This document shows, piece after piece, positions 1 to 64,000 of a stretch of 64,000 nt of DNA. The translations under genes and the position numbers were made by a program. Positions within the stretch are counted from its first letter, which is position 1. Each line of letters starts with the position of its first letter. The stretch is from Plasmodiophora brassicae. Its lineage: Eukaryota. The notes under the pieces were generated by a model that worked only from the letters and a program-made list of their open reading frames with translations, did no database searches and was not told the origin of the DNA. Where the stretch lies: positions 1,116,001 through 1,180,000 of the forward strand of contig CP145413.1 of NCBI GenBank assembly GCA_036867785.1, in the 5' to 3' direction.

Positions 1-1085
1 CGTGCCTTGCACGTTGCCTGCGCGAACAGCAAACGTGTGGGTTGGAAGTCGCAGATAGCGTTGCCGAAAGATCAGGGCCGGGGGTTGCCGCGCTGTAAGC
101 AACGACATGGGCACGGTGCGCCCCAGCCCATCTCTCCCAGGCGACAATGACGGGGAACACAGACCTGGTGCGAACGCCGGTCCGGAATAGAACGTGGTCA
201 TGTGCGGCCGACCGGGACGGGTACGTCGGGAGCGCGGATTCGACCAGTTCTTCTCCACCCTGACATGGCTCCCGGGGCCGAACACCGACAGGGCTTGCTC
301 CTGAACAACGATCGTTCATTCGGGCAGGGCAATGATTCTTGGTGGCAGACGCAGCAGTACCTCGTTTGTGTTCCGAGGCAGGGATATGACAACGTTATCG
401 CTCATCAGACGCGCACACTCGATAACGTCGTGCACGTCCGGTTGAATCGCCCCGAGATCGTAAACCTGTTGCTGCGCGTAACCTGGTCCAGACCAGGGTG
501 GGCACATGTACACGACGTCGGCACGGCCCTGAGCAGCATCAGCAACAGCGCTCAGCGGGCCGCATGATGCACGCGTTACCTTCAGCTTGGGCGCGACCTT
601 GCGAAAGTCGCCGTGCACGAACGTGATCCTGTCTGCGACGCCATAGATCGACGCGTTCACCCAGGCGGCCGCTAGCTTGTCCCTGTCGTGGTCGATCGCG
701 ATGACGTGGTCAAAGTCGAACGCCAGCGCGATAGCGTTGCCGCCAGCGCCGCAGAACCCCTCGACCGCGACCAGCTTGCTACGAAGCGACCCGCGGGCGC
801 CTTGCACAGCCGAGAAGGTCGTGCGCGCTATGTGCAGAGCAATGGATTCCGGGCACACCGAGTACCACGATTCTACGCAGACCAGCATGTGATCAGTACC
901 AGGTTGGTGAGCAACCCATTACCGGGTTTACGAACCGCGATCGAGGACGACGCCTCGGTCGTACAGGGAGAACAGGTCGTATCGATGAACGTAGTACTTT
1001 GTGACGTCCACGTCGTCGTGCACTCTGCGATTGTGCCAGCTGGTCAGCATCTCGAAACAGCGCATTGGGGAATCACTGGGTACCT
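1..1085 (-). CDS. TGS1: Trimethylguanosine synthase (multi-exon). The 3' frame stays open to the window edge and the 5' start is not resolved.
   Basis: Spliced translation gives KYYVHRYDLFSLYDRGVVLDR/ESWYSVCPE, VEGFCGAGGNAI, IAIDHD, ITFVHGDF, DVVYMCPPWSGPGY and ISLPRN, which are the TGS1 cap hypermethylase motifs in order. Confidence 0.88.
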
Positions 1086-2097
1086 GTGGTCGCTTCGGTC
1101 CCCAGCTGCGTTGCGCCGGCGGTCGCCAACCGGCCGGGAACCTGCCGTGCCGACAGCAACTTTGGATTCGTTCGCCGATGTATCGCGCGCTGTCAGAGGC
1201 AGGCGGTTAGTTAGCATGCTGGGCCTGGGACCGCAGACGGGTACGTCGTACCGCGACGGATCTTGTCGCGTGTGGCGGCGAGCTCGATTTCGTCGCGAGA
1301 GAACAGATTACCCGACCCTACCAGGGACACGCGTCAGCGACAAACAGCAAGAGCGCGTATCGTCAGAGTCGTACTGGCCGCGAGCCTAGCAGCGGCGTTG
1401 TGGTACGAAATCGCCGTCGTCGTTGGGTCGGTCAGGGCGGTCGGTGGCATCGCGTGGAGAGCGTTTCGGATGCGGATGCAGGAGCCCACGATGGCCGTTT
1501 CTGCTGGGTGGGTGCGCGTCAGCGGCCACTGCCCAGGGCGCGCGTAACCGGCCAGCTTACCAGCGTCGATCGCCATCGTCCCCGACAGTGCCGTGTACGA
1601 CGCTGCGACCTGGACGCCCATACCCTTTCTGTAACCAGCCTCCGAACCCGACGGGCACGCGCCACTGTACCTCCGATCGAGGACGGTACCACGCGTAGGC
1701 GAGAATATCTCGACAGGCGATCGAACGTAACGTACCCTTAGGTAGGTTATTCCGGAAACCGATTCGACAATGAATCCCTGCGTTCAGTGGCCACTGCGGT
1801 TGCCGCCGGTGGTCGAACGGAATCGCACCCCGCCCAGCTCGCATCGGCCGACGTCGAACTGGGCAGTAGGCGCCCGTCGGGTCGGTGGCGGCGTGGGCCG
1901 CTCATGTTCCGCGCAGCAAACCCGAACCTGAGTTGGTCGAGGCTAGTGGCTTGGCTGCGGACTGCGGGATCGAACTCCGCCATTGCGCTAAACATAGCGG
2001 CGTCGACGCCGCGGTCACGGAGTTTCGCGTTGGAGGTTGCGGGCGTCACTGGTCAACAGGCACAGGTTGTTGCCTGCCGCCCGGGTGCGCCGAGCGG

Positions 2098-3045
2098 ATG
2101 GGTCTCGTCATGCGCCTGGCGTGCCCGCTGGTGTTCGTCGCGTTCGTCACGGCTGGGGTGGCTTCCGTTGAGCGAAGGACCGGATCACGCGATCGCGATC
2201 GCTCCGTGCCACCGCCGTCGCGAACCGTCTGGACCACGCCGGAGGAACTGCCACCGCGACCGCGAACCGGCTCTACGAGGACGGAGGAAACGCGTCCACG
2301 GGCCATCAATCGCGACCGTTCGTTAATGGCACCGGTGTCGAACGCTGACGAACGCCTATCTGCCTCCGCTGGCACGGAATTGGCGGTACGCGCCACCCCC
2401 TTGTTCTCCTCACCGCCAACGATTGAGCAACCTGGCCGCGACTCTGCTGTTGTTCCCGAGTTGCAGAGTGTGGTAGCGGAAATTCTGGCGCTCGAGAACG
2501 GTTCATCAATGGAGAGCGGTACACCTGGTGCGCGGAGCTTTGCCAGACCGGACGCCGGCGACAATCGTACCGATGGGGATGCGACGACTACATCGGTGCC
2601 AAGTACTCCACCACCAGCAGGCGGCTCACGATCCGATTGGCCTCTCTTCCTGTCGAAACTCGGTGTCGTTGGTCTTCCCATCAGCTGGGCCTCGTATCAA
2701 CTATTCAAGGTGTACAAGGATCGGAATCGTGTCCAGGAACCTAAGGCGCTACTGTCGCTGGATAGTGCTACGCTCGCCGTGCCAGCGACAGCGCTGACCT
2801 TTGCGCTCTGGGCCCATCTTCGAAGCAACCGTCGCGCTCAGGAGGCCAACCAGGTACGACGGAGCGTATCGCCGCCCCACTTGCGGTTGTCGACGAGCGA
2901 GACCAAGGGATCGATGACGTTGATAATTGGGTTTGTGTCCTGTGTGGCACTGTTGCTCATGATATCCGCCGCCGCCTTTGTAATCAGAAGCGCTTCGGTA
3001 CAGAGACGTCGAATGCGTAGCAGCGAAGTCTTCGACGACCCGTGA
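2098..3045 (+). CDS. Predicted signal-peptide protein with a Pro/Thr/Ser-rich region and about 3 C-terminal hydrophobic segments; function unknown
   Basis: ATG 2098 (in ORF 1885..3045) begins MGLVMRLACPLVFVAFVTAGVAS. Later hydrophobic stretches include LGVVGLPISWASY, LAVPATALTFALW and LIIGFVSCVALLLMISAAAFVI. Confidence 0.65.
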   Translation: MGLVMRLACPLVFVAFVTAGVASVERRTGSRDRDRSVPPPSRTVWTTPEELPPRPRTGSTRTEETRPRAINRDRSLMAPVSNADERLSASAGTELAVRATPLFSSPPTIEQPGRDSAVVPELQSVVAEILALENGSSMESGTPGARSFARPDAGDNRTDGDATTTSVPSTPPPAGGSRSDWPLFLSKLGVVGLPISWASYQLFKVYKDRNRVQEPKALLSLDSATLAVPATALTFALWAHLRSNRRAQEANQVRRSVSPPHLRLSTSETKGSMTLIIGFVSCVALLLMISAAAFVIRSASVQRRRMRSSEVFDDP

Positions 3046-3171
3046 CGGGTCCGCTCGTCCACCAGCATTTATATATGTGTCTAATTAACGTAATAAGATA
3101 TTGAACGTCGTACAGCTAACGGACGCGAATGTATGAGACGCAGGGGGTTTCCTGTGGTCCACACAATGACG

Positions 3172-3717
3172 TCAATGGACAGTGTCGTCCGCGATACAGC
3201 CGCTGGCCTTGAAGGGGGACATCAGCCTGGAGAAGAAGGACGATGTCTTTGGCGGCGGCATGGGGCGGCCTGCTGCCTTCAGCAGGTTTGCAATCCGGGT
3301 CGTTTTCTGGTCGATCTCAGTTTGGAGCTGGACAATGTCCAGCCCGACCCGGCGCCCATGCCGCTGTTGGCGGACACGTCGAGCCCGCGCCCTTTCCTGT
3401 TTCAGCGTGTGTTGTCGCTGGATGGCCACTGCCCTTTGCTCCATCAGCCGTGTTGCGTCCACGAACGCTTGCAAATCTTGACGGAGCCTCCCCATCCTGG
3501 CGCGGTCCCCGCCTAGTCTCGCATCGACCGGAGTGGGACCGACCGCTGTCCGCCTCTTCTGGTCCAGCGCCGCAATCTCCGCCTCCAACCTACCCAGATA
3601 TGCATGCTTTGCCTTGGCATCACGCACGACCCGAGCGATGTCAGGCGCACCGTTTCCTTCAACCAGCACGTGCCCCAATGCCACCAGCACGCATGCCGAA
3701 GCCAGCAGCCTCATCAC
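3172..3717 (-). CDS. Small secreted coiled-coil protein (181 aa); effector candidate
   Basis: N-terminal MMRLLASACVLVALGHVLVEG signal-like peptide, heptad-like helices, intronless ORF. Confidence 0.7.
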   Translation of the reverse strand: MMRLLASACVLVALGHVLVEGNGAPDIARVVRDAKAKHAYLGRLEAEIAALDQKRRTAVGPTPVDARLGGDRARMGRLRQDLQAFVDATRLMEQRAVAIQRQHTLKQERARARRVRQQRHGRRVGLDIVQLQTEIDQKTTRIANLLKAAGRPMPPPKTSSFFSRLMSPFKASGCIADDTVH

Positions 3718-3924
3718 GACTGCCTGCTATGGCGGGCGAGCGCACTGGCGCAGTTCCGGACTGTCCGGGCGCAGTTTCGGATCTTGCGCAGCTGCGCTGC
3801 AGTCCTTCTGCCACGGAGCATGGAGGTATGTAGGGAAGCAGTGATGGCTACGCCCTGTCACACGTGCGTAACGCAAAGCGGTCGAGCGGGAAGGATACAC
3901 TGGCCGCGCTTATTTGTCCCAGAC

Positions 3925-4861
3925 ATGGGATTCGGATGGCTGTCGCTGTTGGTGATCGCAGTCGCCGCGCCCCATTTCGCCTCGTCGCGAACCGACCCGG
4001 ACTGGAAAGATGCAGACGAAGTGGACGTCATCTCGCAGATCGTCGCCAGCTACAGAGACGTCCTGGAGAGAATCTCGGCGAGGTCCCACGCCATTTCCGC
4101 AGCCATGGAGACGCTGGATGCGGCGGTGGAACGCGTTGCCGGCAAAGAGGCCATCAAACAGTTGGAATTCCATCATAAGTGCCTTAGGCAGTGCACGCTC
4201 GCGGTGGGACGCGTCCAGAAGGCGGTAGACGATGCCAAGAACGGTGCCGACCTGCGGTCATTCAACTGTGTGATGGACTCCGTTGCCCGGCAGGCCTTGC
4301 AGACCATGGTAGACGCCGATTACAAGAGGCACCAGTATGCGGCGCGAGTCGACGACGCCATGGCAACGATCGCAACGTCAGGCCGTACCGAGGAGCTCAT
4401 GTCGTACGAAGGCAACCTGGCTGCCCTGGTCGATTCGTTCTACGACTTCCAGGGTGATGACCCGGAAGACTTGCCGAAGAGGGACCCAGCCAAGAAGTAC
4501 CCAGGCGAAATCATTATCGACGATGTCGCCGTCCGACGAGCACTGGATCGATGGCGGGAGGCGAATACGTCGGAGACGATCGAGTGCCCAGTCGTCTACG
4601 ACGAATGGTCACTCGTCTTGGTAAACCTGGTTGTGTACGCAGGTGTCGCGTTCAGTCATGCCATTGTGTGCACAGAATGTCGTCCAGCTGATGGAGCACG
4701 AGGTCAATGGGGGCAGGCGGATCGTGGGCGGCGAATCGTTCTTTGGCATCGACGCTGACGACAAGGACGACGACTACGACCAGGAGCTGCACTACGCTGT
4801 GGATGTGAGCACACACCAGCGCCGCGTAACCAGGAACCGGACGTCGTCGCTCGCCTCCTGA
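3925..4861 (+). CDS. Secreted helical protein, 2 exons (intron ~4621-4675); function unknown
   Basis: MGFGWLSLLVIAVAAPHFASS signal-like start. A GTAAAC...CACAG intron joins in frame to NVVQLMEHEV... ending at TGA 4861. Confidence 0.7.
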
Positions 4862-4970
4862 CCAACAACAACGCCAGGCCCGCCGGATCAGTCTGCAGGG
4901 CGTGGTCGAACAGGGACTGCGACATGTATTAACCTACAACTAAATTTACAGGGTAGTAGACAGCGCTGGA

Positions 4971-6019
4971 TTATCCATCCTGCCTGGTTGGTACCTCGTA
5001 CTGGTCGGGCAGCACGTCGATGCTCCAGTCGGTGGACTTCACCCAGGCGTGCAGCCTGGCGATCTGGTCCGGCAGCAGCAGCGCTTGGATACGGGACGTT
5101 TCCCGATGCAGAACCTGGACAAAGTCAACGGCGCAGTCGCGTATCTCCTTCATCATCAGGCTGGCATGCGCCAGGTTCCGTCGCTCCGCCCTCACCGACA
5201 TGCGTCGCGAGCGTAGCGTCTCCATCTGCTCGGGGCTCATCCCTATCTCTGTCTGCAGCAACGACAGCCAGAGACCGGGTCGATCGTAGAACGCATCGGG
5301 CTGGTCCAGGCTCCATAACGCAAACTTGACCTGGCCAAGACGACGATGACAACCAAGAACGAATACGAAAAGGCAGGCGAAAGTACCTGGAGCGGCGGTG
5401 CCAGACAAAGGTCGGCCATGTCGAGGGCATGGAGTACGGCCGATAATCGTTGTCGTGCGGGAGGATCCAGTGACGAGTCGACAGGAACGCCCGGCGACGA
5501 CGACGACGACATTTTTCTTCGAACCTTACGCGGCTCGTCGTTGATGATGGCGGGCGATGACGACGATTCCGGGACCGGCGCCGGCGGCGACTGCGAGGAC
5601 CCAGGGAATTTCGGATATCGTTTCGCCAGCCTCGTCTGCAGTTCTTCGACGGCAGCCTTCAGGTTCGCAACGCTCGCCTCCAGATTGCTGACGTACGTCT
5701 TCTTTCGCAAGCGAGACGCGCGTGCGAGTTCAGCTTTCCTGGCAAGGCGTGCCGCGCCTTTCGATGTCGCATCGACAGGCGGTCGCGGTAGAAGTGCAGG
5801 CGAGGGCTCAGCAGACGTCATCGACGACGGCGCCGTTTCCGGCCATGGTACCGGTTCCGAATACCCGGGCGGGGTATCCGGACCGGATGCCATGACGAAG
5901 AGCGACAGGAGCTCGCCGTCGACATCGCCCTGCGGAAACGAGATGATCGGCGGCGGATATACGCCTTCGTCCGCGAACGACGGTGCAGTCGACGACGTCG
6001 CCGACGGGCGCGCGTCCAT
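4971..6019 (-). CDS. bZIP transcription factor with a helical C-terminal domain (one intron near 5331-5386)
   Basis: Basic region plus zipper RLARKAELARASRLRKKTYVSNLEASVANLKAAVEEL; C-terminal exon KFALWSLDQPDAFY...IGMSPEQMETL. Confidence 0.8.
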
Positions 6020-6684
6020 GATCTCGCCTACCGACGACGACGTCACGCACTGTACGAATCTGCGCGGGCGGGAACTACCCTTCAGTGAGACAGTGCCGCC
6101 AGTGCGCCGACTCTGGACACGTCGCCGGACCGGGATCGTCGCGTGTCGCATGGTGCCCGCAGTCGGTGACCCGCCCCCTCCCCATTGGGCGGTGTGCAAA
6201 ACCACACCGGGGAGGGGGGCGGCGCGAGGGCTGCACAAACGTGTGGACAGTGTCCGCCGTCCTTTGGGCGCCCCTTCCCAGCCACCGTTATAATGAACGC
6301 GTAGGGGACACGTATCTTTGTTTATTCAACAGAGACAGCAGGTGCGACGGCTCGAGCCGGGTGCTAATACATCCCAGACGCTGCTACCGTAACTGGATCA
6401 TGTCCCCATAGCTAGCTGTCCGCAATGCCGCATGCGTCTTGACAGTGGGTGGTCTTGATGAGTTCCCGGAGATCGCACCTGAATCGACTGTTGCCCCGAG
6501 GCTTGCCAGTGGACAGGTGCCGCGGTAGACAGCGCCAACGAGAAGACGACACCCGGCGCTGCAGCCCAAGCTCCACCACAGTCGTCGACTCGTCGATCGG
6601 ACGGAAACAGCGGAGCCAGGTCCCTGACCACGTCGTCGTACATAGTGCTGGCCAAACGGTCTTACATCCCAAACAACAAGCCAA

Positions 6685-7674
6685 TCAGGACATATTCTTT
6701 ATTTCGCGCAGCTTTGCCATGGTTTGGATGTCGTCCCTGTGCAAACGGTTGTCAGTACTCGACCTTGTATCGTTACGTATCGCAGATCGCAAGACGAACG
6801 GCTGTTTGCCAGCAAAGGCGCGAACCGACGCCTGGCCAACACGCATGAACGGGTTGAATGTGCGCTCCTCGTCAATAGTTGACGGGACGGTCAGGTGCCC
6901 GCTGGCAACTTGCTTCATCGCCCATTCCATCTTCTCCCTAACGGCCCCGTTATCGGGCTCGACCCGGCTCGCGAACCGAAGATTCGCGACCGTGTATTCG
7001 TGGCCGCAGTAGATTAACGTGTCCCCAGGCAGCGATGCGATCACCTGCCAGAACCGTCAGATGAAAGGGCCATCAAACCGGCCTAATTCGTTTAACCGAG
7101 TTCAAATTGTGATGCATTTCCTTTGCGGAGCCCTCTACACATTGGCGTCAGTGATAATGTCGAAGTGTCTTGACCGCGCCGTACCAAAGAACCGCCCGCA
7201 TCCGCCGATGAATAGGGTATCGCCGGTAAACAGAGCCCGCTGATCCCCGAGCTGAGCAAAGTACAGGACGTGGCCTCTCGTCTACACAGGCGGTCCTGTT
7301 AGCAGGCACACTCGCACAATACGATAAGTGTCGTATACATGGCAGGGCACGGCCAGAACCGTCACTTCGATGTTTCCGAGTTTGAACACGGCGCGATCCG
7401 TGACTGGTTTCGTGCACGCGGGGACATTGTCGTCGCGCCCCCCAATGATCTCAATGTGCGGCATTCGCTGGGCGAAATACGGGTTGCCGGCCGCGTGATC
7501 GGCGTGCTTGTGCGTCGTCCAGACCTGCGACGGCGCCGACAGGCCCAGGCGCTCGCACTGTCCCATGACCGTCTCCGGCACAGCCGGGTCGACGACCGCG
7601 ACCTGGCCCGACTCGCGGTCCACGACGATATACGAGATGTTGTCCTCCAGCACCGGCACGGCGTGCACCTCCAT
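6685..7674 (-). CDS. GLO2: Hydroxyacylglutathione hydrolase (glyoxalase II), multi-exon
   Basis: Motifs VPVLEDNISYIV, THKHADHAAGN (THxHxDH), VPCH, LFTGDTLFIGGCGRFF, YCGHEYTVANLRFA and PSTIDEERTFNPFMRV. Confidence 0.93.
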
Positions 7675-7889
7675 CCCTCGCAGCTACACTCTGCAGTTCG
7701 GTGTCGCCGAAAAATGTCGGCCGTGATCCGCGGTTCGGTCGACCAAATGGGATTTTGCCGTCCAGCAGCAACGGGCGCAGTGCAACGGCGACGAACTGTC
7801 GGCGGCGGAGTTTTCCGTGACCCGCGGGCATCATCAACAAGTGAGGCGGCACGTAAACACAATCAAAATATCTTGCGAATAGGGAATAA

Positions 7890-10800
7890 TCAGGCATTGC
7901 GAAGGCGTGCGCTTCTCCGCTCAGGCTGGGCGCTGTCCCGAAAGTTGGCGGTCCGCTTGCGACGTGCCGATGCCTTGCCAGTGCTGGCGGCTGCCGGGGC
8001 AGTGGTACGCGGCGGAGGGGTCGATAGTGTCGCGGCTGTGGGTGAACTGGCCGGGGTGGCGTTGTCGGAGTCTCCAGGAGTTTGCTGACGAGCACGGGCG
8101 GCACGCGTTCGTCTTGCGGGCGTCGGCACCACGACAGGTGGTTCGTCAGGAGGAGACTGCCTGGCACGTTTCGCTAACCTTGCAGGCGTTGCTCGTAGTG
8201 CTCTGCGCTCGGTTGTTGGTGGTTCCGCGGACGGCGCCTTCCTTCTACGCGGCGTACGGGCGGCCTCTTCCTTCCCCTCATCATCCATACGTCGCCGAGC
8301 TTCCGATCTGGGGTTCCTTGCTCTAGCACCGGACTTTGCAGCACGTGCGCCGTCTTCAGCTGCCTCACCATCAGCGTCATCTCCAACAGCATTTGTCGTC
8401 GTCTCCTGTCGCATCGTCCCGGCAGCATCCTGATCCGTATCAGCGCGCTCACGTGCCTTAGCCTTGCGAGTTCCGGCCGCCTTCCTGGAAGAATCATCGC
8501 GCTCAGTGCGATCAGCACCCACTGCAGACTGGTCAGCGTCCGTCGCCTGCGCTTTTCGTTGAGATCGAGTCATAAGCGACGGGGACTCGTCCTCGTTGCG
8601 CTTGTCGGTCTCCTCACGTTCGCTGGCTCTAGTTTTACGCGACTTCGCCTTCTTTGTCAGTGGCGTCACGCCAGCAGCGTGATCTTCTTCAGGTGTTCGT
8701 TGAGGAGATGGTGAGCGCGATGGCATACCAGGCTCGATGCGGTCTGCGTCTTCGAATGATACTTTGCGAGAGCCGCTACGATGTGGAGACCGTGAAGCAC
8801 TGTCAATGCGGACGTCACCTGTTTCGTCGATCTCCAACTGTTTGCGACGTGCACGGGTCAATAGTGACGGCGAATCAGCAACAGTTTCTTTGGCAGTAAG
8901 AGGCCTCGTTTGCTTGGTGACGTCAGCACCGTCGTCGAACGCCCCTTGCCGAGCTCGTTGACGTGTCACTCTCTTTGGGCTTAACCCTTCCCTCGAAATA
9001 GCGTCGTCAGGAGACGCTAGCAGACGAGGACGATAGGGTCTCGAGCTTTCCCGTTTGTGTGCTTCGGGCGACGAGGTCGTCACGTCAAGTTCTTCTGGCC
9101 TGCCGGGAGCCTTGTGGCCCGACGGCTCGTCACGATGAGGTACTGCTGTTTCGGCACGGGATAAGCGATCCGATGAACGATACCCTTCAAACCCAGATCC
9201 GATGTTACGCAACGCGCCAACATCTTCGATTTCAGACGGTGAAGGGATAAGCTGGCTCTTGCGGCGGGCGGAAACGTCATCGCTACCAGCGACTGCCTCC
9301 TCTAACTTGTCGCCGACAGGGCTGGAGGCGTCAGATTCATCTTGTCTAAAAGCGACCTCGTCTTCGGAAGGTACGCTTTCATTGTCGAGATGCAGCGATG
9401 TCGACTGTGCGCGAGAGTGTTCCTTCTCAGACGCAACGCTGTCCGGGTAGCGGGACACCTGGTCATCAGACGGAGGAGCAGACAGTTCCGCATCCTGAGA
9501 CGAGGTAGCAGTAGCGACCTCAGTAGTGGCTGTTGTGGCACTTTTGGATGAGAATGCAGCAAGAAACCCGCTGACCACAGACACGCCAATGTTGAAGATA
9601 CTAGATGACTTTGGCTCGCTCGTTTCCTCATGCTCGCTAGATGAGCTGCCGCTGATTCCGTCAACGGCCTCTGCAGGACGCTCGGCCACAGTAGAGGGCC
9701 GTCCAGTCGACGATATTCTTCGATTGTCTCCAACACCATCTGGCAGGTTTTCAGAAACGTCCGCGTCGTTCTTGGTGGAGACCGGTTTTGATGCAGGACC
9801 AAGGGAGGGATGCTGCCCTTGCCCTGGATTAACAGTGAGCTCAAGCAGGTGGCATAATAGCGCACTCGTATTCTCTTACAGTCGAATTCTTCCGCAGCAG
9901 CGTCACTACTTTCGTACTCCATAGACGAGTATTGGGCAGGCTCTTCCCCAGTACAAATGACGTCGGAATCTGAATCACCAGAAGCAACTGGTTCAACATC
10001 GCGCATCTCGACATCCAGCTCCTCATTGATTTCACCTAACACGTACTCAGTATACAACACCGTCTTCGTATAACAGAAGCACATGTTACCACGTTCTTGA
10101 GCTACGACATCATACACAGTATCTGCCCGAGTCTCCTGTTGCAGTAATAGCGTCAGCGTAGAACCACCGACAGGTGTGCATAACCGAACCTTAAGAACGG
10201 GGTATAACGGCTCAGCGTCAGCTGCGGTTGGCGGTTTGGGGAACGGTTCGCATGGAAGTTTCGGCAAGTTTGGAGGTCTAACAGATACGGACCCACATTT
10301 CAGTTGATATTTAGACAGCAAATCGACGACTAACATCTCCAGTGGAAATTGAAATCCACCTGGACGCGTTGGGCGGAGAGACTCCCAGTGCTCCACGAAC
10401 GTAATGGATGAGACGAACGGGTCATGAACTTGGTGCGCGGTGTCAGTACGAGACCGGCCGTTCTGAGTAAATATACCATCAGAGAATGTAAGACGAGCGT
10501 GGTAGTAACGATACCTTGATAGCGCCACAAGTGTCAGTATTAGGCGCGCTTACGCTCTTTCGAAAGAAAGGATGGAGTGCGCTCTGGAAAGATCGAAGAA
10601 TTTGCTCGACCGGCCGGTCTTTTTCGGAAAGCTGTTCGTAGGAAGACACAGCTTCGGCGAACTTCGACTGCCAGAGTTTGTACAGAACAGACTGACCAGG
10701 TGCTTGCTGCTCAAGGAAAAGACCAAGCTGTGCCATTTCCGCCACATTAAACGGAATCGAAAACAACGTTTTGATGTCGTTCGCTTCGATAAACCATTCG

Positions 10801-13331
10801 AAGAGGATCCGCAAAAGAACTTTGGATTCCGACTCATTTCCACAAGATCGGATAATGGCCTGACACTAACGTCACCAATTAGGAAGTTGTCCGAATTAGG
10901 CACACATGATGATCATATACCTCCAGCCATAACCTGTTGCACAGAAGAGCCCTGATAAAAACGGCATTAAAATCACTAGACTGTGAGAAGCATGTACGGA
11001 AGACTCGAGCAGCGTCAAGGGCGCGATCGCGAAATCCCATATCGAGCAACACGAGTACAATGAGATCAGCTGCGAAAAGCAGTTCAGAGGAGCAGTCACA
11101 TACTAGGCCCTATCGGAACAGAGGTGTCAGACATGTCCCACGAGTCAGGCCAACCATCGTACCAGAGCAGTGGAGACGTACTGCGAACGTTGCGGTTCCT
11201 GTGAAACAAGTGCCCTGTCCATATTCCAGAGACACTGAACAGGAAGACAGTTGGACTCGCAGAGCCAGCTGGCAACTGTCTCCGCCAGGCTTGCCTGCCC
11301 CGAGGTAATGTCAAGTATGCAATAGTAGACGATATTAAGGAAAGGCAAAAGATCCGAATTAACCGCCTTCAGAACATCTTCAAGAAAGTCTGCGGATCGA
11401 TGTTCTTTCAGATAGGAAGGAAGAAGGATCTGAAGGAATGGTAGTCGAACATTAAGCAAGGAGGGCCAATGGCGTTGGATCCGTTCAAGCAAGTTGCGGT
11501 TCCGATCAAGGCAGAGCAGTAACGGAACCATCGAGAGGACACGTTCCAATCGGGAAATAACAGCTGTACAACGTTCAGAGGCGCTGCAGCACTTTTCCAT
11601 CGTTCGAGCAACGCTGGCCAAAGAAGAGACTTGGGACCGAACTTGCAGGATCTTACCGTGACAATGCTGACTGTGCAGCACGCTAATAAGGTCGCGGCCA
11701 GACTCAGTAGCACGCTCCTCCAGCCAGCTCAGAACTTGTGCCTCAGGATCACCAGCAATAGAGTTCTTCGTTGGCACATCACTGGCAGACGTCAAAGAAA
11801 CAATGAATGATACGATGCATCCGGTAACGCCAGCAGTCAGAACGAAACCAAGAAGTCGAGATAGATCTGATCCTGCCTTCTTGCGATCAACGACGCCAAG
11901 CTCAACAAGGGCATCCACAGCAGACTCAGGATGTTGGAAGGCTTCTAAACTATTGGCAGACAGAGTGTGCAGAAAACGAAGTTGACGTGGGACATAGGAG
12001 AAGGAAACGAACTGAACCGCCTTTGAGGAATATGTAATGCACCGCAATTGAAACGCGGACGTATTGCCAAACGGGCATGGTTTCGCTTCCATCCACGAAC
12101 TTAAAATCGTCATTCGTTTCTGGCGCAAGGACAAATCAGAAAGCGTCACCTCGCGTGCAATAACGGCATCTTTCTCGGAGTCGCACTGCAATAGATTAGG
12201 ACCCATATCAACATGACATACAATCTGAAATTACCTGGATGATGTGTACAACGTTATCCGTCTGACGCGAAGTGAGAACGGCGAACTCCGAAGATTGATC
12301 CGCCCATGGCATGTCGCTGAGGTGCGACTTAGCATCGTCCACAGATACTATGGCGTCTCCATACACGCCGGTAGATTTGGAACCAATAACGTTCGACGAG
12401 CGGATACCGCCCCGAGCATCGAGGCGAACAGATAGAACGGAGATTTGGATTGGGGGATTGCCAACTGGTCCAGATCTGGCATCCGAGAACCAGGTGACAA
12501 GTATGCGGCCGGGAGCCAAACTCCCGACCGATTTCCCCCGTTCGTCATTATTGGCCGCAGAATAGGCAAATCCATGAACAGCGGCATCAGTAGCAGGCAG
12601 CAGAGTCCTCGATACATTGGCAAATACATGCCAGGCAAGTACAGAGCCATTTTTCAATCCCAGGAGAACAGTCCACGTGTCCGGAATCCAGAACATGGTT
12701 GTTGCGGGCCCTTTGGGAACGATAAACGTGCATGACGCATCCCTGCATTTGATAATCAATTGCAGAGAAACTTATTTACCAATGACACGTACGTCATCAT
12801 ATCTGCGACGCCCGTGTCGTCTGAGAAGAGAATGCATGCAGAGCTGTCAGCTAGGCAGACAGCGAGACCGTATTGCCGCGCCTCATCCACCTGCCAATGT
12901 GACGTTTAGAAACATGAGGCACGGTTTACATTACTTGCGTGGCAGACCTGGCGAAGGTCGCCAAACGCGAACGCAGTGACAGGACTCGGACATCGGATCG
13001 GTTTGAGGTCGACAATCTTCCTGTGCGGGCTGACGAAGACGATTTGACAGTCGTCCAGCGCCACAGCGAGAAGAAATTGCTGTTTGAAAACGCACTCGCT
13101 GACCCTGATGATGTCAGCCGGGAAGTCGATACATTTCAGGAGTCGTCGTGATCCGTCTTCGATCGCGTAGAGCCTTAGGACGGACGCACTGCAGATCCAT
13201 AGGATGCGCCGATGGCGATCTGTCCCGGCGATGCCGATGTCCGCCTCGACTTCGTCTATGACCTCGCTGGACTGTGCTACGGCGACCGTATCCCAGGTCG
13301 GATCCACTGCTGACTGGAACGCGCCATCCAT
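7890..13331 (-). CDS. Large multi-exon ELYS/AHCTF1-like nucleoporin: beta-rich N-terminus, helical domain, long disordered basic C-terminus
   Basis: Colinear minus-strand ORFs 12906..13415, 12208..12759, 11145..12206, 10479..10814, 9302..10528 and 7890..9689. ELYS-like segment LFEWFIEANDIKTLFSIPFNVAEMAQLGLFL; S/T-P-rich tail ending RRSARLRNA. Confidence 0.6.
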
Positions 13332-13510
13332 CGCAAACTCGGCGCTGAGCCGAATGTCCGCCGACTGCGTCCCGCAGGGCACGCCGTGACCATTGCTGCT
13401 GCACCTCCCGTACATCAGGTGGAGATACCACGATACGTGGATGACGAGTGGAATCGGCTTTATAGCAAATGAAGCGTTGAGAAGGCTCGGTTTACTGGGG
13501 ACGGCCTCGA

Positions 13511-14988
13511 TTAACGCTTGACGAATGGGAAGCTCTTGCGAGCCTTCTTCCTTCCGAACTTCTTTCGTTCCACCATACGCGAGTCGCGCGTCAGGTAGCC
13601 AACCTTCTTCATTTCAGGGCGCAGCTCCGGGTTGAAGTTCTGGAGCGCGCGGGCGACTCCGAGCCGGATCGCCCCAGCTTGACTAGATATCCCGCCGCCT
13701 ACTAGAACGTGACAACCTGACAGAAAGAGCAGTTCACGTAGAATTACCGTAAGTGTCGACACGAATGTTAAACATGCCGTATGTCCCGGTAAGGAGTAGC
13801 GGCTGGAAACACGTGTAGCGATGAATATGGCGGGAGAAGTAATCGATGTAGTTTCGCCCATTGATTGTCATCTTGTACCCTTCACCAGGTGTGGTGACCG
13901 GTGTCAGAAACACGCGAGCAATGGAAGTCTTACGGCGACCTGGCTGACGGGTAAGGCGCGACATGAACATCAGAATATTGTGAAGATATACCTGTTCCGT
14001 AAGCTCGACCGAACTGATCAAGTTTAACTTCGCGTTTGAGCGGTTCAGCACCTCCTTTTCGCTCCTCGGTCTCGTACAGACCACCCCTTCTCTGTACTGC
14101 AGGCGGCTGCAAGTACTTATGTAACTCGGCACTCATTTCATCTTTCTCAGGATCGTACGTCCCCTCCAAAACCTGCTGGCGAACAGTTTCCCAACGAGAG
14201 CGATGTTCCGGGTCCAAGGAGCCTAACGACGATGATCACGTTGCGGACAGTAATGGATCCGTCTACTCACGTACCTGCAACCCACAGCGACCCTTTCTCA
14301 GCATCATCTCCAGCTTTCTTAATCGCTTCCTCTTGAGAATAACCCTTGTCAAGATATTCTTGAACGCCTACATGCCTGTCAGCGAATTCCATTCCTGCAA
14401 ATATCAGCCCGCGTTTTCTTGCCAACCTGTCGGGTCAGCAGTGAGACCGGGGGTGAAAGATTGCATGCGGTGAGATTTCTGGCTGTGAGGCCGTTTCCAG
14501 GACGATCGGCGCATCCGTGAGGCATTTTGTATGGCCAGGATCTCGTCGTACACCTGCATTGGCGTTTCGTTAGCCAGCGACTAATATGCAACGGGTTTGC
14601 ACCACCTTGTCGGCTTGAGCAGCCTGTCCCCACTGACGGTACTGGGCTTCCAGTTTTCTCAGCGAGTCAAGAACGGGGCGATCTTCAGGATCATCACCAC
14701 CAATTGCTCCTCCATAGAACCCGCCGAACACACTGGATCACACTTAACGCTCAATAAAACAAACGAACAGAATCACGCCAGCACGCACCCAGCGCCACCA
14801 GATGACCTTCCGCCAGCCCTGCCGCCACCCCCAGCAAACGATGCCCGATCCGCCGACCGCAACGACGACTTCAACGACTGGATCAATCGGTCGTGCGACG
14901 ACATGCCACCGGGTTCATCGGCAAACCCACGACAGCGCAGTGCCCGCCAGGCGGCGCTCGCGCGGGTGCGATGCATGCCGACCAGCAT
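13511..14988 (-). CDS. MRPS9: Mitochondrial ribosomal protein uS9m with N-terminal extension, multi-exon
   Basis: Motifs [37 protein letters not shown] and [27 protein letters not shown]. Arg/Ala-rich presequence [23 protein letters not shown]. Confidence 0.9.
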
Positions 14989-15616
14989 GCCCGAGCGCCG
15001 AGCGGTGTTGCCCGGGGTAATGTTGTGGGGTACCCTCGAATAAGTCCGCAACGCCGATGGCACACAACCGTGTTGACAGCACTGAGAAGAATATGCAAAT
15101 GGTGGATGCATAACAGAGACCCTCAGTAGTACAGTTCCGTACTGGATGAAACTTGTCGGATTCCTGGACGGGTTGCCGGCGGAACGATGAATGTGGCAGT
15201 CCGCAACGCAGTGTGCGTTCGGCCGACTAGATGGGAAATGGGTGAAGCCGGCTGTGATGTCGAGCTACGTGAGCACCGATACGTGTCACCACCGAATCAG
15301 CGGGTTGTAAACAAAGCAGACATCAACTTTCTGTTAAACGTAATTGAAAACAGGGGAGGCGAGATCATGCTGGAGCAGTATCGGGGAATGTTTGCTCAGA
15401 AACCCGATCTGATGGCACTATACAAGTGTGCAGATATAGAAGATCTGGGTATGTGTCTAACCGCATCAGATAATCCGTGAAATGTGCTGAATGACCTTTC
15501 AGTTAAGCATAAACATTGTGGGCTTCCAAGTATCTACACGCTCCTAAAAAGCGGAAGCGACATGCCAGAAAAGCTCAACCACAAAGTAATGGCTCTGGGG
15601 GCGATGCATGGCAGTG

Positions 15617-15813
15617 TGTTCATCCAGAGTACCAGTACTCAGATGATGCTGCTCAGATGCTGCTGCCACCCGGTCACATGATCATGACCGTACTCGACCC
15701 CGCAGCGGCCCTTGCTGTGACGATCCTGTCCAAATACATCAGTTCGTTATATCACCAGGCGCCGACTCTTGCGACCGACCGCCCCCGTAGTGGGCAGCGG
15801 CGGCGTTAGCACA
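15617..15813 (+). repeat. 5' LTR (197 bp)
   Basis: TGTTCATCCAGAG...GTTAGCACA; reads identical to 20756-20952. Confidence 0.96.
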
Positions 15814-15856
15814 GAAGCTTCTTGCGCAAAGAGCCCCAAGCAAACGAACTCACTTA

Positions 15857-18800
15857 ATGGCAGGAGGTGGCCGCAGAGCGCCCGTTCGTCTACAGATGGA
15901 GGACGACGCCAGGACCAACTCCGACGCCGAGGCCAAGGAGCATGAATCGTCGACAGATGACGAAATCGATCGAGGGCTTCAGTCAACAAACCTGCACGGT
16001 AAGAGCCCGATCTTTATGCCTTTGAAACCGCCCATCCTACGTACCCTGAGCCTTACGGCCAAGGACGGAATTAACGATTTCCTCAAGAAATATAGGAAAC
16101 ACGTCGAGATCGTTAACGAGCGCCGACTGATCTACAAGGAGGATATTCATCCGCCAACGGTGAAGTCATGCATTACCGAGGACGTCCTCAGAGGGATGTC
16201 GAAATATCGCCTACGTCAACCCGCCAGCACGATCACGGATGGCGACATCATGAGCTACTTGAGGTCAGTCCAACGCAGGGAGGCTGATGTCGAGAGTTCG
16301 ACAGACATCAAGGCGCTTCTCACGAAGACAGTGGTCATGAACCTGTCAATCAAGAGTATTGAGGAACGTGTCACGTCTTTCTTCGCCAAGTTCGATGAGC
16401 TAATCGACGACTATGGGCTACAAGACACATACGCCAAAGGAACGAAAGGAACCAAGCGCAAGATCAAGGTATTACGCGGAGGTATCCGTCCCACTGACCT
16501 TGCGGTTCTAGTCGAACGCGCGATCGAGTTCGGAGGGTGCAGGGACGCTGAGAAGGACGAGCTCAAATTCTTCGACCTCGTCGACCGTCTTGCCAAAGAG
16601 CAGGACAAACACTTCCGGCTGCAAGCTGAGAAGAAGAAGTCTCCAGCGCAGACCATGTCCCCACCTGCAGGTAAGAAAGGTAAGGACGTTGTTGCTCCGA
16701 ATAGGAATGGCGGCAAGCATCCGACAAATCCGATCGGACTGAAGACAGCTCAATCGTCCACATCGCAAACGAAAGACGAATCGAGGGACATCCCCGAGCA
16801 CATCCGAAAACGTTTCGAAGGTAAGGATCCTCCAAAGGCAGGTTGCCTAATCTGCAAGGAGCAGCACTGGGTCCAAGTGTGCCCGAAGGCAACTCAAGGA
16901 GAACGCAAAGCTGCCATTGAAAAGTTCCAGAAAGAGCGCAAAGAGAAGGAGGAGAGTAAGGGCAACGCAGACACGGCAAAGCGCATGGGCCCGCCGTCGC
17001 CGTCAACACCGTCCCCTATGAGACTTCGCTTCCAGAACTCGCTCGACCTTCCATTCGAAGCCGATAGTGGTGCGACGAAGACCGTCATTTCGCAATCGCA
17101 ACTGCTACGGATTCAAGCCATCCAGCATGTCCCAGTCAAAGTGTTCGACCATCCAACGGAGGCGAAACTTGCAACGATCGGGGCTACGACAACAATTGTC
17201 GCCACAGCGATCGTGGACATCACCATTGTCCCACCTTCGCATGGCAAACCTGCACATCTACGCGGGCGGGAAATCAACGTATGTCGCGAAGACCTATCTG
17301 ATGATATTGTCCTTTTAGGAGCCCCGGAACTGGACGCGTTGGGTATCAATCCAGCTACACAACTGAAGGAGATGTTAATCGAGGCAAATGGTCCTATCAT
17401 CATCGAAGCGGATCCGACCCCGGAACGTCACGCCCCAGGTGGTCAAGGGATCACGATGAGAGCGGTAAGACACCCGGAGGTAAGTGGAACAACTCGCGAT
17501 CATGAGCCCCAATTGGACACCAATGATCCGGGTGACGACTATGATGTCGAAATCGGAGAACACTCCGATACAGACGTGGACAGGGCAATAGACCGGATGA
17601 TACAACGTGCAACTGACTCCGGTTTCCCTAACGATCAAGTCCCGCGTCTACGCACAACTGTCAATCGACACAAAGACATATGGCGAACGAAGCTTGGCCG
17701 TGATCCACCTGCGAAAGTAAGTCCACTGAAACTACACTTCAAAGCAGATGCTCGTCCTGTTCGTTGCCGAACACGAAGGTATACCCTCGAACATCAAAAA
17801 TTCATGGATGATCACGTAGGAACCTTGGCGGAAAACGATTTTGTGTACCGCAATCCGCACAGCAGGTACGCGTCGCCGTGTCTGGTCGTCGACAAGAAGG
17901 ACACGGAGGTTCGCGGCCATCGGCTGACCGTCGACATCAATGAAGCCGTCAACAAACAGACCGAACGCATTGCATGGCCGATGCCTCACATCGACATCAT
18001 CCTGACCTACCTACGTTCCGCGACCATCTTCATGCTGTTCGATGCCTTTAAAGGCTATTGGCAATTTCCGTTGCACCCTGATTCGCAGGAGGCCTGCTCG
18101 TTCATGACGCACATCGCCACGTTTACACCCAGGCGCATCATCCAGGGAATCGCTGATTGCGTGTTTGCGTTCCAGGCGGGAATGCAACAGGTGTTGGGGA
18201 AACTTCTATATATCTGCGCCCTACTCTGGATCGACGATATCCTCGGCTACGTATCTGGATTCGGAGCCTACATGGACACACTCGAATCTCTTCTCAACGC
18301 TTTCGACGAGTTTGGAGTTAAACTCAACCCTGATCGCTGCCAGTTATATCTCACTTCAGTGACATGGTGCGGTCGCGTTATATCCGCTGATGGAGTGTCG
18401 TTCGATCGCTCGTATCTCAACGCCTTGCACGATCTATCAACTCCTATCACGGCTGCTGATCTCCAACAGTTCCTCTCGGGCCTCAATTGGGTCCGTTCTG
18501 TTATCCCTCAATTCGCGGCACATGTTCATCCGCTACAGGATCTACTTCTGTCCGCTTCTCGTTCTGTCAGCAGTCTGAAGAAATCACACCTACGTCGAGT
18601 TCGTTTAGCCGACATCGGCTGGACCACTGACCATCTCACCAGTTTCAATTCTCTGAAGCATCGACTATCGGAGGCCATGACGCTGGCGCACACCAAGGAC
18701 GAATGGATCATGTGTCTCTTTCCGGATGCGAGTGACCGTTTCTGGTCTGTTTTCCTGTCGCAGATCCCTCCGGAAGATATTGATCTCCCGTACGGTGAGC

Positions 18801-20746
18801 AACACCACGAACCTTTGTCGTTCATCTCGGGGACATTCCGTGGTTCTCAATTGAAGTGGGCGACCATTGAGAAGGAGGCCTACGCCATCATTGAAGGCTG
18901 CTATCGCCTCAGACACTTCATCTCTATGTCAAAGTTGGCACTTCGAATCTTCACAGACCACCGTAATTTGGTTTTCATTCTGAACCCTGCCTCGGTTGCA
19001 CGAATTAGTCGGACGACCGGCGATCGCTTGGAGCGCTGGCGACTTCAGATTATCGACCTAGATTTTCACATTGAGCACATTGCTGGGGAGGACAACGTTT
19101 GGGCCGACCTCGCCACGCGTTGGGGCGTCGCCCTGCAACCACTGTCCTCATTTTCCCCTCCCTCGTTCCGTTCTATTCGTCATATGGCAATTAATCTTGA
19201 CTTCGACGATTACAAGATGACCGATGAGTTTATCTGGCCGTCTGTCGACGAGATTAGTAACGCTCAGACCGACTACATTCGCCAACACGACCTATCTGCC
19301 GTTTCTGATATTCTCCAACTCGAAGGGGACATGTCTCTCCACCTTAGCCCGGAATCTGGCTGGCGTACTCCAGACAATCAACTCTGGGTACCATCACATG
19401 CACTGCAGCTACGCATCGCAGTGATTTCACATATGGGACTGTCTGGTCATCAACTTGCTGCATCGACTATTTCGAGCATCGCGCAACTCTTCTGGTGGCC
19501 TGATCTCGATTCCTTTGTTCGTGCATTTGTGGACAAATGCTTACACTGCCTACGCAACAAAGATTCGATGATCCCCCGACCTTATGGCACGGCTATGCAT
19601 GCGGACAAGCCCAATAAGGTCATCCACTATGACTTTCTGTTCTTATCCAAACCTCGTCCAGGCGATTCTCATCAACTTCGTTATGTTCTGGTTCTGAAGG
19701 ACGACGCTACGGCATTCGTCGAGTTAATTCCTTGTCAATTCGCGGATCACAGCGTTGTCGCCGAATCTCTTCTGGATTGGTTCAAACGTTTCGGCATTGT
19801 TTTCCAACATGTCTCTGACCGCGGCACACACTTCAAAAACGCGGTTATCGCCGAGCTTAATAGCCGGTTACACTGCAACCATCATTTCACAACTGCCTAC
19901 ACACCTTGGGCGAACGGCACGGTTGAGGTTGTCAACAAGCGGCTTCTCTTTCTGCTGAAGTCCCTCCTCTCCGAGCTAAATCTTCCATTCCAGGATTGGC
20001 CGTATGTCCTTCCGCTGATCAACATGACGGTAAATCACACTGTTCGATCAAGTGTGGGCTACGCGCCTGTCACGATGTTTACGGGTTTGCCACCCTCGAC
20101 ACCTATCTCGATTATCTTCAGCAAACGCATCGACGCGGTTATCGACGTACCGTTGACCCCTGACCGTCTCAAAGAAATGACGACGGAACTTATCGATTCT
20201 CTCGAGGACATGCACAAAGCAGTGGCACGTACACGCACCCATCTACGTGATCTCAAGCAACGCGCCCGGCGTCGCCGACGCAATGTTCGCGAGATCAACT
20301 TCACGACGGGCGACTATGTTCTCGTGGCCAACCATGGCAAGCACTCCAAGTCCGAGTACAACTGGACTGGACCTGCCCAGATTATCGACACCATCAACGA
20401 CTGGGTGTATCGAGTTCGAGATCTCTTGACTGATCGTATCTCAGATGTACACGCCCAGCGCTTAATGTTCTATGCAGATGCGCACTTGAATGTCACCTCT
20501 TCCCTGAAGCACAACATCGCGCTCACCGGCGTGGCTTACCAAGTCAACGCAGTCGAGGACATTCGAGTCAACTCTACGTCAGGTGACACTGAACTACTGA
20601 TCAACTGGATCGGATTCGATGCCACCGACAATTCATGGGAACCTTACTCGGTCATGGCGGCCGATGTTCCTGATATCGTCAGGGCCTTCCTCGAACGACA
20701 AGCCGAAGGAGACCCGCTCTGCTCACGACTGTTAGCAGATTTCTAA
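15857..20746 (+). CDS. Gag-Pol polyprotein (1629 aa): gag with Zn knuckle, protease, RT, RNase H, integrase, chromodomain
   Basis: CLICKEQHWVQVC; ADSGAT protease; FDAFKGYWQ and LLWIDDIL RT; FPDAS/EKEAYAI/FTDHRNL RNase H; HHCC plus D..SDRGTHF..E integrase; ELLINWIGFDATDNSWEP chromodomain. Confidence 0.96.
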   Translation: MAGGGRRAPVRLQMEDDARTNSDAEAKEHESSTDDEIDRGLQSTNLHGKSPIFMPLKPPILRTLSLTAKDGINDFLKKYRKHVEIVNERRLIYKEDIHPPTVKSCITEDVLRGMSKYRLRQPASTITDGDIMSYLRSVQRREADVESSTDIKALLTKTVVMNLSIKSIEERVTSFFAKFDELIDDYGLQDTYAKGTKGTKRKIKVLRGGIRPTDLAVLVERAIEFGGCRDAEKDELKFFDLVDRLAKEQDKHFRLQAEKKKSPAQTMSPPAGKKGKDVVAPNRNGGKHPTNPIGLKTAQSSTSQTKDESRDIPEHIRKRFEGKDPPKAGCLICKEQHWVQVCPKATQGERKAAIEKFQKERKEKEESKGNADTAKRMGPPSPSTPSPMRLRFQNSLDLPFEADSGATKTVISQSQLLRIQAIQHVPVKVFDHPTEAKLATIGATTTIVATAIVDITIVPPSHGKPAHLRGREINVCREDLSDDIVLLGAPELDALGINPATQLKEMLIEANGPIIIEADPTPERHAPGGQGITMRAVRHPEVSGTTRDHEPQLDTNDPGDDYDVEIGEHSDTDVDRAIDRMIQRATDSGFPNDQVPRLRTTVNRHKDIWRTKLGRDPPAKVSPLKLHFKADARPVRCRTRRYTLEHQKFMDDHVGTLAENDFVYRNPHSRYASPCLVVDKKDTEVRGHRLTVDINEAVNKQTERIAWPMPHIDIILTYLRSATIFMLFDAFKGYWQFPLHPDSQEACSFMTHIATFTPRRIIQGIADCVFAFQAGMQQVLGKLLYICALLWIDDILGYVSGFGAYMDTLESLLNAFDEFGVKLNPDRCQLYLTSVTWCGRVISADGVSFDRSYLNALHDLSTPITAADLQQFLSGLNWVRSVIPQFAAHVHPLQDLLLSASRSVSSLKKSHLRRVRLADIGWTTDHLTSFNSLKHRLSEAMTLAHTKDEWIMCLFPDASDRFWSVFLSQIPPEDIDLPYGEQHHEPLSFISGTFRGSQLKWATIEKEAYAIIEGCYRLRHFISMSKLALRIFTDHRNLVFILNPASVARISRTTGDRLERWRLQIIDLDFHIEHIAGEDNVWADLATRWGVALQPLSSFSPPSFRSIRHMAINLDFDDYKMTDEFIWPSVDEISNAQTDYIRQHDLSAVSDILQLEGDMSLHLSPESGWRTPDNQLWVPSHALQLRIAVISHMGLSGHQLAASTISSIAQLFWWPDLDSFVRAFVDKCLHCLRNKDSMIPRPYGTAMHADKPNKVIHYDFLFLSKPRPGDSHQLRYVLVLKDDATAFVELIPCQFADHSVVAESLLDWFKRFGIVFQHVSDRGTHFKNAVIAELNSRLHCNHHFTTAYTPWANGTVEVVNKRLLFLLKSLLSELNLPFQDWPYVLPLINMTVNHTVRSSVGYAPVTMFTGLPPSTPISIIFSKRIDAVIDVPLTPDRLKEMTTELIDSLEDMHKAVARTRTHLRDLKQRARRRRRNVREINFTTGDYVLVANHGKHSKSEYNWTGPAQIIDTINDWVYRVRDLLTDRISDVHAQRLMFYADAHLNVTSSLKHNIALTGVAYQVNAVEDIRVNSTSGDTELLINWIGFDATDNSWEPYSVMAADVPDIVRAFLERQAEGDPLCSRLLADF

Positions 20747-20755
20747 CACGGGGAG

Positions 20756-20952
20756 TGTTCATCCAGAGTACCAGTACTCAGATGATGCTGCTCAGATGCT
20801 GCTGCCACCCGGTCACATGATCATGACCGTACTCGACCCCGCAGCGGCCCTTGCTGTGACGATCCTGTCCAAATACATCAGTTCGTTATATCACCAGGCG
20901 CCGACTCTTGCGACCGACCGCCCCCGTAGTGGGCAGCGGCGGCGTTAGCACA
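20756..20952 (+). repeat. 3' LTR (197 bp)
   Basis: Copy of the 5' LTR, followed by TSD CAGTG. Confidence 0.96.
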
Positions 20953-21372
20953 CAGTGCCGGTGTGGGACCCGAGGATCTCGTGATCGGTACGAGCTCATT
21001 TGCACATGCGTTGTCCCGCGTATATGGACGCGAACTAAGTCCAGACATGGAGCGCTCTCTCGTCGAATGCTACACGTTCTTCGTTGAGTTGATGAGAACC
21101 TCCATTGAACAAAACGCTCCCGTCACCCCCTTCTATGTCATAGATGACAATATCCTGGGTCTCCATGAAGAACCCAGTGGGCTACAATCATTTCTGGAAA
21201 ACGCTGATATAGCGGACCTCTGAAACTGACTTGAACCGGGCCTTCTCATGCCCTGTTATGAGCAACAGGTCTGCTCATCCGCCTAATACACTGCGGTATG
21301 TATCCGGATCCTGTCGTCGAGGAGTGTTCCGACCCGCGTATATTGCGTACGGCGCGGACCGGGTCCAATTCC

Positions 21373-24300
21373 ATGGCGGGAAGGGAGCCAAATACGACGA
21401 TGACCACGCGCGGCTGTCCTGCGGCGCGGTCCCGCGTCCAGGCCTTGTATGGGTCGACCATCGCCGGACACTTGCACGGCCCAGATCGGAAGCTGCTCGT
21501 GCGCGCCAGCCGAAAGGACGATAAAGAACACGTCCGGTTCGTCCCGGCCGACGAGACGTTACCGCGATTTCGTATCCCGCTGACAGAATTCCCGTCGGAA
21601 ACGAAGTGGAATCGTCCCGAACTCAAAGCAGAATGGGGGCGCGAATTGACGGTAAAATTTGCCGAATGGCCTCCAGAAAATCAGCTGCCAAGTGCAACGT
21701 TCTCCCCTGCGCTTCAATCGCAGGTTTGCGTCTTACCGGATGACATATTTCGTGGATTGATTCGTTCATTAGATGACTGTTGTCACTCGCAATGTGATGG
21801 GCCGAGGTCATTCTCGTATGCCTCAAACGCAGCCGCAGAGTCAGGACCTGCCCCATGTCCAACCGATTCAACCGTCAGGAGCCTCGGTGATGGGGTATGA
21901 CCAGGATAGGAGGCAGGCCCAAACGCGAGCCGTCCCAAGACGAGCTAACCGTGCACCTGGCGATGCGCCAGACCAACAGCCTCAACAGGGCGCGACCCAA
22001 GATCAGAGTCATCACCATCCTGAAAGTCGTCATCGTGCACCACCACATCAACATCGGGCACACAGGCCGCCCGCGTATCATTGGCGCCCGAAGCAAGCGG
22101 TACCTGCTGCTAACGGTACTGCTGCGGAAGAGCCCGAGACTTCTACACAAGAACATGCTGCTGCATCGACTGTCCAACAGGCCGATAGCCCATCCAAACC
22201 TGATGCGACACCAAAGAAGAGAAAGTTGAGGACCTGGTTTGACGAGTATCTCTCGCCACAGGATTTGGAAAAGGGCCTAGCGGACAAGACTCTATTGAAG
22301 GGCACACTTCACGTTAACGCCAAGAACTCTCAGGAGTCCTGGGTTCGCATGATTGGTAAAAAGAGCATCGTGCCTTCTGGTCCTGACGGTAATCTGATTA
22401 TGCATCAGATTCGAACGATGGAGGGGACATCATCATTGTTGGGCCAAGAGACCGTAACCGCGCGTTCGATGGGGATATCGTCGCAGTTCGTCTTGCGCCT
22501 CGAGAGCGATGGCCGGCGCGTCGCAAGCGTGTCTATCCGTCTGCGGCTCCGCTTGGTATGCGATATCGTGCATTTGTTCTGCGGTCCCTCTGACATTGTT
22601 TATTCAGTTGAAGCTGAGGACACTGTTGAAACTAGCGAAAGCCCTGTCGCCGCAATTAGTGACGTTGACGACGTTACGGCTGAGATGGACGACCTGGCCA
22701 TTTCCGACAGTAATAACGTGAATGTATGTTGTCATTGAAATATGGGATGTCGGCCGTTTTAAACTCGAATTGCTCTCTTAGTTGCAACGATCTGGTGCAG
22801 TGGTCGGTATTCTCTCCCGTTCGCCAGATGTCACAAAGGATATTATTGGTCATCTCAACCTTATAACAAGCGAGTCGCAAGAAACGGGGACCGCCAAAGA
22901 AGTCCCGACCATAGACCCAGCTTCCAGCATTATTGTGTTCACGCCCGTTTCTAAGAAATATCCACGGTTCGTCTTGCTTGGTGAAGGTTCATTCATCCTC
23001 TCACTGTCGCGTAATCAGAGGATACTTGTCGAGTCGATCATGGCCAAGGGAACTAATGTCATCGGACCCTGGTGTTGCACGCGACGCATGGAATGCGATT
23101 TACTCTGTTTCCTATGGGCACTGGAAAATCATGGATCGCCGCCCAGTGTGCCACAACCTGCGTTGCATTGGGCCGTCCGGTCATATTGAGCCTGAGACCG
23201 AAGCGCTTCTTCGCTCTACGAAAATATTTCACCAGGATACGTTCCCACCAACTGTATGAGTTCAGCGTACCGAGGCCGAACACGCACTGAAGCATTTGTT
23301 GCCTAGGTTACGCAGCACTTACAAGCAGAACTTGGAATATCAGAGGGTCGCATGTGGGAAATCCCATCCGAAGTCATCGCCAATCGTCGCGACCTTCGAA
23401 ATACGCGCATCTTTTCCATTGATCCTTTGACAGCGAAGGATCTTGATGACGCCCTCTCCATAACGGAAATCGATGACAATACTGTTGAGGTGCGTTATCG
23501 GATACGGCTCGGTACACCGAGGCGACGAGCCGTTAATCTTGCACCGCAGATTGGTGTCCACATTGCCGACGTGTCGTACTTTGTCCGCGAGGGTTCGTAG
23601 CATTCTTGATGAGGTGCAATACTTTGACTAGCCGTGCAGGATCGCCCGTTGATCTCGAAGCCCGCAAACGATGCACGAGTGTGTATCTTGTACAGAAAGT
23701 TATTCCGATGTTGCCGTCCGTGCTCTGCGAGCAACTATGCAGTTTGAACCCAGGGGTTGACCGCCTAGCCTTCAGCGTGGTTTGGCGCATGACGAAAGAC
23801 GGTCGGTTGCATGGCATATCTGATTTCGTATCAATATTCGTCATCAAACAAGTAACATCTAATAGGTCGCCGGTGTCGTGATTTCGAACCTTGGTTTGGG
23901 CGCACAGTCATTCGATCATGTGCGAAGCTGGACTATGGTACAGCGCAGAAATTTGTCGACGGTGTGACCGATACTTCCTTGGCGGTCAGCGAACCGTTCT
24001 CTGTCAGCGAGGTCGCAAATGATTGCAAGTTGATGATGAAGGTAGCAGATTTACATGTCCTATGTCGACTTCCTAAGTGGTAACAGGTTGCCATGGCGCG
24101 TCGCGCTCACCGGTTCGAGACTGGCTCTTTGAGATTGGACAGGCCAAAGATGTGCTTTCAGTTCGACGCCGATCGCAACCCTATCGGTGTGCAGGCGTAC
24201 ACGCTCTACGATTCTGTACGTATTCCGTGGTGGTTCCGCGTTCCGGTTTAACATGATGGGTTTCAGAATCGCATGATTGAAGAGTACATGCTTCTTGCAA

Positions 24301-25417
24301 ACACGTTGGTTGCTGAAAAGCTCTCGAACGACGTTCCAGAAGTTGCATTGCTGCGAAGGCATGAAGCGCCTGTGCCGAACAAACTCGTGGAAATTGTTGC
24401 GCTTTGCAATAAGCTTGGCTACTCGATCGATGGGAGTAGTGCACACACGCTGCATCAAACTCTTGAAACTGTCGAAGGTGAGGGTACCGTCGGACCCGTC
24501 TGTCCAGCAGAAGTTCTAATCGACAAGCAGATATCAATGTTCGCGGCTTTATTTACGTACTTATCTCTGTGGCAATGCGTCGCGCACAGTATTTCTGCGT
24601 CCATGAGACTCCAGTTGACCCCGACGAGGTGACAGGCCTTGGTGGCTGGGCACATTACGCTCTTGGGTTTGTGAAACCGTTGGTGTGTTCTGGACACCCT
24701 CTTATGCTTGTGTAGGTTTGAGACCTACACTCATTTCACGTCCCCGATTCGTCGGTACGAAATATAACGCCGACGTGCTTGCTCTGTACTAACTGATGAC
24801 AGATATGCTGACATTATTGTTCATCGGATGCTTGAATATTGCATTTCGGAGGACGAGAATGTCAAGGCGCTGCCCACTGCCGATACGGTTCGCCAAATTG
24901 CTGACCGATGCAATGACATGAAGTTCCGGTAAGCTCCATGCCTTGCTGTGATGGTGTCTGGAATTCATTGCTTACTCGGCGACCGGTGAAGCGCCAAGGC
25001 AGCGGAGGATATGTCGCTCTTGATGTTTCTGGGGGTCCTGGTCAAGGAGGCGCCTCTCTATGAGTTAGCCTACCTGATCGACTTGGGTGTGCGGACCTGC
25101 GTCGTCTACATTCCTCGTCTTGGCCTTGAGGTGCACTTGATATGAGATGTATCTATTGTCTACCGCTCAGTGTGTTTTAGGAACGTCTTTTCCTGGACAA
25201 GATACAAGACGTCCACAAGGCGGAGATCGAGGAAGACAAGTCAAGCCAGACGAAATCCCTGGTCATTGATTGGAAAGACCATCCAGTTGAGAAGGTCTCG
25301 CTATTCGAACCTGTCCGAGTCCAGCTGAGCGTCAACGACTCGGTCCCGTTCCGCCTGTCTCTCAGCGTCCTTCCGCGTGCGTTGCCTGAGCAAGAATCGA
25401 CTACGTCCAGTACATAA
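21373..25417 (+). CDS. DIS3L2: DIS3-like exoribonuclease 2 (RNase II/RNB family, no PIN domain), multi-exon
   Basis: [90 protein letters not shown] and [13 protein letters not shown]. The start is uncertain (21298 or 21373). Confidence 0.9.
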
Positions 25418-25488
25418 ACTTCATCCAGACACTCCGCTCAGGAGACTGTATTCCCAAACCGTTCTGGTGGGACACGACTTCAGCCGGT

Positions 25489-27459
25489 TTAAACGTTGCT
25501 GCAACGGCTGCGCGAACGCACAGCCTATAATCATATCTAGCTTCAGACATCAACGTGCTCACTATACATCAAGACGCCTACCTGGTCTACCGACGAGAAG
25601 TCCTTCATCCCAATCATTGTGCGAACAGCATCACTGCAGCGGGGCGTCTCGGGTCTTTTCACATCGCCAGCTGGGTTCGGTCCTTGTTCTTCGACTACGT
25701 CTCCAGAAGGTGGAACGGGAGTTGACATTCTCCTCGTTTTGCGTTCGCCTTCCGACTTGGAGGTCTGATCAAGCACTCCTAGCAGATCGCGGTATTGGAT
25801 TTGGCCGCCTTTGAATCTTGAAGCCGATTCAAACACGGTTCGCAGATCCTGCCACCCTGCTCAGTCGAGATGGTCACATGGTAGCGTCGACGTGCTCACC
25901 TGAACGGACAGCTCCAGATCGTTGTTTATGTCGGCAACCACACGACGGAACTGTGGGAACGAGAGCTGCCCCTTATCGCGTTCGAATGCACCGCGAATGG
26001 CGTTTAGCTTCTGAGGATCACGAATTTCCTGCCGCAATGTGTCGAATGCGGCCGAATGCTGCGCAGGAACCGTCGGCGACGACTTCGCTACGATCTTCTG
26101 ACGCCGGCGCTCAAAGTCGTTGAATGTACACAGATAGAGTGGTTGAGCCTGGATCCAAAACGCTGAGCAAATGGAGGCATCCCAGCAAGCTAAAGATTGG
26201 GGAGACCTGCTGGTTTCGTCGAGTCCACACGTCGCAAGCGACGTTGTCGATGAATTCAAGACTGTTGATCTTGCCATCACGGCTACCGCCAAAGTGCTCG
26301 AACAAGATCCTCATATCGGCATCCGAGATGTGCATTCCGAACCGGGTGCAACCCTTCCTGAAGTGATCGTAGTCCAGCTCGGGCAGAAGACCTAGGTGAT
26401 GACGGTTGAGACACGTTTGCCGGGAACGTCCAACGAGTTCGTACTGTGCTCGTCAGCTTTGAAGCATTTCAGCAGATTGTATCGGCCTCGAGCTCGCTGG
26501 TTGACCTTCTCTCGCAGCAAGTTCGCCAAGGCCTCCCCGTCACTGAGGGCTTTAACTGGTGACGGCGCGATACGAGTGAGCATCCCATGTGGCCATGTGA
26601 ACGTCGATACGCCGTTCCCCTTGTCCTCCTGCTTGTGAATATTCTGAAAGTCCTCGAACAGAAGATACCCTGTGGTTGGTTGATGTGTCAGTCGTCATGA
26701 GACCCTTGTGCAAGCAGTTAATCTCACCTTTTCCATCACGATCGTACGTGTTGAACAACGTTAGCGTTGTCTCCTCTCCACCGATCAACCCGAACCTTTC
26801 GATCTGGGCTCGGAAGTCCTCGTAGGTGACGCGGCCGGTTTTCTCACGGTCAAAGAAACAGAACGCGTCCCGCACGAGGTATGCCCTGCAGGTTCGCGAG
26901 CTGGTCAGTGGGACGACCAATGAGTGGAGTTGGGCGAGCACGAACCCTGGAAGGTGGGCGCTTATCTTCGTCAGTAGTCCATGCGGAGTCGCATCCAACC
27001 GAGCCGCCTGCCTCTGGAAGTACGCGTGTCGTGGCGTAATGGACATGCAACTCAGGTGCGTCGACGCCGACGACACCGACCTCACGTCATCATCTAATTG
27101 GTACCTTCGAGCTAACAACCGAGCATGAGTTGGTGCACTGGCGCCGATCTGCACGGAGACAGACGGGTTCGTGGCGTCGAAGGCGGTTTAGGTGTCAAAT
27201 CCGCTGACTGGGGCCGGCTGACTGACAGTAAAGGCGTTCGTGGCCGGTGATGCCCACTGATATAACAGTTAGCTAGGGCGCTGCCTTCCATGCATGGATA
27301 TGGTGGCCCATACCCGGAGCGTTTCCTCGTATGCTCCCCGGGTTGCTGTGGCCGGGACATGTCGCGGTCATGGGGCGATAAGCGAACCGTTGCCATGGCC
27401 GACAGCGGCCTCGCCAGTTCAGGCAAGACCGTCGCCAATCCCGGCTGGCGGAACGCCAT
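25489..27459 (-). CDS. Multi-EF-hand Ca2+-binding protein, multi-exon; ends approximate
   Basis: EF loops FFDREKTGRVTYEDF, YDRDGKGEI, FGGSRDGKINSLEFID and AFERDKGQLSFPQF. Confidence 0.75.
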
Positions 27460-27615
27460 GCCTAATCTCCTTTCGCCCGCTGCTGCAGTCGATCGACCGT
27501 ATGTACCACACGCAAGGTGTATCTCGTTGGGGATACGTGTCATCAAATCGCATGAAAATATCTTGGACTCAGCTGAACTCCGATCTTCGCCGGGGCTGGA
27601 ACACGATGGGTGACC

Positions 27616-27660
27616 GGGCCCCATAGGCAGCCGCGACGGGGCGGACCAGGATATAACAGG
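27616..27660 (+). promoter_or_regulatory. Putative snRNA promoter: upstream element GGGCCC(C)ATA(G/A)G and TATA-like ATA(T)AACAGG
   Basis: Both motifs recur at nearly the same spacing upstream of the second U1 copy (29125-29169), while the flanking DNA differs. Confidence 0.55.
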
Positions 27661-27682
27661 GCGATCCGAGGTCGGAAAAAGC

Positions 27683-27877
27683 ATACTTACCTTGGTGGTC
27701 CTCCGTGGTTCAGCCACATTATGGACGATCAGTCAGGTCCTGGAGGCATCCTGGAGCGGCCCACCTGCACGCGTTGAGACATACGCAGGGCGTCATGTGA
27801 AGGGGTGTAGTCTCGGCTCTGCCGGGGCTGACACCATAATTTATGAGTCGAGGGGCTCAGAGTTCGCTCTACCCCTG
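27683..27877 (+). ncRNA. U1: U1 spliceosomal snRNA, copy 1 (~195 nt)
   Basis: 5' ATACTTACCT; U1-70K-type loop GGAC-GATCAGTCAG-GTCC; TGCAC loop; Sm site ATAATTTATG; terminal GAGGGG..AGAG-TTCG-CTCT..CCCCT hairpin. Confidence 0.92.
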
Positions 27878-27899
27878 CCCCCCAAACAATCAAATCGAA

Positions 27900-28540
27900 A
27901 CGCGATGGCAGGAGTGGTGCGGTGCCGCAAGTCCATCATGCACTCGTTTTCAACCGTCCCATGCTGGAGGTGGGTAAACTCGAGCAGCGTCTACGGGAGA
28001 CGCGTCTACACTCTACACGCAACAGCCGTGGGGACGGAGGTACACGCAGTTCCGTGGAGGAGCAGGAAGCGGCGACCTTGATGTGGATCGTCGAAAACGA
28101 TATACTGGAATTCGGTACTTCAACATTGTCAACCTCACCTTTATTCGGTAAAATAGCCATCGTTAATGGCCGGGTTAGGTAGAGAACCGTCCGCCGTGGT
28201 TGTAACAGCTACCGACACCCTCATGGTCGCCGACGATTGCTTTGCGTACGTCGATACGCCTTGCGCCAACTTGGTCAATCGTCCGATGGGGTTCCACTGA
28301 GACGAATAGCGCCGTCCGAAGAGTGCCGGGCGTGGCTGTTGGACTCTTGCTGCTGTCATCTGATCCTTGATGGCAGTGGATGTCAGGAACGATCAACCAG
28401 TTGGTTATGCATGTAAAGCATATACCTAGGAACTGCATATACCTGCTGAAGCCTGCCGATATCGGGATTAACAAGCCTCTAAGGACGCGCATTCACAGCC
28501 GCTGGGAGGCCTGGAATCCCTGGATGCTTGAGAGGCCTAT
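27900..28540. mobile_element. Degenerate pogo/Tc5-type (DDE_1) transposase remnant, apparently with an internal inversion
   Basis: Plus-strand IPRNCIYLLKPADIGINKPLR..SRWEAW (28380-28568); minus-strand RVSVAVTTTADGSLP (28141-28359); plus-strand HTH-like SSVEEQEAATLMWIVE. No TIRs recognised. Confidence 0.5.
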
Positions 28541-29190
28541 CGACGACGCCCTGGGTCCACCTAATTAATTCAAGGCCCCAACTGGCGAATTGGGTCATAG
28601 ACACTCTGCAGAATTGTCAACGGCGTGCGCATATACGGTAGTTCTTGGTCATATTTCGTGAAGAGAGTCTATGCCCCGCATGCAAGTCGTGGCGCTGCCA
28701 GGCTCACCGAATACACCAATTTGTTGAAGGTCAAAATGCGGCACGGCGGGCAGTCCCCCTCGCACATTCATGCGATGTGACCTCTGCGGTCGTACGCGTT
28801 GCATCATGATAAATGCCAGGACGCGCTGGCCGAATGCCCAGTATGCGGTCGGATCGGCACCATGGGTCCCAGCTGCGACGGGGCCTGAAACGAACATCCG
28901 ACTGGTGCTCAGTCAGTGCTCGCAAAATTTCGATGCGGTTCGTATTGCTCTGCACCTACTGTCGACCTGTCGTAAAACGCAGTCGCCTGGTTCCATCAAT
29001 GGATTGCAGAACGGCCACCTAGCATGTGGAGTCGGTGTCTGTTGACGAGCTTTCACTGCACAGCCATCGAGTTCCCGAACGTTGCTTTTGCAATTGCAAG
29101 TCCGTGCCGTCCTGCTGGATTGGGGGGGCCCATAAGTAACTGTCAAGCGGCGAATGGGTGATAAACAGGCAGTCGACCGAGTGAGAAAGC

Positions 29191-29385
29191 ATACTTACCT
29201 TGGTGGTCCTCCGTGACTCAGTCACCTCGTGGTCGATCAATCAGGACCGGGAGGCATCCTGGAGCGGCCCACCTGCACGCGTTGAGACATACGCAGGGCG
29301 TCATGTGAAGGGGTGTAGTCTCGGCTCTGCCGGGGCTGACATCATAATTTATGAGTCGAGGGGCTCAGAGTTCGCTCTACCCCTG
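29191..29385 (+). ncRNA. U1: U1 spliceosomal snRNA, copy 2 (~195 nt)
   Basis: Same architecture as copy 1, with differences concentrated in stem-loop I that are largely compensatory. Both copies share a downstream CAATCAAATCGAAAC box. Confidence 0.92.
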
Positions 29386-29605
29386 CCCTCAATTCAATCA
29401 AATCGAAACTACAATAACAACTTGTTCAATCATCTCCCTGTGCACCCGCGCGCTTTGGCCCTGCTGCCTTTCGCCAGAGAAATGATGAACCGGGCGTAAT
29501 ACCTAACCTATCCCAATTGACGAAAACGCGGTCGTCTCCAAGCTCCGAAGTTCTGGCGCGCGTACGGCACGGGATTTCGTGTGTCGGTGTGGCGCATGCA
29601 CCGCA

Positions 29606-30737
29606 ATGGACGACCTCCTGTACCGGGCCAAGCTCGCTGAGCAGGTCGACCGGTATGAAGAGATGGCCGAGATGATGAAGATGCTAGTCTGCACGAAGAG
29701 GCAGCCGCTGACCGACGAGGAGCGCTCCATATTCGCTGTCGCCTTCAAGAACGTCAGTCCAACGGCGGCGCTCGTATCCGTAACGACTAATGGACGATCA
29801 GGTGTCGGGGGAGCGACGGGCTGCATGGAGGAAGGTATTGTCGATCGAGCGGCAGGAGCTGAGGAACGCGGAAGCTGCGGGCAACGAGACGGACCGGAAG
29901 GAATTCGAGCAACGCGCCGCCGTCGCTCTGGATTACCGGACACAAATCGAATCGGAGCTGTCGTTGATCTGCAACGAGGTATGTGCGATTTGCAGACCGG
30001 GGATACGCAACGTGTTTAAAAATCCAAATGAAAGGTGCTCGCGTTGCTGTACAACCATTTGGTACCGCTGTCGGATCCGGTTCTGGCCGATCAGCTCTCC
30101 ACAATCATTGCCGGCACATGCGAGGCCGGCGCCGCAGAAGACATTGCCGAGAAGCATCCGGTCGAGAAGCAGTTGGAGAAGCTGGTTGATGAGGTCCCTG
30201 CTGATTGCTTCGCATTTAACCTCACCCTGATCGCTTCCGTAGATAGTGAAGGGTGCGGCGGGCCAACCATCGTCCAAGGAATCAATGGTGTTCTGGTTCA
30301 AGATGGCTGGGGATTACAGGCGATTCCTAGCTGAGGTGCTGATGGATGGATCCGAGCGGCGTGAGGCAGAGGCGCATAAGGCGCTGCAGGCGTACACGAT
30401 CGCGTCGTCGATCGCACGCATGTACCTGACGCCCTCACATCCGATCCGTCTGGGCCTGTCGCTCAACGTTTCCGTGTTCTACTTCGAAATCCTGCAGATG
30501 CGAACCGTCGCGTGCCGGATTGCTGAGAACTCGTTCAACGAGGTACCCGTGTGCGTCCCCCTGCGCGGCCATTACAATGAACCTTCGACGCAGGCTGTCG
30601 CCGAGCTCGATCATCTTGACGGAAGTTGCTATCAGGACTCGATGTTGGTCATGCAGTTGCTGAAAGACAACCTTAGAAGTTGGACTGCCACTGAACAGGA
30701 CGACCAAGAGGTGCCTGAGACGTCGGCGAAACAGTAG
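29606..30737 (+). CDS. Divergent 14-3-3 family protein, multi-exon
   Basis: YRAKLAEQVDRYEEM, LTDEERSIFAVAFKN/VSGERRAAWR, KMAGDYRRFLAE, PSHPIRLGLSLNVSVFYFEI and DSMLVMQLLKDNLRSW. Confidence 0.92.
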
Positions 30738-30769
30738 ACTCCCTTAAACAGGAACGAAATAGTTTAGTA

Positions 30770-31694
30770 TTAGGGCGATTTGGTGTCGAGTCGGGCGTTG
30801 CGCCTCCGTTCAGTGCAGATGCGACAGTACCAGACGCCTGTGGGGTTCTCGGCGATGCCGGCACATTTGAAATGCCACCACTGGATCGTACAGTTCTCGT
30901 CGTCGCAGGCGACCATTTGCCCATAGGACGGCTGCTTGCAGTAGCAGTACGTCTGTTCTGACTGCGAAGGGCCGGAGACCGGCCTGGGCTCTTCACCATC
31001 AGCGGATGGCACGTGAGGAGAGGTCGGTATCGACGCCGCTAAAGGAGCCGGCGATAGCGCCACGGTGGACTTGTTGCCCAACAACGCACGCTGTACCGCC
31101 CTCGACAGCGTCGCAATGCCCAGGTTCTGCGACAGGTACTCCTCGAATTCGCCGTCACGAGAATACGGGCCGATCTCTTGCTCGAACTTAACAAGGTCTC
31201 TATCAATACGTGCCAGATGACTGCTGGCCTAAACATACGTCAGCAACGTGATATACAGCAACGTACGGCGATGGCATTACAATTCGGTGGCATTCTCTGG
31301 CCAGGATTAACTTCTCGTCCAGCAGCTTGATACTCTTACGCTCCTGGGATCCCAATATATTTAGGCACCTTCAGGGAATATCACGGCTGCTAAATGCTGA
31401 CCAGTCGTCGTAGCTTCTTCAATGCCGCTACATCAACCGTATTCGACGATTTCCGTCCGTCCATCATCGACGCCAACACGATTTCACGTTGCTTCCGAAT
31501 GGTTAGCTGCAACTCTGCCAGGGCACCTGAAGTAAGCGCATGGCAGGTGCGGGGGCAGCGGCGTCGTGCAGACACGTACGCTCCGCATACGTGTCCAGCT
31601 GGTAGATCAGCTGCATGTTCCGCTGCAGGTCGACGGGCAGAAACTTGAGGCTGTCCAGGACGTTCTCGAGGAACGTGCCGTCGGCGGGGATCAT
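30770..31694 (-). CDS. ING: Inhibitor-of-growth (ING) family PHD finger protein, multi-exon
   Basis: N-terminal FLENVLDSLKFLPVDLQRNMQLIYQLD; PHD YCYCKQPSYGQMVACDDENCTIQWWHFKCAG...WYCRIC. Confidence 0.92.
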
Positions 31695-32148
31695 GACCGA
31701 CGGCGCACACGGGCACAGCGCGCGCAGTCCGAGCAAGGGATGTCCTTCCGGCGTCCGCCGACAGTGGCCTCGTCAGACTCAGACGTCGGTCGTCGCCTGA
31801 CGCTACTTGCTGCTGGAAGGCCGCATTTGCACATGGCCATTTGCTTTACACATCGGTGTGTACAACCCAATCTGGGATAGTGTGCTACCTATGTAGTGCG
31901 TCAGGAAGCTTGTTGAGGTAGCGGTGGAGTTGCACGGCCCATTGCGCGACCAGGTTGACGTGCTTGATGCCAGCAGGATAGCAGATGAATTCGAAGCCCC
32001 ATCATGCACGTGCTGATGGAATATCCATGGATTCTAGAGGTAGCGGTGCTCATGCGCGACGAATGCCCAGCAATCCGACAGACGCGGACCTCACAATGAA
32101 TTCACAGAGGTGACATAACTCAACGAGATGATTTATGTAAGTACGGTG

Positions 32149-32720
32149 TTATTGAACCCGACCGCTTGCCAGCAGAACACGCACGATGCCATTACTCTGA
32201 TATTGGCGCGCCATGTTCAGTGCCTCATTGTCATTGGCAGCTGGGTCGGTTCTCGATCGGATCCCCGAGGAGGGCTTCCTAAACCGCTTCGTTCCTGTTC
32301 GCCGCCGGAATGACACGCGTATCCGCCAGAAGTCGACGCACACATTCAGCATGGCCTCCACGAGCCGCGTAACGAATCAATGAAGTCATTCGTCGCCCCC
32401 GGATCAACGCGCGCGTCGCCTAGCAGCACGCCGACCGTCTGCGTATGTCCACATGCTGCCGCCGTACGAATCGCCTCATTGTTCAATTCGCTGGGATCCG
32501 CCCAGTCGCACCGAAGCAGGTGACGTAGCAGATTCGCATAGCCATGTTGAGTCGCCCAGCAGATCGCAAATCGCCTTCGCTGCAACAACGTCCTGGCAGC
32601 CAATGCTCCACACCTTTGGCTGACTCTGCTCGACGCTTCAGACGCCCCACGTTTCGGTTCCCAGAACGGTCGCGCATCTTGACGCTTGTAACCGCTGGAG
32701 CGGGATGGCTATATGAAGTC
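32149..32720 (-). pseudogene. Ankyrin-repeat pseudogene with frameshifts and a stop
   Basis: Repeats lie in three frames: NNEAIRTAAACGHTQTVGVLLGDARVDPGA, YAARGGHAECVRRLLADTRVIPAANRNEAV* and DPAANDNEALNMARQYQSNGIVRVLL. Confidence 0.7.
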
Positions 32721-33103
32721 ATGCAAGACGGGGCTGATGGCAAACAAAGATAGACCGGGAGTATCCAGTAGGCGGCTCACCGCGACCATGTACGTACGTA
32801 CCGTGCCCCCCCAGTCGATCGCTTGGTGTGGTGTCTCCTGAGCCGCCAGAACGTGTTGCCCAGTCCAGCGTCATCCTCTATCCGACGTTGCGCTTACGTC
32901 CAACCTCCGATCCAGGGCCCTGCAACGCCCTGCATTTCGTCAGAGTAGGTGGCACCTTCGAGTGTATGGTAGCAAGGCTGTATTGTGCGCAGGTCCAAAC
33001 CGGGATGATGCCGCCAGTCGCAGCTGGCGTGCGGTACGGTATAAAACATATTTTTGCCTTTTGGTAACGGGGCCTGCGCATCGACCAATGGGCAAGATTG
33101 CCA

Positions 33104-36100
33104 ATGGGCGTCGTCGTTTCTCGCGTGGCGGCGGCCACGGTCGACTGGCTATATCCTGGTCTGGCGATCGGTCGTCGGAACCGTGGACTCGACTGAGCAT
33201 CCTGTGGCACAGGCATTTCGTTCGGGAGGCTACACTGGCAGTTCGATGGTAAGGGGCCGTTGACCCGGGCGTCATGTGTATTCACGGTGGTCAGGCCCGT
33301 TGACGCTATACGATGTTACCCTTCCTTTACCGATTCTACTAGCCGAGCTGCACGATAACGGCATATTGTCCAAGATTGCTGGCCGTTGTTCTATTGGGTG
33401 TATCACCGTTGAAGCACCTTCATTGTGGAAATTCTGGGAACCCCCTCGAAAGGTCTTGCTGGACGACGTCCTCGTTGTTATCGAGGATCTCAGCACTGCC
33501 TCTGATAGCTCTCATTGGTTGGAGAAAAGTGAGGCTCATGACTTCCTTCTCTTACGCTTGGCCGACGTTCTCAATGGGCGCAGTGCTCTGTACCTATCTG
33601 ACCTCTCTCTTCGGTATTCATGTCGCCCGGCGAAGTGCACAACTACAGTCACCGCTTCGGCGCTGACGTCGCTGAGTGATAACGTCTCCTTATCCCAACT
33701 AGCACTCCATCTGTCCGGCTTCGAATCGCCTATTGTCTCGATGGCAGCTGTCAGCTTTTCATTCGGTGCATCATCAGACAGGCCGCACACGTTATCTATT
33801 GATTTCGTAAATGTGGACGCCGCCGATCGGCAACTGCATGTGTTAGAACAAGCGGCACGCTGTTGGTACGAGGCCAATGTTAACTCTCGACGTGCGGACG
33901 GTCTGCTGCAACCGTGTAAAACGGCAAAAGACCGCTGGCTGTACGCGTCAGATCAGGTCATGAAGCAACTCCATAATGCCCACGTGCACTCTGTTGCCTC
34001 CGATGATTTCTGGATGCTGTTCGTCAAAACTTGGAGATGGAAAGAACGCTGTGTTTACCTTAATGAGCGTTTGCACAATCGTCTCATCGTGGACGATCCG
34101 CTGTCGAAGGCGGAGGAAGCCGAACTCGCGAGGTTGCTGGAGAGAATTCCATCGCGATGGATACGCAAGTACCGTTTAACGTCCAAGTACGGCACCACAG
34201 CGTCTATCGAGGATGAGGACGACGATCACGACCGAACCCGCAACTCCGTTTGCTCTCGGGTTATGTCCCGGTTGCGTTTCGAGAAGGACGAAGGCGACGT
34301 CGCTTCGGATTTCGATGATTGTCACACGCCCAGAGCCTCGAGCGACATGTTTGCTTTGAACGCAATATTCCAACCGCTTTTAACGGAGCATTCGTTAGTC
34401 ATCATTTCCAATCGAAGCCTTGTCGCATACGCGTCCGATATCGACAGATGCGATGTGTGTCTTACAATGACACAAGTGACCATGTCCGGTATCCGGGATG
34501 TTAGCGTATCAGTTGAAACTAAAGTCGGTCATGTCGAATTCCACCCCTTGCTGGACACTGCAGGTTGTCCGGTGCTGTCGAGATTAAATGGACTTGACGT
34601 ATGTCCAACGCTGCGCGGCTCGTACTCTGCTGGACAATACGATCTCGAACTGTGCAACGCAAGTGTGACGTACTGCAAAGCGTTCTCCGACTTTGCCCTT
34701 CAAGCTTGGGCGCACATATATGGCTGTTCGTTCAAGAGAGAGCTGTTGGTTCCTGTCGGAGGGCAACAGCAGCAACGGGGGACTGGATTGGGCTTCTGTC
34801 TCAGCCTTGAAAATGTTGAAGTATCAACTTCTGGTGTTGAACCTGGCCCGAGTTTGATTATTCAGTCGGTGGCTCTGGTTGCTCAGTTGTTTAAGGATTC
34901 CAGTGACTCCTTTCATGAGCACGCAGGAAATGTTAAATTTAACTGTATGCGCCTTCGACCCGATGCCACTTCGTCAGCCGTTCATTTCGGGAGTTGCGAA
35001 CTCGACTTTACAGCCCGAACCCCTGGATATCTTGCTGAACACTGTACGTGTAAATACTCCATAGCCCTTTCTGAGTGCTCCATGTTCTCTCTGGGAACGT
35101 TTATTCTGTTTTACCGGCGCCTGATCTACGACAGTTCTGGGAGCGCTGTCAGTGTAGTGTGTCCAGGGCTCCATCTTTTCGTCGGGGAAACACCCTTGTC
35201 TCCGTCGCTCCGATTCTGCTCTCTTACATGCTCTCTTGACAACGAAGATCTGAATCTGATACTTAACGCCGACTCTGTTGCTGTGGACTGTTTGGAATCT
35301 CTGGGGGGTTCCATGCACGCTAAAGAGTTCGAAGCGTTTTGTCATCAGGCCGAATCTGGTGTCTACCAGATTGACGTGATTGTCGACGAAGGTGCTGCCC
35401 GGCTCTGTCCTACGCTGGACTGTAGCGCCGATTCTGCTATCAGCCTATTCGAATCCCATGTGCTGTCCTTGTTCAGGATCCAATGCTTAGGCTGCGAATA
35501 CCGGATCGATTCCTCGGCATTCTCTTTGGATTTCGCTGACGCTGAAAGGAAGCCGCTGGCATTGGTGCAGCTTAGAGACGTGTCCTTCAACTTCAAACAT
35601 AGCGCTCCCGAGTTAAACGATACCTTGACCCTAACGAATGCTATTATAGACGTTAATTCTGTCACTATCGCCAACACGAGTGCCACTGGGGGTGTGGAGC
35701 CATACATTCCTGTTGTGTTTACCTCTGGCTCACCCTCTAATGTTTCAACGGATACCCGATCTTTGCGGGTCTGCTTTGAAAGGGATTCTCTTGTCATCCA
35801 GCCCCAGTGCTTGGCCATAAACATGCAGTCGAAGCTCTGGATGGATTCGTTTCTTAACTTGTTCTCCTCTTCTGTCGCGACATTTCTTTTCCCTGTACTT
35901 ATAACTGGACAAAACCTCACTGTTTCCGTACCTCTTGATGGGGGCAGTGAAACGTTCCTCGACGCCTTAGATGTCTCCTGCCAGTCATTAGAGGTACGAC
36001 ATTGTGTGGGGCACAGCACTGACTTTTCCGTCTCTGGACTCATCGTCGGTTCGGGATTCCAGTTCGCGAAGGTGTCTGGAAGTTTCTCACGCGCTTCGAG

Positions 36101-39100
36101 TCCAATTCTGAAAGTGGATTCTCCGCTAATGGTTATTTCATCAATTCCCTCCAAATTTGTTTGTCCGTCTCCGAGCTTGTTTGGTGAAACCTGGACTACT
36201 GCTCTTCGTAATACTGACGTTGACATCTCAATTGCCTTTGTAACAGCGAAATCGGAGAGCATGTATGCGACTGCGTACAACTGCAAATTCATATTGAATC
36301 ATTCCCATGAAAGCAATAACTGGGCTTCGGTTTCGGTTTTGTCCACAGAAGTGTCAGTCATGGATTCGGTTCGTGGCGAACCCGTTCTGTCTTGCGTTGC
36401 TTCTTCCGAACCGCTTCGCGTCAAAGAGGGTGTTGCGGACGAAATCCCGTCGCTGATGCCTTGCTTTAGAGTCGAGTTGTGTGTCAATGACACATTGACT
36501 TTGCGTTCTGCGCTGGTCCGTGTTGGCCACGTGAAAGGTGATGCACCTTCCGGTCACCAAAGCTTCAAGGTATGCGTCCCTGAATCTCATCAGTATGAAG
36601 CCTGGGCGAATTGGGTCATCGGGTTTACCAAGCGGCTGTCTTTGGAAGTTGTATCTGTTGAGCTTCGCTTCGGGCCCGTTCTTCGCGTTGCAGACTTCAA
36701 ATATTCGCTCTGCAACTCAGACGCGTTTCACGTGATCAACTGGTCTATGACTTGGTCAATGCTGCACCTTGGGGCATGGGTTGATTTTGTCGAGGTGGAT
36801 GCTGGTCGCGCGTCTCTCTCATACGCTGCTGAGACTCGGCATGTCGCTGTTGAATTACGTGATTTCTTGACTGTCGTATGTTCTCCCGCGATGATCGCAT
36901 CAATTTCATTGTCCACTTTTGCTCAAGACCTTTTGAAGCTCTCAGACATGCCACAATTGTCGAGATTACACGCCGAGTTGAGCCTAACGGAGTCGTCTTT
37001 CGTGATCGTTGACAGCTTTCAAGGGAGGAAATCGCCGCTCCTCCGGGCTTCGTTACCGTCGTCAAGAGTGCACATGTATCCGCCTTTGATGTATTCTGCT
37101 TTGATGGATGTGTGTATCGATGTGTATCGCCCTTCAACGGATTCTTGGGAACCAGCGCTTGAAAGTGTCGCCATCAAGATGAACAAGGAACCCAAACCTA
37201 ATACGCCAAACGGTATTACGTACCAAGTTGTCACTTCAAGTCCGCTGGAGATGACGTTGACGCCTGGTCACGTGAATCAGATTCGTCGGTTTGGAGGGCA
37301 ATTATCAAGCTCTAATGACAGCGTCGATATTGACCGGCTGTCGGTAGTACCTGTCACTGTGTGTAATCTTCTTGGACTTGACATATGCATTCATTTCGGG
37401 CATGACGATTTCGATATTCCTTCTGGCAATACGTTTACCGCTCACATGCCAGCCGATTTCTCACCAGGCGTTGGATTATCGAAGCCGTATATGATTGGCC
37501 TTTCGTTCCCAGATGATGCAACCATCCATGACTTCGCCGTTAACGTAGCGGGGGAGACCGTGTGTCATCTGTCCAACGGTTGGATGGTCGTTTGCGATTC
37601 GTCGATCCGTGACGACGTACATGACATCACGTTTCATTCGCGCATGAAGGTTCACAACATGACCAACCTTCCTGTGGACGTCTTATTTACTATGTCGGAA
37701 TCAGTTACAAGTGCAAAGGACCTATCAGGTTTCTTTGGTCAGGTTAATTCTGATGGGCATTTGTGGGTTCCGATTGCTAGCAGCAGATGCGATCGCATTC
37801 AGGTACGGCAGCGAAACTACCAGTTCAGCTCGCCGTCGAGAGTGGGCGCTGTTCCTGCTGACCGCCGAAAGTCTGAGAAATGCGAGCACCTGATGTCTAT
37901 ATATGCGACGATGCGTCCCGAATCGGGCGGTATCGCCGAATCTCGTCGGCTAGTTGTATGCACGACCATAGATCCCAAGAGTGTTACTTGCGAGGTCCTA
38001 ATCAAACCTGTCTTCCTTATTGAAAATCTTACTCTGCTACCTGTACTCTATCGACTAACGGCGACGTTTGAGGGACAGTCGGCCTCCAACACTATCCTAA
38101 CGGAGGGTAGCATTAACCGCGCTGCATCTCTGCAGCTGTTCTCTGCACGGACGAGTTTCCGGTTACAGTTTCAGTATCCTGGCTGCTCTTGGTCTGACGC
38201 AGTGGACTGCGCTTGCGACAGCAGTTCGCTTCGAAATTGTCCTGACACGATTGCTTACATTCCGATTCGCGGTGCAGTATCACTCAATCAACTGGAGAAT
38301 CGAAACAATTCGTCGTCGCTGTTCGGCATGTCGACAGGTGATGATGAGCCTCCAGTACAGTTCACGCTGTGCTTCCGTACGACCATTGAACAGGGCTTGA
38401 GCCAGCATGCTGCGCTGTTCGCGCCGATCTGGGTAATCAATCGTTTATCGTCAGCAATTGAGTATAAAGAAGGCGGAGGCCCAACCGTCGTATCGCGCGT
38501 CGAACCTGGACCGAACCCTAGCATGGTGTCCCATGTCAGCAACAATACGGCGAACGTGCGAATCCCTTCGTTTTCGGCTAACTGGTCGTCGCCTTTGCCG
38601 ATCCTTTCAGGAGATCCTCTTCTACCGTTAGTTCTTGAATTCGGCCAGAACAAAAAGACAACAGACCTCGACACCGAAGATGACAGAGACAGCCAAGCCG
38701 AGAGCGAAGACACTTCTCGTTCTCCAAGCAGCCACCGGCATTGTCTGCCAAGCGTCGTGACTCTCATCCGACCTGCGCCACCTCCGTTCGACACCCACAC
38801 GAAGATCGTGACGCTAAGCGCGCAGTACTTCATCTGCAATCGTTTACCTGTCACTTTACGTGTCAGGCAGCCTGATTCTGATACGGAATTTAGTATCGCC
38901 CCAGGGGAGATGTTTGGGGACGTACTTTGGGAAGCCGGATTACCTAAAGTCGTTGCATGCGCAGCTGGACCGTCTGGGTGGACATCCCCTTTCGAAATTT
39001 CTTTCTGTGACGCACTTGACCTTCATCTACCTGGTAACAACAGTGTGCTCCCGGTGCCTTGGCTGCATGTTGACATTCAGGGTAGTAATGCCAACTCCAC

Positions 39101-42100
39101 AGTGTTCGCTGTCGTTTCTATCGCCAATCCGAACGTTGCACCTGCAGAGTTCGAAAACGCGACTCCTTTTGATGTCGTATTAGAGCATGAGGATTCCGCG
39201 ACATTTCGTGCCGTCGTCCCGAAGCGCTCTGTGGCGGCTTTCAGTTGGTCGGATCCTGTTTCACGCCTGGTTCGAATACGTTTGGATGGCGATCTTACTC
39301 ACACCGTTGACCTGAATGACGAGTCCATGTCGGCAGTCGTACGCATTGGAAAGTTCGAAGGTCGTAACGTATACGCTTTATCCTCAGTATCCGGCTCGGC
39401 AAACGTTATTCGCCTTGTTGATTGTGATGCCGATGATGGTCCGAGTACGACGCTTATGGAACCTCGTGAAAATTGCATCGGATTCGCGGGTCGAACCCTC
39501 TCGCACGTGATCTCATCTTTTCAGTCACGTATCGAGCTACTTTACGTCGGTGGAAAACCTTTACTGCAGTCGCTGCGAATATCGAGACTTCGCCTTGTCC
39601 CGAGCAGTAATGAAGAAAGTTGCCAGCCGAACGATACCGTGATGGTCCTCATCGTCAAGTCGTCCGTTTTCGAATACGCTGTTCGCTTTGACCGCGAGGA
39701 CGCTGCACTTGGCACACTCGACGTCCTGTTCGACCGTCAGGCTGATCCAGCGCTAGCTTTATGTGCACACCGAGTCGATAATGGTGCTCTTCTGTGGAAA
39801 TGCGGTATACCGAGTTCCTCCACGGGTGCTGTTGGGGAACAATGCTCTCCCGTGTTTGATGCTCATGGATCTCGTATTGGCCAGCTGCTCTATTCTGCTG
39901 AGCTGTTTGCAAACAGCACTGGAATTGTTAGACAGTTCGTCGAACAGGTTGGCCGTTCGCTGAGGGATCTCGTGTCTTTTGTCGAAGGCGAACGCCAACG
40001 CGCCTTTCAAGAATTCCTGGCATCGCGATGTTCGGGTATTCTCCCGGCAACAGCTAGCGACAGTGTTGGCCTTCCGCAGCCTCAAAGAACTTCGGTTCCC
40101 GGAATATTTGGACAGTTCGAACTTGGCATAATTGCTGCTGAAGCGCTTTCGCCTGCCCCCATATCCTGCTTTGCTTCCGTTCGTTACATGGAAGCACATG
40201 CGGCCGTCCACACGTTTGTTTGCAGTCCAACAACCACACCTATGTGGAACATAGTCCACGCGTTCCCTGTCCCGGATTGGTCGGCTCTGAATGCGCCCGT
40301 GCAGGTCACCATCCAGGAGGATGGCAATCCGAATGTGCTTGGTTCAGTTGAGTTCTCCCCGTCTTTGTTTGTTGAGTATCCCATCTTCCATACCGCTCGT
40401 CAATGGGTTGCTATCCCAAACAGCAATGGGCGCGTCTTGCTGCAGTTCCGGTGGACCAGTAAATGCAACGAGATTAGTGAGACGAAGTGCACTGGCATTT
40501 CGGTCCAGGTCTGTGTCGATTATTGCGGTGTATCCATTGTGGATTCTGCATCGGCGGTGGAACTAGCCCATGTTTCTGCACGCTTTTTGGTTGCCTCCCT
40601 CGACATAGCTGAACAAGAACGGGAACATTCATCCATCTGGTTCAGTATCTCTGACGTTCAGGTTGACACCCCTGATTCGGTCGCTGTTGATTCGCATTGG
40701 GCGAAGTGGGACGTTCCGACGCCAGTCCTGCGATTCAGTGCTGTCTGGAATTATTCTATGCCGCCTGCTGCTGTCCAGTATGCCAGCTTGGCCTTTCATG
40801 AGGTCACCGTGAACCTTGACGTCGGCTGGATGTGTGCCGTTATTACCACCTTCGACGATGTGTTCCTAGATCACCGTCATCCCGCTATTATCGATGGTTC
40901 CCAACCGGATGGCAGCGTTCTGCCGATGCCACTGTCATCTAATACGTCACTTACTGTTCGAGAATTTCATCTGTCCCCCATTTCTGTATCAGTTACGATT
41001 CTGGAGACAGGAAATTTCAGGGGTTCCCTTGGTTCGAATTCCAACCACGCGCGGCTTTCGCGTTTCAAAACGAACAACAGCGGTTCAAAGTTGATCACCG
41101 TCGATGGTCTGATCTTGAGCGGTGTCTCTGGCCCACTCGATCGTCTAGTGCATCGCCTACGACGACATATCGAGATGCAGGTGCTATCCGCTTTCGAAGA
41201 CCAAATGGCAGTCGTCCCGCAGTGGCCTCCTGACCAGGCCCAATGCGTGCAATGGGTGCCTCCGATCCTACCGCCAGGTTGTATTATATCCGGTCATAAC
41301 GCTCCACCGTCGTTCCCGGGTGCTGTTGCCAGCGGCCTTCGGAACAGCCTGCTACGGCAGGCGTCATCCCGTTCTGTATCCCCAGCTGGTATTTCAGCAG
41401 CAACAACTCGCGTGCATAGCATGCTGGCAATACCCCAGGGGCAAATGATGAACCAGCTCAAACGCGAGCTGGGTAAGGCAAAGCAGAACCTGAAGGCTAT
41501 TCCGAAAACAGCACGTGAACGACTATCTCTTGTTCCTGCTAGCTTAACGCGCCGAGGACATCCGGGGGTCATCTACAACGTACCATTGAAGCCCGAACCT
41601 CAGGGTTGCTTCGCTTCAGTTGCAGAGGAATCTGTCGGCGAGTTTGGTGCTGCTTCGAAACCGATGTTCTATTTCACGTCTGTCGGTGAGCCATGCGATA
41701 TGCCAGTGAAGGTCACCGGAAGCATGTCGCCCGTGTTCCAGATGGCCCGCGTTCCAAGGGCGTTCTACAATCAGTTCGGCAGCATCCGACCCTATGACCT
41801 GAGGGACGCTCTGGCATGTTTAGCTCTTCGCCAGAATGTGCCCGCTGGCCAGAACGAAGCCTTTGTCAGTCATGTCGCTTTTGCTGGTTCGAACTACGTT
41901 CTGCTTTGCAGCACCCAACGCATCATTCTTTGCAAGCTGACACCGACTCGTTCGGAGACCTGTTGGTTCATTCTCCTGCGGAATATCATCGTTGCCCACG
42001 TCACCGCCGGCCAACTCGTTATCAAAGCCAACGACAATCACGGTTTCCTAGATGCTTCGGGCATCGCGACATTCAGTACTGACAACGAAGTCGCCTTTGC

Positions 42101-44393
42101 GGTCGCATCAATTGAACCACGTGGTAAACTTGATGGGCCAGCCCAGGCGTCAGCGTTCGTCGAAGACGCCATGCGCTGTCGATCCATTCAAATATCAACC
42201 TATCCTGCTGCGACACAAACAGTGCTCCCCTATTCTTCATCAATCCTGGATGGGGTCCAGCGGCTTGAACCGAAATCACCAGGCGACACTGCGCCGTCGT
42301 TGCCGTCAGATCCACATGATCGACGGGACTTCCTTGAGCATGCGCTGTCAACCCGCGTCATTGAGCTAGGTGATGCGAGCATTGTGGACTTGCTACGACA
42401 GAGCCAGCTAGATTACCAGCGAAACGTTGTCGACGAAGCTCTCGTCGTCACGCTGTTGGGTATCCAGGGCCTTGACACTGATTCCGCCTCCAATGTGCCG
42501 TCACCTGCTGAGAGCATATTCGTCGAGCTGAAATCGGGCAACGGAGACGTTCGGCGTTCGTCCGTTGTCAAACGATCCAACGAAGGTTCTGCCGTATTCG
42601 AGGAAGAAGGCGGTGAACTGCGTTTTCCGGCAACTGGTTTCGGGACCGACTTTAAGGTCAAATTGTATTCCAAGAAGCACATTGGGGACGTCCTCCTCGC
42701 CGAAGGTGTCCTTGAGGTTCGCAACCTGGACTTTGACGTTGCCTATGATCGCACTTGTGTCGCAACTGGGAAATCGTCCTCGGCGAGCGTGCATCTGACT
42801 GTCCAGTGGCGGAATCAACGATTCGAGGATATCGGCAAGGCGATTGCCGACTGTGAACGACGCCACAGTCTTCTTCAGCGCCAGATCCAATGTTTGCGGT
42901 CGGCGCTATCGGATGGCGTCTCTAGCAGCCAGGTCAAGGAGCAGGAATGTGGTGCCGTTATGGAAGCACTCCATGACCGTATGCGCGAGATACACGTGGC
43001 GATGTCGATGATAGAGAGGCGGAACCGTGCTGGCGGAGGTCCAATCCGGCTGCAGATCCAGGGCGCACGCGGATTCGACGACTTGGACGCTGCCCAGTGC
43101 AGCATATCTGTCAACAAGATCCAGCATCGGTTTGACATCAAGCGCGATGGCACGCTGCAGGAGATTAACGAACTCCTGCGAGTTGACGCGCCGGTTCGAA
43201 CTTCGGATCGCATTAAGGTGAAAGTGACGTCGGGGAAGCAAGGTGCGGCCTGGAAGACCGCGTTCCCACTCGAGGCGCTGTTCGCCGACTCTGGTGCCGG
43301 TCCTGACGGTTCAACGGACCCGTCCGTCCACAGCGCCTGGATTGACATCTACAACGTCGACAAGACCGCCACCATCGGTAGTGTCTTCATCGTGGGGAAT
43401 TACATCAGCGACCGCTCGGCGCTACTCGAGGACGAATTACACTCGACGAGCCGCGACCTCGCTCTGTTCGAGTCCATTAAGTCGGCTGCCGAGTCGGAGC
43501 GCGGTGAAAGACAGGCGCAAGGTCAGCCGGGGGCGGAACCCGCTCCACGTACAGCCGCCGCCGAAGAGGGTCAAGCAGTCGACCCTCCCGCAGATGGCGA
43601 CCGCGATCACGTAACCGCCGCCCAGGTCGAAGCGAGCCCAGTGCCGAAGGCGGGGACGGCTGTCGATGTGCCAGCGGTTCCATCCCCTGCACCACCTGCA
43701 ATCGCCAAACCTACGACCGTCTGCGTCGCCGTGCAGACGGTCGACGTCGAAACGGACGAGGCATTCAGGGATCGCGACCGGCAGCTTCGCCTTCGTCTGC
43801 ACATGGAGATGGGGCATCGGCGTCAAAGGAAGGTGTTCGATGGCGAATTGCAATCCCTGAGCGCGACCCTCAAACGGCAGGCTGCCGAGCTGGAGGGCGC
43901 ACGTGGCCTGGCACGCTCCGCCAGGCTGAAGCTGGAAGCCGCCCATCACGAGATTCAGTTCTACCGGAAGCGGTTCGATGCATTCGCCGACAGCAAGAAC
44001 GCGGAGGTGTCCGCCCTGCAAGCGGAAGCGGCCGCCAAGGACGAGCAGTGCGTGCGCCTGATGGAGACGCTGAAGGACCTCGAGCGGAGGCACGGCCAGC
44101 TCCTCGCCCAGGTCGACAACGAGGCGTCGCTGAGGTCGCTGTCCTCGCGCATCGAACGAAGCGTCCTGCAATCGGACCGGGTCCACAGCGCGCTGGACGC
44201 TCTCCAGGACGACTTCGACAAGGTCGTCGTGAGCGAGGGCACACTGAAGAGCCGCGTCTCTGCACTGCGGGCCGAGCTGGCCGACGCCACAGCCGCCAAT
44301 GCGGGCCTGCTGCGCCTGCTGGCCTGCGAACAGGCGCGAACGCTCAAGGACGTCGCCGCGTTCGTGCGCACCGTCTCCAGGAAGCCCTGCTGA
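33104..44393 (+). CDS. VPS13: VPS13-family bridge-like lipid transfer protein with C2 domains and a C-terminal coiled coil (~3700 aa; short 5' exons then one ~11-kb exon)
   Basis: Chorein_N-like GRCSIGCITVEAPSLWKFWEPPRKVLLDDVLVV; WEPALES; VAB repeats (KVHNMTNLPV, PVFLIENLTLLP, FAPIWVINR, TKIVTLSAQYFICNRL); GVSIVD..ELAHVS; RVPRAFY..IRPYD. The start is approximate. Confidence 0.82.
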
Positions 44394-44494
44394 GCCGCAC
44401 GATGACCTGTGTTTAATATAATACCGTTATCGAGGCGACTGCTGGATAGATGAGCGCTGTGCCAATTTATCGGGGATGTGGATCGTTCTACCTG

Positions 44495-45685
44495 CTAGGG
44501 GAAGCCCACATGTGCATTGCGCGCATCGATAAAGATGAACTGGGAGGGCTTCTCGGCGTGCATGGCCAGCGCCTCGTGCATGGCCCGCGAAATGACGCAG
44601 CCCTTCTCGATGCACCCGTCCATGCCGACGTCGGCGTACCGCCGGCGATCCGCCTCGCTGCAGCTGGCCGTCAGGCCGAAGATGACGGATCGAGGGCGCC
44701 CGCCTCGCTGCTCGCCCTCGCGAATCATCCTGGTGGCCTCGCACCCGTCCAGGATCGGCAGCTGGACGTCCATCAAGATGACCGCGTACTGGTAGTCGCT
44801 GGCCATCTTGACGGCCGTCTCCCCGTCGGACGCCATGTCGCAGGCGTACCCGGACCGCTTCAGCGCCGCCTCCGTGATCTTCTGTGTGATCTTCAGGTCG
44901 TCGACCAGCAGCGCCCGGTTCTGCGGCGACGGCGGCCTGTTCACGATGAACGGCGGCGCGTTCGTCTGGGACGGCGCCGTCGTCGTTGCCGACCCTGCTG
45001 CGTCCGACGGCGCCCTGCCGTGCGACAGGCGGTCCTCCTTGGCGTCGTCGGTGTCCATGGCGCCCATGAAGATGTCGGGCAGGCTGTCCGGGTCGATGTG
45101 ATGCCGCCGTTTGATGCTCTGCACGTTCCTGGCGTTGATGAACACGAAATCCTGCAGGTTCTCCTTCGTGACCGCCAGCGCCTCGTGCATGGCCCGGGAC
45201 ACGATGCACCCCTTCTCGATGCAGCCGTCCATGCCCGCCTCGTTGTACCGCTCCAGGTCGGCATCCCGGCAGCTGCCCGTTAGGCCGTATATGATGGTGT
45301 GCGGCCGACGCCGCTCCCGTTCGTTCCTGCGGATCAGGACGGTGGCGTCGACGCCGTTCAGAACGGGCAGCTGGACGTCCATCAGGATGACCTGGTAATC
45401 GGTCTGGTTGGCCATCTCGACGGCCTGCTGCCCGTTGCTGGCCAGGTCGCACTGGTACCCGGCGCGATGCAGCGCTGCGGACGTGATCCGCTGCGTGATG
45501 ACGACGTCGTCGACCAGCAACGCGAGGCGCCTGCCGGACGCCGGGCCGGCGTGCGCCCGCGGTTTATGGTACAGGTCGACCTGGTCCGGGTCGCCGCAGA
45601 ACGCCGGGTCGACGACCGGCGACGCCGCCCGGCCCAGTGCGGGCGAGTGCGATTTCGCCGCCACCGATCGCAGCAGCGATGACAT
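44495..45685 (-). CDS. Stand-alone response regulator with two tandem receiver (REC) domains, intronless
   Basis: The pattern ALLVDD..ITQ, NG/DG..AV.MA, ILMDVQLP..G, GLT(G/A) and GMDGCIEKG occurs twice. TATAAAA lies ~45 nt upstream on the minus strand. Confidence 0.9.
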   Translation of the reverse strand: MSSLLRSVAAKSHSPALGRAASPVVDPAFCGDPDQVDLYHKPRAHAGPASGRRLALLVDDVVITQRITSAALHRAGYQCDLASNGQQAVEMANQTDYQVILMDVQLPVLNGVDATVLIRRNERERRRPHTIIYGLTGSCRDADLERYNEAGMDGCIEKGCIVSRAMHEALAVTKENLQDFVFINARNVQSIKRRHHIDPDSLPDIFMGAMDTDDAKEDRLSHGRAPSDAAGSATTTAPSQTNAPPFIVNRPPSPQNRALLVDDLKITQKITEAALKRSGYACDMASDGETAVKMASDYQYAVILMDVQLPILDGCEATRMIREGEQRGGRPRSVIFGLTASCSEADRRRYADVGMDGCIEKGCVISRAMHEALAMHAEKPSQFIFIDARNAHVGFP

Positions 45686-45961
45686 CGGTCGACCCAACGA
45701 CAATGGGCAGCGTGCAACCGTGGCGCAGTTTTATAATTAGGGCGCGCACATTCGGCGACTCCGTCGCCGACGACTTGACCCGACGGCGCGGCGCGGCCCG
45801 AGAGCTGCAGCGCGGCGGCGCGCAGTGCCCGCCCGCCCTCCGCCTCCTGCTCAGAGTGCTCACAGGGGGGCTCCGTGACTGTGCGGACGGACAAACCCCG
45901 ACCCGAGTGGTGACCATTGTCCCTTCGGATGTGCGGGCGGACAAACTCCGACCCGCGTGTG

Positions 45962-48900
45962 TTAACCGTCGTTCCTTCGGATGTATTTCACCGTGCCGTT
46001 CGTGCCGGCGCAGATCAGGTGGCCGGATGCCGTGACGTCGACGCAGGTGACGCCGAACGACGCGTGGAAGTACCGGCGCGCGTCGAACAGGGCGGGGAAT
46101 TCGGCGTGCAGGTCGAGCGTGGACGCATCCCAGATGCGGACGCAGCCGTCGCTGTCGCCCGAGATGATGGCGTCGTGCAGGTCGTCGAAGGCCAGGGCGG
46201 TGATGCGGCCGTGGTGCGCCTTGTCGACGTGGGCGACCGGTTGCGTCGGGGGCCCGCGCAGGTCGAACACGTCGAGGTGACCGGCGGAGTTCCCAGCGAC
46301 GAGTTGCTGGCGTCGGCCGACGTACGACAACGCGGCGACGCCCCGTTGTCCTCGTTGCCGACCTGTGAACCCGTTGACGAGGGACTGCCTTGGCGGCAGG
46401 AGCAGGTCCCAGAGACGGACGTTCGAGACGGTCTTGTTCTTGGACGTCCCACCGGTTGCGACCCTACCCCATCGTCGACGCGTTAGCCACACTGCTTAAC
46501 GACGAAACGGGCGGATGGACGGCGGCGTACACGCTCGGGGACGCGACGAATTCCGATGTCCAGCATCGGTCATGGGCTTCCCATGCTTGAAACGGGGCCA
46601 TCGTGCCGGCGTCGAACGAGTAGACCGCGGCGCCGCCGTTGGACTCGGTGACGGCGATTCGCGATCCCAACGAGGGGCGGTCGAAGCGCAGCGAGGTCAC
46701 CGTGCCCTCGAAGTCGACGGGTACTTTGTTCTCGGCGATCGGGCGGGGCTTGCCGAAGTGCCACGTGTACAATGACGATTGCGAGCTCGACACGTCTGGG
46801 GAAGCGGACCTGCATCAGCATTTGCCCAGACAGGGCATCGAGGATGGAAACAGGCTTACAAACGGGGAGCGCAGGGTGGGCGATCAGGGACGAGCACGCC
46901 AGGTCGGGCGTGACGGACGACAGTGGCTGTTGAAGATCGGCGTTAGGCGAGGGCGTACCTTCCGATTGTACAGGCGCACCAACGCTGTCTTCGGAGACGC
47001 TCGCTGTCATCCGGTGGTACACGGGACTGCTGCGAAACAGGCGCTCGCCGAGCGGGACAGGAACCGAAGACGGCAGCGCGGCGGGAACGTCGGGTAAAAC
47101 CAGATGCGCACGCAGCAGGGGCACCGGGAACATATACCTTCGAACGATAACTCAGACGTCCTGCAACGTGCGACCGGTTCCGCCCACGTACTCATCGTAT
47201 GCTGCAGCGGAGCGCTCCTCTAGCGAGTCGAACCGATGCCGGCATCCTTCCTGGAGGACAGGCGGGCCTGAGTCGTGTCATAGCGACAACGTAGACAGGG
47301 CAGACTAACCCAGGAGGGCAGCTCGTCCTCTAGGAGCTCGTGCGAGTCCCGTGATCGCGTCCGGAACCGGAGCGCCGACTCCAGGTTGATTTCGCGGATC
47401 GATTTGCGAACGGCCACCGCTAACGAGGACGGGTCGCATCGATTGAAAGCAACGCCGACGACGAGCTCAGAAGGCAAGCGGAAGATCTGGAAGCAGGCTG
47501 TCATTATTGTTGCAACAAGAGACATTGGAACACAACCCACATCAACAGGGCGGAAGAAAGGTCCAGTGGAGCAAACGTTCTCAATGTCTGTTGCTAAGCA
47601 AGAGGCAACCCGTTGTGCATCAGTGGAGACGAACAGGTGGTGCAGGGGGCTGGTCAGGGGTGCTATACTAATAAGAGGGCTGGCCTGTGCCTTCGTGAAG
47701 CCATCGTAACGTACCTGGCGAACGCAGCGGCGCGAGGACAGTCTCGAGCGACACACCCGATCGTGTCAGGACACGGCAATGATCCAGGGCATCACGAACA
47801 AAGTGGATAAGGTCCTGAAACCAACGTTGAGACGCATAGTTTGGATTCGTTGCATGTAGAACAGTGACTAACGACGGTCATTTCATGGCAAAGGGCCCGC
47901 ATCGCTGATATCAAACCATTGACGTCGTCGTACGATTCGTGATCGACAGGTGGCATCGCCTTGCTGACTAGAATCTCTACCATGCGGGACAGGCAAAGGC
48001 ATTCCAGAAGGCGCTGCAGTACCTTAACAATCTCAGGGTCCGAATATGGCGAGTCAACAATGGATTCGATTGGTGACGGGTCAGCATCATTGGGGCGACT
48101 CCACGTCTCAGACCTGTCCTCCCCAAACGCTTCGACCATGGCGTCCGACCTCACGCGAAGCAGGCGCACAAGCAGAGCAAGGTCGTGTCGACTGATCAGA
48201 AACGCGCCTGTCCACAATGCGGCGCTGGCGCGGTACGACGTCGGCGAGGAACGAATGGCGCGGCACGCATCCCGAATGGAATCTCGATAGCGGTATGCCA
48301 GGTCCAAGTCTGACGATTGGAATACTCTCGTCATGACCCTGAGGATATCGCTAAGACATCCATCAACGGCAAAGAAGCGGTGCGATCGTTGAAACAGCTC
48401 GAGCGGTTTGCGCACGACTTCCGCTGGCAGGCCTACGAAACGCGAGATTCCTTCGATATCCTCGGAAAGGACTTTGGAAGATGCTGCACGAACAGACAAC
48501 GCCGATCGTGCAAATCGCAAGAGGAACGGATGTCCCGTGTACCGATCCCGGTCCTTCAGAAGGTTGACGATGGCTAGGAACGGCCATCCCCGTTGAGCAT
48601 ATCCAGACGCACACTCTAGCACAGGGGGAGGCTCCTTTCCGATTGCGTTAAGAAGGGAATGAACATCAGGCCGAAACGTAGAGGCGTTGTCGTCAACGAC
48701 CGTAAGGCACTGGATCGATTCTTCCCACTGCCCGCATAGCCAGTGCACGATATGCTGCATCCACTGATTGTGGGAGGCAACGCTCTCAGGAAGGATATCC
48801 TGAAGAATTTCGTATCGGAATGTGCCTAAACGAGACCCACACTGGACATACCTCTTTCAGGATCTGAGCGATCAGCGGCGAATCGGCGCCACCCACAAGC

Positions 48901-51900
48901 CGACATATAACAAGGGCAAGCTGTGGGTCATGCATGTTTCGCAGGCACACTGCTACTGCGTCCTGAAGACTCTCAGCCAAGATGAACAGAGCAATTGCAG
49001 ACCAGAACCTGCGAATTCGCTAATTAAGCAAATAAAAGACCAGCGTGCACGACGTGCCCTCACTTTCGGGTAGATACAAACTCGAAGGCATTCTTGATAG
49101 CGGCACTGCGCCTAACCTCGACATACTCATTCAGGCTGAAAATACACGACGGTACACAGGCTTACCAACGAGCATCGTTGAAGTCCCGCGAAAAAAAATC
49201 CCACATTAGACGTTGGCCAGGGGACGATTTTAGCAATGCCAGGAACACAGACTTCTTGCCCAGCATCATATACCACAGCATGGCGCGAAGAGGGTTGCGA
49301 TCCTCCACAAACTGGTTCTTGGCAATGAATTCAACGACCCTGCGAAGCTCAGGGACCGACGTCAACCAGTACCCTGCTCCAAGGGCTTGGAACGCGTTCC
49401 AGTCGGGAATCGAGGGCGGAAAACACAGATGAGCCAGGGCGCTCTGTGACGATGAATGAAGTGCCCATGCAATGTCGACCTCGTCAAGCTGTGGCACCCT
49501 TCGCGATTGATGTGCGACCCGTTCGAATTCAAACAGGCGAGCCGCGACCATAAAGCGAGTTCCAGATATGTCCAAGTCTGCAGAATCTTGTTTAAGGCGC
49601 AGCAGCGTCCTAGCGACCACGACCAGTTGAAGGTTTTCTGGAGGCGTCAGCAAATGAATAGAACGCATGGTCAACGCTTCCGTTAAATCTGCCAGGTCCT
49701 TCTCCGAGAATGACACATGTTCCCTAGAGATGCTCGAATCTAACAAGACAGATAATGGAATCGCAGGAGCCATATCGTTTTGTTCCGTCACCGAATCAAT
49801 AACCATTGATACGATAGTCTCGACCATCTCAGAGTGCCCCGTCATGAGCAGTTCCGTCAACAGGGACGGGTGGTAGACAGGTACAGGCATAATCGAAGTG
49901 ATGGAATCGCCTGACAGCATGGACTCCACAACGACCATGTATCGGCCGGCAGCAATGAGAAGCGTGCCCGATTGCGAGCACGCCAACGCCGTAATCTGGC
50001 GACCAGATAGCAACGGGTGAGGAAGGTCGACACGGGCCTCGATTGTCTGCCAACGAAGCGACATGAATTCATGGTCACGCAGGACATGGTCTCGATTTGG
50101 CATGTGCATTTTAACGGAAAGCGACGTATCTGATGCCCTATCAACAGAAACCAACCGCAACAGACAGTCGCCGAGGTCAGCCCATCGAAGATAACTGGAT
50201 TGCGATTCCAAAGAATGAACAAAACGCAACGAAGGTGCTGTGGGGTCAACTTCCCAGACGGTAATCGTTACGCCACTCAGTACGGCGATTCTGTCAGCGA
50301 GCGGATCAAACGCAATGTCAACGATCGGGTCAGATAGCGTCCTCGACACAGGATGCTCAGTCCATTGCCAATCCGTCATCGATACGGACCAAAACTTGAG
50401 GTTCCGTCCTGAGCCGATGCACAGCCCTCCCAAGAGGCCGTCATCGTATAAGGCAAAGTCGAACGCGTCGATGGGTTCAGGGGCTGCAAGCTCTGAGACA
50501 TGACGAACGATCGGCGTCGATGATGGCACAGAGTATATGACCACCACATTGCGATAAACTACAGCAAGGAAAGGTTGGGAGCCTTTCTTTACCACACGTA
50601 AACCAACAAATGTCTCTCCATTCTGGACTCCTTCCAGAGGCGTTACTGTCCAACGCCCATTGGACGAACGAGAAAGAATGCAAACCGAAACACAATCGAC
50701 CGCTTGCCTGACCGTGAATAGGGCCGGCTCGCAAGGGTGCCAGTAAAGGTATTGAAATGGGCCCGGGAAGTCTGCGACGAGAAGCAGGCCTTCGCCGTGG
50801 GATTGGAATTCCAACGGGGACAAAGGGTGCAGACGGGCCATTTGCCAGATTACGACACGGCCCGAGTCGTCTCGGGAAGCAACGAAAGGTAGATCCTTGG
50901 AGCATTGTACGTCTCGAATCGGCGCAACATGACCTCCAGTGCTGGTTAGTCTTGAGACGATTCGATCCGGAACAGAAATCGATTCACAATCGATGCGTCC
51001 ATCAATATCAACGCCAGTGGCAAAGACGGTCTCGGGTTGAGGTTGCATTGCACCGGGCGCGACGTCAGACGGTGGACTTTCCCAGGAGCAGGGACGACTG
51101 AAGCATGCAGAGCAATGCAGAATAAACAATGACTTGTCAAGATGGTTCCATCCTGGCAACGAAATTCGATAAAACTCCAGAACGCGGACGACTGGACGCG
51201 GTTGAATAAAAGCACCGTCGACACAGGTGATGATCAAATGGCCGCTGTTATCAACAGTGGCGACCCAAAGAAGGCGTGTTTGGCGAGCATGCCCGTTTGA
51301 CGCATCCGCCACCGGCCTTTCAGTTGCCAAGCGGCGTTTCCTCATGACGATGAATGACGCACCCAGGATGTCGCTATACCTGGAGACGGCGACGAAGCCC
51401 CCATCAGCAAGTTCAATGTATAGAGTCGCGAACCCTCGCGAGTAAACAAACAATGCGTTCCTCAATGTCGCGTCAGTGCACCATTCCATCGTTGCTGTCG
51501 GACCGCCGATGGGGAACGACGATTTCAACTGAAGCGTGGGTGCTTTCATGCACATGATAGATACAGATTCCGAGGTTCGGAAGGCCAAGTGCCGAGAGTC
51601 AGGCGACGGATGCAGTCTTCCGGTACTGGAACCATTCCAGACACGAATTGCAGGATCATCGTTGGAGTCGTCACGAGCCCAGATGCCCTCTTCGTCCGCG
51701 TAAAGGATCCGGTTACCACTTCCCAGAGCGACCGCTACGACGTTGGTGGCCAACGGAAATGATGCGGAATCTTCGACACGACCGTCGTCTAGGTACTTCA
51801 ACGTGGCCAGGAATAGGCTACCAGTAGACTTGTCGACATAGACAGCCGCCACTCGAGACCGATCGGCATCAAGGGCGACAACATCGCCACCAACCGCAAC

Positions 51901-52044
51901 GACGCAGCGGGCGCCCCGACCGGGAACCCAGACAATGACGTGGTCACCGCGTCCCACAACAACCCTGTCGGTGCCCGGCACGCAACATGACAGCTGTTGC
52001 GATGTCGCGCCGCCCCATGACCCCACAAAGGCCTTCCTCGTCAT
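45962..52044 (-). CDS. Rav1/DmX-like (Rabconnectin-3 alpha) WD40 protein, V-ATPase assembly regulator, multi-exon
   Basis: Rav1p_C motifs WNAFQALGAGYWL, AKNQF..RNPLRAMLWY, FFSRDFNDARW, AAIKNAF and LQDAVAVCLRNMHDPQLALVICRL; WD40 repeats at both ends (NVRLWD, ISGDSDGCVRIWD). Confidence 0.88.
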
Positions 52045-52151
52045 CTGCTCGGCAATGGCCCCATGGCAGTCTGCAACCGCGGGGCCTGCAAAAATCGGAA
52101 CTACAGGTCCGTGCGTGTGTTTTGTGGAGCGCAGCGCGCGACACCCATTCC

Positions 52152-53413
52152 ATGCGACAGCAGGAGCTGCCGTTCTCTTACTGGGGGCTGCAATCCACCT
52201 ACTGGTCCTTCGTGCGCATTCTTATTTGCGACATATATCGACTGGGGGCCTTCCGTGAGCATCCTGGTCAGGCCGCGGGCTGACGTGCACAACTGCTGCT
52301 ATATGATTGTGGTGTCAGGCTGCAGTTTCTCGCTGTGCGGCCGCCCGATTCAGCGCGTCTGTATCGTCGGCGTTATCGTCGAGGCGCGCCTGCATGCGAC
52401 AAACCTGGTCGTCATGATCGACGACGGGACGGGTATTATATCGGCGACGTACTGGTTTAATGAACCAGGTAGCTGTGCGGATCACCTTGCTCTTGGCAAC
52501 CGGGTCCTCGTACATGGTCGACTGTCGACGTATAGAAATGAGCCCCAAATCCAGATCACATCTTCAGGTATCATCTATGTTATGTCATTCCTTAATACTG
52601 CGTTAATATGCGTTTGAGGTAGGTATCCTTCATGACCCAAATGCCGAAGTTCTTCACTGGATCCAAGCGGTTCATTTGTACCAAACCGTGTACAGTCAGC
52701 CAGATGCCGTTGCAGACTCTGTTAGGAGGACTATCGAGTCGTCGGCACCTTCGTTTACTTCTGCCCAGAGCACGAACTTGTCGGTCGGCACAGCCTTGCC
52801 TGGAACAGCATTCTCAAACGTTTCTTTGTAGGCCTTCCACTGCATCTGATGATCTGCGGAAATGCTGCATGCGTCTGTTCTCGCATGGAAACGCGCTTGC
52901 ATTCGCAGATATTTGTAATGACGATAACGTCGTCATGAAAGCCGCCGCCACCTTGAATTGCAGCGCATCCCCGAATGACATTGCTTTGGTACCTGGCGTG
53001 AGATTGCCTAGTGGTCGGAGGCAGGCTAAGCGTAAAGCATGCAGGCTGTCGCGAGAGCAATTGCCCAATGTGTTGCTCGTGGGCATTTGATCCAAGTTTG
53101 TGAAGGTCGCGACGAATACATGCTCCTGGACGCCAAGGCCCACCTTGCTGATCCTATTGTCCAAATCCTGCGGCACCAAAACCAGGTACGCGTCCGACGA
53201 TTCCCAGTGCCGCATAGAGTTCCTGACGTGGAATAGATTACCGTTTCCCAGTTGCGATCGCAGCTGTGCTCTCATCCACGTTACCGCGGGGTCAGCTTGG
53301 AATCTATCAAAGAAGCGATCAGATACCTCCAGTCTTTAGGAACCGTTAGCCTCGATTCAACAAACAAATACATCACGCTGTTATCATACGCCCACGTACG
53401 CGTTGCGTCGTAA
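52152..53413 (+). CDS. STN1: CST complex subunit STN1 (RPA2-like OB fold plus winged-helix-like C-terminus), multi-exon
   Basis: YWGLQSTYW, PIQRVCIVGVIV, IDDGTGII..YW, LGNRVLVHGRLSTYRNEPQI and DPNAEVLHWIQAVHLYQTVY. Confidence 0.75.
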
Positions 53414-53444
53414 CCGCAGGAGTACAAACTTATAGAGTACGTAT

Positions 53445-55365
53445 TTATCTCTTCGCAGACGTCTCCGCTTGGCCAACGCCTTCCGAAATTGCCGTCTCGT
53501 TTACGGGCCAGCCAGTCGACACGAACAAGTCGAAGATCCTGTTCGTCTTGTTGACGTCAATCCGGAGGAGTTGGGATGGCACCGCGTTGAGCAGCCCTCG
53601 ACTTGAGCTCTCCTTGACAATGCGATCTTTCAGCGCCTTCAGTTGCAGAGGTTCAAGTCGAAGTTTCGTGCACAGAGCAATCTCGTGTGCGTTCAAGGCC
53701 TCGAAGCCCGGCTTGGACCGATCCAGCTGCCACGATGGGGATGCAGCAGTGCGGCGGGATACATCCTCCATCGGCTTCGGTGGTGCCCCTTCATCGTCGG
53801 CCTTGGATACTTCATTATCAGCACTCAAGCGCCGCCTCCGAGAAGATCCAGTCTGCTAACTTAAGTCTTAGCAGAGATGCTGACAGAGCCCGGTGCCTTC
53901 CAACTTACCAATTTCGGCCCCATCGATAGATAATCGACTTTGTCCTTGTCCTTGCGAAGCACTTTGTTTGCTTCGCGCTTCTTCTTTTCGATTTCATATT
54001 GAACACTTTCGCTAAGAGTTTGAATGCCCATTAGCCTGTGTTCCTGCAACTGTTCAATACGCTTCCGCAAACGGTTCTCATTGATGAGCCCTGCAAAGGG
54101 AAGTCAGGGACGCCCACTCTGGTATAGCGTGCGCCCGTACCCTGAATGAATTTCGCATGGTCTTCTTTGCTCTGAAACCGGGCAAAGCAGGCCATCTTCT
54201 GGCACAGATCGCGCTCTTCGCGACTGCGCTTTCGTCCCTAAAGACAGGAGATCAGCATCACCGTACGAAAGACCCTCGACGTGCAGTGCATACACTCGGT
54301 ATAAGAAGCTCACGGTCCAATATGAAATCCTTTCGACGCTGCCTTTCATCCAGCGTCTTGTTATAGATCGCGATGACGTCCAGCTTCAGACGTCGTTCTT
54401 CAGGGGAATCAGTCGGCAGGAACTCCATATCCGACAGGTACTTCTCGGCCTCGTTATCGTATTCCGTGTCGAAATCGCCTGATCCATGAGATCAGCACAA
54501 CCATCCATACGAACATAGGCAGCGTAACGAACCTCGCTTGGCGCAATACCCCACCATTCGCGCCAGGCTCTCCTGCGCTTTCGCAGGCGGCGCAGTCGAC
54601 GGTTTCGCGCTGCCTGCTTTCTTGCCCATCGACGCTGATGCCGGTTCCGCTCCCGGCTCCGACAGAATCGACAGTCTCCTGTCGATTGGGACGCTAACTG
54701 GACCATCCTTCTTATAGTCCTACACCGACCCGCTAAGCTTAAGAGTTCGATATTCCCGACAATGCCGCGCGTCGTACCTTGAAATCAAGAAGTGGGGCAT
54801 CCATCTGAGGGAGCGGTGCCGTCGCACCAGACAGATACACTGCAGTGTAATGCGCCTGGCACTTCTGTTTGGATTTCGTGCCGACGTATTCAGCGATGTC
54901 GGCCCAGTTCCCAAAGCCGCACGCCACGATGCCTTCGAGCAGCAAGCGCTCTTCGTCGGCGCCCCAATCCCGATCAAAAATCGGTTCGCTGATATACTCG
55001 ATGACGCGATACGGGTGGTCGTTCTTATGCGACAGCATTTCCACGCCCGTTGAGAAGCATTCCAAGCAGAGGTCGAAATCGGTGCATTCAGCGCACCGGA
55101 TTCGAACGGTCGTAGAAATATCCTTCCGGCAATAATCGCATTCGTAACGATTCGCACCGGCTGCAAACCCGAACCATGAGCGGTCGATCGAAACGCCACA
55201 ACCGACCACGACGATACCTTTCTTCTTGGGCGGTTCGACCACTTCCGGCACTTCCGGTTCGGGAGCTGCCGGCGCACTCGCCCGCCGCTGTCGTTTCTGT
55301 TCGCGTCTGTGAAAACTGTCAGCGGATGACGATATCGTCGTGAGCGTCGCGATCGCCTCACCCAT
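53445..55365 (-). CDS. ADA2: Transcriptional adaptor ADA2 (ZZ finger, SANT, SWIRM), multi-exon
   Basis: YECDYCRKDIS..RIRCAECTDFDLCLECF; WGADEERLLLEGI..GFGNWADIAEYVG; DFDTEYDNEAE; IDVNKTNRIFDLFVSTGW. Confidence 0.95.
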
Positions 55366-56423
55366 CCGTGTCGCCCATCGCGGCACACCGACCTACCGCG
55401 CACTGAACTGCTTCCGCAAAACTCCGTGACCATGACATACATCTCGCCAAGCAGGGCCTGTGAACACGACTAGGCACAAGCGAACAGGCGGCTGTGTACA
55501 CACGAAGGACGTCCTCGGGTGGCATAGGTTGCGATCACGCAAACGTGTCCGCTGCTGGGAAGGTCGACACGGATTTTGGCCAGAGGTCAGCGAAGATCAA
55601 GGCGCGTTTGCTGGACAACTGATGACAGGGCACACTCAATCTCGACGGAGTCCAGTTTCTTGCGAAGGAGTATAGGACCTTGGGGCTTCGTAAATGTCTG
55701 GCGCCGCGACACCTCGTTGCAGATACGTTCAACGCCGGTCAGTGTCGCACGGGACGGAGGTCGCTCTTAGTTTCTCGTACCGTGATGGTGGTGACGCCGA
55801 CAAGGATCGACAACGCCAGGCCTGGTGCCGCCATCTCGAGGTGCAGTATCGCGAATGCGAACATCACAGGCGGCAACGACACTGAGGTGATAGTGTCCAT
55901 TGATTTCAACCAGGAATGAACGTGGAGGTGTGCAGTGTTCACTGCATCGACTACCATAGCAGCGACTAACCGATCATCCGCTTCGTAAGCAACCCGTTCG
56001 CAACGGCAGCGAAATGGCATCACCTTCGTAGGCAACACGGTCGACTGCAGGTCTGCGCCATACTAAATGTGAGGTCGGCCATTGCAGGATCCAATCCAGA
56101 GCACTGCAGAACGACGAGACGCGCCAATACATAAAGTTCCGCTTCCGGGGCGAACCAGCAACCGCAGCAGCAACCGAGGCCATGATAAACCGACCCGAGA
56201 ACCAAATGAATCGGATCCGGATGAAGGTCGAGTAGGCCAGCGTGGTGCCGGTCGAATCATACATTGCCCGTGAATCGCAGGTAGTATACAGAAATAGTGA
56301 GGTTTGTGTGTCGAACGACGGCATATGTACCGGCATAAACTTGACATTCAATAGTCATCCAAGGAGTTCTGATTCGATGTGCTAGGCAACGGGAAGTTGA
56401 GTATGCACCAGTGACAGAGGGGA

Positions 56424-57244
56424 TCATTGCACATCTCCTAGGCCGGGTAAGGGATCCGGCATGAACCTCGTCATCATGTCCTCCCTGGTCAAGCCGACAA
56501 GCTTCATGTTGATCCACAGCAGGCTGTACGAGAACCTCTCGTGCACCGTGTTTTCGGCCGTAGGCTTCTGGTCGTGCACTTCGACATTGCCCCAGTTTTC
56601 GTACGCTTCGCGAGCCTGGTGAACTGTTTCAAACCATATCTTAGGATCGTTTCGGAACAGACGTTGCACGCAGCCAAATCCCACCAGTTATCGCTGCGCC
56701 AGGGCCACCCTGGAAAGCAATCATGGGGACGTACTCCTGCGAGTCGTGTGGTGGCGGTAACGGAATTTCATCAGGTTGAATCGATATCACGCCGCTGATC
56801 GGAATGTCAAGTTCCTTGCTGGCCGGTACGTTAGACGCAGGGATAAGCACCGGCGCCATGTGGGAAACGAACCATGATATTGCAACGTGAAGGGCCATAG
56901 TGGCGCCCTCCTTATAGCCACCAATGAATACCGGCACGTTCTGCCTACAGATCAATTGCCGGATATCATCCAGGTCCTTCTCGCGCGGTTCGTCTCCCGG
57001 GTACCATGGGTGCGTCCTCGTTTCAGGGTCGTAACGAGCTGGGCGACAGGTCGGACCTCAACCAGTACTCCACATCATCAGATGACCACCAACCACGCGG
57101 CAGCAGCAGCTTGATCTTGTGCTTCAGGCCGCCCGTCTTCATGTACACCTCCCGGAAGTCCTTCGGGCCGACCTGGTTCCCGTGCAAGAAGACCAGCGAC
57201 GTGAAGAACGTCGACGGATCCGCGTCCGTCGTCGACGACGCCAT
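56424..57244 (-). CDS. Phospholipase/carboxylesterase-fold (acyl-protein thioesterase-like) protein lacking the nucleophilic Ser
   Basis: LVFLHG, spliced LLLPRA..PWY, VFIGGYKEGATMAL (canonical GFSQG) and PMIAFQG..DPKIWFE. Confidence 0.65.
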
Positions 57245-57458
57245 CGCCCGTCGTGCCAGCCGACCGCATCGTCCCACACGCAACCGCCGCAAGAGCATCC
57301 CGGGCGACGACGCTGGCGGCGGTCACCCCGCAACGGGACGGGGACAGTCCGAATGCAGTTCGTGCGCAGTCATCTGCACCGCCACATCATGGACCATCGC
57401 AGAGCACAACGCGCACACAACGACACAGTGGGGGAGGGGTGAATTCACAATTTCCGGC

Positions 57459-60400
57459 CTACGGCGACGCCACCTGGAAGCAGGTGTCGCTGAACCAGGC
57501 GTGGTCATCGAGGAAGTGGCCGACCACACGGAGGCCCGCCTTGGCCGCGAACGCCTCGATCTGCGCCAGGTCGTACTTGTACGAATTCTGCCCCCCGGGC
57601 ACCGGTTAGCGTGTCGCACGGTGGTGCCCGCCACGCGCGCGGTTTACCTCGACGTGGATCGATTCGCGCGCCCGGAAGGGTATTTCCAGACGGCGCCCGT
57701 CGCCGTCGACCGTCACGACCAGGTCCTGCTTGGCGACCAGGTGGCTCTCCATGCGGCGACGGTCCGGATTGAACAGCGCCTCGTGCTCGAACTGTTCGCG
57801 CACGATATCCCCGCCCAGCTCGCGATTGATCCGATCCAGCAAGTTGTAGTTGAACTCGGCCGTCACCCCTGCGTCACGTCAGCAAACCGCTTGCCGTGTT
57901 TGAACAACACGAGGCGTTTCTGACCGGCGGCGTCGCTGTAGGCATCGACCATAATGGAATGGTTCTCCTTGACGAGGTCGAAACCAACGATCAACAGATC
58001 GCCAATGTTCAACGCTTCGCGGAGGTCGCGTAGAAGGGCCCCCGCTTTGTCACTGTCATAGTTGCCGATGGAACTGCCCAGGAACAGGACGACATTCGAC
58101 ATGCCCGGCCGGTCGACCTTCGTGGTCCAGCGCAGCGCTTCAACATTGTCACCGAGCAGCAACGTGGCATCGTCGACGTCGACCGCTGACGAGCGCAGGA
58201 CGCTGTGCAGCGCGTTCAGAGCGCCCTGGGAGATGTCGATCGCCGTGTACGACAGCTGGATGCCACGCGAGCGGAGCGCTCGCAGGAACGGGATCGTCTT
58301 CGTCCCATCACCTTCCGCAACGTCAGGCGCTTCCCGCGATGGATTCGCGAGTGGCCCCGACCTGCACCAATCTCGATCAGGTTCACCGAGGCCGGGTTCG
58401 CCAGCCTGGTCAGCAGGTCGGCGATCGCCGGTGCGTGCTTCTGCAGGATGTGGGCCTCCGTCCGCGTCAGATAGTACTCCTTCGTTTCCGTTATCTTCGT
58501 GTACCTGACGCGACGGTTAGCTTGCCAGCGGATCGAGCAATGCAGAACGAATCGCTTCCAGTTCCGATCCACGATCATCGTAGAAGTGCACGGAATCGAT
58601 ACGTTTCGGGTTAGAGCACAGCCCGACACGAACGTCGCCAGCGAACCGATCCGCCGCCGACGCGCTGCCCCAACCCGGGAGCGTCGCGAATCGCATGCGT
58701 TCGCGGCCAGCAACGACGTCACGACAGATGCGGAACTTGGCGAACGGGTAGATGTAATTCCTCTGGTACCTGTGCCACACAACCGCCCCGTTACGAAGAG
58801 AGGCCCAGCTGACGAGCTGGGGGCGAGCAGCAGACCAGTTCCGGAACGAGGGGCGCGTTAGGTTCTCGGTCGTCGCCCAGGATCCCCCTTTCATCACATA
58901 ATGCTTGCCTAGAGCGGGGGCATTCGTTCAACATTGGACCGTGGTACGTCTCTCGGCGGTTCACTGGTACCGTCGAAGAAATCGGCCGAGTAGCCGGGGT
59001 ACGACGCCACCGGTACGAAGTCTTTGGGATCGCCCAGAGGAGCGAACGGCGTTGACGTCCACTCCCATCCGTTGCCAACCAGGTCCCGCACGCCGAACGG
59101 GCTCGCTATTGACCAGCTGAGTTCGCAACGGTCGTCCGTCCAGCGACGACGCCCCGCACCTGAGTTCGACTCGTGCACAGGCTGCGTTCCCCAGTGCCGA
59201 AAGTTGATGTTGACGTCGGCACGCGCGGGGCCCTCGTCTCCCCATGGGAACCGGGCGCGAGCATCACCGTATGCAGCGCGATGATATTCTACACGCAGCA
59301 AACCGGTGTCGACACATCTGAACGGTGAGTCGTTCGGTGGGGACGTTACCGGGTTCGGTCATAAGGCGCCCGCCATGGGACCGGCAGTACGCCTCCGCTT
59401 CGGCGTTCGAGACGAACACGGGATGGTCGGCCACCTCTGACAGCGGCACGTACTCGAACAGCGTTCGCACCAGCCTGCGAGCGGTGCGTCATCAGAGCAA
59501 GATCGGGCGCACGGACGCGTGACCTTGACCATTGCCCCGAGGCATCGTCGCGCTTCCACAGCGCCGGGTGTCGAACCTGGTCCCGGACGATCCACTGCCA
59601 GATGTCTGGTGCCCAGCTGGATTCCTCGCTGTAGGCGCCTTGTCCGACCCATTCCAGGTACTCTGCGTTCGTGACCGGAAGCGATTGCACGTGGAAGGCG
59701 CCCACCTCAACCGACACCTGCGGGAACTCATTGTCCCATCCGACTACGAGCAGCGTTACGAGGTCATCGACGGCAGCGGTTCGGCAATGGGCGTACAGGA
59801 TGTGTCAGAGCGCGCCATGCCCAGGACGGCCGTTCCATCTGGGACGGTGCACTGAACACGGTCCCACGTCGTCGTGCCCGCTGCTCCTGGACGGCGCTCG
59901 GGCACCGATTCGGGACGCGACACGTGCATGGGATCGCATTGCATCATCATGTACAGCAGCGCTGGCAGGGGCGGTCAGCAACGCGGGCACATCCTGAGGC
60001 GGTCGCCGTACGTACTCTCTTGGTGCATCTGCTCGTGCTCGACGATGATATCGACGACGCCGCCGAGGCGCATCTCGTGCAGTGTACCGATGCACCCGAC
60101 GACACGACGGCGGACGTCGTTGACGTAGTGGACGACCGCATCCATGGCCGGCCAAATGTCTTTGTTCGCATCAGCACTGTGCGCATGGCACTCGCCTGTG
60201 GTCACGTCCGGGTCCATGCCACGCTCGCTACGTTCGTTCCAGCACGATCAGCGCCCCGGGGGGACGTATCGCACAAAGTACATACAAGAGAGCGTCGAAG
60301 TCGACGTTGCCCCGGCGTGGAGCGCGTTTGCCCAAGGCGGCGACAACCTGGTTCATGGCGAACGCCGGCAGGTGGCCGACGTAGAACAGGAACGGGTGCC

Positions 60401-60542
60401 GCAACGCGATGGGTCGCAGCAGGAACCCGTCACCGTTCAGGCAGGAGAAGATCTGGTCCGTCCTTGCCCATGTTTCGCGCAACTCCAACGCTTTCGTCAG
60501 CGTCTTCGAATCCGGGCTGCCTTCCACAACGAACGACGCCAT
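57459..60542 (-). CDS. Ergothioneine-type bifunctional enzyme, copy B: N-terminal EgtB/Egt1-like sulfoxide synthase fused to C-terminal EgtD-like histidine methyltransferase (12 exons; one intron has a GG donor)
   Basis: RHPFLFYVGHLPAF, FERGMDPDV, EHEQMHQETLLYM, FGWDNE, GNGWEWT, YPGYSADFFDG and KGGSWAT..FRNWYQ. Then PKRIDS..FYDDRGSEL, EYYLTRTE, IEIGAG, FLGSSIGN, GFDLVK, AYSDAAGVTAEFNYNLL and IHVENSYKY. Confidence 0.88.
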
Positions 60543-60923
60543 GCACTGTGGCGTTCGTTAAACAGAATGCGGGTCGACCGTATGACTGGCCCGAAGGTGG
60601 GCGACCGACGTTCTCGATAACGCGGCAGAGACCCGATGGTGCCCCGTTCCAGAAGACCGCCCGCCGACGTGAAGTCGCACGTGGGGGATGCTGGATGATT
60701 TCTAGCCCAGACGACGAGTGGGAGCGCGACCCCCGTATAACGGCCTGCATTTACCCAGAGAAGCGTCGCTCTGTGACTGTGTAGGGCCAGGCCGCCTAGC
60801 CCTTCGATTGAGTGACCCACGCGAACGAATCTACGATGCGTTTTCGGTTGCTGATCGAAGATTCAGCGTCGACATCTTGCCAGGTCACATGTGCCAGGCC
60901 CATCGGCAACGGAGGACGCTGGT

Positions 60924-63900
60924 CTATTTGGAGACAACTTGGAAACACGTATCGGTGAACCAGGACTTGTCGTCGAGGAAGTGGTGGACCACGTGCAACC
61001 CGACCTTTCCTGCGAACGTCTCGATCTGCCCCAGCTCGTACTTGTACGAATTCTGTGAGCGACGCTGTCGTTTAGGGCATGATCGCTGTGCGGTTAGTGT
61101 GCCGCGATACCTCAATGTGAATGGTTTCACGTGCCCGGAACGGGACCGCCAGACGCTGCCCGTCTTCATCGCCGTCGATGGAGACGACCAGGTCCTGGCT
61201 GGCGACCAGGTGGCTCTCCATCCGGTTGTGCACCGGGTTGAACAACGCCTGGTGCTCAAAGCGAATGCGATCGAAATCGCCGCCCAGTTCGCGATTGACA
61301 CGATCCAGCAAGTTGTAGTTGAATTCGGCGGTCACGCCTGCAGGCAGAAACCTTCAGCAAACCGCTCGACATGCAGGTAGCAACCGCCCCTGACCAGCTG
61401 CGTCGCTGTAGGCATCAATCATAATGGAGTGGTTCTCCTTGACGAGGTCGAAACCAACGATCAACAGATCGCCAACGTTCAACGCATCGCGAAGGTCGTG
61501 TAGAAGGGCCTCCGCTTTGTCATTGTCGTAGTTGCCGATGGAGCTGCCCAGGAACAGGACGACATTCGACATGCCCGGCCGGTCGACCTGCGTGGTCCAC
61601 CGCAGGGCCTCAACGTTATCCCCGAGCAAGAACGTCGCATCGGTGACGTCGACCGCCGACGAGCGCAGGGCGCCTTGCAACGCGTCCAGCGCGCCCTGGG
61701 AAATATCGATCGCAGTGTACGACAGCTGGATGCCACGAGACCGAAGCGCTTGCAGCAATGGGATCGTCTTCTTCCCGTCACCTGCCACAGCCATGGGTTG
61801 GGAACGCGTCGTGCGATCAGCGAACATTCATGGCTAACCCGACCTGCACCGATTTCGATCAGGTTGATGGACGACGGGTTCGGCAGCAGCGTCAGGACGG
61901 CAGCGATCGTTGGCGCATGGTCCTGCAGGATCCGCGTCTCCGTCCGCGTCAGGTAGTACTCCTCCGTTTCCGTGATCATCGCGAACCTATTCGGATTAGG
62001 GGGACCATGCCAGGAAGCACATCTGGCAACCGCTCACAGTTCCGATCCGCGGTCATCATAGAAGTGCATGGAGTCGATGCGCTTCGGGTTCGAGGACAGC
62101 CCAGCACGAACGTCGCGTGCGAACCGACCCTCCAACGACTGCTTGTTCCACCCCGGCAGCGTCACGAACCGGTACGACGTACCGACACTGGCGTCGCGCT
62201 CGTCCGCCTCAATGTCGCGACAGATTCGGAACTTGGCGAACGGGTAGACGTAATTCTTCTGGTACCTGTGCCAGTGTGGGTTCAGACGTCGACGCGCACG
62301 TTTACAGATGACAGGGGCGCAGCGAACCAGTTCCGGAACGACGGGCGCGTCATGTTCGTCGCTGTTGCCCACGATCCCCCCTTCATCACGTAATGCTTCC
62401 CTATCGTGACAGTATCAGGTACCCGCGTCCAGGTTCGATGGCCATTGTCGGTACCGTCGAAGAAGTCGGCCGAGTACCCGGGGTACGATGGCATCGGTGT
62501 GAATTGCAGAGGGTCGCCCAGCGGCATGAACTGGGAAGACGTCCACTCCCACCCGTTGCCAATCAGGTCGCGCACCCCAAACGGGCTCGCTGCGAACCGT
62601 TAAGCGCCAGGCGAAGGGAGCGTCGGCCACAACGCACCTGAATTCGACTGCCACACAGGTTGGGTACCCCAATGCCGAAAGTCAACGTTAACGCCGGCCT
62701 GCTCAGGAGCATCATTGCCCCATGGAAACGGATGACATGTGTCACCGTATGCAGCGCGATGATACTCTACGTCAAACGCATTTTGACATCGTGTACGGAA
62801 GCGAGCGTCGGCTTCAGCGTACCGGGTTCGGTCATGAGTCGACCGCCATGGGACCGGCAGTACGCATCTGCTTCGGCGTTCGAGACGAACACCGGATGGT
62901 CGGCGACTTCCGACAGGGGTACGTACTCGAAAAGCGTACGCACCATCCTGTGGCAGTAAACGTGGGCACACAACCATCCGCTTCAGCGCAGTACTGACCA
63001 CTGCTTTGAGACATCGTCGTACCTCCACAGCGCCGGGTGTCGAATCTGGTCCCGCACGATCCACCGCCAGACGTCTGGTGGCCAGTTGGACTCGACCGTG
63101 TACGCCCCTCCGTCGACCCACTCCAGGTACTCTGCGTTCGTGACAGGAAGCCGTTGCACACGAAAGGCGCCAACGTCAACGGACACCTGCGGAAACTCGT
63201 TGTCCCATCCGACTATCAACAGCATTAGAAAATCACCGACAAGCGGTTCGGCAATGGCATACAGGTCGTGGCACAGCGCGACATGCCCAGCACAGCCTTT
63301 CCCCCAGGGATGGTGCACTGCACCGGTTCGCATGACGCCTTATGCATTGGAGTCAGCGGGCGCTCCCGAAGCGATTCGGGCCGCGACAGGTGCACGGGAT
63401 CGCATTGCATCATCATGTACAACAGTGCTGCAAGGAGACAGCCATCAGAAGCACAGCTCACGCATGGCAAGGCCGCATTACTCTCTTGGTGCATCTGCTC
63501 GTGCTCGATGATGATGTCGACGACATATCCGAGGCGCATCTCAAGCAGGACCTCGACGCACCCCAGGATTCGCTGTCGAGTATCACAAGCATACTTGACG
63601 ACGTCATCAATCGCCGGCCAGACGTCGTTGTTCGCATCGGCGCTGTGCGCGTGACATTCCCCTGTTAGCACGTCCGGGTCCATGCCACGCTCACTACACA
63701 CAGTAAGGGCAGTGTCCAGTTGGAACCGTTGCATGGTGCACGTACAACAGAGCATCGAAGCTGGCGTTGGCGCGAACTGGAGCGAGCTTCCCCAGGGCGA
63801 GGGCGACCTGGTTCATGGCGAACGCGGGTAGGTGGCCGACGTAGAACAGGAACGGGTGCCGCAACGTGATGGGGCGCAGCAGGAACCCGTCGGCAGACAG

Positions 63901-64000
63901 AAAGGAGAAGACCTGGTCCGACCTCGCCCATGCTTTCTGCAGCGCCGCTTCCGTCTTTGTTGACATTGCTCGCGGGTACTGCTCCTTCACGAACGATGCC
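60924..64000 (-). CDS. Ergothioneine-type bifunctional enzyme, copy A (same EgtB-EgtD fusion; the ATG is cut by the window edge)
   Basis: Same motifs and intron positions as copy B. The window ends in (AT)G GCA TCG TTC GTG, giving MASFV as in copy B. All donors checked are GT. Confidence 0.9.

What the first reader, a model, noticed from the sequence alone, without database searches (positions are those of the whole stretch)
57459..64000. Tandem pair of EgtB-EgtD fusion genes with domain order reversed relative to fungal Egt1
Seen: two adjacent intron-rich genes each encode an Fe(II) sulfoxide synthase (GH...HxxxHxE triad, FGE-like domain, YPGYS Tyr motif) followed by an EgtD-type methyltransferase. 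Established: fungal Egt1 has the methyltransferase first; ovothiol synthase OvoA has the sulfoxide synthase first but a different methyltransferase family. Here the synthase motifs (FERGMDPDV, NWYQ.NY.Y) are Egt1-like and the order is OvoA-like. Inference: this is an independently assembled eukaryotic thiohistidine (probably ergothioneine) biosynthesis enzyme, possibly from a fused bacterial egtB-egtD operon, that gained 11 introns and then duplicated. The paralogs could differ in sulfur or selenium donor or in life stage.
Basis: partly seen in the sequence, partly recalled or inferred. Interest (0 to 1): 0.85.

Follow-up and report, generated by a model that had tools for sequence, protein, structure and literature searches.

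The report
Clubroot pathogen's tandem ergothioneine-synthesis genes
Two neighbouring, spliced genes of the clubroot pathogen Plasmodiophora brassicae each fuse a sulfur-inserting iron enzyme to a histidine methyltransferase, and very probably make the antioxidant ergothioneine, a pathway otherwise described in eukaryotes only for fungi.

Summary
On the minus strand lie two paralogous genes: gene 1 (60542..57459) and gene 2 (63999..60924, running off the window). Each reads DinB_2 + FGE-sulfatase sulfoxide synthase, then an EgtD-type methyltransferase. Each has 12 introns in the window, not 11. They match public Plasmodiophora brassicae protein models exactly. Spliced contigs from three studies show that each gene's two halves are co-transcribed.

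- The public model of gene 2 carries a further N-terminal PLP domain of the ACC-synthase-like aminotransferase fold, encoded outside the window. Two unrelated metagenome proteins share this three-domain layout.
- Synthase-then-methyltransferase order is common in bacteria, both as fused proteins and as egtB-egtD gene pairs.
- The synthase domain groups, with moderate support, with fungal Egt1 and other fused proteins. This group is sister to a bacterial clade.

Active-site residues predict hercynine plus cysteine as substrates, hence ergothioneine rather than ovothiol. The annotated gene 1 model is wrong at introns 4 and 9. Intron 9 has a GG donor and is retained in one data set.

Verdict: a new variant of a known kind, of moderate interest. 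The possible single-chain complete pathway is the novel part.

The parts
57459..60542 (-). Gene 1: sulfoxide synthase fused to an EgtD-type methyltransferase. ATG at 60542-60540, stop TAG at 57461-57459, 13 exons.
   Evidence: All 802 of 802 residues of public model P0001 map exactly. Pfam hits on the whole model. Spliced contigs in X1, X3 and X4.
58724..60485 (-). Gene 1 sulfoxide synthase module: DinB_2 at 60485..59960 and FGE-sulfatase at 59848..58724, introns included.
   Evidence: Pfam on P0001: DinB_2 residues 20-157, E 4e-10; FGE-sulfatase residues 195-454, E 4.1e-41. Coordinates. Iron ligands H57, H150, H154 and Tyr405.
57474..58642 (-). Gene 1 EgtD-type methyltransferase module (Methyltransf_33).
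   Evidence: Pfam PF10017, E 9.7e-81, residues 482-798. NCBIfam egtD 257 bits against a cut-off of 290.9. Coordinates.
58505..58559 (-). Gene 1 intron 9 as the RNA-derived contigs imply it: 55 nt with GG..AG ends, at the position homologous to gene 2's GT..AG intron 9. It is retained in the X4 contig, which then reads a stop after ...RGSELEAIRSALLDPLAS.
   Evidence: The table 8 piece ends at 58503 in X1 and X3, and runs unbroken over 58360-58767 in X4. Contig lengths are 1742 against 1797 nt. The contig ends are fixed by exact repeats at 60370-60406 and 58074-58119. The joint row itself was among the 10 not shown.
59475..59529 (-). Gene 1 intron 4, probably 55 nt (donor GTCAAG at 59529) rather than the annotated 49 nt (donor at 59523).
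   Evidence: The contigs are 6 nt shorter than the annotated model predicts. The candidate donor is listed. Using it removes a 2-residue insertion ('SR') that no homolog has. This is inferred; the joint row was not shown.
60543..60923 (-). Spacer of 381 nt between the gene 2 stop and the gene 1 start. It is too short to hold a PLP domain for gene 1.
   Evidence: RNA-like contigs of X1 and X3 run unbroken over 60377-61052, across the spacer. This does not show a single transcript.
60924..64000 (-). Gene 2, the part in the window: sulfoxide synthase plus EgtD-type methyltransferase. Stop TAG at 60926-60924. The 5' end runs off the window.
   Evidence: 806 of 806 residues of P0002 from 'ASFVKEQ' onward map exactly. 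All 12 of its 12 introns in the window appear as joints in X1, X3 and X4, and none in the DNA run X15.
62223..63945 (-). Gene 2 sulfoxide synthase module: DinB_2 at 63945..63426 and FGE-sulfatase at 63317..62223.
   Evidence: Pfam on P0002: DinB_2 residues 386-523; FGE-sulfatase residues 560-817, E 1.2e-38. Coordinates.
60939..62123 (-). Gene 2 EgtD-type methyltransferase module.
   Evidence: Pfam PF10017, E 7.2e-88, residues 851-1169. NCBIfam egtD 279 bits. Histidine-site residues conserved.
57416..57458 (-). Probable 3' untranslated end of gene 1. One X3 contig carries adapter plus oligo-T as a loose end at 57416, which would be a poly(A) tail on the minus strand.
   Evidence: table 7. One contig only, so a hint.

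Best explanation
These are two tandem paralogs of an ergothioneine-biosynthesis gene of Plasmodiophora brassicae.

In each protein:
[quoted passage not shown] This is inferred from family and conserved substrate-site residues.
- The N-terminal non-heme Fe(II) sulfoxide synthase (DinB_2 + FGE-sulfatase) joins cysteine to C2 of hercynine with O2, giving hercynylcysteine sulfoxide. This is inferred from the active-site pattern it shares with EgtB-IV and fungal Egt1.

Gene 2, by its public model, has in addition an N-terminal PLP domain of the ACC-synthase-like aminotransferase fold. This domain would cleave the C-S bond to release ergothioneine, so that one chain holds the whole pathway. This step is inferred from position and precedent only.

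Gene 1 is a 5'-truncated duplicate without the PLP domain. Both copies are transcribed, spliced and under purifying selection.

The synthase-then-methyltransferase order mirrors bacterial egtB-egtD operons. The synthase lineage is the one that fungi carry in Egt1.
For: Shown:
- Domain order in both genes.
- Exact match to P. brassicae models.
- Splicing and co-transcription: 15 of 15 listed joints occur in each of X1, X3 and X4 and in 0 contigs of DNA run X15. One 1760-nt contig links synthase and methyltransferase exons of gene 2, and its length equals the genomic span 61560..63859 (bounds taken from the k=31 repeat rule) minus introns 1-10. A 1742-nt contig does the same for gene 1.
- Purifying selection: dN/dS is 0.26 for the synthase, 0.22 for the methyltransferase and 1.2 for the 25-codon linker, at dS 0.58.

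Synthase type:
- The best solved relative is EgtB-IV (8vih, 183 bits). OvoA (8khq) and EgtB-I (4x8b) score 138 bits each.
- Both copies read R-Y-H-D-H-M-H-Y-Y-N-W-Y-Y at 13 active-site positions. On the same alignment, true OvoA reads ...Y-F-(F/Y)-(A/H)-F-F and classic EgtB-I reads ...N-W-D-R, as published (motifs from bioRxiv 10.1101/2024.04.10.588772, passages).
- The pattern is identical in a named fungal Egt1 (P0349). The preferred substrates of Egt1 are hercynine and cysteine (PMC11664081, passages).

Methyltransferase:
- PF10017 at E 1e-80 or lower; the best NCBIfam model is egtD.
- Of the nine histidine-site residues named for EgtD, gene 2 keeps Tyr39, Phe47, Tyr56, Asn166, Tyr206, Thr213, Glu282 and Ser284, with Thr163 changed to Ser. 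Gene 1 with the RNA-supported splice has in addition Phe47 changed to Tyr (PMC8593015 passages; alignments).

PLP domain:
- Aminotran_1_2, E 1.5e-30, in P0002. The same three-domain order occurs in P0004 and P0284 as uninterrupted proteins.
- The catalytic Lys is aligned with that of ACC synthase.
- Hydra OvoB-OvoA is a precedent for an N-terminal lyase on a sulfoxide synthase (PMC8433421, passages).
Against: - No biochemical or metabolite data exist for this organism.
- All curated NCBIfam cut-offs are missed: egtD 257 and 279 against 290.9; ovoA_Nterm 238 against 400; EgtB 201 against 360. The highest-scoring synthase model is in fact ovoA_Nterm.
- The strict published EgtB-IV motif ends in N-W-F. 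Here it is N-W-Y.
- The PLP domain lies outside the window, so I could check neither its DNA nor its splicing.
- The PLP domain is no relative of the known thiohistidine lyases. Pfam gives PF00155, not the class V family of EgtE/Egt2. No OvoB structure appears among the 29 PDB hits.
- In P. brassicae two positions conserved in ACC synthase differ: DEIY reads DEVL and FRVG reads LHVG.
- Gene 1 has a non-canonical intron 9 donor, and one data set retains that intron. This would stop translation before the methyltransferase.
Confidence: 0.72

Rival explanations
1. The product is an ovothiol-type 5-thiohistidine, perhaps N-alpha-methylated like ovothiol B or C. The synthase belongs to the OvoA-like branch and would sulfurize C5, while the EgtD-like domain would add N-alpha methyl groups.
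For: ovoA_Nterm is the highest-scoring NCBIfam synthase model: 238 bits against 201 for EgtB. The synthase sits on the OvoA/EgtB-IV side of the family. It shares R-Y-H-D with true OvoA and is separated from classic EgtB by a 100/100 branch.
Against: At the positions that separate OvoA from hercynine-using enzymes it reads N-W-Y, like EgtB-IV and Egt1, not (F/Y)-A-F. True OvoA forms its own clade away from it. The methyltransferase is EgtD-type, not the Methyltransf_11/12/25 type of OvoA. EgtB-IV shows that OvoA-like sequence can go with EgtB chemistry.
Confidence: 0.08
2. Origin: a bacterial egtB-egtD operon was taken up by a plasmodiophorid ancestor and fused by loss of the stop codon. It then gained introns and duplicated, independently of fungal Egt1.
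For: 77 of the best 80 bacterial loci have the synthase gene directly followed by egtD. In 76 of those 77 the two are in the same frame, and in 70 of 77 only a stop codon interrupts the two open frames. These synthases carry the EgtB-IV pattern. The closest standalone relatives, at 44-49% identity, are bacterial. The methyltransferase lies among unnamed standalone EgtD-like proteins, away from the fungal Egt1 methyltransferase.
Against: In the careful synthase tree the gene does not nest in the operon-bearing clades. It sits in a clade with P0004, P0284, Mantamonas P0028, P0092 and fungal Egt1 (UFBoot 93, SH-aLRT 90). That clade is sister to the Binatia/Rokuibacteriota-type standalone clade. 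The three loci of that type among the best 80 (L071, L078, L080) have no egtD within 6 kb. The 'same frame' count is biased, because the 80 loci were picked by tblastn against a fused query. The methyltransferase data reject neither one clade of the six non-fungal fusions (p-AU 0.53) nor one clade that also includes fungi (p-AU 0.163).
Confidence: 0.3
3. Gene 1 no longer makes a bifunctional protein in this isolate. The intron 9 donor is GG, the intron is retained, and translation stops after the synthase. This would give a stand-alone sulfoxide synthase or a decaying copy.
For: The X4 contig runs unspliced over 58360-58767 with 0 differing letters. DNA run X15 carries the same letters. X4 and X15 share one organism label. 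The retained intron reads ...RGSELEAIRSALLDPLAS then a stop. The canonical cryptic GT..AG alternative (58572..58505) would shift the frame.
Against: Contigs of X1 and X3 are 55 nt shorter, which fits removal of the homologous intron in frame. The resulting peptide, HFYDDRGSELYTKITETKEYY, matches the family consensus without a gap. The methyltransferase half of gene 1 shows dN/dS 0.22 and no stops. Contigs cannot give proportions.
Confidence: 0.2
4. The locus is bacterial contamination or an assembly artefact.
For: The closest standalone relatives of both domains are bacterial or unnamed metagenome proteins.
Against: There are 12 short introns per gene. 23 of the 24 annotated introns have GT..AG ends, and contigs of three studies have the listed introns removed where the DNA run keeps them. 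The flanking genes are eukaryotic housekeeping genes: Rav1p_C, an OB-fold/Stn1-like protein and ADA2. The models come from two assemblies, on contigs of 1.54 and 1.48 Mb.
Confidence: 0.01

Closest known systems
Fungal Egt1 (bifunctional EgtD-EgtB enzyme of Neurospora, S. pombe and others)
   Same: Both have an EgtD-type methyltransferase and a sulfoxide synthase on one chain. The 13-position synthase pattern is identical to that of the named fungal protein P0349. The synthase domains share a clade at UFBoot 93, SH-aLRT 90. Egt1 prefers hercynine and cysteine (PMC11664081, passages).
   Different: The domain order is reversed: methyltransferase then synthase in all 7 fungal-type proteins examined, synthase then methyltransferase here. 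Identity is only 28-32% for the synthase and about 30% for the methyltransferase. The fungal methyltransferase is a separate long branch. Gene 2 has an extra PLP domain.
Bacterial EgtB-IV with adjacent EgtD (structure 8vih; operons in Acidobacteriota and others)
   Same: It is the best solved relative, at 183 bits. The gene order is the same. It shares the R-Y-H-D-H-H-Y...N-W core. Its chemistry is cysteine onto C2 of hercynine (bioRxiv 10.1101/2024.04.10.588772, passages).
   Different: Two genes rather than one in all 77 loci that hold both. It reads N-W-F where the gene here reads N-W-Y. Identity is 37-46%. There are no introns, and no PLP gene within 6 kb in any of 80 loci.
Bacterial fused EgtB-EgtD proteins (for example Caulobacter sp. 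D4A, 719 aa; C. segnis, 724 aa)
   Same: Synthase then methyltransferase on one chain; 37 such proteins among the 78 examined. The Atlas shows 8 clusters with both domains, for example of 59, 81 and 325 members.
   Different: Their synthase is the classic EgtB type: 23-31% identity to this one, an H-H...Q...N-F-F or D-H...Q...N-W-D-R pattern, and the other side of the 100/100 split.
OvoA, and the Hydra OvoB-OvoA fusion
   Same: OvoA also has the synthase first and a methyltransferase last. Hydra adds an N-terminal PLP lyase, the same three-part layout as gene 2. It is described as the only reported single chain with all three ovothiol activities (PMC8433421, passages).
   Different: The methyltransferase family differs: Methyltransf_11/12/25 in OvoA, Methyltransf_33 here. 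The regiochemistry positions differ. The PLP domain here is ACC-synthase-like, and no OvoB structure appears among its PDB hits.
EgtE / Egt2 and OvoB (known thiohistidine C-S lyases)
   Same: PLP-dependent fold-type I enzymes. They have the role proposed here for the N-terminal domain of gene 2.
   Different: That EgtE and Egt2 are class V aminotransferase-fold enzymes is my recollection. The domain here is PF00155, and its closest solved relative is plant ACC synthase (85 bits), then PatB C-S lyase (42 bits). If it is the lyase, it was recruited separately.

Membership tests
Non-heme iron sulfoxide/selenoxide synthases (EgtB/OvoA superfamily) | DinB_2 domain followed by an FGE-sulfatase domain | tested here: met
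   P0001: DinB_2 E 4e-10, FGE-sulfatase E 4.1e-41. P0002: E 4.6e-07 and 1.2e-38. All are above Pfam gathering scores.
Non-heme iron sulfoxide/selenoxide synthases (EgtB/OvoA superfamily) | Three-histidine iron site and catalytic tyrosine | tested here: met
   H57, H150, H154 and Y405 are present in both copies. They align with the same residues in EgtB-IV, OvoA and EgtB-I structures. That these residues are the iron ligands and the catalytic tyrosine is recalled from the EgtB structure literature.
EgtB-IV (published composite motif RxYH--DxHxHYxNWFx) | All specified motif residues | tested here: not met
   R, Y, H, D, H, H, Y, N and W are met. The final specified F is Y in both copies (motif). 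The Acidobacteriota-type proteins on the same alignment meet the motif fully, which serves as a control.
OvoA (5-histidylcysteine sulfoxide synthase) | NCBIfam TIGR04344 above its cut-off of 400 bits | tested here: not met
   238 bits for P0001 and 237 bits for P0002. True OvoA scored 598-694 bits in 4 of 301 genomes.
OvoA (5-histidylcysteine sulfoxide synthase) | Motif ...HYF(Y/F)AF and a C-terminal Methyltransf_11/12/25-type domain | tested here: not met
   Reads Y-Y-N-W-Y here, against Y-F-(F/Y)-(A/H)-F in the true OvoA controls. The C-terminal domain is PF10017.
EgtB, classic (TIGR03440; types I and II) | Model score above 360 bits; EgtB-I or EgtB-II composite motif | tested here: not met
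   201 and 194 bits. The motif differs at the first positions and at Q137. It lies on the opposite side of a 100/100 branch.
EgtD (L-histidine N-alpha-methyltransferase) | Methyltransf_33 domain over its full length | tested here: met
   Profile positions 2-303 of 304, E 9.7e-81 for P0001. Positions 1-303, E 7.2e-88 for P0002.
EgtD (L-histidine N-alpha-methyltransferase) | NCBIfam equivalog TIGR03438 above 290.9 bits | tested here: not met
   257 bits for P0001, whose N-terminal motif is mis-spliced in the model, and 279 bits for P0002. EasF, the next model, scores 139-155 against a cut-off of 205.6.
EgtD (L-histidine N-alpha-methyltransferase) | Histidine-site residues Tyr39, Phe47, Tyr56, Thr163, Asn166, Tyr206, Thr213, Glu282, Ser284 | tested here: met
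   Residues named in PMC8593015 (passages). They were located through the 4pim alignment of P0028 and alignment A1. Gene 2 keeps 8 of 9, with Thr163 changed to Ser. Gene 1 with the RNA-supported splice keeps 7 of 9, with Phe47 to Tyr and Thr163 to Ser.
Fungal Egt1 | Methyltransferase N-terminal, synthase C-terminal | tested here: not met
   The order is reversed here. All 7 fungal-type proteins examined have methyltransferase then synthase.
Fungal Egt1 | Synthase domain of the Egt1 lineage | tested here: inconclusive
   A shared clade at UFBoot 93, SH-aLRT 90, with a warning that long branches meet (P0092 with the fungi). The 13-position pattern is identical to P0349.
OvoB / EgtE / Egt2 (thiohistidine C-S lyases) | Sequence membership of the PLP domain of gene 2 | tested here: not met
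   None of the 29 PDB hits is named OvoB, EgtE or Egt2. The best is ACC synthase at 85 bits, then PatB at 42 bits. Pfam gives PF00155. Lyase activity itself cannot be tested with these tools.
ACC-synthase-like PLP enzymes | Catalytic lysine and PLP-site residues | tested here: inconclusive
   The lysine of 'SLSK' aligns with 'GLSK'. DEIY reads DEVL and FRVG reads LHVG in P. brassicae. P0004 and P0284 read DEIF and DEMY, and WKVG and AKVG.

The most novel reading that the evidence does not exclude
Gene 2 encodes a natural single-chain ergothioneine synthase: lyase, sulfoxide synthase and histidine trimethylase in one polypeptide. Its lyase module would be an ACC-synthase-like PLP domain, recruited independently of EgtE/Egt2 and OvoB. 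This would be the ergothioneine counterpart of the Hydra OvoB-OvoA fusion. The pathogen would then make its own ergothioneine. That could bear on the unexplained report that external ergothioneine inhibits germination of its resting spores (PMC10094275, passages).

A bolder corollary: the tandem array (synthase-methyltransferase, then synthase-methyltransferase again) is the intermediate expected if the Egt1 order (methyltransferase-synthase) arose by permutation through duplication.
Probability: 0.4. Interest if true: 0.75.

Novelty: new variant of a known kind. Interest (0 to 1): 0.55.

Why it matters
Reviews describe the eukaryotic ergothioneine pathway through fungal Egt1 and Egt2 only (PMC11664081, passages).

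- **A second eukaryotic form.** Here a rhizarian plant pathogen carries the pathway in a different architecture. A Mantamonas transcript and unnamed metagenome proteins are related to it. The Egt1-type synthase lineage is therefore wider among eukaryotes than fungi, and it was joined to EgtD in both orders.
- **A possible one-gene pathway.** If the three-domain protein is active, a single gene would convert His, Cys and SAM to ergothioneine. That is of practical interest for production strains.
- **Clubroot research.** Plants are not known to make ergothioneine (my recollection). A pathogen-made pool could protect plasmodia or resting spores from host oxidants and could serve as a marker of infection. 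The one study of ergothioneine and clubroot did not consider that the pathogen has these genes: its text has 0 mentions of Egt1, EgtB or EgtD.

Tried and rejected
- **Whole genome.** None is held for the window. I could not read the PLP exons of gene 2 or look for a separate Egt2-like gene.
- **The look-up of sequencing runs.** No RNA holder listed. The lay of contigs was used instead.
- **A recollection of mine.** I recalled that Methylobacterium egtBD is a fused gene. [quoted passage not shown]
- **More three-domain genes.** A metagenome scan with an alignment of the three PLP domains gave 80 loci at 25-32% identity. None of the 80 carried a synthase or EgtD domain. The contig of P0284 itself was not recovered.
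- **PLP genes near bacterial relatives.** tblastn with the PLP domains against the 80 bacterial loci gave no hit.
- **Atlas search with the PLP part.** Only generic aminotransferase clusters.
- **Methyltransferase trees.** The clade holding the gene is unresolved. Neither AU test rejects its constraint, so the methyltransferase cannot decide the origin.
- **Literature.** 'Plasmodiophora' + 'ergothioneine' gave 5 papers. The three I opened do not treat pathogen genes, and two were seen only in the listing. Among the 15 papers listed of 218 for ergothioneine or plasmodiophorid terms, none holds 'ergothioneine'. A search for a lyase domain fused to a sulfoxide synthase in ergothioneine work listed 19 of 21 papers, and no listed title or abstract start describes a natural three-domain enzyme. 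These searches cover open-access text only.
- **Not followed up.** The long open frames around the synthase in two Pseudomonadota genomes.
- **Structure and complex prediction.** Not run. The alignment of PLP domains has only three rows, and no binding claim is made.

Full report
**What is in the sequence**

Both genes lie on the minus strand. Pfam scans of the stop-to-stop pieces of 57459-60557 and of 60924-63999 give DinB_2, then FGE-sulfatase, then Methyltransf_33, in colinear order in each gene.

A search with one clean exon (window 57926-58309, minus strand) returned two public proteins:
- P0001: 802 aa, 100% identical, named by NCBI 'Histidine-specific methyltransferase SAM-dependent domain-containing protein [Plasmodiophora br...'.
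- P0002: 1173 aa, 88% identical.

A script mapped P0001 letter for letter onto 13 exons, 60542..57462 (802 of 802 residues), followed by stop TAG 57461-57459. It mapped P0002, from 'ASFVKEQ' to its end, onto 13 exons, 63999..60927 (806 of 806 residues), followed by stop TAG. So there are 12 introns per gene in the window, of 48-66 nt, at matching positions in the two genes.

The neighbours are ordinary eukaryotic genes: Rav1p_C, an OB-fold/Stn1-like protein and ADA2. No whole genome is held for this window.

**Transcription and splicing**

The run search listed no holder on record as RNA. I laid the contigs of three RNA-like runs from three studies (X1, X3, X4) and of one DNA run (X15).
- 15 joints are listed and 10 more were not shown. 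All 15 have CT..AC ends on the plus strand. All 15 occur in one contig each of X1, X3 and X4, and in no contig of X15. They are therefore removed introns.
- The 15 comprise all 12 introns of gene 2 in the window and 3 introns of gene 1.

Contig ends obey the k=31 rule at the exact repeats shared by the paralogs (60370-60406, 58074-58119, 57960-58005). This fixes the genomic span of each contig.
- Gene 2: the span 61560..63859 minus introns 1-10 (540 nt) gives 1760 nt, which is exactly the contig length in all three runs. One contig thus links the synthase exons to the methyltransferase exons.
- Gene 1: the span 58090..60399 is 2310 nt, which is the length of the X15 contig. The annotated model predicts 1751 nt. 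X1 and X3 have 1742 nt and X4 has 1797 nt.

The X4 contig runs unbroken over 58360-58767, so it retains intron 9. Its length requires 513 nt to be removed, which is 6 more than the annotated introns 1-8 and 10. This fits a donor 6 nt upstream in intron 4: GTCAAG at 59529. Using it removes a two-residue insertion that no homolog has.

The X1 and X3 contigs are 55 nt shorter than the X4 contig, and their exon 10 piece ends at 58503. This fits removal of 58559..58505, the intron homologous to gene 2's intron 9.
- Its donor reads GGAAGC where gene 2 has GTGAGC.
- This joint gives ...HFYDDRGSELYTKITETKEYY..., which matches the family consensus without a gap.
- The annotated joint (58572..58521) gives ...YDDPNRRVRYTK..., which no homolog shows.
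- The canonical alternative 58572..58505 would shift the frame. Retention gives a stop after ...LLDPLAS.
- The joint row itself was among those not shown, so this step is arithmetic, not a direct reading.
- Either the GG donor is spliced, or the isolates behind X1 and X3 differ at that base. X4 and X15 share one organism label.

**Selection**

Using the RNA-supported intron 9, the two copies differ by dS 0.58 and dN 0.15. dN/dS is 0.26 over the synthase (453 codons), 0.22 over the methyltransferase (320 codons) and 1.2 over the 25-codon linker. Intron identity between the copies is 57-74%. Both halves of both copies have therefore been kept by selection since an old duplication.

**The third domain**

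P0002 begins with an Aminotran_1_2 domain (residues 19-366, E 1.5e-30) that reads on into the synthase as '...GVRRLASFVKEQ...'. A second P. brassicae model from another assembly (P0279, 1209 aa) reads the same. The window begins at 'ASFV', so I could not check this part at the DNA or RNA level.

Independent support comes from two unnamed metagenome proteins with the same order on uninterrupted chains:
- P0004: 1271 aa, ENA.
- P0284: 1008 aa, JGI, cut at its N-terminus.

Gene 1 starts 'MASFV...', which aligns with 'RLASFV' at the end of the PLP domain of gene 2. Only 381 nt separate the two genes. Gene 1 is therefore most simply a duplicate cut at the domain border.

The closest solved relatives of the PLP domain are plant ACC synthases (85 bits), then PatB cystathionine beta-lyase (42 bits). 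No OvoB, EgtE or Egt2 entry is among the 29 hits. The catalytic lysine aligns. Two other conserved positions differ in P. brassicae.

**Which synthase**

- Solved relatives: EgtB-IV (8vih) 183 bits, OvoA (8khq) 138, EgtB-I (4x8b) 138, EgtB-II 67, SenA 52.
- NCBIfam: ovoA_Nterm 238 bits, EgtB 201, SenA 201. All are below their cut-offs.

Published composite motifs separate the subfamilies (bioRxiv 10.1101/2024.04.10.588772, passages). On my alignment of 47 proteins the controls behave as published:
- True OvoA, taken from genomes scoring over the cut-off, reads R-Y-H-D-H-I-H-Y-F-(F/Y)-(A/H)-F-F.
- Three bacterial MT-then-SS fusion proteins (P0335, P0341, P0347) read ...D-H...Q...N-W-D-R, the published EgtB-I motif.
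- Three Caulobacter-type proteins (P0287, P0308, P0319) read H-H...Q...N-F-F, the published EgtB-II motif.
- All 10 Acidobacteriota-type proteins read the full EgtB-IV motif, ending N-W-F.

Both P. brassicae copies read R-Y-H-D-H-M-H-Y-Y-N-W-Y-Y. So do P0004, P0284, P0092, the named fungal Egt1 P0349, and 9 of the 14 Binatia/Rokuibacteriota-type proteins (4 of the 14 read N-W-F and 1 has Leu for Met153).

The N-W pair goes with hercynine-using enzymes, whereas OvoA has (F/Y)-A there. EgtB-IV and Egt1 use cysteine and hercynine. Hence the prediction of C2 chemistry and ergothioneine.

**Which methyltransferase**

- PF10017 covers the full profile length. egtD is the best NCBIfam model, at 257 and 279 bits against a cut-off of 290.9.
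- The histidine-site residues named for EgtD (PMC8593015, passages) were placed through the 4pim alignment and alignment A1. Gene 2 keeps 8 of 9. Gene 1 keeps 7 of 9 with the RNA-supported splice.

**How common the architecture is**

- Among the 150 best representatives for the EgtD exon, only 4 are long proteins with the methyltransferase at the C-terminus: P0001, P0004, P0092 and the partial P0028.
- P0028 is a transcript of the protist Mantamonas plastica (EukProt).
- A search restricted to 441-1404 aa gave 80 proteins. By local BLAST, of the 78 other than the two P. brassicae proteins: 37 are synthase then methyltransferase, 1 is the three-domain P0284, 16 are methyltransferase then synthase (9 bacterial-type and 7 fungal-type, two of which NCBI names as fungal), and 24 carry EgtD with other partners.
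- The 37 include Caulobacter proteins named by NCBI. Their synthase is only 23-31% identical to this one.
- The Atlas shows 8 clusters with both domains, mostly Pseudomonadota.
- A paper states that most EgtB homologs are co-encoded with or fused to EgtD (PMC8433421, passages).
- The order alone is therefore not new.

**Bacterial relatives**

The synthase domain's best 118 relatives are standalone proteins of 441-483 aa at 44-49% identity. The few that carry names are from Binatia, Eisenbacteria and Methylomirabilota assemblies.

A scan of species genomes found 586 loci, of which the best 80 were kept. Of these 80:
- 77 have the synthase gene followed directly by egtD.
- In 76 of those 77 the two genes are in the same frame.
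- In 70 of the 77 a single stop codon is all that separates the two open frames. In the three loci I inspected (L001, L002, L067) the layout is stop, one codon, then ATG.
- This regularity is partly a selection effect, because the loci were ranked by tblastn against a fused query.
- None of the 80 has a relative of the PLP domain within 6 kb.

In a sample of 301 Pseudomonadota genomes, 37 have an OvoA-like match at E 1e-60 or lower, and 4 of these are over the OvoA cut-off. This tally includes two unpublished genomes, G029 and G157. Nothing else in this report rests on them.

**Trees**

Careful synthase tree, 47 rows, supports given as UFBoot/SH-aLRT:
- Classic EgtB is split off at 100/100.
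- True OvoA and the two operon-type EgtB-IV clades lie outside the group of interest.
- The two P. brassicae copies (100/100) join P0284 + (P0004, P0028) at 84/48.
- P0092 joins fungal Egt1 at 95/94, with a warning that long branches meet.
- All twelve form one clade at 93/90. This clade is sister to the Binatia/Rokuibacteriota-type clade at 88/90.

Methyltransferase trees are poorly resolved. Fungal Egt1 is a separate long branch. The P. brassicae domain lies among unnamed standalone EgtD-like proteins, together with the other fusions. AU tests reject neither one clade of the six non-fungal fusions (p 0.53; the constrained tree is 2.05 log units better) nor one clade that also includes the fungi (p 0.163).

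The data thus allow one origin of the synthase-then-methyltransferase fusion in this group, and a synthase lineage shared with fungi. They prove neither.

**Literature**

- No paper in the searched library links P. brassicae to genes for ergothioneine. 'Plasmodiophora' + 'ergothioneine' gave 5 papers.
- PMC10094275 (passages) reports that 0.1 mM ergothioneine inhibits resting-spore germination. It says the reason could not be inferred, and it does not mention Egt1, EgtB or EgtD.
- PMC11476981 and PMC12430220 only cite that paper. PMC12300438 and PMC13139148 were seen only in the listing.
- A 2024 review presents the eukaryotic pathway as Egt1 plus Egt2 of Neurospora (PMC11664081, passages).
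- The Hydra OvoB-OvoA fusion is called the only reported single chain with all three ovothiol activities (PMC8433421, passages).
- I found no report of an ergothioneine counterpart. These searches cover open-access text only.

**Verdict**

The 'reversed order' is ordinary in bacteria. Three things are new relative to the texts I could search:
- the presence of this pathway in a plasmodiophorid;
- a group of related fused proteins, one of them from the protist Mantamonas, that joins the Egt1-type synthase to EgtD in the other order;
- a three-domain form with an ACC-synthase-like PLP domain.

Function is inferred throughout. Nothing has been assayed.

Noticed in passing
L001-L080 (bacterial loci, mostly Acidobacteriota), around locus positions 7250-7400: In 70 of the 77 loci that hold both genes, the EgtB-IV-type gene and egtD lie in the same frame with only a stop codon between the two open frames. 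In the three loci inspected the layout is stop, one codon, ATG. This may reflect tight translational coupling or occasional read-through, but the loci were ranked by tblastn against a fused query, which favours this layout.
   Followed up: partly
window 60377-61052: RNA-like contigs of X1 and X3 run unbroken from the last exons of gene 2, across the 381-nt spacer, into exon 1 of gene 1. The untranslated regions may overlap, or transcription may read through. A contig cannot show a single transcript.
   Followed up: no
window 62913: The X4 contig reads G where the window has A (plus strand). The position lies inside exon 5 of gene 2. It is probably a strain difference. The effect on the codon was not worked out.
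   Followed up: no
window 49162-52221 (-), 52021-52617 (+), 54739-55392 (-): The neighbouring open frames hit Rav1p_C (RAVE complex), an OB-fold/Stn1-like domain, and the ADA2 ZZ + Myb domains. These are housekeeping genes with no visible link to thiohistidine synthesis.
   Followed up: partly
L183 4270-7410 (-) and L184 4775-8026 (-): In two unnamed Pseudomonadota genomes the EgtB-IV-type synthase lies at the end of open frames of 1046 and 1083 aa. These may be real N-terminal extensions, or long frames that arise by chance in G+C-rich DNA. egtD follows in another frame.
   Followed up: no
proteins P0285, P0286, P0288, P0292-P0295: EgtD-type domains fused behind glycosyltransferase domains (PF00534, PF13692) in metagenome proteins of about 500-670 aa. 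This could be a link to selenosugar or selenoneine chemistry.
   Followed up: no
protein P0310 (EukProt, Galdieria): A red-alga protein carries an EgtD-type domain at its C-terminus behind iron-alcohol-dehydrogenase-type domains (PF00465, PF13685).
   Followed up: no
window 57416: One X3 contig ends with adapter plus oligo-T as a loose end, about 43 nt beyond the gene 1 stop codon. It is a likely polyadenylation site of gene 1.
   Followed up: no

What the first reader, a model, noticed from the sequence alone, without database searches (positions are those of the whole stretch)
58505..58559. GG splice donor just inside the methyltransferase domain of copy B only
Seen: the intron after GGA TCG GAA CT begins GTGAGC in copy A but GGAAGC in copy B. 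Its CTAAC branch point and CAG acceptor are intact, as are all other introns and the downstream methyltransferase exons. Retaining the 55-nt intron reads SELEAIRSALLDPLAS* (stop 58517-58519), giving a complete sulfoxide synthase without a functional methyltransferase. Inference: this is a rare GG-AG intron, a switch between a synthase-only and a bifunctional protein, or a very recent lesion.
Basis: partly seen in the sequence, partly recalled or inferred. Interest (0 to 1): 0.7.

Follow-up and report, generated by a model that had tools for sequence, protein, structure and literature searches.

The report
Working GG-AG intron in clubroot gene
One intron of a duplicated antioxidant-pathway gene of the clubroot parasite starts with GG instead of the near-universal GT, yet assembled RNA shows it cut out exactly in some samples and left in, which truncates the protein, in another.

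Summary
On the minus strand lie two tandem paralogues (75.6% identical, 12 introns each at matching positions) that encode an EgtB/OvoA-like sulfoxide synthase fused to an EgtD-like methyltransferase. A database name gives the organism as Plasmodiophora brassicae. Of the 24 introns, 23 begin with GT. Intron 9 of copy B (58559..58505, 55 nt) begins with GG.

The GG is not an assembly error. A DNA contig from a separate run and an RNA contig both carry it, and all three public protein models of this gene avoid the site.

In 2 of the 3 RNA runs laid, exactly these 55 nt are missing. This restores the conserved motif FYDDRGSEL-YTKIT. In the third run the same transcript has its neighbouring introns removed but keeps this one, which gives a 520-aa synthase-only reading frame.

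The cryptic canonical GT..AG intron used by the public models (58572..58521) does not fit the RNA contigs.

The methyltransferase exons show no decay (dN/dS about 0.2; copy-specific changes 6 against 7).

Verdict: a real, incompletely spliced GG-AG intron, which is a rare but known class. Whether retention is regulated is open. The genotype of the two runs that show splicing could not be read directly.

The parts
58505..58559 (-). Intron 9 of copy B: 55 nt, GG..AG (GGAAGC...CTAAC...CAG), phase 2, between the codon bases CT and G of a Leu
   Evidence: Sequence. Homologous to the GT..AG intron 62037..61987 of copy A. Missing exactly from the RNA contigs of X16 and X19 and retained in that of X15 (arithmetic).
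58558..58559 (-). GG donor dinucleotide; 58558 is the base that is T in copy A and in the 23 other introns
   Evidence: No other letter was reported at this place in the runs that cover it: the X11 DNA contig and the X15 RNA contig.
58516..58520 (-). CTAAC branch-point-like motif; its branch A lies 12 nt from the intron's last base
   Evidence: Sequence motif only; use as a branch point was not tested.
58517..58519 (-). TAA, in frame when the intron is retained; ends a 520-aa synthase-only product
58521..58572 (-). Cryptic canonical GT..AG intron (52 nt) used by the three public protein models. It replaces RGSEL with PNRRVR.
   Evidence: reproduces P0001, P0132 and P0133 exactly with this intron. 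The RNA pieces of X16 and X19 end at 58503, not at 58520.
57459..60542 (-). Copy B gene: ATG at 60542, stop ending at 57459, 13 exons, 799 aa when all 12 introns are removed. Domains (P0001 numbering): DinB_2 20-157, FGE-sulfatase 195-454, Methyltransf_33 482-798.
   Evidence: Six joints are listed; the rest are inferred from record arithmetic and from homology with copy A.
57459..58504 (-). Exons 10-13 of copy B: the methyltransferase domain downstream of the GG intron
   Evidence: Pfam PF10017 matches exon by exon. dN/dS against copy A is 0.23 (NG86) and 0.17 (YN00) over 292 codons.
60924..64000 (-). Copy A, C-terminal 806 codons, 12 GT..AG introns. The gene continues upstream of the window into a PLP-dependent aminotransferase-fold domain (P0002, 1173 aa).
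61987..62037 (-). Intron 9 of copy A: 51 nt, GTGAGC...CTAAT...TAG, the canonical counterpart of the GG intron
   Evidence: Joint 61984/62036 in all 3 RNA runs.

Best explanation
Intron 9 of copy B is a genuine spliceosomal (U2-type) intron whose donor has changed from GT to GG. The spliceosome can still remove it at exactly the ancestral borders, which yields the full 799-aa sulfoxide synthase plus EgtD-like methyltransferase. Removal is not always complete: an mRNA that keeps only this intron also accumulates, and it would end translation after 520 residues, before the methyltransferase domain. Shown here: the GG in DNA and RNA, exact loss of the 55 nt in the transcript contigs of two runs, retention in a third, and intact, constrained downstream exons. 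Inferred: the rest of the intron makes up for the bad +2 base. It has A, A, G at +3 to +5 (A at +3 and G at +5 are the majority letters among the 23 GT introns; A at +4 is the second commonest), a perfect CTAAC 12 nt from a CAG acceptor, and the typical 55-nt length. Recognition then works much as it does for GC-AG introns. The retained form is most simply a by-product of a weakened donor.
For: (1): X15 record 10 covers 58360-58767 without a break (408 nt of record for 408 nt of genome, 0 other letters), while the same record is spliced at 58309/58360 and 58767/58834. Only this intron is retained. (2): in X16 record 15 and X19 record 19 the piece 58360-58503 stops at the acceptor. In X16, record positions 707-1378 (672 nt) must hold everything between 58504 and 59528; that span is 1025 nt, which is 672 nt after removing six introns including the 55-nt one, and 727 nt if it were kept. 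Exons 5-9 sum to 125+129+135+73+210 = 672. (3) X19 record 19 is 1742 nt. Taking 58090..60399 (2310 nt) and removing the ten introns (568 nt) gives 1742. X15 record 10 is 1797 = 1742 + 55 (my arithmetic; it assumes the records start at 60399, as the X11 DNA contig does). (4), table 2, bin 58420-58643: X16 reads 126 = 167 x 169/224, X19 reads 28.1 = 37.2 x 169/224, and X15 reads 100.8, which is full cover. (5) GG in DNA: X11 record 2, 58090-60399, 0 differences. (6) The spliced junction restores FYDDRGSEL-YTKITETKEYY. This matches copy A (FYDDRGSELFAMIT), P0004 (FYDDVGSDIFSAIT) and solved EgtD (FYDAVGSDLFDQIT). (7) 12 of 12 intron positions are shared with copy A. (8) No decay: for the methyltransferase domain dN/dS is 0.22 (NG86) and 0.16 (YN00), against 0.26 and 0.19 for the synthase. 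Changes unique to B against unique to A, with P0004 as outgroup, are 6 against 7 (methyltransferase) and 11 against 13 (synthase). (9) Local donor consensus over the 23 GT introns: +3 is A in 12, +4 is C in 9 and A in 8, +5 is G in 16.
Against: The joint row itself is not printed (10 joints were not shown), so the excision rests on record coordinates and depth arithmetic, although several independent figures agree exactly. The two runs that show splicing carry another organism code (B) than the run that shows retention (A). Because the intron is absent from their contigs, their base at 58558 was not seen. Contigs drop rare variants, so neither the absence of the spliced form in X15 nor the absence of the retained form in X16 and X19 is shown, and no ratio can be given. 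The cut could equally be written GA..GG one base further on; the RNA cannot tell the two apart. The compensation idea is inference from 24 introns. No branch point or snRNA was examined.
Confidence: 0.78

Rival explanations
1. Regulated switch. Retention of the GG intron is controlled by life stage or condition, so copy B makes either a bifunctional synthase-methyltransferase or a functional 520-aa synthase-only protein.
For: Only one form was assembled in each run: retained in X15 (organism code A), spliced in X16 and X19 (organism code B, two studies). The truncated frame keeps the whole DinB_2 and FGE-sulfatase part (residues 20-454). Stand-alone sulfoxide synthases of this fold are solved structures (EgtB-IV 8vih).
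Against: There are three runs of assembled contigs, with no replicates, no known conditions and no quantification. A weak donor alone predicts a mixture. The retained mRNA carries a premature stop upstream of three more introns and may simply be degraded or untranslated. No protein evidence exists.
Confidence: 0.12
2. Strain polymorphism. The strains behind X16 and X19 have GT and splice normally, and the GG allele (window, X11, X15) is a splicing-dead lesion that always retains the intron.
For: The split follows the organism code: A retains, B splices. The donor base cannot be seen in spliced contigs.
Against: X16 and X19 show no difference from the window over all they cover in 57300-64000. 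X15, which does carry GG, differs at 62913, so GG occurs in at least two distinguishable genotypes. Three public protein models from three assemblies (contigs of 1,544,657, 1,483,127 and 411,197 nt) all use the cryptic 58572..58521 intron. A predictor would not need it if GT were present (indirect). The methyltransferase exons show no relaxation.
Confidence: 0.08
3. Artefact or mis-drawn intron. Either the GG is an assembly error, or the real intron is the canonical cryptic one of the public annotation (58572..58521).
For: All three public models use the cryptic GT..AG and stay in frame.
Against: GG is present in an independent DNA contig and in an RNA contig. The RNA pieces end at 58503, not 58520, and the 672-nt and 1742-nt figures fit only a 55-nt removal. 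The cryptic intron destroys the conserved GS.L motif.
Confidence: 0.02

Closest known systems
GG-AG non-canonical U2-like introns, e.g. human CPSF3 (passages of PMC4176328) and 20 GG-AG among about 92,000 introns (0.0217%) in the Ganoderma lingzhi annotation (table passage of PMC11590231)
   Same: The same terminal dinucleotides, otherwise U2-like signals, and RNA-supported removal. In CPSF3 use is condition-specific (testis only).
   Different: This one is in a rhizarian parasite. It is the constitutive position of a conserved intron rather than an alternative site, has a canonical paralogous counterpart 3.5 kb away, and its retention removes a whole enzyme domain. Drosophila release 6.04 lists 0 GG-AG introns (passage of PMC4528330).
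GA-AG introns of FGFR genes and ITPR1 (passages of PMC4176328)
   Same: A +2 purine donor that is nevertheless spliced. Like ITPR1, it has been mis-annotated by snapping to a nearby false GT..AG.
   Different: According to that paper, the FGFR-type GA site depends on a canonical GT 6 nt upstream. Here the nearest upstream GT (58572) is 13 nt away, and no dependence was tested.
GC-AG introns (the commonest exception, about 0.9% in human; PMC4176328 introduction)
   Same: A single change at +2 is tolerated when the rest of the donor is close to consensus (the tolerance rule is recalled, not tested here).
   Different: +2 is G, not C, which is a far rarer class.
Ergothioneine-type enzymes: EgtD (PDB 4uy6/4pim), EgtB-IV (8vih), OvoA (8khq), and fungal Egt1
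   Same: Domain families DinB_2 + FGE-sulfatase + Methyltransf_33. Best solved relatives are EgtB-IV at 1.5e-51 and EgtD at 1.1e-40.
   Different: The order is synthase first, methyltransferase last. The opposite order in fungal Egt1 is recalled, not tested. Copy A adds an N-terminal PLP-enzyme domain. No NCBIfam equivalog cut-off is reached.

Membership tests
Spliceosomal U2-type intron with non-canonical GG-AG ends | Removed precisely from mature RNA | tested here: met
   X16 and X19 contigs lack exactly 55 nt between 58503/58504 and 58559/58560 (record coordinates; 672-nt check). That is 2 of the 3 RNA runs laid; the third retains it.
Spliceosomal U2-type intron with non-canonical GG-AG ends | The pre-mRNA that is spliced carries GG rather than a GT allele | tested here: inconclusive
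   GG is seen in the X11 DNA contig and the X15 RNA contig and implied by 3 of 3 public models. The base is not visible in the spliced contigs of X16 and X19.
Spliceosomal U2-type intron with non-canonical GG-AG ends | 3' AG and a branch-point-like motif close to it; length typical of the genome's introns | tested here: met
   CAG acceptor, with CTAAC 12 nt from the 3' end. Length is 55 nt, equal to the median of the 24 introns (range 48-66).
Spliceosomal U2-type intron with non-canonical GG-AG ends | Homologous in position and phase to a canonical intron | tested here: met
   Copy A intron 62037..61987 has the same exon end GGATCGGAACT and the same phase 2.
Spliceosomal U2-type intron with non-canonical GG-AG ends | Lariat formation at the predicted branch A; U1/U6 recognition | not testable with these tools
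   No raw reads, no lariat data and no snRNA genes were available (no genome held).
U12-type (minor spliceosome) intron | Donor of the RTATCCTT type and a TCCTTAAC-like branch site (motifs recalled) | tested here: not met
   The donor reads GGAAGCGA and the branch region reads GCAAGCTAACC.
EgtD-type histidine N-alpha-methyltransferase (PF10017 / TIGR03438) | Full-length match to the family profile | tested here: met
   PF10017 scores 271.6 bits (cut-off 23), residues 482-798 of P0001 on profile positions 2-303 of 304. Exons 9-13 match successive parts of the profile.
EgtD-type histidine N-alpha-methyltransferase (PF10017 / TIGR03438) | Reaches the NCBIfam equivalog cut-off | tested here: not met
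   TIGR03438 scores 257.2 bits for P0001 and 279.1 for P0002, against a cut-off of 290.9. P0001 carries the mis-annotated junction, which may lower its score.
EgtB / OvoA sulfoxide synthase | DinB_2 plus FGE-sulfatase domains | tested here: met
   PF12867 at 20-157 and PF03781 at 195-454. EgtB-IV 8vih scores 1.5e-51.
EgtB / OvoA sulfoxide synthase | Assignment to one equivalog (OvoA, EgtB or SenA) | tested here: not met
   TIGR04344 scores 237.9 (cut-off 400), TIGR03440 scores 201.1 (cut-off 360), NF041186 scores 201.1 (cut-off 420). Substrate and regiochemistry remain open.

The most novel reading that the evidence does not exclude
The single T-to-G change has turned a constitutive intron into a conditional one. 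Depending on life stage or host context, copy B would deliver either a synthase-methyltransferase or a free 520-aa sulfoxide synthase that works beside the three-domain copy A. That would be a one-base domain switch in thiohistidine (ergothioneine-like) synthesis of an obligate plant parasite.
Probability: 0.12. Interest if true: 0.65.

Novelty: new member of a known kind. Interest (0 to 1): 0.42.

Why it matters
This is a clean natural example of a GG donor being used. The paralogue 3.5 kb away keeps GT at the same position, so the two genes form a built-in control for asking what lets a spliceosome tolerate a +2 purine.

It also corrects three public gene models of this Plasmodiophora brassicae gene. 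All three replace the conserved EgtD motif RGSEL with PNRRVR, because gene predictors accept only canonical ends.

The intron-retaining mRNA would remove the methyltransferase domain. Expression studies of this pathway in clubroot should therefore count the two forms separately.

In the searches made here, no paper on nuclear non-canonical splicing in this organism turned up. That covers only the open-access library searched.

Tried and rejected

A scan of metagenome contigs for the 37-nt donor region with either base at the critical place found 0 loci, so no further isolates were obtained that way.

The look-up of sequencing runs lists no holder on record as RNA. The runs marked as guessed RNA proved to be spliced when laid.

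Parts without cover and forms not assembled are not evidence of absence, because contigs drop rare variants. This applies to the lack of a retained contig in X16 and X19 and the lack of a spliced contig in X15.

The difference in word share between X15 (0.66) and X17 (0.63, same study) is about what 55 retained nt would add.

Assembly error: rejected.

Cryptic canonical intron 58572..58521: rejected as the form seen in RNA. One search lists six other in-frame GT/GC..AG combinations near the site. None fits the piece ends and lengths.

U12-type intron: rejected from the donor sequence.

Literature: three searches on P. brassicae with 'splice site', 'intron retention' and 'GT-AG' gave nothing on nuclear non-canonical introns. 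PMC6823432 (passages read) discusses only odd mitochondrial splice pairs. PBRA_006259 appears in 0 papers. Supplements were not consulted.

The domain question was answered from single-exon references and stored database proteins instead.

The ancestral state of the donor could not be fixed with an outgroup gene, because no DNA of a relative was obtained. GT as the ancestral state rests on copy A and on the 23 of 24 introns that have GT.

Full report
**What is in the sequence.** The finding lies on the minus strand. reads ...TACGATGATCGTGGATCGGAACT|GGAAGCGATTCG...GGCAAGCTAACCGTCGCGTCAG|GTACACGAAGATAACG. The 55 nt from 58559 down to 58505 start GG (the odd base is 58558) and end CAG, with CTAAC at 58520..58516. 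The exon end GGATCGGAACT occurs twice in the window. It is followed by GGAAGC at 58554-58570 and by GTGAGC at 62032-62048. Read through, the frame gives RGSELEAIRSALLDPLAS and stops at 58519..58517.

**The two genes.** A self-comparison shows one tandem duplication, 57472-60476 against 60937-63937, 75.6% identical over about 3.1 kb. I built both gene models from the spliced RNA contigs, the A/B alignment and the reading frame.
- Each copy has 13 exons and 12 introns at matching positions and phases.
- The introns are 48-66 nt long, median 55.
- Copy B runs from the ATG at 60542 to a stop ending at 57459 and encodes 799 aa.
- Copy A's last 806 codons lie in the window and equal the C-terminal 806 residues of database protein P0002 without a single difference.
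- 23 of the 24 introns begin GT and all 24 end AG. The exception is the intron of the finding.

**What they encode.** Exon by exon, copy B matches DinB_2 (exons 1-2), FGE-sulfatase (exons 4, 5, 7) and Methyltransf_33 (exons 9-13, successive parts of the profile).
- On the stored proteins the domains are DinB_2 20-157, FGE-sulfatase 195-454 and Methyltransf_33 482-798 (P0001).
- NCBIfam's best models are EgtD (257.2 bits, cut-off 290.9), OvoA N-terminal (237.9, cut-off 400) and EgtB (201.1, cut-off 360). None reaches its cut-off.
- The nearest solved structures are EgtB-IV (8vih, 1.5e-51), EgtD (4uy6, 1.1e-40) and OvoA (8khq).
- The NCBI name attached to P0001 gives the organism as Plasmodiophora brassicae.

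**Is the GG real?** Run X11 is listed as not being a possible source of the window. Its DNA contig covers 58090-60399 with 0 other letters and 0 gaps. The RNA contig of X15 that keeps the intron also shows no difference there. X15 differs from the window at 62913, so GG is present in at least two distinguishable genotypes. The public protein models give indirect support. P0001 (802 aa), P0132 (800 aa) and P0133 (824 aa) come from contigs of three different lengths, and each is reproduced exactly from the window only if a cryptic GT..AG intron, 58572..58521, is used in place of the homologous one. A predictor would have had no reason to use it if GT stood at 58559/58558. An assembly error is excluded.

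**Is it spliced?** The three runs guessed to be RNA (X15, X16, X19; three studies) are indeed spliced. All 15 joints listed have CT..AC on the plus strand, which is GT..AG on the minus strand. The joint of interest is among the 10 joints not shown, so I read it from the record coordinates.
- In X15, record 10 holds 58360-58767 as one piece (record 1170-1577, 408 nt for 408 nt). The same record is spliced on both sides (58309/58360 and 58767/58834). So only the GG intron is retained.
- In X16 (record 15) and X19 (record 19) the piece 58360-58503 ends at the acceptor. The G at 58504 fits either side of the joint.
- In X16, record positions 707-1378 (672 nt) lie between that piece and the piece 59529-59743. 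The genome between them is 1025 nt. Removing six introns including the 55-nt one leaves exactly 672 nt; keeping it would leave 727. Exons 5 to 9 sum to 672.
- X19's record is 1742 nt, which is 2310 nt (58090-60399) less the 568 nt of introns 1-10. X15's is 1797 = 1742 + 55. This is my arithmetic, assuming the records begin where the DNA contig does.
- The depth bin 58420-58643 agrees: 126 = 167 x 169/224 in X16, 28.1 = 37.2 x 169/224 in X19, and full cover (100.8) in X15.

So 2 of 3 RNA runs hold an mRNA from which exactly these 55 nt are gone, and 1 of 3 holds an mRNA that keeps them. RNA cannot tell GG..AG from the same cut written one base further on (GA..GG). The version with the AG acceptor is the one homologous to copy A.

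**The public models are wrong here.** The cryptic intron would leave 58504-58520 in the mRNA, but the RNA pieces stop at 58503. It also turns FYDDRGSEL-YTKIT into FYDDPNRRVRYTKIT. That breaks a motif kept in copy A (FYDDRGSELFAMIT), in the 39%-identical protein P0004 (FYDDVGSDIFSAIT) and in solved EgtD (FYDAVGSDLFDQIT). Two of the three models also add SR at intron 4 by using a donor at 59523, whereas the RNA piece ends at 59529. One model keeps intron 8 in frame.

**Is the methyltransferase part decaying?** No sign of it.
- Pairwise dN/dS between A and B is 0.22 (NG86) and 0.16 (YN00) for the methyltransferase domain (321 codons).
- It is 0.23 and 0.17 for the part downstream of the GG intron (292 codons), and 0.26 and 0.19 for the synthase (437 codons).
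- dS is about 0.5-0.9.
- With P0004 as outgroup, residues changed in B alone against A alone are 6 against 7 in the methyltransferase part and 11 against 13 in the synthase part.

A pairwise ratio cannot see a very recent relaxation, so this bounds the lesion reading rather than excluding it.

**How it most likely works.** Over the 23 GT introns the donor is weakly conserved beyond GT: +3 is A in 12, +4 is C in 9 and A in 8, +5 is G in 16. The GG intron has A, A, G there. It has a perfect CTAAC 12 nt from a CAG acceptor, where copy A has CTAAT, and it is of median length.

My reading is that short-intron recognition in this organism relies on the sum of these signals. One bad base at +2 lowers the efficiency of splicing without abolishing it, as is accepted for GC-AG introns (recalled knowledge). 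The result is a mixture of full-length mRNA and an intron-retaining mRNA with a premature stop. The mixture is shown across runs, not within one run. The compensation is inferred.

**What remains open.** The run that retains the intron carries organism code A, and the two runs that splice it carry code B. This could reflect life stage or context (the switch reading). It could be chance in what an assembler keeps. Least likely, given the evidence on genotype above, it could be a GT allele in those samples. With one read-laying run on contigs I could not see the donor base in X16 or X19, nor any ratio of the two forms.

**Comparison with what is known.** GG-AG is a documented but very rare class.
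- A testis-specific GG-AG site exists in human CPSF3 (passage of PMC4176328).
- The Ganoderma lingzhi annotation has 20 GG-AG introns, 0.0217% of its introns (table passage of PMC11590231).
- Drosophila release 6.04 has none (table passage of PMC4528330).
- PMC4176328 also describes mis-annotation of a GA-AG junction by snapping to a nearby GT-AG, as happened here.

I found no paper on nuclear non-canonical introns in P. brassicae. PMC6823432 (passages read) deals with mitochondrial splice pairs only. This is therefore a new member of a known kind. It is of moderate interest, with practical value for annotation and for studies of this pathway.

Noticed in passing
window 60924-64000 (-) and beyond the window end: Copy A is longer than copy B. 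Database protein P0002 (1173 aa) carries an N-terminal PLP-dependent aminotransferase-fold domain (PF00155, residues 19-366; weak PatB C-S lyase match) ahead of the synthase and methyltransferase, so it looks like a three-step thiohistidine pathway in one chain. The same collinear architecture appears in P0004, P0015, P0017 and P0021 (35-40% identity, 96-99% coverage). P0020 also lists all the domains but covers 76% of the query. Copy B starts with its own ATG exactly at the domain border.
   Followed up: partly
window 58770-58835, 59475-59529: The public models of copy B have further errors. P0133 keeps intron 8 in frame (22 extra residues). P0001 and P0133 use a donor at 59523 that adds SR, whereas the RNA contig piece ends at 59529.
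   Followed up: yes
window 60377-61052: The RNA contigs of X16 and X19 run unbroken through the 381-nt spacer between the stop of copy A (60924) and the ATG of copy B (60542). The cause could be overlapping UTRs or read-through. A contig across two genes does not show a single transcript.
   Followed up: no
window 58571-58573 vs 62049-62051: The cryptic GT used by the annotations exists only in copy B. The Arg codon is CGT in B and CGC in A, a synonymous difference 13 nt upstream of the GG donor. Whether this GT helps recruit the spliceosome, as reported for FGFR GA-AG sites, was not tested.
   Followed up: no
window 62913: The X15 RNA contig reads G where the window has A (plus strand), in exon 5 of copy A. 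The other three runs agree with the window. It could be a strain difference or an RNA-level change; this was not resolved.
   Followed up: no
window 15616-15813 / 20755-20952; 27650-27901 / 29160-29409; 44565-44914 / 45174-45523: Other repeats within the window: an exact 198-nt direct repeat 5.1 kb apart, a 90.6% repeat of about 250 nt, and a 75% repeat of about 350 nt.
   Followed up: no
literature (abstract of PMC10094275, search listing): Exogenous ergothioneine is reported to inhibit germination of P. brassicae resting spores. The parasite itself carries two genes of an ergothioneine-type pathway, which that listing does not mention.
   Followed up: no
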